Shown here in pieces: positions 1-64,000 of a DNA stretch of 64,000 nucleotides (position 1 is the stretch's first letter; each line of letters starts with the position of its first letter). The notes beneath the pieces were generated by a model. That model saw nothing but the letters and a program-made list of their open reading frames with translations. It searched no databases and was not told where the DNA came from. This stretch comes from Macrostomum lignano (lineage: Eukaryota). The stretch is taken from positions 1-64,000 of the forward strand of contig NIVC01000639.1 of assembly GCA_002269645.1 (NCBI GenBank). Direction: 5' to 3'. A program made the translations under genes and the position numbers.

Positions 1-594
1 CCCTTACATATACATGTACAGTGAAAACATTCTGCGAGAATCTGAAGACCTGCCGGGACTCGTCAGGTCACGTCACAAACTTGAACGACCTGAGATTACA
101 TGATGTAATGCTGGACGACATCAGAAATGGAAACGGAATTTAATAAGTTGCAAGAAATTCTTAAACTGAGTGGTATTGGAAAGTGAAAGATGGGTTTAAG
201 AATAATATACATTAATTTTTGCAAGCCTGAAATTCCTGAAATGGAAAGTCAAGAATTATTTACTGTTAACATGTATATCTACGTATTTTTCTCCCTATTC
301 TGATCACACACTGGTCGGAGTGCTGGACATGTTCATTTAATATCACCAGCTATGCAGAGAAGAATCAATCGCAAACGAGTTCATGGTTTTTGAGGCGCAT
401 CTTGATTGAAGATTGAAGGAAGAAGAGATCGTGGAAGACGGCAGAGAGAGTAACATTTCTGAAGAACCTTCTAATAACTGGGATATACATCCTCATATAC
501 AGATTTATACGTATGCATTACATTGAAGTTTGTACAAATAATTGGTTGCATTTAGATTTCATCAAATGACTTTAATTTTTAGGATATAGGAGTT

Positions 595-617
595 GTGGTT
601 CTGAAAAGGGCCGTTTT
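595..617 (-). promoter_or_regulatory. Degenerate histone-type stem-loop, no histone CDS upstream
   Basis: AAAAC-GGCCCT-TTTC-AGAACC-AC, two stem mismatches. Confidence 0.6.
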
Positions 618-925
618 AACGTTTGTAATGAATGCAAGAAAAGAAATAGGAAGTGACCAAGGAAGCAAATGCAAAAATGGTCATTGTTTCTTACACTGGC
701 AGTGTAAAGTGACTGTCCGCTAGTCGCAAGAATCAGAAAGGGGTAAGTTTTTTTTTAGTTGGTTGGTATAGTATACTACTACAGTACGTTACTAATATTT
801 AATTCTTAAGACCTTTAAATGTATCAGAAAGAGAATTTATTAAGTCGCGAAGGCAACAACGTACAAATGAAAGCTAGAATGATTGTCTAGCAGAATTTTT
901 CAACACGCAGTGGCATCTATTTAGC

Positions 926-946
926 TGCCCTTAAAAGGGCCGTTTT
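926..946 (-). promoter_or_regulatory. Near-intact histone-type stem-loop, no histone CDS upstream
   Basis: AAAAC-GGCCCT-TTTA-AGGGCA, one stem mismatch. Confidence 0.65.
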
Positions 947-1420
947 AACTTTATACTACACTATAGAGTCGGTAGAAATTTCTACACAAATTCTTTTGCA
1001 ACTAGTGGATTGAATTAACAACTGTATTCGAATGCAAGATGTGCGCATTATTGAAATCAAAACTATCACGGTTTAAATTGTCAGAAGTTAGTGTGTATTT
1101 ATTTTAATCGTTACATATATCATACAGTAATCATTCATGTACAGTGATCAACGCTTGATTTGAAAATTTAAAGTTAAATCAATTTTTTTGCTGATCTTAT
1201 TTTTTTAAATTTTGACGATGCTTTAACGAGGATAGAAACGGACGACCGGCCAGTGCATACAACTGCAATAACTACTACCTGCCTGCATACCTTTCTGCTG
1301 ATAGTGATAAGACCCTAATATTCACCATGCACATCCTTAAGACTTAGTTAAAGGTTTAATCGAAGTCTGTATTCTGTACACACAATTACACAAATAGACG
1401 ACTTGGACATCAATAAATTT

Positions 1421-1444
1421 GGTGGCCCTGAAAAGGGCCGTTTT
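1421..1444 (-). promoter_or_regulatory. Replication-dependent histone 3' stem-loop of H4
   Basis: Minus strand AAAAC-GGCCCT-TTTC-AGGGCC-ACC, about 65 nt after the H4 stop. Confidence 0.93.
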
Positions 1445-1492
1445 AGCGTTCAGTAAATGCGCAGCTGAGCTACGATAGCAGCACTAGGGCTA

Positions 1493-1843
<351 letters not shown>

Positions 1844-3458
1844 CTAAGAGATTGTATAGACAGTAGTATGAATGGTCTCAGATTGGGGCAAAGCTTTCGG
1901 CTTTAAGTAAAAATGTACACCCTCTGAGGGGTGGGGTGTCTCCTCGTTGGTCAGAAATTATCGATCGTGAAGTTTTTCTGGGTTGGCGCTGGAAGGGCAG
2001 GAATATATAACCCAAATCCATTTCAAGCCATTCTGGCCAATGCGGGAAAGAATTTTAGTGAGTTTTTACGTTATATGTGCATTAAAGTAGCACCCTAAAA
2101 GTATAGCAATCTTTAAGGCTTCTGTACGAAATTTGCACTGACAGACAATAAAACAAGTGCGCTCTTTGCACTGTCAAATGGGGTTGGTGAAGTTATACTT
2201 AAACCTTCAGTTTTTTGCTCGCGTATTGCTCATGCATGTACTATTGGAAAAAGTGGGCATATCTAGCAGCTGATCGCAATTTACTAGTGTTTGTTCTTTT
2301 TTTTAAAACAAATTGCGTTATTGGGTTCTTAGCTAGGCTGCACTCAGTGAATTATTGAAAAGTTTCAAAAAGTTTGAATTATTGATTAATTAAATGCACT
2401 ACAAAGTAAAACAAGCACAGCATGTATGCAGGTATTAAATTAAAAAGATTCCAATTGAATGCAGCGGTCTCAAAAGGTAATTAATACAATCTTTCAAGGA
2501 CTACTAGAAGTTGTGGGCGGCGGCGGTGAGGAGCCTTTTTGAAAAGGGGCGCCATCATCGCCAGCCACAAAGGTGGAGGGCGACAAGGGCGGTAGCAGCA
2601 ACTGTCGCAGCAGCAATGAAAACGTGTTTGAAATAACGCAGTTATATGCAGTTAAAAAGAATAAACAGTCAACAGTCAACAGTCAAGTTTGCTTTCTGTG
2701 AATTATTTAAATGGCAAAAATTAAGTTACGATTTGTATTTCTTAATATTTCTTTCTCCCGGGGTCTCCTCTCCACTCGCCGGTCAGTTCCCCAGGGGGAG
2801 CATTCCCTAGCTGACAAAGCTATCTATAATTTTGAGGTGGTAGTGAATTAAATTACTACCAACCAAGGAAATAGTTTTGTGCATGCATGTTTATTTACTT
2901 TTATTAAAACTAAGTTAATAACTAAAGTGAACCAATGTATATACTGTAGTAGTAGCAAATAGTTTCATAACTATAGGATGCTATCTGATGATGAACAAGC
3001 TCAGCTATAGTCTTGCAGGCAGTTGTCTCAGCAGGCAGTTGTTGTGCAGGCAGTTGTTGCGCACTAACCAATGAAACCATTAAACCAATTAAAACCAATT
3101 AATTAACCAATGAAATATGTAACACGAAAATGAACCATTTTACATTTTTACATGTACATGAACATGAACAGCAAGACTTTTGATCGCCACCCGACTGCGT
3201 CAGTTTAATTAATGATCTTGATCAGACGTCGAAGTGGGCCGCCGGTTTCAGTTGCTGCAAAAGTGAACGTCTGATTATGAAAGTGATAATTATAATTGGA
3301 ACAGTAAAATTTTCTCTGAAATCACAAATCAAATTTGTATAGGCGCCCATTAAGCGATATGCGACAATTTTAGTTGATTTGAAAAAAATATTACAAGCAA
3401 GCAACGGGGTGGAAAAACCTTGGGGGTTGCATGCTATTTACAGGAACGAGCACTTTAT

Positions 3459-3481
3459 GTGGCCCTCAAAAGGGCCGTTTT
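3459..3481 (-). promoter_or_regulatory. Perfect-stem histone-type stem-loop, no histone CDS upstream
   Basis: AAAAC-GGCCCT-TTTG-AGGGCC-AC. Confidence 0.7.
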
Positions 3482-3986
3482 AGTAAAATATATCATTTCA
3501 GTAGAATTTTTCTGATAAACTGCCACTTCTAATGCACCCTTTCGGTCAGATTCGTGACACAGATTTTAATTCTCTATTTATGAGCATTTGCTGATTTTTT
3601 TTATATTTTAATAAAAATTGTACTTATCCAATTCTGAAAATAAAGAGTAGGGGCAAAGGCAACTAGCCAACTGTTCCTAAGTAATACAAAAAACGTATTG
3701 CAGACAAAATATATACAGAACGTCTCAGTCTTGCTTTTTTAAATTATGAAAATTATTGGTTCTTTTGTTTTGTTGAACTTTGTTATTTTAGACGCAAATC
3801 TAAAAATTCAGTTTGCTTCTGAAAGACGATTTAATATTCGTTTTATTTCTAATTCACATTCACCATTTTCCATTCCTTGAGCACTTATCCATGCAATAAC
3901 ATGAAATGAAAATTAATTGATTAATCAGTTTTTATTGCTTTAATTAGCCTAGTAAGCTCGGCTGACAAGAATTCGTATATTTTAAT

Positions 3987-6900
3987 ATGAAGAATCATTT
4001 TATTATTGCTACTTTTATTTCAATTTCATTGTCTATCTCGATTGGACAATGTGTGAGTATCTTAATTCTAAGGTTTTTACTCGGAAATTAGAATACCAGA
4101 TTTTAGACTAGTATTATTTCTTTCTAACCCTTGTTTCATAATCTAATAATATCTTATAATCTTAAAACCCTGTGTTTTCAAACAGTTAATCAGCTGATGA
4201 AGCTGAAAGTAGATGATGAATTTGTATAGCCATAGGCCTCTATTATGTTTAAAAAGATATCTGACCCTAGACTAAGCAAAAAATGAATTAGGATTTATGT
4301 AACTGGTCGTATATTCCAATCCTTATATCCAACTTTATATAAATTGTAGACATTTTCACCATCAAACACCTGGGCTGTTCTGGTGGACACATCTAGGTTC
4401 TGGTTCAACTATCGGCATGTTGGAAATGTGCTTTCAATCTATCATAGCATCAAAAGACTTGGCATGCCTGATAGGTAAGTTTTAATTAATTATATTTTGT
4501 TTTATTGCCTATATGAAAACTACCAATGTATTAGTTTCCTTCATTAAATTATTTTAACTTTGGATTTTTAACATATATGATCTAAAACAAGTTTTTTAAA
4601 GCATACTTAAGGTCTGCTAATTCACTGCTGCCAGTTATTTAGAAGTAGCCTAGCTAGCTAGCATATATTTCTTAGGATATACATTTTGACTAGGCCTAAT
4701 ATAGTTGGCAAGTATATAGTCATTATAGTGCACTTCCTAATCCTAACTATAGATATATTTCTTTCACTGTCTGTATTTTGTTGATCCAAACAATCCAATT
4801 CAAGAGTACAAGTGAAGACTTGAAATTCTATAGCTAAAATTATACAAATTTTTTAACTCCTTTCTTAGCAAGTTTCTTTGTTGTCAACCTAATCCACAAA
4901 AGTGCTTTGGCAACTTCCTATATTGGATAACCTATTATTATGCTAGGTCACCCAGTATAGGATCCTTGTTCCCAGATCCCAGATTTCTAGCTTTATCATC
5001 AAGATCCCAGATAGTAATAGATCCAAATATTCGGATTCAGAAATATTATTTTCCAAATTTCTAAATGTGCTTCTGAATATGAAAAAATTGAAAAACCAAA
5101 ACAAAACTATGCTAACATAAAAGAAATACAACTTTTGAAAAGAAAGTCAATTAGAAAAATAAGAATGCAAAATTTAATGTAATATTGTTTGTTTTTACAA
5201 TCATCTGTTTTTGTAGTAACATATATTATTAAAAGTGTTAATAAGTAAAGTTATTTAACTTTGGGACCTTTGAGGCATTCAACCTAAAGTCGCAGAAAAC
5301 ATTTAATTGCAGTAATCATTGTTTAAGTTTAATCATCATTTTCTTCAAAATGCAAATGCAACAGACTTTACGGTTCACTATACATGGTAAAGTTATCAAA
5401 TTGCACAAATGTAATGTCAGTTAGTATTAATAATTTGAATTAGTTAGATTAGATATGAAAGAATTGAGTTCAATTCTAAGTTTAATTCAATTCAGATACT
5501 AGATAGATATAGTATAAGCTTGAGATTAGATTGAATCTTGTTAGTAAATTAATGTACAGAATTAATACGTCATACAATTACTAATGCAGATGACGATTAC
5601 ATCAGTAGATGACAAGGCATTTTTGTCATAGAAAGGTGTCAATGTTTACCTTTTACTTTTATCTACTTTCGGAAACACATTTGGATATTTGGATTCGGAT
5701 TAGGAATTTTTTGTACATTCGGATTCAGTTTTGGAACCTTGCAAAAATCTACATTCGGTCTATCACTAATCCCAGATCTCTAGTTTTATCTCCCAGATCC
5801 CAGATCCTTAGCTTCATCACCTAGATCTCAGATCTCTAGCTTCATCACCAGATCCCAGATCTCTAGCTTTATCATCTAGATCCTAGATCTCTAGCTTTAT
5901 CACACAGATCTGAGATTCCTAGCTTTATTACCTAGCTTCCAGATCCCTAGCTTCATCACCCAGATCTCAGATTCCTAACTTCATCACCCAGATCTCAGAT
6001 CCCTAACTTCATCACCCAGATCCCAGTTCCCTTACTTCATCACCCAGATCCCAGTTCCCTAGCTTCACAAAATCCAGAGCTTCACGCCCCAGATCCCTAG
6101 CAGCACCCGCCCCATCCCGCAGCCACATCATCCTGATGATCGCTGACGAGATGGCCTGCAACGCTCGCAACCCTCGCCGGCCACCATCTTCGACAACGCG
6201 GCGGAGAAGACCAACCTGTACGGCGACACCGTGGAAGTCGACTACGGCGGCTACGAGGTCACAGTTGAGAACTTCATCCGGCTGCTCACAGGCCGGCACG
6301 TGCCCGGCACGGCTCCGAGCAAGCGGCTGCTCACCGATGACCAGTCCAACATCCTCATCTACATCACCGGCCATGGCGGCGACGGCTTCGTCAAGTTCCA
6401 GGATAACGAGGAGGTTTCCTCCCAGGTGAGCCGCTTATGGACCCGCCTGTGTTACCAGCTTCCCCTCCTGTGTTACCAGCTCCCCGGCCCGCAGAATCCC
6501 CATAGCAACCAACCAGTCCACTCCAACCGCCGCAGGAGCTCGCCGACGCATTCGAGCAGATGTGGCAGAAGCGGCGCTACCGGGAGATCCTGTTCATTGT
6601 GGACAGCTGCCAGGCCTACTCCATGGCGCTGCCCGTGTACTCGCCCAACATCCTGGCGCTCGGCAGCAGCCGGGTAGGCGAGGACTCGCTGTCTCACCAC
6701 GTGGATCCCAAACTGGGAGTCTACGTGGCCGACCGGTACTCCTACTACCTGCTGCAGTTCCTGGAGAAGGTGGGGCCACCAGCCGGCACACCCTCGCCGA
6801 TTTTCTCGGGGTGTGCCCCTACCACGAGTGCCTGTCCCACGTGACCGCCAAGCTGGACCTGTACAACCGGGACCCCGCCCAGGTGTCCGTGCTGGAGTTC

Positions 6901-7050
6901 TTCGGTCCCGGCGTAGCGTGGAAATTCTGGACGATGCGCCAACTTCACCGCCGCTCCGACGTCTCAGCGGCTGCCGATGCTGCCTACGCCTCCGCCTCGA
7001 CTGCCAGCCACCCCGTGTACCTGGCGTACAAGCCGCTGTTTCCCTTCTGA
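3987..7050 (+). CDS. PIGK: GPI-anchor transamidase catalytic subunit (peptidase C13), 4 exons, with indels
   Basis: Exons 3987-4052 (signal peptide MKNHFIIATFISISLSISIGQC, GTGAGT donor), 4350-4474 (NTWAVLVDTSRFWFNYRHVGNVLSIYHSIKRLGMPDS), 6123-6425 (HIILMIADEMACNARN...EVTVENFIRLLTGR...TGHGGDGFVKFQD) and 6536-7050 (ELADAFEQMWQKRRY...DSCQA...). GT-AG introns are phase-compatible. Catalytic His (GHG) and Cys (DSC) present. 1-bp deletions near 6177, 6776 and 6905. Confidence 0.93.
5012..5768. mobile_element. Non-autonomous hAT-like DNA element in PIG-K intron 2
   Basis: Imperfect TIRs TAGTAATAGATCCAA and revcomp TAGTGATAGACCGAA (12/15). Identical 8-bp flanks ATCCCAGA (5004-5011, 5769-5776). Subterminal TTCGGATTC repeats, AT-rich non-coding interior. 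Confidence 0.7.
5769..6100. repeat. Degenerate CCCAGATC-CTAGCTTCATCA minisatellite (also about 4960-5011)
   Basis: Repeated cccagatc/ctagcttcatca blocks on both sides of the hAT-like insert. Confidence 0.8.
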
Positions 7051-7052
7051 TG

Positions 7053-7750
7053 CTGACTCACCTGAGTTCCTTTCCTGACTCACCTGAGTTCCTTTCCTGA
7101 CTCACCTGAGTTCCTTTCCTGACTCACCTGAGTTCCTTTCCTGACTCACCTGTGTTCCTTTCCTGACTCACCTGAATTCCTTTCCTGACTCACCTGAGTT
7201 CCTTTCCTGACTCATCTGTGTTCCTTTCCTGACTCACCTGAGTTCCTTTCCTTACTCACCTGAGTTCCTTTCCTGACTCACCTGAGTTCCTTTCCTGACT
7301 CACCTGAGTTCCTTTCCTGACTCACCTGAGTTCCTTTCCTGACTCACCTGAGTTCCTTTCCTGACTCACCTGAGTTCCTTTCCTGACTCACCTGAGGTTC
7401 TTTCCTGACTCACCTGAGGTACTTCCCTGACTCACCTGAGGTACTTCCCTGACTCACCTGGGTTCCTTTCCTGACTCACCTGAGTTCCTTTCCTGACTCA
7501 CCTGAGGTTCTTTCCTGACTCACCTGAGTTCCTTTCTTGACTCACCTGAGTTCCTTTCCTGACTCACCTGAGGTACTTCCCTGACTCACCTGTGTTCCTT
7601 TCCTGACTCACCTGAGTTCCTTTCCTGACTCACCTGAGTTCCTTTCCTGACTCACCTGAGTTCCTTTCCTGACTCACCTGTGTTCCTTTCCTGACTCACC
7701 TGAGTTCCTTTCCTGACTCACCTGAGTTCCTTTCCTGACTCACCTGTGTT
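7053..7750. repeat. 22-bp minisatellite CTGACTCACCTGAGTTCCTTTC, about 32 copies
   Basis: Starts 2 nt after the PIG-K stop; the minus strand reads CAG-GTGAGT in each unit. Confidence 0.95.
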
Positions 7751-8444
7751 CAGATCCGTCCCACTCCCAACTTTGTGGTCCGGCGCCGATCTGTCAGCTA
7801 AGAAAAGTTTTTGATTCAATTTCAACGCAGTGTTTGTCGCCTCTGCTTGACCAGAGCAGCATTGAGTTTGCCACATCTGCTAGTCTTTGTGGCCGGTTGT
7901 ATAGTAGTTTGTTTTATAGTTTATCTGTTTATTTATTTATTCTTTCTCACAAAGCGTAGCAATTTGCTTATCACACTACTGTTACTTACTAATAAGTAGT
8001 AAATAAATACCTTTTGCTTGTTTTTTATTTAGCAAGTACTTTAAATTTCCTGCCGTTTCTAATTCGAATGCGGGCATCTTTTGCTCCATGTTCTGCTGTG
8101 AGCCCACCAGCCCAGTCTGTGGCGGTTGTAAATTAGATCGGAGAAATTTTTGGCCATTAAATTCTGACTAAGCTGTCGAGTTTGCATATTCTGTTAAACT
8201 GCCTTAGAGAGCTGGGCTTGTTGAGTTGTAAAATATGCAGTTGATTTTTTTAGCTGTTTCTTTAATATACGAGTGCCATGGTGCCAAGCCTGCTGCTGTT
8301 TATGCTAAGTAGGCCGCATATGAATTAGCATACATGTAATTCTGAATAATTTGCATCTCCACTCATTGGGAAATTGGACCAATGCAGTTCTGGCGAGCGG
8401 TATCGCATTTCTCGGAATCCAAATCCCGATCTCATTGAACTCAA

Positions 8445-8625
8445 CCCTACTTGAGAAATCTCAGTCCCATTAACAGGAATCCCAATCCCACTAACAGAAA
8501 TCCCAATCCCATTAACAAATCCCAATCCCACTAACAGAAATCCCAATTCAAATAGCAGAAATACCATTAACAAATACCAATCCTACTAACAGAAATCCCA
8601 ATCCCACCAACAAAAATCCCAATCC
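8445..8625. repeat. Degenerate AATCCCAATCCCACTAACAGA repeat
   Basis: Seen directly. Confidence 0.75.
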
Positions 8626-9024
8626 TTGCTCCAACTATGCCAACCAGTAATTTCGCACAGAATGCCTCCCAAGGTGTCGCCCAGACCAGCTGGCCTCGCC
8701 GCGCTGGTAATTATTTCCTGCCTCCTTCAAAAGAATCGCCTTAAAATGTGGATTTCTGATCTGCGAGCTCGTGACGGGGCCTGCGATTCCCTTCATTGCG
8801 AAGCTTAGCGCTGTTTGAACTCGAATTTCCGCCAGCTCAGTTCAATAAGAAATTGCTTTTTGCTGCAGTCGGGGGCGCTGGCATGCTGCACTACATTAAT
8901 GACTAGAATTCAACAGTGCCTGCTGCGTCGCAATAGCAACCTGTCAATCAGCGGTTTTTGAGCACTGAGCTGCTTGAAATCCAATACACATGTACCTGCA
9001 TGTTAACTCTTTAATTATTGCCAC

Positions 9025-9305
9025 CTCTCCTCCCTCTTCTCCCTTCTCTCTTCTCTCTCCCTCCCTCTCCTCCCCTTCCTCTCCTCTCCTCCCTCTCTTC
9101 TCCCCTCCCTCTCTTCTCCCTCCCTCTCCCTCCCTCTCCCTCTTCTCCCCTCCCTCTTCCTCTCCTCCCTCCCTCTTCCTCTCCTCCCTCCCTCTTCCTC
9201 TCCTCCCTCCCTCTTCCTCTCCTCCCTCCCTCTTCCTCTCATCCCTCCCTCTTCCTCTCCTCCCTCCCTCTTCCTCTCCTCCCTCCCTCTCTTCTCCCCT
9301 CCCTG
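9025..9305. repeat. C/T low-complexity tract
   Basis: ctcctccctccctcttcct units. Confidence 0.9.
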
Positions 9306-10886
9306 TCTGCCTGCTTTTGTATTGTCCCAGGTAACGTTAAACATTATTGTTCACTTTGTTCTCCCCACTCCGTTATTGTAGTCGGCCTCTCAGTCTCGCT
9401 GACTTCTATCTCCCAGCTTCCCCTTCTCTGCAACAGTCCCTTGCTTCATCGTCTTTCAGAGCAGGTCGCCCCCGGTAGTCTCGCGCTCCTCCGGCTGCCA
9501 AGCAGAGAGTAGAAAAAGTAAACACGGCAGGGCAGAAATTTCCTGTTTGCTACTGGCGGAAATTTTTCTGTTGTACGCGGCTGGTGCAAGTTTCTATGCT
9601 TAAGCCGCTTTCAATCATTGATTAGCACTGCTGCGGCTGCTGTGCTGTTGCTGCTGCTGCTGTTGCTGTTGCTGCAATTCATCAGAAGCCATACTGTTCC
9701 CCTGCTTTTTGCACTTTGCAAGGCAACTTGCGGCTCTGAAACCTGTTGAATTTTTAGCTGAGAATCTCCACAGAATGAGCAGATTGAATTTGCTCAGAAC
9801 ATTCACCGGCATCTGCTCAGAATATTCATCGGAATTTGCTCAGAACATTCACCGGCATCTGCTCAGAATATTCACCGGAATTTGCTCAGAACATTCACCG
9901 GAATCAAACCCAAAAATGATTCTTGAGCCCAGAGCAGCAGAAAGTTCACTTCAGCAATCTGTGTGAATGGCAGACAGACAGTCAATATTTATTTTTGCAT
10001 GCAAACTTCTGAGCCCAGGTGAGCCAGCTGCAATTACAGTTGGCAGGAATGGCAGCTCCGCAGCTCATTACTGAAATAGTGGAAGTCAGCAGCTACTGAA
10101 GGCGTCGCGCACTGCTGACCTCCCGTGACCAGCAATTCACTGCGAGCTAATCGCCATCTTCATCATCATTCAGCTTCGTCTTCCCCCCCCCCCCCGGAGA
10201 CAGTATCTGCGTTGCGAGTGTTTCCCCGAGACAGGAAGGAGTCCAGCGATTTGATAGCCGATCTGCTTTGAGGCAAAAAGTGTTTTTGGTTTTGAAAACA
10301 AATTTTAAAAGCTGTCTGCAGCCTCTGAATTGCATTGAAAGACGTTTCCCATTCCAGTTGACTTTATTCTCAAACCTGCTTATTGGCAATTTTTAAGTAT
10401 TTCCTGAATTCCTCAATATGCATTAAAAAAGTGGGGATTTGCGATCTGCAATGCTGGGACGCACCAGAATCTTTAATTCTGTCTGCTTCAATCTGCATCA
10501 AGGCAATTTCATCTCCTATCGTAGATTTCTGCTCCTAGTCCGCAGAAGCAAACAATCACGAAGACCTCGGGAACAGAACAGAGTAGCTTTGTTGCTATGA
10601 GTAAATCGCACTGCCCCGATTTGTGTCCAATGATTGCTCTGTCCACTGCTCACTGCTCAGAGAGATGCGCCAATCCCGAGTCACTCATGTAGCTGTTCGG
10701 CACAGTTGGGATGATTTTCGATACAAGACACCAAATGGTTGTCTGCTGATCCCTCTCGGCAGATTTCAACTCTGTGCTCATCCCCATGCAAGTGCAAATG
10801 CGGTTCGCGTGCACCGACGACTCTTGGACAGAGGGCCTGAGCACTGAGTCTTCAAACCAGAGGGGCCATCTGCAATTACAATATTT

Positions 10887-11412
10887 AGATTGAGGTCAGA
10901 AGTGGCGCCTAAATTGAGGTCAGGAGTGGCGCCTAAATTGAGGTCAGGAGTGGCGCCTAAATTGTAGTCAGCAGTGGCGCTTAAATTTGAGTCAGAAGTG
11001 GCGCTTAAATTGAGGTCAGGAGTGGCGCCTAAATTGAGGTCAGGAGTGGCGCCTAAATTGAGGTCAGGAGTGGCGCGTAAATTGAGGTCAGAAGTGGCGC
11101 TTAAATTGAGGTCAGGAGTGGCGCCTAAATTGAGGTCAGGAGTGGCGCCTAAATTGAGGTCAGGAGTGGCGCGTAAATTGAGGTCAGGAGTGGCGCGTAA
11201 ATTGAGGTCAGGAGTGGCGCCTAAATTGAGGTCAGGAGTGGCGCGTAAATTGAGGTCAGGAGTGGCGCGTAAATTGAGGTCAGGAGTGGCGCCTAAATTG
11301 AGGTCAGGAGTAGCGCGTAAATTGTGGTCAGTAGTGGCGCCTAAATTGAGGTCAGGAGTGGCGCCTAAATTGAGGTCAGGAGTGGCGCTTAAATTAGAGT
11401 CAGGAGTGGCGC
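10887..11412. repeat. 24-bp minisatellite AAATTGAGGTCAGGAGTGGCGCCT, about 22 copies
   Basis: Seen directly. Confidence 0.95.
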
Positions 11413-12094
11413 CAAAAGCAGGAAATGGCGCTAAAAATGCTCCGTTTTGAACTCCAGAGCAGCGGCTGACAAATATTAGTTTTAGTCTTTCTAGAAAATC
11501 AATTATTGAATTAGCGCTGTCTTTCAAATCTCACCTGGATTTCCCCTCTTCAAATAATCCAAAAAAAGAAATAAAAGCCGGGCAAATTTGCACGCGCCGC
11601 CAGAAATCAACAATTAATTCATAAGCAGCGCCTTTGTCTCTCCGCGCCACAAGCCCCGGTTGCATGGCTGAAGTCTTCAAGGCGCCGCGCCCATCTCCCC
11701 CTCCGCAATGTCCCTCGCTGGGTTTCTTTGATGAAACTTCTTCTGTCTCACCCGTTGGGCCGCAGCATCGGCTGGGAGGCGGAGGGCGCAGGAAGCCGCT
11801 TTTTGTTTGACGCGCCACGGCAAGTCGCGGGCTGGCCCGGGGGTCCGCAGAGCCAATTAGTGGGGGGGGGGCAGCGGCCCTCGTGACCGCTAGGATGCGA
11901 AAGCAGGACTTCAACTTTAACTGAACCCTGTTGCTGTGGTCTGGCCAGCTCACCCTAGGTGTGGGGGATTTTCTGTTGAAGAAACTGAGAACTGATTAAG
12001 AGCTGGACAAGAGGATGGCAATAAGCTGCATCTCATTATGACTTGGCCTGAGGCTTCCTAACTGCCTGTCTGTACTCTCCTGCGCTGCTGACAT

Positions 12095-12388
<294 letters not shown>

Positions 12389-12825
12389 TCGGTCAGGCGG
12401 CATCCCCAGCCAATCGCAGCGGTCCCCAGCTGCAGCGCCCTGCCCTCTAAATGCGGTTCCCCGGCAGGCCAGCCGCGTCTCCTGTTCGCAGCCCAGCAGA
12501 GACGAAGTGGCAGCCCGCCAGCACCCGCAGAGGAGCAGCTCAGCCCATCGACTCGATACGGCTCAGGATTAGCAGCACGGGAAACCGGTCTGAATAGTCG
12601 ATCGCGGATCAGCAGCTCCGGTGAGGGTCGCCTTGGCAACTCCATTGCACTCCAGGTGTCAATTCTCTCTGGGATTTCAGTGCCAGAGTTGATGGCGTCT
12701 CAGCTAATTCGGGGGGGATTTCAGACTTGAGATGCGGCTTGATGGAGAGGCTTGCGGCCAGGAGTGGAAAGTAGCTCAATACTTGGCTGGTAAGCACAGG
12801 CGGAGTGAAGCTCATCATAAGCAGC

Positions 12826-14740
12826 GGAGTGACACCTCAGCACAGTAAGCAGAGTGACACCCCTCAGCACAGAAAGCAGAGTGACACCTCAGCACAGTAA
12901 GCAAAGTGACACAGTAAGCAGAGTGACACAATCCAGCACAGTAAGCAGAGTGACACACTCCAGCACAGTAAGCAGAGTGACACACTCCAGCACAGTAAGC
13001 AGAGTGACACCCCAGCACAGTAAGCAGAGTGACACCCCAGCACAGTAAGCAGAGTGACACCCCAGCACAGTAAGCAGAGTGACACCCCAGCACAGTAAGC
13101 AGAGTGACACCCCAGCACAGTAAGCAGAGTGACACCCCAGCACAGTAAGCAGAGTGACACTCCAGCACAGTTAGCAGAGTGATACCCCAGCACAGTAAGC
13201 AGAGTGACACTCCAGCACAGTTAGCAGAGTGACACCCCAGCACAGTAAGCAGAGTGACATCCCAGCACAGTAAGCAGAGTGACACCCCAGCACAGTAAGC
13301 AGAGTGACACTCCAGCACAGTAAGCAGAGTGACACCCCAGCACAGTAAGCAAAGTGACACCCCAGCACAGTAAGCAGAGTGACACCCCCCAACCCCCCCC
13401 CCAGCACAGTAAGCAGGGTGACACCCCAGCACAGTAAGCAGGGTGACACCCCAGCACAGTAAACAGGGTGACACCCCAGCACAGTAAACAGGGTGACACC
13501 CCAGCACAGTAAGCAGGGTGACACCCCAGCACAGTAAGCAGGGTGACACCCCAGCACAGTAAGCAGGGTGACACCCCAGCACAGTAAGCAGAGTGACACC
13601 CCCCAGCACAGTAAGCAGAGTGACACCCCCAGCACAGTAAGCAGAGTGACACCCCCGGCACAGTAAGCAGAGTGACACCCCAGCAGAGTAAGCAGGGTGA
13701 CACCCCAGCACAGTAAGCAGGGTGACACCCCAGCACAGTAAGCAGAGTGACACCCCCCAGCACAGTAAGCAGAGTGACACCCCCCAGCACAGTAAGCAGA
13801 GTGACACCCCCCAGCACAGTAAGCAGAGTGACACCCCCAGCACAGTAAGCAGAGTGACACCCCCGGCACAGTAAGCAGAGTGACACCTCAGCACAGTAAG
13901 CAGAGTGACACCCCAGCACAGTAAGCAGAGTGACACTCCAGCACAGTTAGCAGAGTGACACCCCAGCACAGTAAGCAGAGTGACACTCCAGCACAGTTAG
14001 CAGAGTGACACCCCAGCACAGTAAGCAGAGTGACATCCCAGCACAGTAAGCAGAGTGACACCCCAGCACAGTAAGCAGAGTGACACTCCAGCACAGTAAG
14101 CAGAGTGACACCCCAGCACAGTAAGCAAAGTGACACCCAGCACAGTAAGCAGAGTGACACCCCCCAACCCCCCCCCCCCAGCACAGTAAGCAGGGTGACA
14201 CCCCAGCACAGTAAGCAGGGTGACACCCCAGCACAGTAAACAGGGTGACACCCCAGCACAGTAAACAGGGTGACACCCCAGCACAGTAAGCAGGGTGACA
14301 CCCCAGCACAGTAAGCAGGGTGACACCCCAGCACAGTAAGCAGGGTGACACCCCAGCACAGTAAGCAGGGTGACACCCCAGCACAGTAAGCAGAGTGACA
14401 CCCCCCAGCACAGTAAGCAGAGTGACACCCCCCAGCACAGTAAGCAGAGTGACACCCCCGGCACAGTAAGCAGAGTGACACCCCAGCACAGTAAGCAGGG
14501 TGACACCCCAGCACAGTAAGCAGGGTGACACCCCAGCACAGTAAGCAGAGTGACACCCCCCAGCACAGTAAGCAGAGTGACACCCCCCAGCACAGTAAGC
14601 AGAGTGACACCCCCCAGCACAGTAAGCAGAGTGACACCCCCAGCACAGTAAGCAGAGTGACACCCCCGGCACAGTAAGCAGAGTGACACCTCAGCACAGT
14701 AAGCAGAGTGACACCCCAGCACAGTAAGCAGAGTGACACC
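12826..14740. repeat. 24-27-bp minisatellite CAGCACAGTAAGCAGAGTGACACCC with a higher-order duplication
   Basis: Diagnostic variants recur about 776 bp apart (13381 and 14157). Confidence 0.95.
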
Positions 14741-15586
14741 GGGTGGCAGTCAGCGCTGAGCCCAGAGTCCCCGGACTGTTTATCCGCATGTCCCAGCGCG
14801 GCAGGCCGTACGCTGCACTGTTAATTGGGCTGAGGAGGAGCCGCTACACCAACCGGCACGCAGTTGGTAATAAATTATGAAAAAAAGAAATTTTGCGCGA
14901 ATTTTCGTTTACATTTGCTCAGCATGGCTGCACCCCCCCCCCCCCGAGTGGCCGTCGGTCCGGGGCCGGACCTTCCAAAGCGTCTCCCCCGCCTACTCGC
15001 CGCCTTGAGTGATGGAGCAGAGTCTGGGAAGGGGATGCTGAGAGCGTCATCGCCAATTAGAGTCAGCCAGGCCGAGAGTTGAAAGCGTCATCTGTTGCCC
15101 TGCTCAGAGTCTGGCCGGGCGAACAGCGCTCGTATTTTCATAGTGGATTTCTTGTCTTGACTTCCATTCCTTCTCGTCTGTTGCACTTTTCAGATGACGA
15201 GGCGCTTAATTATTTATACGCAGTTATAGTTACTCCGGCCGCCTACTCAAGACTATCATGCGAAAGTGACGGCTTTTGGATGCGGTAGTTGAGAAATGAA
15301 TTTTTCTGACAGCTGCCAGCACCCGCTTTCAGTCGCAGCTCAGCTTCCTTTGAGATCCCACTTCCTGGATGAGCTTCCAAAACTCCCGCAGATCTTTCTG
15401 GCTGGCATTTGGCTCAATAGCGACTGAGTGGCCTGTCACCTCGCTGACCCCGGTTGCCCCCCCCCCCCCCGCGGACTTGGCTTGCGGCTGCAGTCCCGTG
15501 ATGGGAGCCTCTTCCAGTCCTGCGAGGTGGGAGGCTCCCGGAGGAGCGTTGGGTAAAGGGTGGATCTCAGGATTATGGGCGGTTCT

Positions 15587-16045
15587 CTCAGGTAGAGGGG
15601 CGGTTCTCTCAGGTAGAGGGGCGGTTCTCTCAGGTAGAGGGGCGGTTCTCTCAGGTAGAGGGGCGGTTCTCTCAGGTAGAGGGGCGGTTCTCTCAGGTAG
15701 AGGGGCGGTTCTCTCAGGTAGAGGGGCGGTTCTCTCAGGTAGAGGGGCGGTTCTCTCAGGTAGAGGGGTGGTTCTCTCAGGTAGAGGGGCGGTTCTCTCA
15801 GGTAGAGGGGCGGTTCTCTCAGGTAGAGGGGCGGTTCTCTCAGGTAGAGGGGCGGTTCTCTCAGGTAGAGGGGCGGTTCTCTCAGGTAGAGGGGCGGTTC
15901 TCTCAGGTAGAGGGGTGGTTCTCTCAGGTAGAGGGGTGGTTCTCTCAGGTAGAGGGGTGGTTCTCTCAGGTAGAGGGGCGGTTCTCTCAGGTAGAGGGGC
16001 GGTTCTCTCAGGTAGAGGGGCGGTTCTCTTAGGTAGAGGGGCGGA
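15587..16045. repeat. 21-bp minisatellite GCGGTTCTCTCAGGTAGAGGG, about 22 copies
   Basis: Seen directly. Confidence 0.95.
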
Positions 16046-16726
16046 TCTCTCAGCGGGGCGGATCACGAGGTAGGGCTAGTTGAAGACGCAACGAACCGAA
16101 AAGTGACCACACACACCCACACACACACACAGAGCAATTTTCGTCCCATTCCCGAAAGCACCATTGAAGCCGAACGGTTGCCACGGGCTAAAAGTTGCGT
16201 CAAAGGCGCGAGCCCCGCTCCTGAATCAAATTACCAGCTTTGTAGCGCAGCGGCACAGCCGATGGCCTGTCCCAGAACTCATCCGCAGATCTCCGTTCTC
16301 CTCACCATTTCCGCCGGGGCAAATTGAGCACTGCTCGTTAGAGCCTCCCTGCTCACTCCCTGCTCACTCCTTGGCCGTCCTCCCGCAGTCCCCGCCCGGG
16401 TTTTCCCCACAGCTCTCGGGTTTCTGTCTCTGGCAGGGGGCTTCGACACCGGAGATCTCCCCAGATTAAGTGGGGGTTGCGGCGGGAGGGAGGCTGCGCG
16501 GCTTACGGCGGCCGAGGAACTCCGACACCACAGCGCTGCTCTCCGGGCAGGGCGGGGCTCCTGGGATTTGCAATTCGGGATTTCAATGAGCAGCTGTTCA
16601 TTAACTCCCCTCTGCCCCACCCTGGCCTTCAAATAAAACTGATCCCCATCGGGCTGAGGAATCCCCAGCCCGCTTTGACATCTCCTTGCAGTCTGACTCC
16701 GGGCCTCCCCTGCCTCTCCTCTGACT

Positions 16727-16997
16727 CCCTCTGGCTCCCTCTGGCTCCCTCTGGCTCCCTCTGGCTCCCTCTGGCTCCCTCTGGCTCCCTCTGGCTCCCT
16801 CTGGCTCCCTCTGGCTCCCTCTGGCTCCCTCTGGCTCCATCTGGCTCCCTCTGGCTCCTGCCATTTCTGCCCCCCCGCTGACTCCCTCTGGCTCCCTCTG
16901 GCTCCCTCTGGCTCCCTCTGGCTCCCTCTGGCTCCCTCTGGCTCCATCTGGCTCCCTCTGGCTCCCTCTGGCTCCCTCTGGCTCCCTCTGGCTCCCT
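16727..16997. repeat. (CTGGCTCCCT)n
   Basis: Seen directly. Confidence 0.93.
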
Positions 16998-17779
16998 GTC
17001 CGTCTTCTCTCTCACCCTCTCCTCCCCTTTCCATTTGACTTTCCCGCTCTTCCATTCACCTGCAGCCGGCCACCCCGCCCTTTCCTGACCTCCCCTCGCT
17101 TTCACTTTCTGCGGTCTCCTTTCTTAACCCCGCAAAGTCCGCTCGGCGTTCCGTCGATGACGGAAGTGGCGAACTTCGAGAGGGCAAATATCCGCTGGGT
17201 TATGTAAAACCTGAGCCGCAGCCCCCCCCCCTGAGCTCACGTGATACTGGGGATTTTGATCTCAACTCCAGTTGAAGCTTATCCTGCTCCTCCTCCCCAA
17301 GGTAGGAATTGGCGAGCTGCTCCGAGAAAATGAGACACTTGCCCTCCGAGCCCTCAGCCTCTCGACCTCCCGATCAGGCTGGTGGCTTCATCAATCCGCC
17401 GGGGCAGCTGGGCTCATGTTTGCCCGGCCCTGAGAGTAAACGAAGGTGTTGGCAGCGGCGCATGCTGAGCAGGGGTTGCCGGGGTCTCCAGCTGAGAGGC
17501 CGCTCAACTCGGTGAAAAGCAATAAATTCAATTCTAGCAACTTGTCTGAAAGGTGCGCTCGTACTTATCTGCACGCCAAACGGGTTTCAGGTGAATCAAC
17601 AGGTTGAGAACTTGTCAACTGAGCTGAAACTCTCTGGCCTTGGTCCACCTGTGTTGACTGGGCGCCTGTCATTGGCCCCCTGTCTGTCCTCAAACAGATC
17701 TCAGTTTCTAACCGGCAGCTCTGGGGTCTTCAACAATCCAAGTTTGAGCCGTGAAGATTCGCGGGCGGCTGCAAAGATT

Positions 17780-18019
17780 CCTTGTTCTGATATTGTATAT
17801 GAGCTAGACTGCTGTTCAGTCCAAGGACTGGGGGGTCGCCACACACACCCTCAATTGCCCCAGCTAATGCTGGCACCCATTTTACAGCTGGGTGAACTGA
17901 AGCAATGCACAGATTTGAGTGTCTTGCTCACGGACACAAATTGTTCCGAGTAGGTCGAGAATCGAACCCCAGACCTTTCAGTCGCGAGTCCGACGCTCTA
18001 ACCAGCAGGCTACAACCCC
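17780..18019 (-). mobile_element. tRNA-derived SINE with CORE-like domain
   Basis: Minus strand box A TAGCCTGCTGGTTAGAG and box B GGTTCGATTC (17959-17968), then TGTGTCCGTGAGCAAGACACTCAA...TGCTTCAGTTCACCCAGCTGTAAATGGG (about 17875-17940), which resembles the CORE/MIR domain. 3' boundary uncertain. Confidence 0.75.
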
Positions 18020-18266
18020 TTTTAGAAGGGGGTTGGTCAGATTGGTATGCACAGGCTGGTGATGCTCTGCGGGAAACCCGGAGAATGCCTTCACAATTCC
18101 TTCGACAAATAGGTGCTAAAACATTGGATTCCTTCCGGTATATCCAATTGCCTTTGGAAAACTGAAACCAGTCAACAGCACCAGAGGGTAAAATGTGTTC
18201 AGGCTAGATTGACACATCCGCACACTGCCAGCGCTCCAGCATCCGGGATGCCTCCTCATTCCAGAC

Positions 18267-19591
18267 ATGACCGACGCAGGCGAAGGCGCCAGCCTACTGG
18301 AGGATCTTGTCGACACTTCGCCGGTGCCATCGACAGCGGCGCCCGCGAACGCCGCCAAGGACCCGCTGCACCTGACGGCCTACACGGTGATGGCGGCCAT
18401 CATGGCGGTGGGCCTGGCCGGCAACCTCATCGTGCTGCTCGTGTACGCCAGGAAGAAGGACGGCCACGCCGCCAACGTCTTCATCCTCAGCCTGGCCGTG
18501 TCGGACCTCATCGCCTGCTGCCTGGTCATCCCATGTCCATCGCCATGGAGGTCAACGACTACATGAGCAGCGCGCTGGCCTGCAAGCTGTACTACCTGCT
18601 GAACTGCAGCGGCATCCCCTTCTCGTCCATGCTCATGGCCGCCATCGCGGTTGAGCGCTACTTCTGCATCTGCCGGCCCTTCCTGCGCGCCATCACGGTG
18701 CCGCGCGCCAAGGCCATCGTGCTGAGCCTCGGCGCCGTCGCCTTCTCCCTCGGCCTGGCCATCGCCGTCTTCTGCAGCGTGGTCGTCCGCCGCGTCGACG
18801 GCGACATTGGCAACGGCACAGAGACAGCCGCGTTGGAGTTCGCCGACTACGGCGAGTGTCGCGAGATCAGCGAGCTGAAGCGCAGCCTCGCCAACGAGTC
18901 AGCGGCCACAGCATCGCGGATCACAATCTCAGACGCCAGCCTGGTGTTCTTCAACATCTTCCAGAAGCTGCACCTGTCCCTGTTCGGCGTCTGCATCGCG
19001 CTGGTGTTCGCTCTGTACGTCCGCATCTACCTGTCCGTGCTGCGCCTGCGCCGCAAGAAGCGCGAGCGGCAGCAGAACCGCCAGCAGCTCGAGCGGCTCG
19101 GCACCGTCGCCAACAACGGGGGCGGAGGCGACGCCGGCGCCGAAGAGCCGCGGCCAAGCGGCGGCCGGGCGCAGAGCCGGCGCAAGTCGCTTCGCCTGGT
19201 GGACAGCGACGCGCTGCAGAACCTGAAGACTGCCGCCATGCTGTTCGTGGTGACCATCGTCTTCACGGGCACCTTCATCCCCGCCGCGCTGATGATCGTG
19301 AAAGTGATCGGCTTCAACGTGCTCATCTTCTACCTGTACTACCTGACCCACGCCACCAACCCGCTCATCTACTGCTTCATGAACCGCAACTTTCGCGAGG
19401 ACCTGCGAAAACTTTTCTGCCCTGGAGCCGCCCAACAGCGGCAGCAGCGGGAGCGGCAGCGGCTGCAGGAGCAGCATCAGCAGCGGCAGCAGCAGGTGCA
19501 GCAGCGGCTTCTTCAGACGCCTGAGAACCTCGACACTGCCGAAGAAGAGCGGCAGGAGTGCCGCGAGTGGATTGAGGCCTCCTGCGTGTGA
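18267..19591 (+). CDS. Intronless class A (rhodopsin-like) orphan peptide-type GPCR, one 1-bp deletion near 18531
   Basis: TM1 GLAGN, TM2 LAVSD, TM3 AVERY, TM7 NPLIY. Adding one C in ATC-CC(C)-ATG joins ORFs 18267.. and 18113.. into a 7TM protein. Confidence 0.92.
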
Positions 19592-19636
19592 CCGGCCGTC
19601 TGCGCTTGAGCTGATGAGGTCAAGCAGACACTTCCT

Positions 19637-19771
19637 GACCCTGCGCTGGGACAAGGCGAACACTGACTGACCCTGCGCTGGGACAAGGCGAACACTGACT
19701 GACCCTGCGCTGGGACAAGGCAAACACTGCCTGACCCTGCGCTGGGACAAGGCGAACACTGACTGACCCTC
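19637..19771. repeat. 32-bp tandem repeat x4 downstream of the GPCR
   Basis: GACCCTGCGCTGGGACAAGGCGAACACTGACT. Confidence 0.9.
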
Positions 19772-19939
19772 GAGTATAAAGTAGTGACCGATTTGTAGTA
19801 ATTTTTAATAACTTTTTTACATTCAATCTATTTGTGAGCGTCAGAATGCATCAAGTACTCGCTCGTGTTGATTGCAGGTTTAGAAGCAATTTTAGAGGTA
19901 TTTCATCGAAACACTACGAGCGTATTCAGGTACATTCGG

Positions 19940-21897
19940 GAACATTCAGACACATTCAGACACATTCAGACACATTCAGACACATTCAGACACATGCAGA
20001 CACATGAAGACACATGAAGACACATGAAGACACATGAAGACACATGAAGACACATGAAGACACATGAAGACACATGAAGACACATGCATACACATTAAGA
20101 CACATGCAGACACATGAAGACACATGCATACACATTAAGACACATGCAGACACATTAAAACACATGAAGACACATGCAGACACATTGGGCCGTATGCAGA
20201 AAGCCAAGTCCAGACTAGCTAGTCCGGACTTGTGTAGTTCAGTCTATAGTCTATGGTCTAGCTAGCCTAGTTCTGCTATAGTAGACTGGTCTAACTTTGC
20301 GTTTCTGCATACCAAATCCAAGTCCAGACTAGCTTTTCAAGACCGGACTACCCTAGACAGAGCTTTCTGCATACGGCCCATTAAGACACATGAAGACACA
20401 TGAAGACACATGCATACACATTAAGACACATGAAGACACATGCAGACACATGCAGACACATGAAGACACATGAAGGCACATGAAGACACATGCATACACA
20501 TTAAGACACATGCAGACACATGAAGACACATTAAGACACATGCATACACATTAAGACACATGCAGACACATGCAGACACATTAAGACACATGAAGACACA
20601 TGCAGACACATTAAGACACATGAAGACACATGCAGACACATGCAGACACATGAAGACACATGAAGACACATGAAGACACATTCAGACACATTCAGACACA
20701 TGCAGACACATGAAGACACATTAAGACACATGCATACACATTAAGACACATGCAGACACATGAAGACACATGCATACACATTAAGACACATGCAGACACA
20801 TTCAGACACATTCAGACACATTCAGACACATGCAGACACATGAAGACACATGAAGACACATGAAGACACATGAAGACACATGAAGACACATGAAGACACA
20901 TGCAGACACATGAAGACACATGAAGACACATGCAGACACAAGAAGACACATGAAGACACATGAAGACACATGAAGACACATAAAGACACATGCAGACACA
21001 AGAAGACACATGAAGACACATGAAGACACATGAAGACACATGAAGACACATGAAGACACATGCAGACACGTTAAGACACATGAAGACACATGCAGACACA
21101 TGCAGACACATGAAGACACATGCATACACATTAAGACACATGCAGACACATGAAGACACATGAAGACACATGCATACACATTAAGACACATGCAGACACA
21201 TGAAGACACATGCATACACATTAAGACACATGCAGACACATTAAAACACATGAAGACACATGCAGACACATGAAGACACATGCATACACATTAAGACACA
21301 TGCAGACACATGAAGACACATGCAGACACATTAGGACACATGAAGACACATGCAGGCACATTAAGACACATGAAGACACATTAAAACACATTCAGACACA
21401 TGAAGACACATGCAGACACATTAAGACACATTAAGACACATGCAGGCACATTAAGACACATGCAGACACATTAAAACACGTGAAGACACATGCAGACACA
21501 TGAAGACACATGCATACACATTAAGACACATTAAGACACATGAAGACACATGCAGGCACATTAAGACACATGAAGACACATGCAGGCATATGAAGACACA
21601 TGCATACACATTAAGACACATGCAGACACATTAAGACACATTAAGACACATGCAGGCACATTAAGACACATGCAGGCACATTAAGACACATGAAGACACA
21701 TGCAGGCACATTAAGACACATGAAGACATTTGCAGGCACATTAAGACACATGAAGACACATGCAGGCACATTAAGACACATGAAGACACATGCAGACACA
21801 TTAAGACACATGAAGACACATGCAGGCACATTAAGACACATGAAGACACATGCAGGCACATTAAGACACATGAAGACATTAAAACACATGAAGACAC
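19940..21897. repeat. 10-bp satellite (GAAGACACAT and variants)
   Basis: Seen directly; interrupted by a MITE at 20187-20379. Confidence 0.95.
20187..20379. mobile_element. 193-bp MITE, PIF/Harbinger-like
   Basis: Perfect 18-bp TIRs GGGCCGTATGCAGAAAGC / GCTTTCTGCATACGGCCC and 3-bp duplication ATT (20184-20186, 20380-20382). Confidence 0.85.
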
Positions 21898-22689
21898 ATG
21901 ATAAAGAGCATTTTATGACACTGGGACAGACAAAAGTACATAAAGCATTCAGGACAGGCAAATTTGCAGAAGCTCAGCTCAGTCTCACCCAGACGGACGC
22001 ACCGCAGTCCTGCACTAATCCTGACAGGCCAGTTTAAGCAGATAATAAAATCAACCCCTGCAACTATGCGACCCCCTTCAAAAACTTTCACCTGTTGCTG
22101 TAATTACTTTCGCTTCGTGTTAATTTTCTTCAGCGCGTCTTTTTGCACACAAACCCCGCGTCTTTAATCAGTTCAATGCGAGCGGGTGCGGCGCCAGCCG
22201 CTGGGCAGCTCACAATGCAGCCCTCAATACGGCTCACAATGCAGCCCTCAATACGGCTCACAATGCAGCCCTAATCAGCTCCGCAGCCTGAGCGAGTGCA
22301 CGCATGCTTTACCTATTTTTACTTTTTCGGATCATTTTTTCGGGCTTGTCGAGGGGGTTGGAAGCTGGCTAAGAAGCCCCGAAGCCACTCTGGGACAGCC
22401 AAATAAATATATGGCCCTCCCAGCCACAGCAGCAGCCTGGGGCATCAGTGCGCATCGATCTCCACTGCGCCAGTAATGAGCCAGCGAAGCTGCTGCGAAG
22501 CCAGCCTCAGCTCGTGTGTCGCATAAATCACCTGCCGCCGTCTGCCCGCTGGCTGCCGCATCTGGCTTGGCGGGCACAATGCAAACCGGAACTCCCCTGA
22601 CTTCCGGACTTTCCCTCTCACAAGGCCCGCTGCCCCCCCTCAGTGCAACTGGCTGCCTTCTGACCTCTGACCACTCACCCCCTGCTGTC

Positions 22690-23455
22690 TTCTCTCCTGT
22701 GTCTCCTGTCTCTCTTACCTGTGTCTCCTGTGTCTCCTGTATCTCTTACCTGTGTCTCCTGTGCCTCCTGTATCTCTTACCTGTGTCTCCTGTGTCTCCT
22801 GTATCTCTTGGCTGTGTCTCCTGTGTCTCTTACCTGTGTCTCCCGTGTCTCTTACTTGTGTCTCCTGTGTCTCTTACCTGTGTCTCCTGTATCTCTTACC
22901 TGTGTCTCCCGTGTCTCTTACCTATGTCCCTGTGTCTCCTGTGTCTCTTACCTGTGTCTCCTGTGTCTCCTGTATCTCTTATCTCTCACCCCCTGTTGTC
23001 CTGCTGTCTCCTGTGTCTCCCGTATCTCTTACTTGTGCATCCTGTATCTCTTACCTGTGCCTCCTGTATCTCTTACCTGTGTCCCTGTGTCTCCTGTGTC
23101 TCTTACCTGTGTCTCTTACCTGTCTCCTGTGTCTCTTACCTGTGTCTCCCGTGTCTCTTACCTGTGTCTCCTGTGTCTCTTACCTGTCTCCTGTGTCTCT
23201 TACTTGTGTCTCTTACCTGTGTCTCCTATATCTTACCTGTGTCTCCTGTGTCTTGTACTTGTGTCTCCTATGTCTCCTGTGTCTTACCTGTGTCTCTTGC
23301 GTTTCTTGTGTCTCCTGTGCCTCCTGTGTCTTACCTGTGTCTTCTGTCTCCTGTGTTTTACCTGTGCTTTACCTGTACTGGAGTCCCCCAGTTTACCTGT
23401 GTCTCCTATGCCTCCTGTGGCTCTTACCTGTGTCTACTGTGTCTGTTACCTCTGT
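22690..23455. repeat. Degenerate TGTCTCCTGTGTCTCTTACC minisatellite
   Basis: Seen directly; the minus strand contains CAG-GTAAGA in many units. Confidence 0.88.
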
Positions 23456-23803
23456 CTCTCACTCGCCCGCCCCTCCCCTTCCCCAACAGCAGCCAGCCGA
23501 AGCTGCAGTGGACGACGGCTGTCCTGAAGTTTCTCTTTACATTCAATTGCTACGACCGACAACGCAAGCCGGCAGAAATGCAAAGGGGCAGCACAGGAGT
23601 GTCCCGTTAGCAACAGCATGGCAACCTCAGTTTTTGTTTATCCGAACTGGCACACAATAGGGAAGTCCCCCTGCTAAGCCAGTTCGTTCCCGTCACGGCA
23701 AAGCCCAACACCTGAGAGCCCCAGTTTGGCATCTGCGCCCGGCAAGTTCAACTTTTTCACCCGACAGCCGCAGCGCTGGCGGAGAGCAGGCGGCAAACAT
23801 GAA

Positions 23804-23923
<120 letters not shown>

Positions 23924-24789
23924 CTACTTTCCAATTTCCCCGGCAAAATCTGAGAGCATCACTAGCAAATGTTAGGCGCCCATACACACAGCCCGCATCT
24001 ACCATAAATATGGCCTTGAGAATGATTGATGACCAAGCAACGAGACTCTACACCAAGAACCACTTTAGACAAATTGGTCAAAAAAATTGTTAAAAATATT
24101 TGAAGGCGAAATTACGTTTCGCATTGCATTGGCGACATAGGAAGGTTTCGCTTGTGCCATTCTAAGACGTTTAGCACAGGTTATGTTTGCAGGCGGGCAG
24201 TTCAGAAGAAAATTTGAAGCCTACTGGCTACTACTAAAAGTAGCGAGTCCCTGTTCTCAACTTGAGCCGCCGTCTATTTTTGGCCAGCATCCTCCTGTCT
24301 ATGGCAGTTTTGCCTCATCTTAACGGAGGATTCGATGGCCGCACCGGTGCACCCGCTACTTTCTTGCCCAGCGCGCCGTCCGAAGACAGCTAGCGAGGCT
24401 GGCGCGGCCGCGTCCCGGGATGCCCTGCTCGCCCGCCGCCAAGCAGCAGCGCTCAGGCGCCATCGCGCCGTCACGGAGCGGCCAGAAGCAGCAAAAGCAG
24501 CAGCGGCAGAGTCGGCAGAAGCAGCCGCTGCAGAAGCGGCACCGGCTGTCCAGCAGGAGAGGCTGCGAAATCTGCCCGATGCTCGGCGAAATCGACCTGG
24601 TCCGAAGGGTCATCGACTCGCGGACGACCGCCCACGAGATGACGCCGCGAATTTCGGCGGCAAGCATCGGGCGGAGGCAGCGGTCGGCCACTGGGGTTTC
24701 TGCGACTGGCGCGCCCTCCGGCTTTTGGTTGCGGGAGCGGCCGGTCTCGCAGCAGCAGCCTGCCAAGTAGGTCCAGGTGGCTTCTTGCA

Positions 24790-27120
<2,331 letters not shown>

Positions 27121-27429
27121 CCTGCTTGTCTGCTATCGATCTCTGCATTTATTTATCTGAATGTCTATGAGACAATTGTGGCTCCAACCGTGAAGCCACA
27201 GAGCGTACACTACATGCCTGTACACCCTGTCTGAGCGTGTGGCTGCGTACAGAATCCACTTGCGCGCGCACTCAGGGGTCGGCGGAATGGGCATGACTGC
27301 CTGCCTCTTCAGATGGGTCGCAAACAGTACGAGAAGTTAAGCAGAGTAGGTCGCGGTTAGAAAGCAGCTGAACAGGTTTGAACATTGCGTCTTACTAGCG
27401 ACTTTGCCGAGAGCGGCAAACTAAGCTGA

Positions 27430-27705
27430 GCTGCAGCTCACCCTGATGTGATTGGGCACCAGCTCTGAGCTGCAGCTCACCCTGTTGTGATTTGGCACCA
27501 GCTCTGAACTGCAGCTCACCCTGCTGTGATTGGGCACCAGCTCTGAGCTGCAGCTCACCCTGTTGTGATTGGACACCAGCTCTGAGCTGCAGCTCACCCT
27601 GCTGTGATTGGGCACCAGCTCTGAGCTGCAGCTCACCCTGCTGTGATTGGGCACCAGCTCTGAGCTGCAGCTCACCCTGCTGTGATTAGGCACCAGCTCT
27701 GAGCT
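27430..27705. repeat. 39-bp minisatellite, about 7 copies
   Basis: AGCTCTGAGCTGCAGCTCACCCTGCTGTGATTGGGCACC. Confidence 0.93.
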
Positions 27706-27961
27706 CCGTTAGAAACGCAGGGTGGGAGTCGAGACACTCTCCGGCCTCAGCGCTGTAGCACCAAGAACTTCGATGTCCACAGATGAGGTTCCACAGCTCA
27801 GCGGTCAAGACATGCGGCAGACGCAGAGTAAAGACTCAGACAGCGGTGCTGGTTTATCGCGAGTTCGAATGTCAATTTGATGCGAATTTATTCAGAGTTG
27901 CTCACACAGCTAGGAAGTCAGGAAGGTGCAATAGACTTTTTGCGTCGGGTATTCTTTACTC

Positions 27962-28221
27962 AGGCAAGCCAGAACCTCCTGCACTCCACGCGTCTCAGGT
28001 CCGCCAACAACCAGGTGGTGATCAGCCCTGCCAAGCAGCCCGCGAAGATGGCGCAGAGGCCGTCGAATGACAAAGCCGGGCTCGACACGAAGCAGCCGCC
28101 GACGAAGCAACTGGGCGGCATCATCAGCGTCTCCAAGCGGAACTGGAAGCAGGCAGAGCCGGCGGCAGCCGGAAGCAGCTCAGGAAAATCGGCCGGGAAA
28201 AGCGGCGTTGCACAGGACTGA
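27962..28221 (+). other. Possible terminal coding exon of an unidentified gene
   Basis: Acceptor-like tctttactcag, then a GC3-rich open frame ASQNLLHSTRLRSANNQVV...GVAQD*; no recognisable domain. Confidence 0.3.
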
Positions 28222-29657
28222 TTTTTTATATCATTGTTTGTCCAGCTTGCAACAGATTTTGTTTTTCATTTAATTATAACATTTCAAAAGATTGTAATTT
28301 GGGAAGCGCTGCATAACATTTCTATTTTTTTGTATTGGTGTGTGCTGTCTTATTTAAAACGGCCGCCATGTGCATGGGGGTGCCATCGTGGGCCCCAGCT
28401 TAGCTGATAAGGGGGGGGGGCATCATTTTTCCTGTCTTTTAGTGGGTCCGCGCCCCCCCCCTTGCCACTCTAGCTGCGCCCACATCAATTCAGTGAAAAT
28501 AATTAGTAGATAATGCTTTTCCAATTTTATTCTACGTACAATAATTGCACATGCCCTGTGCCTAAAATCAGTTAAAATGTCACGGCTGGCTCATTGGTTT
28601 TATTAATCTGTTTTATCAATCTTAGCTGACTCTAACAATGTGTAACAGAAAATTAAAAAAAAAATTCATAAAACCAATGAATCGAGGTGTGCCATGCATT
28701 TTTTTATGATTTTTATGTACAGGGAATTTATGTAGAATAAAAATTAACATAGAATTCCAGTTTTTTGAACAAAGAACTTTATTAGTATCAATAGAGCTAT
28801 AAGAAAGGCACAGCATATCAAAAGATGAACACTGGATCTGCCTCCTATCGAGAGCAATAACAATTTCTGTGCTGAAAAAAATAAAAACTTCCCATCTCCG
28901 TAGTGTACTTTTTCGGAATACCTGAAAATTTTCCAAGAAACGAGGTTTCCCGTCCTTCCTCGAAATGGGAGTTGCGCCTGGGAGTTGCGCCTGCTCCCCT
29001 CGCACATACTTTTCGCTATCTGCCTAACCAGCCACCTTCATCTTTAATTGCTCAATGCCTTCAATGCCTCGGCTCCCATGTACGCCAGCCCCCCGTTCCT
29101 CCCGGCTCTTATCTATCTCTCCTGATAAATGTACGTTCAGCACCCCCGCTTCATATGCAACAAAGTCAATTAATACTTAATTGGCAAATTAGTTTATCTA
29201 GGCTCGCACAAGAGCTCTTTAGCCCCCCCTCGCATTCTCAGTAATTACGAGTACAACCAAACTTCAATTGAGCGTTTTCGTCTGTTCGCCTTCAATAGTG
29301 TATTCAAAAGTCACAACACGTAATATTAGCATGGCTGTGTGTTTTGGCGCACAAGCGGAGAAGAGAGAGAGGGGTGTAGAGCAGAAGTGGAATGGAGGCC
29401 AAAATGTGCATTGAAAGTGTACGCTTATTTTCCGTCGCAAACGTTCAATTAGAAAAATTGGCAAGAGTTCTCTGCCACCACCTCTTGAAGCATACATATG
29501 CCTGCTTGCTAGCTAGATTTTGCAATTACTTGGCTCCAGACACTGATATTATAGCAGACCTGCTACTCGTCAAAACTTACTCGGGCTGAGTCTCAGCCAG
29601 TCAGCCTCATCTTCATTCGAATGTCCGGTGAAGGATAATTTTTTCACAACTGCCTTC

Positions 29658-30218
29658 ATGAACGCTGCCGGTGCCACTGCAGCGACCGCTCACAGACGTC
29701 AGCCAACTGAACAAGAGTTTCTGGTGGCGATTGCCTCTGGCGACATACAGCTCATTCTTCATGCGGTCCGGAAGGGATTCACAACTATTGATCAACTGAC
29801 CGGCTTCACGGATGAGCGCGTTCGTCTGTCACCGCTGCATCTCGCCTGCCTGACTGGGCAGGTAGCAATGGTGGACATCCTGATCAAGGCGCAGGCGGAT
29901 ATCAATGTGGCAATGGACTTGGGCGAGACTCCTCTGTACTTGGCTGCGCAGAGTGGCAGCGGCAAAATTGTGAGACTGCTCGTCAAGGCTCAAGCGGATG
30001 TCAATATTCAAGATGAGGACGGCGACTCCCCACTGCACGCCGCTTCGCAGGAGGGTCACCTGAAAGTCGTCGACTTTCTCATCCAGGCCAGTGCCAACGT
30101 CAATCTAAGTAACAAAAGGGGTATTGAAACGAAAAATTATATTGGTTTTTCCCATATTATAATCGTTTCCTTCTGCCAACAGTTCAGGAAGACAACGAAC
30201 AATGGACCTCGATGGTAA
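29658..30218 (+). CDS. Ankyrin-repeat protein (3 repeats), last 31 codons supplied by an LTR
   Basis: SPLHLAC, GETPLYLAA and GDSPLHAAS motifs; sequence from 30125 is LTR. Confidence 0.85.
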   Translation: MNAAGATAATAHRRQPTEQEFLVAIASGDIQLILHAVRKGFTTIDQLTGFTDERVRLSPLHLACLTGQVAMVDILIKAQADINVAMDLGETPLYLAAQSGSGKIVRLLVKAQADVNIQDEDGDSPLHAASQEGHLKVVDFLIQASANVNLSNKRGIETKNYIGFSHIIIVSFCQQFRKTTNNGPRW

Positions 30219-30577
30219 CTTTCTCTGTGTGATCTCTAGAGTCACATTCTCAAACTTCAGGCGAGGATCTTTCCTCTTCAATCAGTATATTTTATAAGCT
30301 AGCACACTGTACGCGAGCAACGAGGAATAGGAGCAGTAGGGAGAGAGAGTGGGATTTCGAGGCCCAATAGGCAGTGTCGGTCAGAGGTTGTGCATGCATC
30401 ACGCGAGGGTCGCATGGCTGGGCTTCTTGCTCGCCGATCATCAGGACTATTTTTAGGCATGCAGATCTTGTGCATCTGGGGAGTTGCTGCCAAGGCTGGA
30501 TGCTTGTTCACGCATCACGCGCGTGTCGGCTGATTTCTCCCATCCTCTTGCTAACGGCGCCTTCGTTTCACTTCAGT

Positions 30578-30589
30578 CGCTCTTTTTTC
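30578..30589 (-). promoter_or_regulatory. Polypurine tract
   Basis: GAAAAAAGAGCG then AC then TGAAG (start of the 3' LTR). Confidence 0.75.
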
Positions 30590-31216
30590 AGGGAAGCGAG
30601 GCCCTCCGAGCTCTGTTGAAAATAAGCTTGGAGCAATGATGACATGGCGTACAGTTGTGCATTTGCTTGCGATACGCAGTCCCACTTGATAACTTGCAGT
30701 TGAGTTGATTTTGTTGAAACACGAAACTTGGTCAAGGGGCAAAGTGAACTTGTGACAACAGTGGATGAATTGTACCAGCACATCCTCTTGACTATTTAAT
30801 CAGATCTGAGAGGGGGATTGACGTGAACTCGGAAACTCGACAAATTGAATGGGCTTTTCGATGCCCTAAACAGTGACGCAAATAGGACTGGACACGGAGA
30901 CTCGACAAATTGAAACAGCGTCTGGTAGACAGTCAGATCGGGATGCTGGCTGAAGGTACATTGCAGTTAAATATGACGTCGGAAAAATACCGTCTTGACC
31001 AAATTGATTGTGTAGATCTCTCAACGAAAGTTTCTTCTTGGAAGGGTAAACTGCGTCGCTTCTTGATCTTCGTCCATTGGTCTTGTTTAGTTCGAAGTCT
31101 TCCTTTACTGAAGGCAGGAAAGTCTCAGTTCTCGATTCATTTGGATGGCTGTTGAAGACATGCAGCAGAGCGATAACTGCATGGTATCTGAGACTTCTGT
31201 CTAGCGGTGACTCACG

Positions 31217-31230
31217 CGGTCAGGGAACCA
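31217..31230 (-). promoter_or_regulatory. Primer-binding site for tRNA-Glu
   Basis: TGGTTCCCTGACCG, 2 nt after the 5' LTR, complementary to the metazoan tRNA-Glu 3' end ...CGGTCAGGGAACCA. Confidence 0.85.
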
Positions 31231-32194
31231 ATTGAAACGAAAAATTATATTGGTTTTTCCCATATTATAATCGTTTCCTTCTGCCAACAGTTCAGGAAGA
31301 CAACGAACAATGGACCTCGATGGTAACTTTCTCTGTGTGATCTCTAGAGTCACATTCTCAAACTTCAGGCGAGGATCTTTCCTCTTCAATCAGTATATTT
31401 TATAAGCTAGCACACTGTACGCGAGCAACGAGGAATAGGAGCAGTAGGGAGAGAGAGTGGGATTTCGAGGCCCAATAGGCAGTGTCGGTCAGAGGTTGTG
31501 CATGCATCACGCGAGGGTCGCATGGCTGGGCTTCTTGCTCGCCGATCATCAGGACTATTTTTAGGCATGCAGATCTTGTGCATCTGGGGAGTTGCTGCCA
31601 AGGCTGGATGCTTGTTCACGCATCACGCGCGTGTCGGCTGATTTCTCCCATCCTCTTGCTAACGGCGCCTTCGTTTCACTTCAGTACGATAAAATAGTTC
31701 TCAGCTCCAATCTCCGCAGTGTAAAAGTTCCGACAGCTTTTTAGTACGTCCCCACGGAGATTAGATGCGGCAAGCGCGAAAACCAGTGTAAAGCATTATC
31801 TGCAAGCATGGCAGGCGAGCCAGAGGCACACAAAGGAATCTCGGTCACCCCGCGTGAGCATGAGATCACAGAGATCACAGAGGGCAATCAGACACGAATT
31901 CGTGGCTTCTGTCCCAGTTTGACCCCTCGGTCTCCAGCGATGCCTTCGTAACATCCAAGCGTAGTAGGGATTTTTTTCTGGGGAAATCTGTGCTTCTCGG
32001 AATTTGTCACGCTTTTCTCCTTTGAGTAAATCAGCCCGCGCCCGGATCAGTGCGAGCTCAACCGAGTGGAAATTATTGAGCAAAGAGAAATTCGTGCTCT
32101 GAAAAGTCTGATGTAGCTGTGAGATTCTGGATACTTGCAGAACCTGAATGCCACAGTCGCTTAAGCAGTTGCAGTGCAGTGAGTGTCTTAATGG

Positions 32195-33600
32195 TGAAGT
32201 GTCTTGATGGTGAAGTGTCGGGTTAGTGAAGTGTCGGGTTGGTGAAGTGTCGGGTTGGTGAAGTGTCGGGTTGGTGAAGTGTCGGGTTGGTGAAGTGTTG
32301 GGTTGGTGAAGTGTCGGGTTGGTGAAGTGTCGGGTTGGTGAAGTGTCGGGTTGGTGAAGTGTCGGGTTGGTGAAGTGTCGGGTTGGTGAAGTGTCGGGTT
32401 GGTGAAGTGTCGGGTTGGTGAAGTGTCGGGTTGGTGAAGTGTCGGGTTGGTGAAGTGTCGGGTTGGTGAAGTGTCGGGTTGGTGAAGTATTGGGTTGGTG
32501 AAGTGTCGGGTTGGTGAAGTGTCGGGCTGGTGAAGTGTCGGGTTGGTGAAGTGTCGGGTTGGTGAAGTGTCGGGTTGGTGAAGTGTCGGGTTGGTGAAGT
32601 GTCGGGTTGGTGAAGTATCGGGTTGGTGAAGTGTCGGGTTGGTGAAGTGTCGGGTTGGTGAAGTGTCGGGTTGGTGAAGTGTCGGGTTGGTGAAGTGTCG
32701 GGTTGGTGAAGTATCGGGTTGGTGAAGTGTCGGGTTGGTGAAGTGTCGGGTTGGTGAAGTGTCGGGTTGGTGAAGTGTCGGGTTGGTGAAGTGTCGGGTT
32801 GGTGAAGTGTCGGGTTGGTGAAGTGTCGGGTTGGTGAAGTGTCGGGTTGGTGAAGTGTCGGGTTGGTGAAGTGTCGGGTTGGTGAAGTATTGGGTTGGTG
32901 AAGTGTCGGGTTGCTGGAATTTTGGGTTGGTGAAGTGTCGGGTTGGTGAAGTGTCGGGTTGGTAAAGTGTCGGGTTGGTGAAGTGTCGGGTTGGTGAAGT
33001 GTCGGGTTGGTGAAGTGTCGGGTTGGTGAAGTGTCGGGTTGGTGAAGTGTCGGGTTGGTGAAGTGTCGGGTTGGTGAAGTGTCGGGTTGGTGAAGTGTCG
33101 GGTTGGTGAAGTGTCGGGTTGGTGAAGTGTCGGGTTGGTGAAGTGTCGGGTTGGTGAAGTGTCGGGTTGGTGAAGTGTCGGGTTGGTGAAGTGTCGGGTT
33201 GGTGAAGTGTCGGGTTGGTGAAGTGTCGGGTTGGTGAAGTGTCGGGTTGGTGAAGTGTCGGGTTGGTGAAGTGTCGGGTTGGTGAAGTATTGGGTTGGTG
33301 AAGTGTCGGGTTGCTGGAATTTTGGGTTGTGAAGTGTCGGGTTGGTGAAGTATCGGGTTGGTGAAGTGTCGGGTTGGTGAAGTGTCGGGTTGGTGAAGTG
33401 TCGGGTTGGTGAAGTGTCGGGTTGGTGAAGTGTCGGGTTGGTGAAGTGTCGGGTTGGTGAAGTGTCGGGTTGGTGAAGTGTCGGGTTGGTGAAGTGTCGG
33501 GTTGGTGAAGTGTCGGGTTGGTGAAGTGTCGGGTTGGTGAAGTATCGGGTTGGTGAAGTGTCGGGTTGGTGAAGTGTCGTGTTGGTGAAGTGTCGGGCTG
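32195..33600. repeat. 16-bp minisatellite GGTGAAGTGTCGGGTT
   Basis: Seen directly. Confidence 0.96.
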
Positions 33601-34114
33601 CTGGAATTTAGGATTGGAATATTTTAGAAAATCAAATCTTCAGCTTGGTGAAGTTCCTCGATACTCGCTCACTAAAACAAACCTTGAATTCCTTTTAGTT
33701 TCTCAATACCTTGTCCACTTGCTGCAAGACAGTTTCACCCATTCAATACTCGTACTGCAAGACTGACGCTAGAATGAAAAAATCAATTTGTAATGCCATG
33801 GGGGCAGACAATATTCGTGTATTTCATCATCTGCGGACAGCTTTTTACTGCCGTTTTTTCACGCGAAGTGGCGGTTTGCTAATGGACAAAAAGTGATTGC
33901 CTGGACACTAAAGGGGATTCCGGATAAACAGTGGGTGATTCACTGGGCGAGTGCAAATATGGGTGAACAGGTTGGTAAACACCTTTCATGTGACAAGAGC
34001 AACATAAACTGTTTTGAGGTTAATATTTACATGACATTGTAGTGCACAACAGTGTGCAGCAGACAGTGGGACACCACGCATGACACTCGAAACTGCTGTA
34101 CAGCTGAAGTGCAC

Positions 34115-34800
34115 AGACAGATTCCACAACACACTGTGCTGACAACGGATAGAGATTCCACAACACACTGTGCTTCCAGCGGATAGAGATTCCACAACAC
34201 ACTGTGCTGACAACGGATAGAGATTCCACAACACACTGTGCTTCCAGCGGATAGAGATTCCACAACACACTGTGCTGACAACGGATAGAGATTCCACAAC
34301 ACACTGTGCTGCCAGCGGATAGACACATGAGTTCACATAGGACACTGTGCTGCCAGCGGATAGACACATGAGTTCACATAGGACACTGTGCTGCCAGCGG
34401 ATAGACACAAGAGTTCACATAGGACACTGTGCTGCCAGCGGATAGACACAAGAGTTCACATAGGACACTGTGCTGCCAGCGGATAGACACAAGAGTCCAC
34501 ATAGGACACTGTGCTGCCAGCGGATAGACACAAGAGTCCACATAGGACACTGTGCTGCCAGCGGATAGACACAAGAGTTCACATAGGACACTGTGCTGCC
34601 AGCGGATAGACACAAGAGTTCACATAGGACACTGTGCTGCCAGCGGATAGACACAAGAGTTCACATAGGACACTGTGCTGCCAGCGGATAGACACAAGAG
34701 TTCACATAGGACACTGTGCTGCCAGCGGATAGACACAAGAGTCCACATAGGACACTGTGCTGCCAGCGGATAGACACAAGAGTTCACATAGGACACTGTG
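34115..34800. repeat. Composite 34-bp then 41-bp minisatellite sharing a CACTGTGCT-CCAGCGGATAGA core
   Basis: Seen directly. Confidence 0.9.
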
Positions 34801-34900
34801 CCATCAAGACAACAGACAAAATAATTCAGAAAAAATCGAGAAAAATTCCATCGAGTGAGATTCTCAATGTGCCTGTCAAGCATTCTGACAGGCTCCGGAG

Positions 34901-49122
<14,222 letters not shown>

Positions 49123-49819
49123 GGCGATGGGGCTAGCAGAAAAGTTGCTGTCTCAGCTGTTGCTAGGGGGGATTATCCAGTTAGTCAGTGCCGCGATCCA
49201 TCACCCGCAGCGCTCAGTGCGCGGCCTCTTCAACAGCCGCTGTGGCAGTCGCTGGCTGGGGAGGGGGTGGCAGGTCATCGCTGATTGGCTGAGGGGCTGC
49301 CATCAATAACCAGTCCCGGGGATCGGCAGCTTCCATCCGTACAGCGGCTGACCCGCATGCTACCGTCAGCGAGTGCACTGCTGCTGCTTGGGTGACCAGC
49401 CAGTCCCTCTCCCCGTCTCTGTCACGTTTCTCATCGCTCGCCGCTACACTTTTTACTGTCAGCCGTTGCCGGACCGAGGCGAATGCGGCCAACAATCACT
49501 CAGATTGTTGCTGGGCTCGTGACCTCTCCCAGCATCCCCTATCACTTCCATTATTTTTATCTTCCTAGATTCCATAGCTGGCTTCAGTTGCAACTGGCTC
49601 TGTACTCTCAATAGCAATCATCACTGTCTCCCATCTATAAAGTGCATGGTGTCTTTTTTGACAATATTTCTGTCTGATTTAAAATTCTGATGCAGCAGCA
49701 CTGGGCTGATGCTTATAAACCATTCTGCCAACTGTGTCAGCATCTCATCGGGTAAATACTGAGCATGCTCTGGAAATTCCCATTCAACCGATGAGCAGGT
49801 AGACAAGACACTTCTCCCT

Positions 49820-50500
49820 TGATGGTTACATTGTCTATGGCCCAGAGTAGTTCTATGGCAGTGGCTGCTGCTGTCTTGATGGTTACATTGTCTATGGCCC
49901 AGAGTAGTTCTATGGCAGTGGCTGCTGCTGTCTTGATGGGTACATTGTCTATGGCCCAGAGTAGTTCTATGGCAGTGGCTGCTGCTGTCTTGATGGGTAC
50001 ATTGTCTATGGCCCAGAGTAGTTCTATGGCAGTGGCTGCTGCTGTCTTGATGGGTACATTGTCTATGGCCCAGAGTAGTTCTATGGCAGTGGCTGCTGCT
50101 GTCTTGATGGGTACATTGTCTATGGCCCAGAGTAGTTCTATGGCAGTGACTGCTTCTGCCTTGATGGATACACTGTCTATGGCCCAGAGTAGTTCTATGG
50201 CAGTGGCTGCTGCTGCCTTGATGGATACACTGTCTTATGGCCCAGAGTAGTTCTATGGCAGTGGCTGCTGCTGCCTTGATGGATACACTGTCTATGGCCC
50301 AGAGTAGTTCTATGGCAGTGGCTTCTGCTGCCTTGATGGATACACTGTCTATGGCCCAGAGTAGTTCTATGGCAGTGGCTTCTGCTGCCTTGATGGGTAC
50401 ATTGTCTATGGCCCAGAGTAGTTCTATGGCAGTGGCTGCTGCTGTCTTGATGGATACATTGTCTATGGCCCAGAGTAGTTCTATGGCAGTGGCTGCTGCT
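49820..50500. repeat. 57-bp minisatellite, about 12 copies
   Basis: TGTCTATGGCCCAGAGTAGTTCTATGGCAGTGGCTGCTGCTGTCTTGATGGGTACAT. Confidence 0.95.
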
Positions 50501-51061
50501 GCAGTGAAGTGGATTCTTAACTTGAATGGCCCAGTTATCAACCTGACTAACAGAATAAAAGAGCAACAAACGCAGGGATAGCAGAGTAGACCAAGCCCCC
50601 CTCAGCCTGAGCTCCCTTAGCAGATTAGCGGCAATCGATGCTCAGAGGGATTTCACCACCGAAGATAAGCAGACTATCGGTGGCCATCTGTGTTGCTCAA
50701 GTAGCAGTGGCCATTTGCTTAATTGCATTGCTGCTCACCCAACTGCACCCAACACGGCTCCCAGACTCCCACCCGCCACTGCAGCGGCCACACAGTCTGT
50801 CCAAAGTGGTGAAAAAAACAAAATTAAAAATTCTCTAAATTGACCGTTTTGAATATTAAATTTCATTTTGCTTAAATAACTGATGCGCCAGCAGTGTGAG
50901 CTCTGACCCCGTCCTCACCACCGCACCCAGCTTCTCTGACTGGGCCTCTGGGCAGAGGGAACCGGATTTGACTGCATGACATCCTATGAGTGCATGTTCT
51001 CCTGAGCACATGACACCCACATATAGACTCTGGCTATTTTATGGAAGTCTCATCCAAATAC

Positions 51062-52405
51062 TTGTCCTCATCCTCATCCTCATCCTCATCATCATCCTCA
51101 TCCTTATCATCATCCTCATCCTCATCCTCATCCTCATCCTCATCCTCATCCTCATCCTCATTTTTATCCTCATCCTCATCCTCATCCTCATCCTCATCCT
51201 CATCCTCATTCTCATCCTCATCCTCATCCTCATCCGCATCCTCATCCTCATCCTCATTCTCATCCTCATCCTCATCCTCATCCTCATCCTCATCCTCATT
51301 TTTATCCTCATCCTCATCCTCATCCTCATCCTCATCCGCATCCTCATCCTCATCCTCATCCTCATCCTCATCCTCATTTTTATCCTCATCCTCATCCTCA
51401 TCCTCATCCTCATCCGCATCCTCATCCTCATCCTCATCCTCATCCTCATCCTCATCCTCATTTTTATCCTCATCCTCATCCTCATTTTCATCCTCATCCT
51501 CATTTTCATCCTCATCCTCATCCTCATCCTCATCCTCATCCTTATCCTTATCCTCATCCTCATCCTTATCATCATCCTCATTCTCATCCTCATCCTCATC
51601 CTCATCCTCATCCTCATCCTTATCCTCATCCTCATCCTCATCCTCATCCTCATCCTCATCCTCATCCTCATTCTCATCCTCATCCTCATCCTCATCCTCA
51701 TCCTCATTTTCATCCTCATCCTCATCCTCATCCTCATCCTCATCCTCATCCTCATCCTCATCCTCATTTTCATCCTCATCCTCATTCTCATTCTCATCCT
51801 CATTCTCATTCTCATCCTCATCCTCATCCTCATCCGCATCCTCATCCTCATCCTCATCCTCATCCTCATCCTCATTCTCATTTTTATCCTCATCCTCATC
51901 CTCATTTTCATCCTCATTTTTATCCTCATCCTCATCCTCATTTTTATCCTCATCCTCATCCTCATTTTCATCCTCATCCTCATCCTCATCCTCATCCTCA
52001 TTCTCATCCTCATTCTCATTCTCATTCTCATCCTCATCCTCATCCGCATCCTCATCCTCATCCTCATTTTTATCCTCATCCTCATCCTCATTTTTATCCT
52101 CATCCTCATCCTCATTTTCATCCTCATCCTCATTCTCATCCGCATCCTCATCCTCATCCTCATTCTCATCCTCATCCTCATCCTCATCCTCATCCTCATC
52201 CTCATTTTTATCCTCATCCTCATCCTCATCCTCATCCTCATCCGCATCCTCATCCTCATCCTCATTTTCATTCTCATTCTCATTCTCATCCTCATCCTCA
52301 TCCTCATCCTCATCCTCATTTTTATCCTCATTCTCATCCTCATTTTCATTCTCATCCTCATTCTCATTCTCATTCTCATCCTCATTCTCATTCTCATCCT
52401 CATCC
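51062..52405. repeat. (ATCCTC)n
   Basis: Seen directly. Confidence 0.97.
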
Positions 52406-53304
52406 CCATGCCGGGAACTCCCACTACTCTACTCATTTTCCTTCGAGCCGAGCGCTCAAAGCTGTATCCTTGGCCACACATCTTGCCGTACGGCCCGTCA
52501 GTTCGGATCCCAGCAGCTCCGACATCTCCCAGCCTCACCGCAGATCTCTGGCCAATCCGCGCAGATCCCGCTCGACATCGCCGTGATGATTGCCAGAAGA
52601 AGTTTCGCATCAGCTCCCCGTGAATTTGCCTCGGATCGCAGATTTGCCTTGGCAACTCAGTGCACTTTTGCAAGCTCAAACCGCTGGGCCGGATCGGCAG
52701 TTCGCAGCGGGGCGCCGCCCCATCCCCAATTCGTCAGCATGGAGATCTTCAACCAGAGTCCAGGAGGAGGCTACAGCCGACCTAGCATCAGCTTCCACTA
52801 GCTTCATCATCACTCCTGTTGCGGACTTCTGAGTTTCAAAGCACCCACAAGTTTATCGAGAAAGTTTTCCATGAAATGCTACCCAATGCTAAATTTTCTT
52901 GAAGTTCCAGAGAATCTGCACTCCAGACCCTGCTTCTAGGTGGCCTTGGTTCTCAAACTCGCTTCCCTAACTCGCTTAAGTCACTCGCTGGGTTGCTAAT
53001 TTCTTGTTGGACGAAACCGCACAGGCCGGGGGGGGGGGAGAGAAAGTCCTCGAACTCCGGGTTGTCAGGCCAGCTCAGATCGCTTGTTTATCCATCGTGT
53101 CAGCCGTTTCTCGCTCAACTGTTCGCCGACTTTCTCTTTGATATTGTGCACTGGAGTCCTGTCTCTGCTTTTGTGACTCCGTTTAGTGGAGCGGAATGAA
53201 ATTGGGATGCCAGCTCAGGGCTTGGACTAGTTGAGAAGTTGCCAGCGATAAGCGGGCTGGATAAGTCAGTTCAGGCCGCAGCTACGCATCGGGAGCAGTT
53301 GTGT

Positions 53305-54070
<766 letters not shown>

Positions 54071-54664
54071 GAGGCATAGAGTCGTCAGTCAGGTTAAGTT
54101 CTGTTGCGAAGGTGTGCAAGCAACTACCCCTACTTACACTGCTTAGACCATACTGGGAGCCAAGTCGCACATTGATTCTTGACTTTATTTTTTTCTGTAA
54201 ATCATTTGAACGCCATTCATTTTCAACAGTATTGCAAGCCAGTTAGCAAAAAAGGCCTTCGCGTGAATAAGCAGTGATTCAGTCTGCGACGGACATCCTT
54301 CTCACCAGTCACGCTCAGAACCCCAGTCAGCAATCTTAAACTCAAAGCAGATAAACAAAGCAGCTTCTCTTTTGTCTTCGAAAAAAGTGAAAAGTGCACC
54401 GCCTCAGTTCCTTTCCACTGACTGCAGACAATGCAGTGTTTTTAACCATATGTGGCTGGGCGTGGGCGGTCCATGGTTCTAAATTAACAAGCCGAAACTA
54501 AGGGTAGAGGCTGCACAGAGAGGGTCTTCTTAAAAGGAATTGCTCCCATCATTCAGGGTATTACTCAGATCCTTCAGGATACTACTCAGATCCTTCAGGA
54601 GAATTGCTTAGACACTTCAGACAAAAAAGCCCAGATTATTCAGGGTATTACTCAAATCCTTCAT

Positions 54665-54800
54665 GGTTGTTCACTCAAATCTTTAAGGGTTGTTCACTCA
54701 TATCCTTAAGGGTTGTTCACTCAAATCCTTAAGGGTTGTTCACTCATATCCTTAAGGGTTGTTCACTCAAATCCTTAAGGGTTGTTCACTCATATCCTTC
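54665..54800. repeat. 23-bp repeat TCCTTAAGGGTTGTTCACTCAAA
   Basis: Seen directly. Confidence 0.85.
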
Positions 54801-55334
54801 AGGGGTAGTACTCAAATACTTCAGGGGTAGTACTCAAATCCTTCAGGTTAGTTGCTCAGTAGGTACTGCAGAGTCAGTGCTTGGACCGCAAATGACTTCA
54901 GAAGAATTACTAAAAATGTCTTGTTGTGCGATTAAAGACGCAGAACGGTCAGCCTACCTGCATCCTGGAATCCCCGTGGGTACCCCGCCTCGGTAAAGCT
55001 GAGAGCGCAGCCCTGCAGCCACTCGCTCAGTCGGGTCGATGGCCGCCCGCTCTCCCCGTCTGTAACAGGCCTCCAGAGCCTCAAGCCTGAAGCAATCAAT
55101 ACTGAAGTGTATTTGCGGCGCCTAAAGAGTTGAGCCCGACTCGAGCTGCAAGATTAAGCACACAAATCTGACACTCGGGAAGCTGACCCGCCTGTCACCG
55201 AGTGCCGAGTTTTGATAAGCATTGAAAAACATGCCAGCCATTCACTCTGCTTGAGCCTGCTGGCTAGCATGTCAGCAAGTACTTTACACTTACAGTTCGA
55301 AGCTGCTTGCTGCCTTTGATGACGGCTGGAGCAT

Positions 55335-56678
55335 GCAGCACATCCACATGCACATCCACATCCACATCCACATCCACATCCACATGCACATCCACATCCA
55401 CATCCACATGCACATCCACATCCCCATCCACATCCACATGCACATCCACATCCACATCCACATCCACATCCACATGCACATGCACATCCACATGCACATC
55501 CACATCCACATCCACATCCACATCCACATCCACATCCACATCCACATCCACATCCACATCCACATCCACATCCACATCCACATCCACATCCACATCCACA
55601 TCCACATCCACATGCACATCCACATGCACATCCACATCCACATCCACATGCACATCCACATGCACATCCACATCCACATCCACATCCACATCCACATCCA
55701 CATCCACATCCACATCCCCATCCACATCCACATGCACATCCACATCCACATCCACATCCACATCCACATCCACATGCACATGCACATCCACATCCACATC
55801 CACATCCACATCCACATCCACATCCACATCCACATCCCCATCCACATCCACATGCACATGCACATCCACATCCACATGCACATCCACATCCACATGCACA
55901 TGCACATCCACATCCACATCCACATCCACATCCACATCCACATCCACATGCACATGCACATCCACATCCACATCCACATCCACATCCACATCCACATCCA
56001 CATGCACATGCACATCCACATCCACATCCACATCCACATCCACATCCACATGCACATGCACATGCACATCCACATCCACATGCACATCCACATCCACATG
56101 CACATCCACATCCACATCCACATCCACATCCACATCCACATGCACATGCACATCCACATCCACATCCACATCCACATCCACATCCACATCCACATGCACA
56201 TGCACATCCACATCCACATCCACATCCACATCCACATGCACATGCACATCCACATCCACATCCACATCCACATCCACATCCACATCCACATCCACATCCA
56301 CATCCACATCCACATCCACATCCACATCCACATCCACATCCCCATCCCCATCCACATGCACATCCACATCCACATCCACATCCACATCCACATCCACATC
56401 CACATCCACATCCACATCCACATCCACATCCACATCCACATCCACATCCACATCCACATCCACATCCACATCCACATCCACATCCACATCCCCATCCACA
56501 TCCACATCCACATCCACATCCACATCCACATCCACATCCACATCCACATCCACATCCACATCCACATGCACATCCACATCCACATCCACATCCACATCCA
56601 CATGCACATCCACATCCACATCCACATCCACATTCACATCAACATCCACATCCACATCAACATCCACATCCACATGCA
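55335..56678. repeat. (CACATC)n
   Basis: Seen directly. Confidence 0.97.
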
Positions 56679-57309
56679 CAGAAGAGCCGCATGCACTGCA
56701 GTCGCACCAGATGCCCCCTCAAGAAAGATGTGGTAACTTTTATTTTGACCTCGAATTCGTCAGCTTTCTCCGGCCGGAGGGGGTCCCCAGTGGCTGAGGG
56801 TGGAGTCTAGCGGAATGGGCGACGCTCGCCTCCCCGCTGCGTCTTCGGACCGCCCTGCAGCTAAGAGGGGCGGAGTCAAAAGTTTCCTGAAAGATCAGCG
56901 GAGTTACATGGAAGGTCGCAGCTCGAGACCCCGGAGCCACAGCAACATGCAGCGGATGTTTAGAAATGCTGGATCAAATTTGATGAGGCAGTCTATTTGC
57001 ATAATTGTCTTCTGCAAGGCACTGCATCACCGTATGAATTTGCAGAAGGCTCGACACATGCGTTCAGTGAAATGCAGTTACAGCCAGCCGATCAAAATGG
57101 CGTCAACAAGTGGAATGAACTGCGGTATTCACGAGTCTTATGCATTGTTATGCATTTGAGCATGCATATGTTCGGTAGATACTACTGATGCTGAGATAAA
57201 GGTGTGACGTTTTGGGGATTATTTTTGGTATGATAAAATTGGAATTCGTCGAACTTTTATTCGACTATAAATTGGAAGAGTAGACGGTGAGAATTCGCCA
57301 TGAAGTGTG

Positions 57310-57640
57310 AGATTTGACTATTACACCGTGAGATTTGACTTTGTGACAGTGACAGTTGACTGTGACAGTGAGATTTGACAATTAAACTGTGAGATTTGAC
57401 TCTGTCACCATGAGATCTGACTATTACACCGTGAGATTTGACTTTGTGACAGTGACAGTTGACTGTGACAGTGAGATTTGACAATTAAAACTGCGTAATT
57501 TGACTATTAGACTGTGAGATTCAAATATTAGACTGTGAGATTCAAATATTAGACTGTGAGATTCGAATATTAGACTGTGAGATTTGACTATTAGACTGTG
57601 AGATTCGAATGCTAGACTGTAAGATTTGACAGTAATGCTG
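57310..57640. repeat. Degenerate GTGAGATTTGACT repeat
   Basis: Seen directly. Confidence 0.75.
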
Positions 57641-58049
57641 AGATTTTACAATGAGACTTTTAGATTAGTGCATACGCGCTTGTAGTAGACCGAACAGTGG
57701 GAATGGAGCAGTGTACTTTAAGCTCGCACCGTGGGACAGTGAGGCTGCTCTATGAACCTATCCGAACCGAAGTGTGCAGTGACCCGGGCCAAAGCAAACA
57801 CGAAGTCCAGCAGACACTGAAAGCTTGACTTGAAAGAAGAACCGATGCAGTGTCGCCGAACCCCAGAAATGCAAACAGAGAAGACGCTAGATAAGGTGGG
57901 CCGGTGGCAGCGGTGCCTCCAGGCTCTGGCACTCACTACTTGTGAGTCACGTGACAGACTGAAGCAGGTTGGGGTGGAGAGCGCATCGGAATTCTGCGCA
58001 CAACGGCGGAGTCCCGTGCAGACCCTGGCCCAGGCGGCAAACAGGCCAG

Positions 58050-58290
58050 GGCGCTTCCAGACACACAGACAGTCAGAGGAAGAGTTGGCAAACAGCTTCC
58101 CTGTTTTTCCAGGGCGCTTCCAGGCACACAGAGAGTCAGAGGAAGAGTTTTCAAACAGCTTCCCGGTTTTGCCAGGGCGCTTCCAGGCACAGAGAGAGTC
58201 AGAGGAAGAGTTGGCAAGCAGCTTCCCGGTTTTGCCAGGGCGCTTCCAGGCACAGAGAAAGTCAGAGGAAGAGTTGGCAAGCAGCTTCCC
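58050..58290. repeat. 63-bp tandem repeat, about 4 copies
   Basis: CCAGGGCGCTTCCAGGCACAGAGAGAGTCAGAGGAAGAG... Confidence 0.88.
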
Positions 58291-58794
58291 GGTTGCTTGG
58301 CTTTTCAATATTCTCTGGCATTCGAATCAGAGAATGCCCTCCAGCTGCGTGCCACTGGACGAGCGAGCTGCCAATAATCCCAGCGGGTTGGGTTTCCGCA
58401 CGCGGCTCCTGACCAAAATCTATTTTTAATATCGATTTTTTCGTAGCCCCTCCTCCGTCGAGGTTCTTCTCAGAACTGGCAACGGCTGCGCAACTCCTGC
58501 AGAGGCGCTGCCGCATTCTGTTGGCTGCCCCGACCAGCTGTCCCCGCGCCCCTGCCTGGAAACTGTCTCCACGTATTTTCACCCGCTCTCTCCCCTGTGG
58601 AAGCCCAGAAAAGGCAGATCAACTTCACGGGAAGGAGAGGATTCGAGTGCTGTTGCTATCCGCGCGGACACGCCCTGGATCTGAGATCGTGAGTTGCTTC
58701 TTCAACTGTTTTCTGCCTTTCCTGCCGTTTATGCTGCACAGGGAGCTTGATCACAGTGAGCACAGTGAGAATTGACTCTGAGAATTGTCTATAC

Positions 58795-59505
58795 GACAAT
58801 GAGAATTGGCTATAGGACTATGAGAATTGGCTATAGGACTATGAGAATTGGCTATAGGACTATGCGAATTGGCTATAGGACTATGCGAATTGGCTATAGG
58901 ACCATGAGAATTGGCTATAGGACTATGCGAATTGGCTATAGGACTATGCGAATTGGCTATAGGACTATGCGAATTGGCTATAGGACTATGCGAATTGGCT
59001 ATAGGACCATGAGAATTGGCTATAGGACTATGCGAATTGGCTATAGGACTATGAGAATTGGCTATAGGACTATGCGAATTGGCTATAGGACTATGCGAAT
59101 TGGCTATAGGACTATGCGAATTGGCTATAGGACCATGAGAATTGGCTATAGGACTATGCGAATTGGCTATAGGACTATGCGAATTGGCTATAGGACTATG
59201 CGAATTGGCTATAGGACTATGCGAATTGGCTATAGGACCGTGAGAATTGGCTGTAGGACTATGAGAATTGGCTATAGGACTATGCGAATTGGCTATAGGA
59301 CTATGCGAATTGGCTATAGGACTATGAGAATTGGCTATAGGACTATGCGAATTGGCTATAGGACTATGCGAATTGGCTATAGGACCGTGAGAATTGGCTG
59401 TAGGACTATGAGAATTGGCTATAGGACTATGCGAATTGGCTATAGGACTATGCGAATTGGCTATAGGACCATGAGAATTGGCTATAGGACTATGAGAATT
59501 GGCCA
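58795..59505. repeat. 21-bp repeat GAATTGGCTATAGGACTATG(A/C)
   Basis: Seen directly. Confidence 0.96.
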
Positions 59506-60119
59506 TTTCAAGCCAGTAGAAAAGCACTGGCGGAAAGAATCGCAACTGCCAAACTGCACATTTTAACAATCATTTCCAAATTGCAGCTAGTAACTCAGCA
59601 GTTTCAAAGCGGGTCTCTCCTCTGCTCAACAGTTTTAAAGCAGACGTGAGAAATTGCAGAAAATTTGACCGAAAGAAACAAAAGAATCGGAAAAGTCAAG
59701 CTTTGAAAGAGTAACCGCTGGAGGGCAGGAAATGCTGCAGTTGTTAACTTTGACTGGCTTGACTTTCATGAAAGCAGAGTCTCTCGAGTGGGCGGAGATG
59801 CTGCGGTCTCCCCCTCTCTCTCGCCGCCCCTCTACCCTTCATTTCTCTCGGCATTTCCAACCGCAGCGCACACTGGCAGCCCCCCCCCCAATTTCGAACT
59901 TGAAGCAGAGAGCGGCGGGGACTTCTCTTATCGCTCGCTGCACAGCCACCTGCGGCAAAATTTCCATAGCGGGCAAGCGAGGCGGCAGGGGGGGGCCGTG
60001 GGAGGCGGGCACAGGAAGTCAAGCGGCCCGAACAGATGTGTATTTATGAAGGAGTCGCTGGCAGCTGCAACTGCTTTCGCTATTCTCTGCAAACGAAATT
60101 TCCAGGTGGTGAAAAAACT

Positions 60120-62479
60120 ATGGCCGAAGCCGAAAACGCCAAGGAGATCGAACCCGCGACCGCCGCCGATGGGCAGCAGCAGCAGCAGGCGGGAGGCATC
60201 AGGCAGCGAATCCGCGGCCTGCTGAAGAGGAAGGACCGGCAGAAGCAGCAGAAGGAGCGGCCGGATGACGCGGTGAAGCTGGGCTGCGGCGGCCTGTTCC
60301 GCCGGAAGAAGCGGGCGGAGGCGGGCGATCAGGAGTCGCAGAAGCCGGCGGAGAAGCCGAAGAAAAGCGGCAAAGGCGGCGAAGTAAAGGTAGGCGAACT
60401 GGTTGCAGTTTACTTGAGCTCATTTCCTGCTGCATGAAGTTTTACTTTTTATGATCATATCGGAGCTTTGGCCAGCATGCATTTGCTCTGCTTGCTGATT
60501 GTACGAAGGGGCATTAGGGACATCAGAGACATCAGGGACATCAGGGACATCAGAAACATCAGGGACATCAGGGACATCAGAAACATCAGGGACATCAGGG
60601 ACATCAGAAACATCAGGGACATCAGGGACATCAGGGATATCAGAGACATTAGGGACATCAGGGACATCAGAGACAGTAGGGACATCAGAAACATCAGGGA
60701 CATCAGAGACATCAGAGACATTAGGGACATCAGAGACATCAGAGACATTAGGGACATCAGAGACATCAGAGACATTAGGGACATCAGGGACAGAAACATT
60801 AGGGACATCAGGGACATCAGAAACATTAGGGACATCAGGGACATCAGAAACATTAGGGACGTCAGGGACATCAGGGACATCAGGGACATCAGGGACATCA
60901 GAGACATCAGGGACATCAGGGACATCAGGGACATCAGGGACATCAGGGACATCAGGGACATCAGGGACATCAGGGTCAGCAATGGCCGTAGAACTCAAAT
61001 TTGCTTCTAGGAAGAGAAGCAGGAGGTGGAGCTGCAGCCGCAGCCGCAGCAGCCAGATGCGGCCTCAGCGTCAGCGGCAGAGCCGGAGACGTCAGCGCTG
61101 GAGCAGCCGGCATCGAAAGCGCCGGCGAGACCCGAGAATCCGCCAAGGCCGCTGGTTGAACTGGCGGCGAAGTCTGCGCCACAGCCGGACGAGGATGTCA
61201 GTGAGAAGACGGAAGAGAACGCAGCGGAAGAGAACGCAGCGGAGGAAGACAAGACGACAGTTCAGAACGGCCACGCTTTGGAGAGCGAGCCAGAGTCAGA
61301 AAATCAGCGACACGAAGAGGCGGAGCGGCAGTTCCAGCAGGCCTCGGTGGACATGGCGGACGTGACGCCGAAGCCGGGAGTGACAGTAAGGCCTTGAGGC
61401 AAAAGTGGCGATTGCTGCCGCAACGGGTATTAGCTGATCAATAGTTTGCTGACCGCAGTATTTCATAGCTACGAGTGTTTAATGCTTGCTTTTTTACTCG
61501 CCTCGGCTGCTGCTGTTTACTCAACTGGTGAAGGCCGCTTTTGTCGATAAGACCAATTATTGTTGACGGTTTATAGATATCAGCTGCGGGGTCAGGTTGG
61601 GGTCAAGCTGGGGACAGGCTGGGGTCAGGCTATGGTCAAGCTGGGGTCAGGCTGGGGTCAGGCTGGGGTCAGGCTAGGGTCAGGCTAGGGTCAGGCTGGG
61701 GTCAGGCTGGGGGCAGGCTGGGGACAGGCTGGGGACAGGCTGGGGACAGGCTGGGGACAGGCTGGGGACAGGCTGGGGGCAGGCTGGGGTCAGGCTAGGG
61801 TCAGGCTAGGGTCAGGCTGGGGTCAGGCTGGGGGCAGGCTGGGGGCAGGCTGAAGTCAGGCTGAGCGAATGCTTGATACATGTATGAAACGCCAAGCAGT
61901 TCTACTCATAGTAGTGAAAGGAAGATATGTAGATAAATCTTGTAAAAGCGCTGCCGTATATACAGGGGGATAAAAAGACTGCTGCTTACATTATTTCTGA
62001 GAGCGCAAACATTTGGCCATTTCTGCTTTCAGATTGAGCAGGGCCCGCACACGGAGATATGGTCCAGCATCATTAACAAGAGCTTCATCGGTACCGGAGC
62101 CTTCAAGCGAGCCGCGGTCTGCAGCCTGGAGTCTGGCGCCGTGCTGGCCTGCAACCCCGCTGACTTCACGCCCACCGTGCAGCAGGTGGCCGCCCTGCGC
62201 GAGAACTTCGACTGCCGCTCCGGCCTGTCCGCGGCCGGCTTCGGAGTGGCCGACACGGTGTACAGCCTGCTGGACGAGGCCGGCACCAAGGACATTCTGT
62301 GCGGCAGCGACGAATCGCGCGGCCAGACGCTGCTGGTCTGCAAAACGAAGACGGCGCTGCTGGCGGCCGCGTGCCAGGGCGCCCCGGACCGCGCCGCCGA
62401 CATGCTGGGCGACATGCGGCAGCACTTCATCTCGCAGGGATGTGAGGGCTGCCCGACTGCAAGCGCCGAGTCTCAGTAA
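60120..62479 (+). CDS. Profilin-domain protein with long charged N-terminal extension (about 363 aa, 3 exons)
   Basis: Exons 60120-60389, 61011-61385 (GTAAGG donor) and 62033-62479, all phase 0. Last exon WSSIINKSFIGTGAFKRAAVCSLESGAVLA...VCKTKTALL...DMRQHFISQG follows the profilin pattern. The exon 2-3 join is inferred. Confidence 0.72.
60512..60975. repeat. (CATCAGGGA)n
   Basis: Intron 1 of the profilin-domain gene. Confidence 0.95.
61585..61865. repeat. 11-bp repeat CAGGCTGGGG(T/A)
   Basis: Intron 2 of the profilin-domain gene. Confidence 0.92.
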
Positions 62480-63364
62480 GACGCAGCAGCACTTCAAATC
62501 TATGGAAATATTTTTAGGCATTGGTGAGGAGGATTTCCAAGTTATTTTAGCACTAGAACTCACTTCCTGAGCATTCGAAAGTGAATTTTAAAAGTACAAA
62601 TTTCAGTTTATACTTAATCAAAAGTTTTCAAACGGTTAAAACTTAAACTGCAACTAATGCAGTTCCGGAAATCTTCCAATCCGATTGTAACATTAAAACA
62701 AATGTAGTTCTGCTGATTTGAAGTGTTCATCTGTCTCTGGACCCCGACTGGTTGACAGACAACATTGTGGCTTCCCATTGACGTGTCGAATGCATGATTA
62801 TTAAATTTTCATCTGCATCATTAGCCTAGCAATGAAGCCGCGCTCTGCTGCGAATGCCAGTGGCGGATTTGGTTTTTACTGTTATCGTTTTATTTACGTA
62901 ATAAATTTTTAACATTTTGTGTTTCTTTTGGCTCCAATTCAAACTGTCAGCAGATTTTTATGATTAGAGCAATCAGCTGATGATTTTGCTTTCCTAAAAA
63001 AACTAGGAATATTCGACTCTAGGATCCTACTTTTTGATTATAATATATCTGTACTCGATGGCTTATCAAATAAAAATTTACTTTTCCTGTCTCAAGCTTC
63101 CGATATTTTATTATCATTAAAGCGGCCCAGCTCTTCAGTCAGCTCTGGTGACTGACTCGTCAGATATTGACTTTTCTGCTGTAAATGCGCGCCCAATGAC
63201 TGATTGGCAGTTACCCATATCATTAACATAATGAGTTGCACCTGCGATTTTCAGCCAGATGCTATAAATAAAATTGATATTTCAGCTGAAAAATGTCAAT
63301 TTTTCAAAATGCAATTTCAGCTGAAAAATACTCAACCCTTTGTTGTAATTTTCGTGAAATTCTC

Positions 63365-63930
63365 ACTATGAGCAGGCCAGCTATTCTCACTATGAGCAGA
63401 CCAGCTATTCTCACTATGAGCAGACCAGCTATTCTCACTATGAGCAGACCAGCTATTCTCACTATGAGCAGATCAGCTATTCTCACTATGAGCAGACCAG
63501 CTATTCTCACTATGAGCAGACCAGCTATTCTCACTATGAGCAGACCAGCTATTCTCACTATGAGCAGATCAGCTATTCTCACTATGAGCAGATCAGCTAT
63601 TCTCACTATGAGCAGACCAGCTATTCTCACTATGAGCAGACCAGCTATTCTCACTATGAGCAGACCAGCTATTCTTTACTATGAGCAGACCAGCTATTCT
63701 CACTATGAGCAGATCAGCTATTCTCACTATGAGCAGACCAGCTATTCTCACTATGAGCAGACCAGCTATTCTCACTATGAGCAGATCAGCTATTCTCACT
63801 ATGAGCAGACCAGCTATTCTCACTATGAGCAGACCAGCTATTCTCACTATGAGCAGACCAGCTATTCTCACTATGAGCAGGCCAGCTATTCTCACTATGA
63901 GCAGGCCAGCTATTCTCACTATGAGCAGGC
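63365..63930. repeat. 24-bp repeat GAGCAGACCAGCTATTCTCACTAT
   Basis: Seen directly. Confidence 0.96.
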
Positions 63931-64000
63931 TATAACTAATTAATCATTTAAGACGCAAATTATGTCATGCCATACCACATGCCCCTACGGGCCCATTGAC

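What the first reader, a model, noticed from the sequence alone, without database searches (positions are those of the whole stretch)
30125..31683. Intact, very recent miniature LTR retroelement primed by tRNA-Glu, with no coding capacity
Seen: two 451-bp direct repeats, identical by eye, with TG...CA ends on the minus strand. AT plus TGGTTCCCTGACCG follows the 5' LTR, a polypurine tract plus AC precedes the 3' LTR, each LTR has a TATAAAA box, and the flanks are GTAT/GTAC. The 657-bp interior has no gag/pol ORF. Established: these are the cis signals of LTR retrotransposition, the PBS matches 14 nt of the tRNA-Glu 3' end, and TRIM/LARD elements borrow enzymes from an autonomous partner. Inference: a currently mobile non-autonomous family, possibly undescribed. 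A 4-bp TSD would point to a Gypsy-type helper.
Basis: partly seen in the sequence, partly recalled or inferred. Interest (0 to 1): 0.8.

Follow-up and report, generated by a model that had tools for sequence, protein, structure and literature searches.

The report
Young non-coding LTR retrotransposon in flatworm
This is a real, very young 1.56-kb LTR retrotransposon copy with no genes of its own in the flatworm Macrostomum lignano, an ordinary kind of parasitic DNA that has to borrow enzymes from a larger element, and its copy number and helper could not be checked here.

Summary
Two 100% identical direct repeats lie at 30123-30577 and 31231-31685. They are 455 bp, and the 451-bp TG...CA LTR sits inside each. 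The element reads on the minus strand. AT plus TGGTTCCCTGACCG follows the 5' LTR. This is the only exact copy in the window and equals the last 14 nt of vertebrate tRNA-Glu-CCA. A 10-nt purine run (GAAAAAAGAG) lies 4 nt before the 3' LTR, and each LTR has TATAAAA. The 657-bp interior has no gag/pol: no Pfam hit, no homolog in 5.8 billion proteins, no Rfam family. It is therefore not a hammerhead retrozyme or a 5S-carrying (Cassandra-type) element.

The host is Macrostomum lignano. About 21% of its genome is LTR retrotransposon, and its published catalogues are RT-based, so they would miss such elements.

It is best read as a TRIM-size non-autonomous LTR retrotransposon, most likely helped by a Ty3/Mdg4 element.

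Not shown: other copies, the helper, current mobility, or novelty against Repbase/Dfam. No M. lignano genome was reachable.

The TSD is only 3 of 4 (GTAT/GTAC). The outer flanks also repeat the unprocessed cDNA dinucleotides, so the mode of integration stays ambiguous.

New member of a known kind; modest interest.

The parts
31233..31683 (-). 5' LTR, 451 bp, TG...CA. TATAAAA lies at 31404..31398.
   Evidence: Identical to the 3' LTR. TATA position.
31231..31232 (-). AT spacer between U5 and the PBS. This is the dinucleotide expected at the unprocessed cDNA end.
   Evidence: direct reading.
31217..31230 (-). Primer binding site TGGTTCCCTGACCG, complementary to the 3'-terminal 14 nt of tRNA-Glu-CCA.
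   Evidence: Only exact match in the window. Identical to the start of the human Glu-TTC-4-1 reverse primer and of the zebrafish GluCUC primer.
30576..31232 (-). Non-coding interior, 657 bp including the spacer, PBS and PPT. It holds a pair of ~26-nt direct repeats at 30824-30849 and 30889-30914.
   Evidence: No Pfam domain. No homolog in 5.8e9 proteins. The 117-codon open frame after the PBS has no relative among 1.84e9 representatives. No Rfam family. Internal repeat.
31090..31117 (-). Leader arm of an inverted repeat that pairs with U5 (31281-31308) and brackets the PBS.
   Evidence: 28 nt, 79% complementary. The 343-nt R-U5-PBS-leader RNA folds with z = -4.1, and 0 of 100 shuffles fold as well.
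31281..31308 (-). U5 arm of the same inverted repeat.
30580..30589 (-). Polypurine tract GAAAAAAGAG, 4 nt (CGAC) upstream of the 3' LTR.
30125..30575 (-). 3' LTR, 451 bp, TG...CA. TATAAAA lies at 30296..30290.
30121..30124 (.). Left flank GTAT, a putative 4-bp target-site duplication copy. Its last two bases (AT) also extend the LTR repeat.
31684..31687 (.). Right flank GTAC, a putative 4-bp target-site duplication copy. Its first two bases (GT, which read AC on the element strand) also extend the LTR repeat.
29628..30122 (+). Host ankyrin-repeat ORF, interrupted or abutted by the insertion after ...NLSNKRG. The element is antisense to it.
   Evidence: Pfam Ank_2, E = 1.3e-35. ORF listing.

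Best explanation
A young, structurally intact copy of a non-autonomous LTR retrotransposon of TRIM size class, in the genome of the flatworm Macrostomum lignano. It lies on the minus strand, antisense to an ankyrin-repeat ORF and at that ORF's 3' edge.

Proposed mechanism; each step is inferred from the anatomy and none was assayed:
1. RNA polymerase II starts about 30 nt downstream of the U3 TATAAAA box in the 5' LTR and ends in the 3' LTR, giving an RNA of about 1.1 kb with no gene.
2. The RNA is packaged by Gag of an autonomous partner.
3. The 3' end of tRNA-Glu anneals to the PBS, which sits inside a U5-leader stem, and primes minus-strand DNA.
4. The purine run before the 3' LTR primes plus-strand DNA.
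5. The resulting cDNA carries two 455-bp LTRs (ACTG...CAAT) and is inserted by the partner's integrase.

All proteins come in trans. The most probable source is one of the Ty3/Mdg4 families that dominate this genome. The copy implies at least one source copy of the same short form elsewhere in the genome.
For: Shown:
- Perfect 455-bp direct repeats with a TG...CA core.
- A PBS exactly 2 nt after the 5' LTR, unique in the window, equal to 14 nt of tRNA-Glu-CCA.
- A purine run 4 nt before the 3' LTR, and a TATA box in each LTR.
- The PBS is bracketed by a 28-nt U5/leader inverted repeat, and the leader RNA folds with z = -4.1.
- No coding capacity by three independent searches.
- No ribozyme or 5S module.
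- The host is M. lignano: a GPCR in the window is 100% identical to a UniRef M. lignano protein.

From papers:
- LTR retrotransposons make up 21% of this genome (PMC5730564).
- 129 of 137 catalogued families are Ty3/Mdg4 (PMC12801592).
- A flatworm precedent exists: ta-TRIM has a ~590-bp non-coding interior, a 4-bp TSD and a helper that shares its PBS (PMC4558846).

Inferred:
- Identical LTRs mean this short form itself went through reverse transcription.
- The complete absence of coding remnants fits an established non-autonomous lineage better than a random deletion.
Against: - No second copy, solo LTR or RT/IN-coding element is present in the 64-kb window.
- Copy number, helper and transcription are all untested.
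- The TSD is imperfect, GTAT versus GTAC.
- The PPT is short (10 nt) and not flush with the LTR.
- There is no canonical AATAAA in the LTR, only AATATA at position 433.
- PBS complementarity was verified only against vertebrate tRNA-Glu. It stops at 14 nt against those sequences.
- The LTRs (451 bp) are longer than in classical TRIMs (100-250 bp).
- Perfect LTR identity could be exaggerated by assembly polishing or gene conversion.
Confidence: 0.6

Rival explanations
1. A one-off deletion derivative. A full-length autonomous element, probably Ty3/Mdg4, lost its whole gag-pol region. This could happen by a template switch during the reverse transcription that made this copy, or by a genomic deletion soon after insertion. 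On this reading there is no propagating non-autonomous family, and the parent family shares the LTR, PBS and both ends of the interior.
For: - Only one copy is visible.
- All cis signals sit at the two ends of the interior, which is what a central deletion would leave.
- The LTR length (451 bp) is typical of autonomous elements rather than of classical TRIMs.
- The genome is full of autonomous LTR families.
Against: - No trace of gag or pol coding sequence remains in 657 bp, so both breakpoints would have to fall in untranslated regions.
- A deletion after insertion would have to occur before any LTR substitution accumulated.
- Remnants shorter than about 30-40 codons would escape these searches, so this argument is weak.
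Confidence: 0.28
2. The same element, but inserted without integrase end-processing. The unprocessed linear cDNA (ACTG...CAAT) was captured at a chromosomal break by end joining, between GGGGT and ACGAT on the plus strand, with no target-site duplication. This concerns the mode of insertion only. It is compatible with either explanation of origin above.
For: - The exact repeat is 455 bp, not 451. Both outer flanks carry the dinucleotides (AC and AT) that lie between the PPT and the LTR and between the LTR and the PBS. Under normal integration this is a 1-in-256 coincidence (own arithmetic).
- The 4-bp 'TSD' has a mismatch although 902 bp of LTR have none.
- Capture of retroelement cDNA at double-strand breaks is an established, rare pathway (own knowledge: Ty1 in yeast, integrase-defective retroviruses).
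Against: - Integrase-independent insertion is orders of magnitude rarer than normal integration.
- On this reading the 3-of-4 flank match is itself a coincidence.
- A single assembly error or substitution in the flank would restore a perfect GTAY TSD.
Confidence: 0.25
3. Not a retroelement at all: a 1.4-copy tandem duplication of an 1108-bp unit, or an assembly artefact, in a window that is 41% tandem arrays.
For: - The window is extraordinarily rich in tandem repeats.
- The M. lignano assemblies are known to be redundant and hard to assemble (PMC5730564).
Against: - A duplication gives no reason for the repeat to begin with TG and end with CA.
- It gives no reason for a unique 14-nt tRNA-Glu complement to sit 2 nt after the first copy, for a purine run to sit just before the second copy, or for a TATA box in each copy.
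- At 1.56 kb the whole structure is shorter than a single long read.
Confidence: 0.03

Closest known systems
ta-TRIM of taeniid tapeworms (Koziol et al. 2015, PMC4558846)
   Same: Both are flatworm hosts. Both have TG...CA LTRs, a tRNA-complementary PBS a few nt after the 5' LTR, and a PPT a few nt before the 3' LTR. Both have a non-coding interior of about 600 bp (590 versus 657) and a 4-bp TSD class, and both depend on a helper presumed to share the PBS.
   Different: The LTRs are 451 bp versus ~198 bp. The PBS is 14 nt to tRNA-Glu versus 9 nt to tRNA-Leu. The spacers differ: 2 nt versus 4 nt for the PBS, and 4 nt versus 3 nt for the PPT. The host is a free-living macrostomid. The ta-TRIM authors found no related sequence in other flatworms. 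Sequence similarity was not tested here because no ta-TRIM sequence was at hand.
Plant TRIM / SMART elements (Witte et al. 2001; Gao et al. 2012), under the TRIM size rule of under 4 kb
   Same: A non-coding LTR-PBS-interior-PPT-LTR element well under 4 kb, dependent on an autonomous partner (definitions quoted).
   Different: Classical TRIMs total 0.5-1 kb with LTRs of 100-250 bp. This one is 1.56 kb with 451-bp LTRs. Plant TRIMs mostly use tRNA-Met (own knowledge).
Plant retrozymes (Cervera et al. 2016, PMC4918200)
   Same: Almost the same dimensions: LTRs of 300-400 bp, a non-coding interior of 300-600 bp, a 4-bp TSD and a Ty3-gypsy helper.
   Different: Retrozymes are defined by a hammerhead ribozyme in each LTR, and no hammerhead was found in these LTRs even at E <= 10. 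Their PBS is tRNA-Met. Metazoan retrozyme-like repeats lack LTRs, PBS and PPT.
Autonomous Ty3/Mdg4 families of M. lignano: Mag, CsRN1, Gmr1/Osvaldo (Ustyantsev et al. 2025, PMC12801592)
   Same: Same host. These are the likely source of Gag, RT and IN. They have TATA-containing LTR promoters.
   Different: They encode gag-pol and this element encodes nothing. There is no canonical heat-shock element in this LTR. Whether any of them shares this LTR end and a tRNA-Glu PBS is unknown.

Membership tests
LTR retrotransposon (structural definition) | Two direct long terminal repeats ending 5'-TG...CA-3' | tested here: met
   451-bp LTRs, 100% identical, with TG...CA ends.
LTR retrotransposon (structural definition) | PBS complementary to a tRNA 3' end (with CCA) just downstream of the 5' LTR | tested here: met
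   TGGTTCCCTGACCG lies 2 nt after the LTR and is unique in the window. It equals 14 nt of human and zebrafish tRNA-Glu-CCA. The M. lignano tRNA-Glu was not available.
LTR retrotransposon (structural definition) | Polypurine tract just upstream of the 3' LTR | tested here: met
   GAAAAAAGAG lies 4 nt upstream. It is short and carries weak statistical weight on its own.
LTR retrotransposon (structural definition) | Perfect target-site duplication of 4-6 bp | tested here: inconclusive
   GTAT versus GTAC, 3 of 4, with a chance probability of 0.05. No 5- or 6-bp alternative exists.
LTR retrotransposon (structural definition) | Promoter and polyadenylation signals inside the LTR | tested here: inconclusive
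   TATAAAA at position 280. There is no AATAAA or ATTAAA, only AATATA at positions 285 and 433. No RNA data.
TRIM / non-autonomous LTR element | No gag, pol or other protein-coding capacity | tested here: met
   Pfam: nothing. Six-frame segments against 5.8e9 proteins: nothing. The 117-codon frame against 1.84e9 representatives: nothing.
TRIM / non-autonomous LTR element | Size under 4 kb; classical TRIMs are 0.5-1 kb with LTRs of 100-250 bp | tested here: inconclusive
   At 1559 bp it meets the under-4-kb rule. The 451-bp LTRs and the total length exceed the classical range.
TRIM / non-autonomous LTR element | Multiple dispersed copies mobilised in trans by an autonomous element that shares the LTR termini and PBS | not testable with these tools
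   No other copy in the window. M. lignano contigs are not in the reachable collections.
ta-TRIM (taeniid cestodes) | ~198-bp LTRs and a 9-nt tRNA-Leu PBS 4 nt from the LTR | tested here: not met
   451-bp LTRs and a 14-nt tRNA-Glu PBS 2 nt from the LTR.
Retrozyme | Hammerhead ribozyme in each LTR | tested here: not met
   An Rfam scan at E <= 10 finds no hammerhead inside the element. The single Hammerhead_II hit (E = 2.8) lies outside it at 29970-30050.
Cassandra-type TRIM | 5S rRNA-derived module in the LTR | tested here: not met
   No 5S or other Rfam match in the LTRs.
LARD | Non-autonomous LTR element longer than 4 kb | tested here: not met
   1559 bp.
Autonomous Ty3/Mdg4, Ty1/Copia or Bel/Pao element | gag and pol (PR, RT, RNase H, IN) reading frames between the LTRs | tested here: not met
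   The interior is 657 bp with no domain or homolog.

The most novel reading that the evidence does not exclude
This copy belongs to an undescribed non-autonomous LTR family that is still mobile in Macrostomum lignano and is primed by tRNA-Glu. It would be the first TRIM-like family in a free-living flatworm. It would be polymorphic between laboratory lines and mobilised by one identifiable Ty3/Mdg4 family. This particular copy may also have been captured with unprocessed cDNA ends, that is, without integrase.
Probability: 0.3. Interest if true: 0.45.

Novelty: new member of a known kind. Interest (0 to 1): 0.3.

Why it matters
If a family stands behind this copy, M. lignano would gain a compact and evidently recently active retroelement of 1.56 kb with known cis signals. 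M. lignano is a transgenic regeneration model with stem cells, a piRNA pathway and a genome that is 21% LTR retrotransposon.

Such an element would be useful in three ways:
- as a marker of ongoing retrotransposition between laboratory lines;
- as a handle for identifying which autonomous family is active;
- as a test case for how flatworm stem cells silence non-coding retroelements, as was done for ta-TRIM in Echinococcus.

It would also show that the RT-first catalogues of this genome miss a class of elements. It does not change what is known about how LTR elements work.

Tried and rejected
1. Other copies in the window: blastn with word size 7 for the LTR and the interior found only the element itself.
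2. tRNA genes in the window, to get the host tRNA-Glu: none.
3. Other copies or transcripts through called ORFs: all 28 stop-to-stop segments of at least 30 aa from six frames, joined into one query, against 5.8e9 proteins. No hit at E <= 0.01.
4. M. lignano contigs through the GPCR protein P0001: not on record.
5. The full ankyrin protein, to see how it continues past the insertion: no protein at E <= 1e-25. This used the last of the three capped protein searches for nothing.
6. Exact-pattern scans for the U5-PBS junction, the LTR 5' end and the PBS plus leader, in metagenome, viral and prokaryotic genome collections: 0 hits each. This was expected, because these collections hold no flatworm genomes, so it says nothing about copy number.
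7. Consensus sequences in the supplements of PMC12801592: none are held as text.
8. The Wasik et al. 2015 genome paper, under the PMC id I recalled for it: no paper is held under that id.
9. Retrozyme and Cassandra readings: rejected by the Rfam scan.
10. Heat-shock-element LTR, as in four M. lignano families: no canonical three-unit HSE, only one TTCCTGAA downstream of the TATA box.
11. A further ankyrin exon downstream, to decide between an exon and an intron insertion: none found by motif search in the window.
12. Structure of the whole interior RNA: not more stable than shuffles, z = +0.28.
Full report
**What is in the sequence**

The direct repeat is real. The repeat finder reports two 100% identical copies 1108 bp apart. 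Exact extension gives 455 bp, at 30123-30577 and 31231-31685, with no mismatch.

The element reads 5'->3' on the minus strand and is 1559 bp from TG to CA. In order it contains:
- the 5' LTR;
- an AT spacer;
- TGGTTCCCTGACCG (31230..31217);
- a 657-bp interior ending in GAAAAAAGAG-CGAC;
- the 3' LTR.

Each LTR has TATAAAA at position 280-286. The only poly(A)-like hexamer downstream of it is AATATA at position 433.

**Are the retroelement signals more than chance?**

A perfect 455-bp repeat cannot be chance. The 14-mer after the 5' LTR is the only exact occurrence in 64 kb. Even with 2 mismatches only 0.35 hits are expected.

It is identical to the first 14 nt of a published reverse primer for human tRNA-Glu-TTC-4-1, which includes CCA (TGGTTCCCTGACCGGGAATCGAACCC; PMC12217144). 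It also matches the first 14 nt of a zebrafish tRNA-Glu-CUC primer (TGGTTCCCTGACCGG; PMC11417395). After position 14 the element diverges from the vertebrate tRNA (C versus G). The tRNA-Glu of the host could not be obtained: there is no tRNA gene in the window.

The purine run is short at 10 nt and carries little statistical weight on its own. Its position is right.

The 343-nt stretch from the presumed start of R through U5, the PBS and the leader folds much better than shuffles (z = -4.1; 0 of 100 shuffles fold as well). The reason is a 28-nt inverted repeat, 79% complementary, between U5 (31281-31308) and the leader (31090-31117), which brackets the PBS. A U5-leader stem around the PBS is a known feature of retroviral RNAs (own knowledge). 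Here it is a prediction from one sequence, with no covariation test. The interior as a whole is not unusually structured (z = +0.28).

**No coding capacity**

The longest sense-strand ATG ORF in the interior is 71 aa, and a GTG-start ORF in another frame reaches 76 aa. Three searches were run:
- Nine ORFs or open frames went through Pfam at E <= 1. Only the control, the neighbouring ankyrin ORF, matched.
- All 28 stop-to-stop segments of at least 30 aa from all six frames were joined and searched against 5.8 billion proteins, with no hit at E <= 0.01.
- The 117-codon open frame directly after the PBS, where gag would start, was run with phmmer against 1.84 billion representatives, with no hit.

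Remnants shorter than about 30 codons would escape all three.

An Rfam scan at E <= 10 finds no family inside the element. So there is no hammerhead ribozyme, which rules out a retrozyme despite very similar dimensions. There is also no 5S module, which rules out the Cassandra type.

**Host and context**

A rhodopsin-type GPCR ORF at 18113-19591 is 100% identical to a UniRef protein of Macrostomum lignano. The window is therefore from this free-living flatworm.

The window is 41% tandem arrays, about 45 of them, each with its own unit. This fits the published description of the genome: 21% LTR retrotransposons and 15% simple and tandem repeats (PMC5730564).

The element is inserted antisense to an ankyrin-repeat ORF (29628-30122; Pfam Ank_2, E = 1.3e-35), directly after ...NLSNKRG. 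Before insertion the frame would have read ...KRG-T-I-K-stop. Alternatively the exon would have ended at a G|GTAYGA donor; this is inference from reading the sequence. Now the frame runs 31 codons into the LTR. No further ankyrin exon was found downstream, and no near-identical protein exists in the database. Whether a functional gene was hit is open.

**The flanks**

The plus-strand flanks are GTAT and GTAC, which is 3 of 4 (P = 0.05 by chance). No 5- or 6-bp duplication exists.

That is why the exact repeat is 455 bp and not 451 bp. These dinucleotides are the ends of the unprocessed linear cDNA, and integrase normally removes them (established retroviral and Ty3 biology). There are two readings:
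- The target was ATAC on the element strand, a 1-in-256 coincidence with both dinucleotides, and one flank base then changed or was mis-assembled while 902 bp of LTR stayed perfect.
- The unprocessed cDNA was joined into a break between GGGGT and ACGAT without any duplication.

My rough likelihood comparison makes the two comparable once the rarity of integrase-independent insertion is counted, so I leave it open. It does not affect what the element is.

**Age**

There are zero differences in 451 bp. This gives a 95% upper bound of 0.33-3.3 million generations for mutation rates of 1e-8 to 1e-9 per site per generation. The M. lignano rate is unknown. Polishing or gene conversion could hide a difference. 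'Very recent' is fair. 'Currently mobile' is not shown.

**What it most likely is**

It is most likely a non-autonomous LTR retrotransposon of TRIM size class, copied through a short non-coding RNA with tRNA-Glu priming and proteins supplied in trans.

The helper is most probably a Ty3/Mdg4 element, simply because 129 of the 137 catalogued M. lignano families are (Mag 78, Gmr1/Osvaldo 40, CsRN1 9, Mdg3 2; PMC12801592). The TSD length adds little.

The main rival is a one-off deletion derivative of an autonomous element. The total lack of coding remnants argues mildly against it.

A plain tandem duplication or an assembly artefact does not explain the TG/CA ends, the PBS, the PPT and the TATA box, all in the right places.

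**Comparison with what is known**

The closest described system is ta-TRIM of taeniid tapeworms (PMC4558846):
- ~198-bp LTRs;
- a ~590-bp non-coding interior;
- a 9-nt tRNA-Leu PBS 4 nt from the LTR;
- a 4-bp TSD;
- a candidate helper, 'lennie', with the same PBS and LTR ends.

The present element works the same way on paper. It is not a member, because its PBS tRNA and LTR length differ.

Published M. lignano LTR catalogues start from the RT domain (DARTS), or used LTRharvest with a minimum TSD of 5 and discarded unclassified elements. An element like this one would be missed or dropped. No held paper combines Macrostomum with non-autonomous LTR elements. Repbase and Dfam could not be searched, so 'undescribed' remains likely but unproven.

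**Limits**

No M. lignano genome sequence beyond this window was reachable. The following are therefore untested: copy number, solo LTRs, the helper element, the host tRNA-Glu, the empty site and transcription. The decisive steps are listed separately.

**Verdict**

This is a correct and careful observation of an ordinary kind of element: a new member of a known kind, of modest interest.

Noticed in passing
window 1-64000, e.g. 24986-27132, 12823-14740, 32192-33597, 39585-40787: 41% of the window lies in about 45 different micro- and minisatellite arrays. Each has its own unit (4-75 bp) and they recur every 1-1.5 kb. One 16-mer array of 88 copies starts 500 bp from the element.
   Followed up: partly
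window 1398-1843 (-): A histone H4 gene (1493-1843) with an Rfam histone 3' stem-loop (1398-1444; 37.7 bits, E = 2e-7). It lies in a 31-40% GC stretch (1-6000) that contrasts with the ~50% GC of the rest of the window.
   Followed up: partly
window 18113-19591 (+): A single-exon rhodopsin-type GPCR ORF with ERY and NPLIY motifs, 100% identical to a UniRef Macrostomum lignano protein. This identifies the organism. Its nearest named relatives are neuropeptide FF/orexin-type receptors of other flatworms, at about 35% identity.
   Followed up: yes
window 6147-6841 (+): Open frames that look like exons of a GPI-anchor transamidase (PIGK/GPI8-like, ...ILIYITGHGGDGFVKFQD...). Judged by eye only.
   Followed up: no
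window 43526-43801 (-), 48709-49152 (-): Two further open frames that look like fragments of seven-transmembrane receptors. Judged by eye only.
   Followed up: no
window 29628-30218 (+): An ankyrin-repeat ORF (Pfam Ank_2, E = 1.3e-35) ends in the middle of a repeat exactly at the insertion site. It has no near-identical protein in the 5.8-billion-protein collection, so it may be unannotated, a pseudogene, or truncated by the insertion.
   Followed up: partly
window 31496-31520 / 31612-31636 (5' LTR) and 30388-30412 / 30504-30528 (3' LTR): U3 contains an imperfect 25-nt direct repeat (84% identity, CGCGTGATGC-type motif) about 115 bp apart. It may be a duplicated promoter or enhancer module.
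   Followed up: no
window 30824-30849 / 30889-30914: The interior holds two copies of a ~26-nt motif (TTCAATTTGTCGAGT.TCCG...) at 88% identity, 65 bp apart. Function unknown; it is a candidate for a packaging or protein-binding signal.
   Followed up: no

What the first reader, a model, noticed from the sequence alone, without database searches (positions are those of the whole stretch)
60120..62479. Profilin fold fused to a ~220-aa disordered basic-then-acidic N-terminus
Seen: the profilin-like exon has no ATG of its own and starts at a ttctgctttcAG acceptor. The upstream Glu/Ala-rich exon has ACA-GTAAGG in phase 0, giving one open frame of about 363 aa. Exon 1 has basic clusters (LKRKDRQK, FRRKKR). 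Established: profilins are normally single-domain proteins of about 125-140 aa, and poly-proline binding uses an aromatic patch (W3, Y6, W31 and C-terminal aromatics). Here only the first Trp is clearly kept, as in the divergent profilin-4 type. Inference: an unusual profilin architecture, possibly membrane- or nucleus-targeted rather than a G-actin chaperone.
Basis: partly seen in the sequence, partly recalled or inferred. Interest (0 to 1): 0.7.

Follow-up and report, generated by a model that had tools for sequence, protein, structure and literature searches.

The report
Flatworm profilin with long disordered head
This is a real, transcript-supported gene of the flatworm Macrostomum lignano. 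It joins a conserved basic tail and an optional acidic spacer to a divergent profilin fold, an unstudied design shared by several flatworm paralogues and relatives.

Summary
Exons 60120-60389, 61011-61385 and 62033-62479 are all phase 0, have GT-AG borders and give 363 aa. This is exactly GenBank model BOX15_Mlig019338g1 of Macrostomum lignano, which was built from RNA-seq.

- **Profilin domain.** The last exon scores 49.9 bits against Pfam Profilin (cut-off 25). Its predicted fold matches S. pombe profilin (TM 0.89).
- **Head region.** It is basic (+9, pI 10.0), then acidic (-20, pI 4.2), and is predicted to be disordered.
- **The fusion is not an artefact.** An intronless cDNA contig from a related species carries basic head and profilin in one ORF. 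Exon 1 is under purifying selection (dN/dS 0.29, against 0.25 for the profilin exon). Two further M. lignano paralogues have the same three-exon plan.
- **Exon 2 is a cassette.** It is skipped in one annotated copy and absent from the other species' cDNA.
- **Family placement.** The domain belongs to a divergent subfamily; every relative that carries a species name is a flatworm. It keeps Trp3 and His133 but not Tyr6, Trp31, Tyr139 or the basic actin-contact residues. It is not demonstrably profilin-4.
- **Function (inferred).** The conserved GCGGLF(R/K)RK(K/T)R motif suggests membrane tethering of a profilin fold that binds actin and poly-proline poorly.

It is a new variant of a known kind, of moderate interest.

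The parts
60012..60119 (+). 5' UTR of the annotated transcript. It holds an upstream ATG at 60036 that is in frame here.
   Evidence: P0001 (GenBank, 5'-partial) reads through from 60012. The upstream ATG is out of frame in sister copy L003 (A7 against A6), so the conserved start is 60120. The cDNA of the related species starts at the equivalent MA(N/E)AE.
60120..60389 (+). Exon 1: 90 aa, basic disordered head (net +9, pI 10.0).
   Evidence: dN/dS is 0.29 against cDNA L001. GC3 is 0.87. pLDDT is below 50.
60192..60233 (+). Basic motif 1, GGIRQRIRGLLKRK (residues 25-38).
   Evidence: Kept as GGIGQRLRGLLRRK in the related species, GGLRQRIRDLLLRR in tandem copy B, and GGFRFFWKKKK in paralogue C. 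AlphaFold predicts a low-confidence helix at 28-43. The basic-hydrophobic score exceeds 0.6 at residues 31-39. Its hydrophobic moment is no better than shuffles.
60267..60314 (+). Basic motif 2, DAVKLGCGGLFRRKKR (residues 50-65): a conserved Cys followed by a polybasic run.
   Evidence: Identical in the related species' cDNA. It reads TGCGGLFKRKTR in paralogue C, whose profilin domain is only 49% identical, and LGFCGLLHRTKRR in copy B. Comparable Cys or hydrophobic-plus-basic runs occur in P0023, P0015 and P0016.
60390..61010 (+). Intron 1 (GT...AG), mostly a 9-nt minisatellite at 60507-60975.
   Evidence: Its length is 621, 648 and 351 nt in the three near-identical gene copies, while the flanking exons stay conserved.
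61011..61385 (+). Exon 2: 125 aa acidic Glu/Ala/Pro-rich cassette (net -20, pI 4.2), 375 nt, phase 0/0.
   Evidence: Included in P0001 and P0002. Skipped in P0003, although the exon is 100% identical at that locus. Absent from the related species' cDNA. The number of ENAAE repeats varies between copies.
61122..61172 (+). Conserved Pro-rich motif PARPENPPRPLVELAAK inside exon 2.
   Evidence: Copy B has PARLESPPRPLLELAKK in an exon 2 that is otherwise unrelated.
61299..61343 (+). Conserved helical motif at the end of exon 2, within RHEEAERQFQQASVDM.
   Evidence: AlphaFold helix 187-201, pLDDT 57-62. Paralogue C has AEAERQRIAEARFQRKSVDM at the same place.
61386..62032 (+). Intron 2 (GTAAGG...TTTCAG) with an 11-nt minisatellite at 61588-61863. 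If the intron were retained the frame would stop at 61395-61397.
   Evidence: The acceptor TTTCAG also fits the published trans-splice acceptor motif [T/C]TNCAG (PMC8629364).
62033..62479 (+). Exon 3: the whole profilin domain (Pfam match at 62060-62443) plus stop.
   Evidence: Pfam 49.9 bits. PDB sequence hit to Acanthamoeba profilin. AlphaFold pLDDT 73-92 and Foldseek TM 0.89 to 3d9y. Paralogue C has the same phase-0 exon start.
62437..62439 (+). G3 run where all other copies have G4. It shifts the frame and replaces the ancestral C-terminal Met-stop with CEGCPTASAESQ-stop.
   Evidence: The tail has pLDDT below 50.

Best explanation
**Shown**
- The locus is an expressed Macrostomum lignano gene, BOX15_Mlig019338g1.
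- Its product joins a conserved basic, disordered N-terminal region (exon 1) and an alternatively included acidic spacer (exon 2) to a complete profilin fold (exon 3).
- It belongs to a divergent profilin subfamily; every relative that carries a species name is a flatworm. Several members carry a basic N-terminal extension.
- M. lignano has three paralogue types with the same three-exon plan: this gene, a tandem copy just beyond the window end, and Mlig010505. Each is present in several near-identical genomic copies.

**Inferred mechanism**
- The basic-hydrophobic motifs of exon 1, above all the conserved GCGGLF(R/K)RK(K/T)R, would tether the protein to acidic membranes. The Cys could be S-acylated and the polybasic run could bind acidic lipids.
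- The profilin fold has a degraded poly-proline patch and acidic residues in place of the key basic actin contacts. It would therefore act as a divergent binding module, not as a classical G-actin and poly-proline shuttle.
- Including the acidic cassette exon would lengthen the linker. It might also electrostatically mask the basic head, so splicing could tune targeting.

Confidence in the identity and architecture is about 0.95. Confidence in the membrane-tether mechanism is about 0.35. The number given below is a blend of the two.
For: **Identity**
- 100% match to a GenBank model. That annotation was built from RNA-seq with StringTie, TACO and TransDecoder (PMC5730564).

**Profilin domain**
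-.

**The fusion is real**
- Intronless 934-nt cDNA contig L001 from a related species has head and profilin in one ORF.
- dN/dS is 0.29 for exon 1.
- Tandem copy B and paralogue C have the same exon plan, with exon 3 starting at the same phase-0 codon.
- Metatranscriptome cDNAs L005 and L006 also encode a basic head plus profilin.

**Cassette exon**
-.

**Membrane hypothesis**
- The Cys-plus-polybasic motif is conserved between paralogues whose profilin domains are only 49% identical.
- The basic-hydrophobic score exceeds 0.6 at residues 31-39 and 56-60.
- Relative P0039 begins MGNKSSS, which resembles a myristoylation signal.

**Degraded ligand sites**
- Y6 to I, W31 to L, Y139 to M, R74 to D, K90 to D, H119 to P, K125 to D, Y128 to G.
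- The residue lists come from PMC2694148.
- A separate canonical 130-aa profilin that binds poly-proline and actin exists in a flatworm (PMC7727368).
Against: - No lipid, actin or poly-proline binding has been measured, and no localisation or expression pattern was found.
- The head matches no known family.
- Its predicted helix is not more amphipathic than shuffled sequence.
- The basic-hydrophobic scale was recalled from memory and is only a heuristic.
I checked it only against published residue numbers.
- Trp3 and the His133 equivalent are kept, and the subfamily profile still scores 55-57 bits on Acanthamoeba profilins. Some classical ligand binding may therefore remain.
- The basic clusters could equally be nuclear localisation signals.
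Confidence: 0.55

Rival explanations
1. Nuclear profilin-like protein. The two basic clusters (KRKDRQK and RRKKR) would act as a bipartite or monopartite nuclear localisation signal, so the head directs the profilin fold to the nucleus and not to membranes.
For: Two conserved basic clusters lie about 22 residues apart in exon 1. The head is disordered and highly charged. That other profilins have nuclear roles is my own background knowledge and was not tested here.
Against: The best-conserved part of the motif is the hydrophobic and Cys portion, GCGGLF, not just the basic residues. Distant relatives keep hydrophobic-plus-basic runs such as GFRFFWKKKK and FLSAFMNIFRTKKK, and one has an MGNKSSS start. 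These features suit membranes better than importin. No NLS predictor was available.
Confidence: 0.15
2. The main product is a stand-alone profilin of about 138 aa. Exon 3 would be SL trans-spliced at its TTTCAG acceptor. The 35-nt spliced leader ends in ATG, which would be in frame (M-IEQGPH...). The head-profilin fusion would then be a minor read-through isoform.
For: The M. lignano leader ends ...TTGCATG and its acceptor motif is [T/C]TNCAG (PMC8629364). The exon 3 acceptor is TTTCAG and the exon starts in phase 0. In tandem copy B, exon 3 itself begins with ATG. About 30-39% of M. lignano genes are trans-spliced.
Against: The annotation pipeline cuts transcripts at trans-splice peaks, yet it left these models whole. 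The related species' cDNA has the fusion in one ORF with no leader at its 5' end. The head is under purifying selection and conserved across paralogues. The exon 3 acceptors of copy B and paralogue C (CCGCAG) do not fit the motif. No short protein of this kind appeared in either protein search.
Confidence: 0.1
3. An ordinary actin and poly-proline binding profilin that merely carries a fast-evolving, functionally neutral low-complexity extension.
For: The Pfam match covers the full domain. The fold is very close to fungal and amoebal profilins. Trp3 and the His133 equivalent are kept. Exon 2 is repeat-like, varies in length between copies and is dispensable.
Against: Exon 1 has dN/dS 0.29 and sharply conserved motifs across paralogues. 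Four of five poly-proline aromatic positions are not aromatic, counting His133 as the fifth. The Arg74, Lys90 and Lys125 equivalents are Asp. Ile replaces Tyr6 in every subfamily member in the alignments. A canonical 130-aa profilin exists separately in a flatworm.
Confidence: 0.12
4. A flatworm orthologue of vertebrate profilin-4, with a sperm or spermatid role like that of PFN4 in the acroplaxome-manchette complex.
For: Like PFN4, it has lost most poly-proline and actin contact residues (PMC2694148). The subfamily profile scores PFN4 at up to 40 bits, while no vertebrate PFN1 or PFN2 chain was listed at E 0.01 or better.
Against: The profile scores amoebal and fungal profilins higher, at 44-57 bits. 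PFN4 lacks Trp3, keeps Arg74 and has a MYPSVCVEA motif that is absent here. PFN4 also has no N-terminal extension. No expression data were found.
Confidence: 0.1

Closest known systems
Canonical profilins (Pfam PF00235), e.g. Acanthamoeba profilin I (1ACF) and S. pombe Cdc3 (3D9Y)
   Same: The domain matches along its full length (49.9 bits). The predicted fold has TM 0.88-0.89 and rmsd 1.7-1.8 Å. Trp3, the GTG turn and the His/Tyr133 position are kept.
   Different: The protein is 227 or 363 aa with a conserved basic head and an optional acidic spacer, not a single domain of about 125-140 aa. Tyr6, Trp31 and the C-terminal aromatic residue are lost. The basic actin contacts are replaced by Asp or Pro.
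Vertebrate profilin-4 (PFN4)
   Same: It is a divergent profilin with degraded poly-proline and actin sites. PFN4 is reported to bind phosphoinositides but not poly-proline or actin (PMC2694148).
   Different: PFN4 is 129 aa with no extension. It lacks Trp3, keeps Arg74 and has its own MYPSVCVEA motif. Profile scores are lower than for amoebal and fungal profilins. Orthology is not supported.
FhProfilin of Fasciola hepatica (canonical flatworm profilin)
   Same: It is a flatworm protein with a profilin domain.
   Different: It is 130 aa with no extension, keeps the proline-binding residues, and binds poly-L-proline and actin but not phosphoinositides (PMC7727368). I did not have its sequence, so I could not compare it directly.
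Asgard (Heimdall and Thor) profilins with an N-terminal extension
   Same: They are profilins with a disordered N-terminal extension (PMC8410842 and bioRxiv 10.1101/2021.08.06.455371, titles and abstracts).
   Different: They are archaeal. The extensions are, as far as I recall, only a few tens of residues, are not basic-then-acidic, and are not spliced. There is no sequence relation.
GAP-43, MARCKS and BASP1 type membrane-bound disordered proteins (analogy only)
   Same: They combine a lipidation site or Cys with a polybasic membrane-binding segment, followed by a long acidic Ala/Glu/Pro-rich disordered region. This description is from my own knowledge. The pattern is seen here.
   Different: There is no detectable homology, and none of those proteins carries a profilin fold.

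Membership tests
Profilin (Pfam PF00235) | Sequence match above the curated threshold over the whole domain | tested here: met
   49.9 bits against a cut-off of 25, covering profile positions 3-127 of 127. The subfamily profile hits 28 PDB profilins.
Profilin (Pfam PF00235) | Profilin fold: N- and C-terminal helices packed on an antiparallel sheet | tested here: met
   The AlphaFold model has pLDDT 73-92 with helices 222-234 and 333-349 and seven strands. Foldseek gives TM 0.89 and rmsd 1.7 Å to 3d9y. This is a prediction, not a solved structure.
Profilin (Pfam PF00235) | Aromatic poly-L-proline patch (Trp3, Tyr6, Trp31, His/Tyr133, Tyr/Phe139) | tested here: not met
   The equivalents are W, I, L, H, M. 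Ile replaces Tyr6 in every subfamily member in the alignments. The residue list is from PMC2694148.
Profilin (Pfam PF00235) | Actin-contact residues (Phe59, Arg74, Arg88, Lys90, His119, Lys125, Tyr128 of PFN1) | tested here: not met
   The equivalents are S, D, gap, D, P, D, G. The result depends on a low-identity alignment. The residue list is from PMC2694148.
Profilin (Pfam PF00235) | Single-domain protein of about 125-140 aa | tested here: not met
   The protein is 363 aa, or 227 aa without exon 2. The profilin domain occupies residues 225-352.
Profilin (Pfam PF00235) | Binds G-actin, poly-proline ligands and phosphoinositides | not testable with these tools
   This needs recombinant protein assays.
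Profilin-4 (PFN4) | Closer to PFN4 than to other profilin groups | tested here: not met
   The subfamily HMM scores real PFN4 sequences at 13-40 bits. It scores Acanthamoeba at 55-57, S. pombe at 49 and yeast at 44 bits. No tree was built.
Profilin-4 (PFN4) | PFN4 sequence signature: no Trp3, Arg74 kept, MYPSVCVEA helix motif, about 129 aa | tested here: not met
   Here Trp3 is kept, the Arg74 equivalent is Asp, the motif is absent, and the protein has a long head.
Profilin-4 (PFN4) | Testis or spermatid expression | not tested
   The gene identifiers were not found in the text or held supplements of four M. lignano papers.
SL trans-spliced gene of M. lignano | Acceptor of type [T/C]TNCAG with no upstream cis donor, and leader-bearing reads at the site | tested here: inconclusive
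   The exon 3 acceptor TTTCAG fits the motif, but cis donors exist upstream and are used in the annotated transcripts. Leader-bearing reads could not be examined.
Lipid-anchored polybasic membrane-binding proteins (GAP-43 or MARCKS-like, by analogy) | Homology to a described family | tested here: not met
   No Pfam family matches any of five head regions at E up to 10, apart from noise.
Lipid-anchored polybasic membrane-binding proteins (GAP-43 or MARCKS-like, by analogy) | Acylatable Cys or Gly next to a polybasic or hydrophobic stretch that binds acidic lipids | tested here: inconclusive
   The sequence pattern is present and conserved (GCGGLFRRKKR), and the heuristic score exceeds 0.6. The amphipathicity test was not significant. 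Acylation and lipid binding are untested.

The most novel reading that the evidence does not exclude
Flatworms, and perhaps other small invertebrates seen only in metatranscriptomes, possess a distinct class of membrane-anchored profilin-fold proteins. A conserved S-acylated polybasic head would pin to membranes a profilin domain that has given up actin and poly-proline binding for another ligand. An alternatively spliced acidic cassette would act as a switchable auto-inhibitory spacer.
Probability: 0.2. Interest if true: 0.6.

Novelty: new variant of a known kind. Interest (0 to 1): 0.4.

Why it matters
Profilins are textbook single-domain proteins. A conserved lineage in which the fold is permanently joined to a targeting head and has lost the classical ligand residues would show how the fold is re-used, much as PFN4 does in mammals.

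Macrostomum lignano has working transgenesis and RNAi, so the idea can be tested directly. Parasitic flukes (Opisthorchis, Paragonimus, Schistosoma) carry relatives, so this may be a flatworm-specific cytoskeletal or membrane component.

It remains one lineage-specific paralogue family without functional data. Databases already label it automatically as profilin. The significance is therefore moderate.

Tried and rejected
**Expression and trans-splicing data**
- I searched full texts for the six Mlig gene identifiers. I also searched the held supplements of PMC5730564, PMC5816591 and PMC7336406; PMC8629364 had no supplement held as text. Nothing was found.

**PFN4 orthology**
- I fetched real PFN4 sequences and scored them with the subfamily HMM. 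The scores were lower than for amoebal and fungal profilins, and the signature residues differ. I rejected PFN4 as a family assignment.

**Amphipathic helix in the head**
- The Eisenberg hydrophobic moment was no better than in shuffled sequence: 17-77% of shuffles reached the observed value.

**Known families for the head**
- A Pfam scan of five head regions returned only noise.
- The IQ-motif resemblance of IRQRIRGLLKRK is recalled from memory. Pfam gave no support for it.

**Trematode evidence**
- The Opisthorchis felineus model with a basic head spans 198 kb with other genes inside. I do not count it as solid evidence.

**Spliced leader in the window**
- No copy of the leader sequence was found.

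**Spurious hits**
- P0009 and P0017 from the exhaustive search are repeat proteins, not profilins.

**Upstream ATG at 60036**
- It is not conserved in frame, so I rejected it as the start codon.
Full report
**What is in the sequence**

The region holds three GC-rich blocks: 60120-60389, 61011-61385 and 62033-62479. Two introns separate them, and each intron is largely a minisatellite: a 9-nt unit at 60507-60975 and an 11-nt unit at 61588-61863. The borders are AAG|gtaggc...ttctag|GAA and ACA|gtaagg...ctttcag|ATT. All three exons are multiples of three in phase 0, and the spliced frame gives 363 aa. GC3 is 0.87, 0.73 and 0.88 in the exons, against intron GC of 0.48 and 0.55. Exon 3 has no in-frame ATG before its codon 124.

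**Organism and annotation**

The spliced protein is 100% identical over its full length to GenBank PAA79352.1, 'hypothetical protein BOX15_Mlig019338g1, partial', of the free-living flatworm Macrostomum lignano. That annotation is not ab initio. It was built from RNA-seq with StringTie and TACO plus a de novo transcriptome, with ORFs called by TransDecoder. A pipeline called TBONE cuts transcripts wherever spliced-leader reads pile up (PMC5730564). The three-exon join thus has transcript support, and the pipeline found no reason to cut before exon 3.

**The profilin domain**

- Exon 3 scores 49.9 bits against Pfam Profilin (cut-off 25) and covers profile positions 3-127 of 127.
- Its best solved relatives by sequence are the Acanthamoeba profilins.
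- An AlphaFold model built on a 16-sequence alignment gives pLDDT 73-92 for residues about 215-353. It shows the expected helix, seven strands and helix.
- Foldseek places the model on S. pombe profilin 3d9y (TM 0.89, rmsd 1.7 Å) and Acanthamoeba 1acf (TM 0.88).

**The head region**

Exon 1 has net charge +9 and pI 10.0. Exon 2 has net charge -20 and pI 4.2. Both are rich in disorder-promoting residues. AlphaFold gives pLDDT below 50 for residues 1-183, with weak helices at 28-43 and 187-201. No Pfam family matches the head.

**Is the fusion real?**

Five lines of evidence say yes.

1. A 934-nt intronless contig from a public RNA run (L001, SRR28338164) encodes a 243-aa protein. Its profilin part is about 80% identical, so it comes from a related species. 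Its exon-1-like head runs straight into the profilin domain.
2. Against that cDNA, exon 1 has dN/dS 0.29 and exon 3 has 0.25. The head is constrained about as strongly as the fold.
3. Two near-identical genomic duplicates of the locus, L002 and L003, keep the exons. Their intron lengths differ: 621, 648 and 351 nt for intron 1, and 647, 625 and 553 nt for intron 2.
4. A tandem paralogue lies just beyond the window end (L002 10114-11633), and a more distant paralogue exists (Mlig010505, L004, profilin domain 49% identical). Both have the same plan of basic exon, low-complexity exon and profilin exon. In the distant paralogue, exon 3 starts at the same phase-0 codon, IEQ....
5. Two environmental cDNA contigs, L005 and L006, also encode a basic head plus this type of profilin domain in one ORF.

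**Exon 2 is a cassette**

It is 375 nt and phase 0/0. It is included in the models at the window and at L003. It is skipped in the model at L002, although the exon there is 100% identical. It is absent from the related species' cDNA. Its ENAAE repeat number varies between copies. Two short pieces are conserved in paralogues:
- PARPENPPRPLVELAAK, shared with copy B.
- The terminal AERQ..FQ..SVDM helix, shared with paralogue C.

**Conserved motifs of exon 1**

GGIRQRIRGLLKRK and DAVKLGCGGLFRRKKR are kept in the related species, in copy B and in paralogue C. In paralogue C they read GGFRFFWKKKK and TGCGGLFKRKTR. More distant relatives carry comparable runs of Cys or hydrophobic residues followed by basic residues. 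One begins MGNKSSS, which looks like a myristoylation signal.

**Family placement**

An exhaustive phmmer search of 1.84 billion representatives found only 17 proteins at E of 0.001 or better. Two of these, P0009 and P0017, are spurious repeat proteins. A profile of the subfamily retrieved named relatives only from flatworms: Opisthorchis and Paragonimus in the profile search, and Schistosoma by cluster look-up.

I tested the profilin-4 idea with real PFN4 sequences.
- The subfamily HMM scores them at 13-40 bits.
- It scores Acanthamoeba profilins at 55-57 bits, S. pombe at 49 and yeast at 44. No vertebrate PFN1 or PFN2 chain was listed at E 0.01 or better.
- PFN4 lacks Trp3, keeps Arg74 and has a MYPSVCVEA motif that is absent here.
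- PFN4 orthology is therefore not supported, although the functional parallel stands. PFN4 binds phosphoinositides but not poly-proline or actin (PMC2694148).

A canonical 130-aa profilin that binds poly-proline and actin has been characterised in Fasciola (PMC7727368). This suggests that the present subfamily is an extra, specialised paralogue.

**Ligand sites**

I used the residue lists in PMC2694148 and a MAFFT alignment.
- Poly-proline patch: W3=W, Y6=I, W31=L, H133=H, Y139=M. The Ile at the Tyr6 position is found in every subfamily member in the alignments.
- Actin contacts: R74=D, K90=D, H119=P, K125=D, Y128=G.

**Mechanism (inferred)**

The most economical reading has three parts.
- The basic, Cys-containing head tethers the protein to acidic membranes.
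- The profilin fold has diverged away from classical actin and poly-proline binding.
- The acidic cassette acts as a splice-controlled spacer or mask.

Support is indirect. It consists of motif conservation, a heuristic basic-hydrophobic score above 0.6 at residues 31-39 and 56-60, and the myristoylation-like start of one relative. A hydrophobic-moment test was not significant. Nuclear targeting by the same basic clusters remains possible.

**The trans-splicing rival**

The M. lignano leader ends in ATG and its acceptor motif is [T/C]TNCAG (PMC8629364). The exon 3 acceptor TTTCAG fits, and the leader's ATG would be in frame. A stand-alone profilin isoform of about 138 aa (149 aa on this copy's frameshifted reading) is therefore conceivable. 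The evidence above makes it unlikely to be the main product. I could not inspect reads.

**Corrections and side findings**

- The window copy has GGG at 62437-62439, where four other gene copies have GGGG. The orthologue has GGGC at that place and also reads ...SQGM-stop. This replaces the ancestral ...SQGM-stop with an 11-residue-longer tail. It may be a real allele or a long-read homopolymer error.
- An upstream ATG at 60036 is in frame here but out of frame in L003, so 60120 is the conserved start.
- Exon 3 is 99% identical in nucleotides between the tandem paralogues (dS 0.02), while exon 1 has dS 0.57. This indicates gene conversion of the profilin exon.

**Verdict**

The gene is already in databases as an automatically named profilin, but I found no study of it or of its extension. 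It is a new variant of a known kind. Interest is moderate (0.4).

Noticed in passing
L002 10114-11633 (starts about 1.7 kb beyond the window's 3' end): A tandem paralogue has the same three-exon plan. Its exon 1 is 68% identical in nucleotides, its exon 2 is made of EEKTP repeats, and its exon 3 is 99% identical (dS 0.02, against 0.57 for exon 1). This indicates gene conversion confined to the profilin exon. Its exon 3 begins with ATG.
   Followed up: partly
window 62437-62439: A G3 run stands where four other gene copies have G4, and the orthologue (GGGC there) also ends ...SQGM-stop. It shifts the frame and lengthens the C-terminus by 11 residues. It is either a real allele or a long-read homopolymer error.
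   Followed up: partly
window 60036-60038: An upstream ATG is in frame with the main start in the window and in L002, but out of frame in L003. It has a weaker Kozak context than the ATG at 60120.
   Followed up: yes
window 1-64000, e.g. 12823-14740, 20379-21901, 24986-27132, 32192-33597, 51065-52409, 55339-56680, 58774-59503, 63359-63928: The window is packed with long micro- and minisatellite arrays. More than 30 arrays score above 400, with periods from 4 to 155 nt. Most long ORFs in the window are just translations of these repeats.
   Followed up: partly
P0006 (UniProt A0A1I8IN42, 904 aa) and P0005 (421 aa): An older gene prediction fuses the two tandem profilin genes into one 904-aa protein. 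Another entry, named 'MID_MedPIWI domain-containing protein', looks like a frameshifted translation of the same gene type.
   Followed up: no
Opisthorchis felineus model P0023 (GCA_004794785.1): This 229-aa model with a basic head spans about 198 kb and has three other genes inside its intron. Its first exon assignment is doubtful, even though its head resembles the Macrostomum motifs.
   Followed up: partly
L006 78-746 (JGI metatranscriptome 3300073458): A relative of unknown organism starts MGNKSSS, a myristoylation-like N-terminus, ahead of a basic stretch and the profilin domain.
   Followed up: no
window 61122-61172: The Pro-rich motif PPRPLVEL is conserved between exon 2 sequences that are otherwise unrelated. 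It could be an SH3-type ligand or an intramolecular ligand for the profilin domain. I did not test either idea.
   Followed up: no
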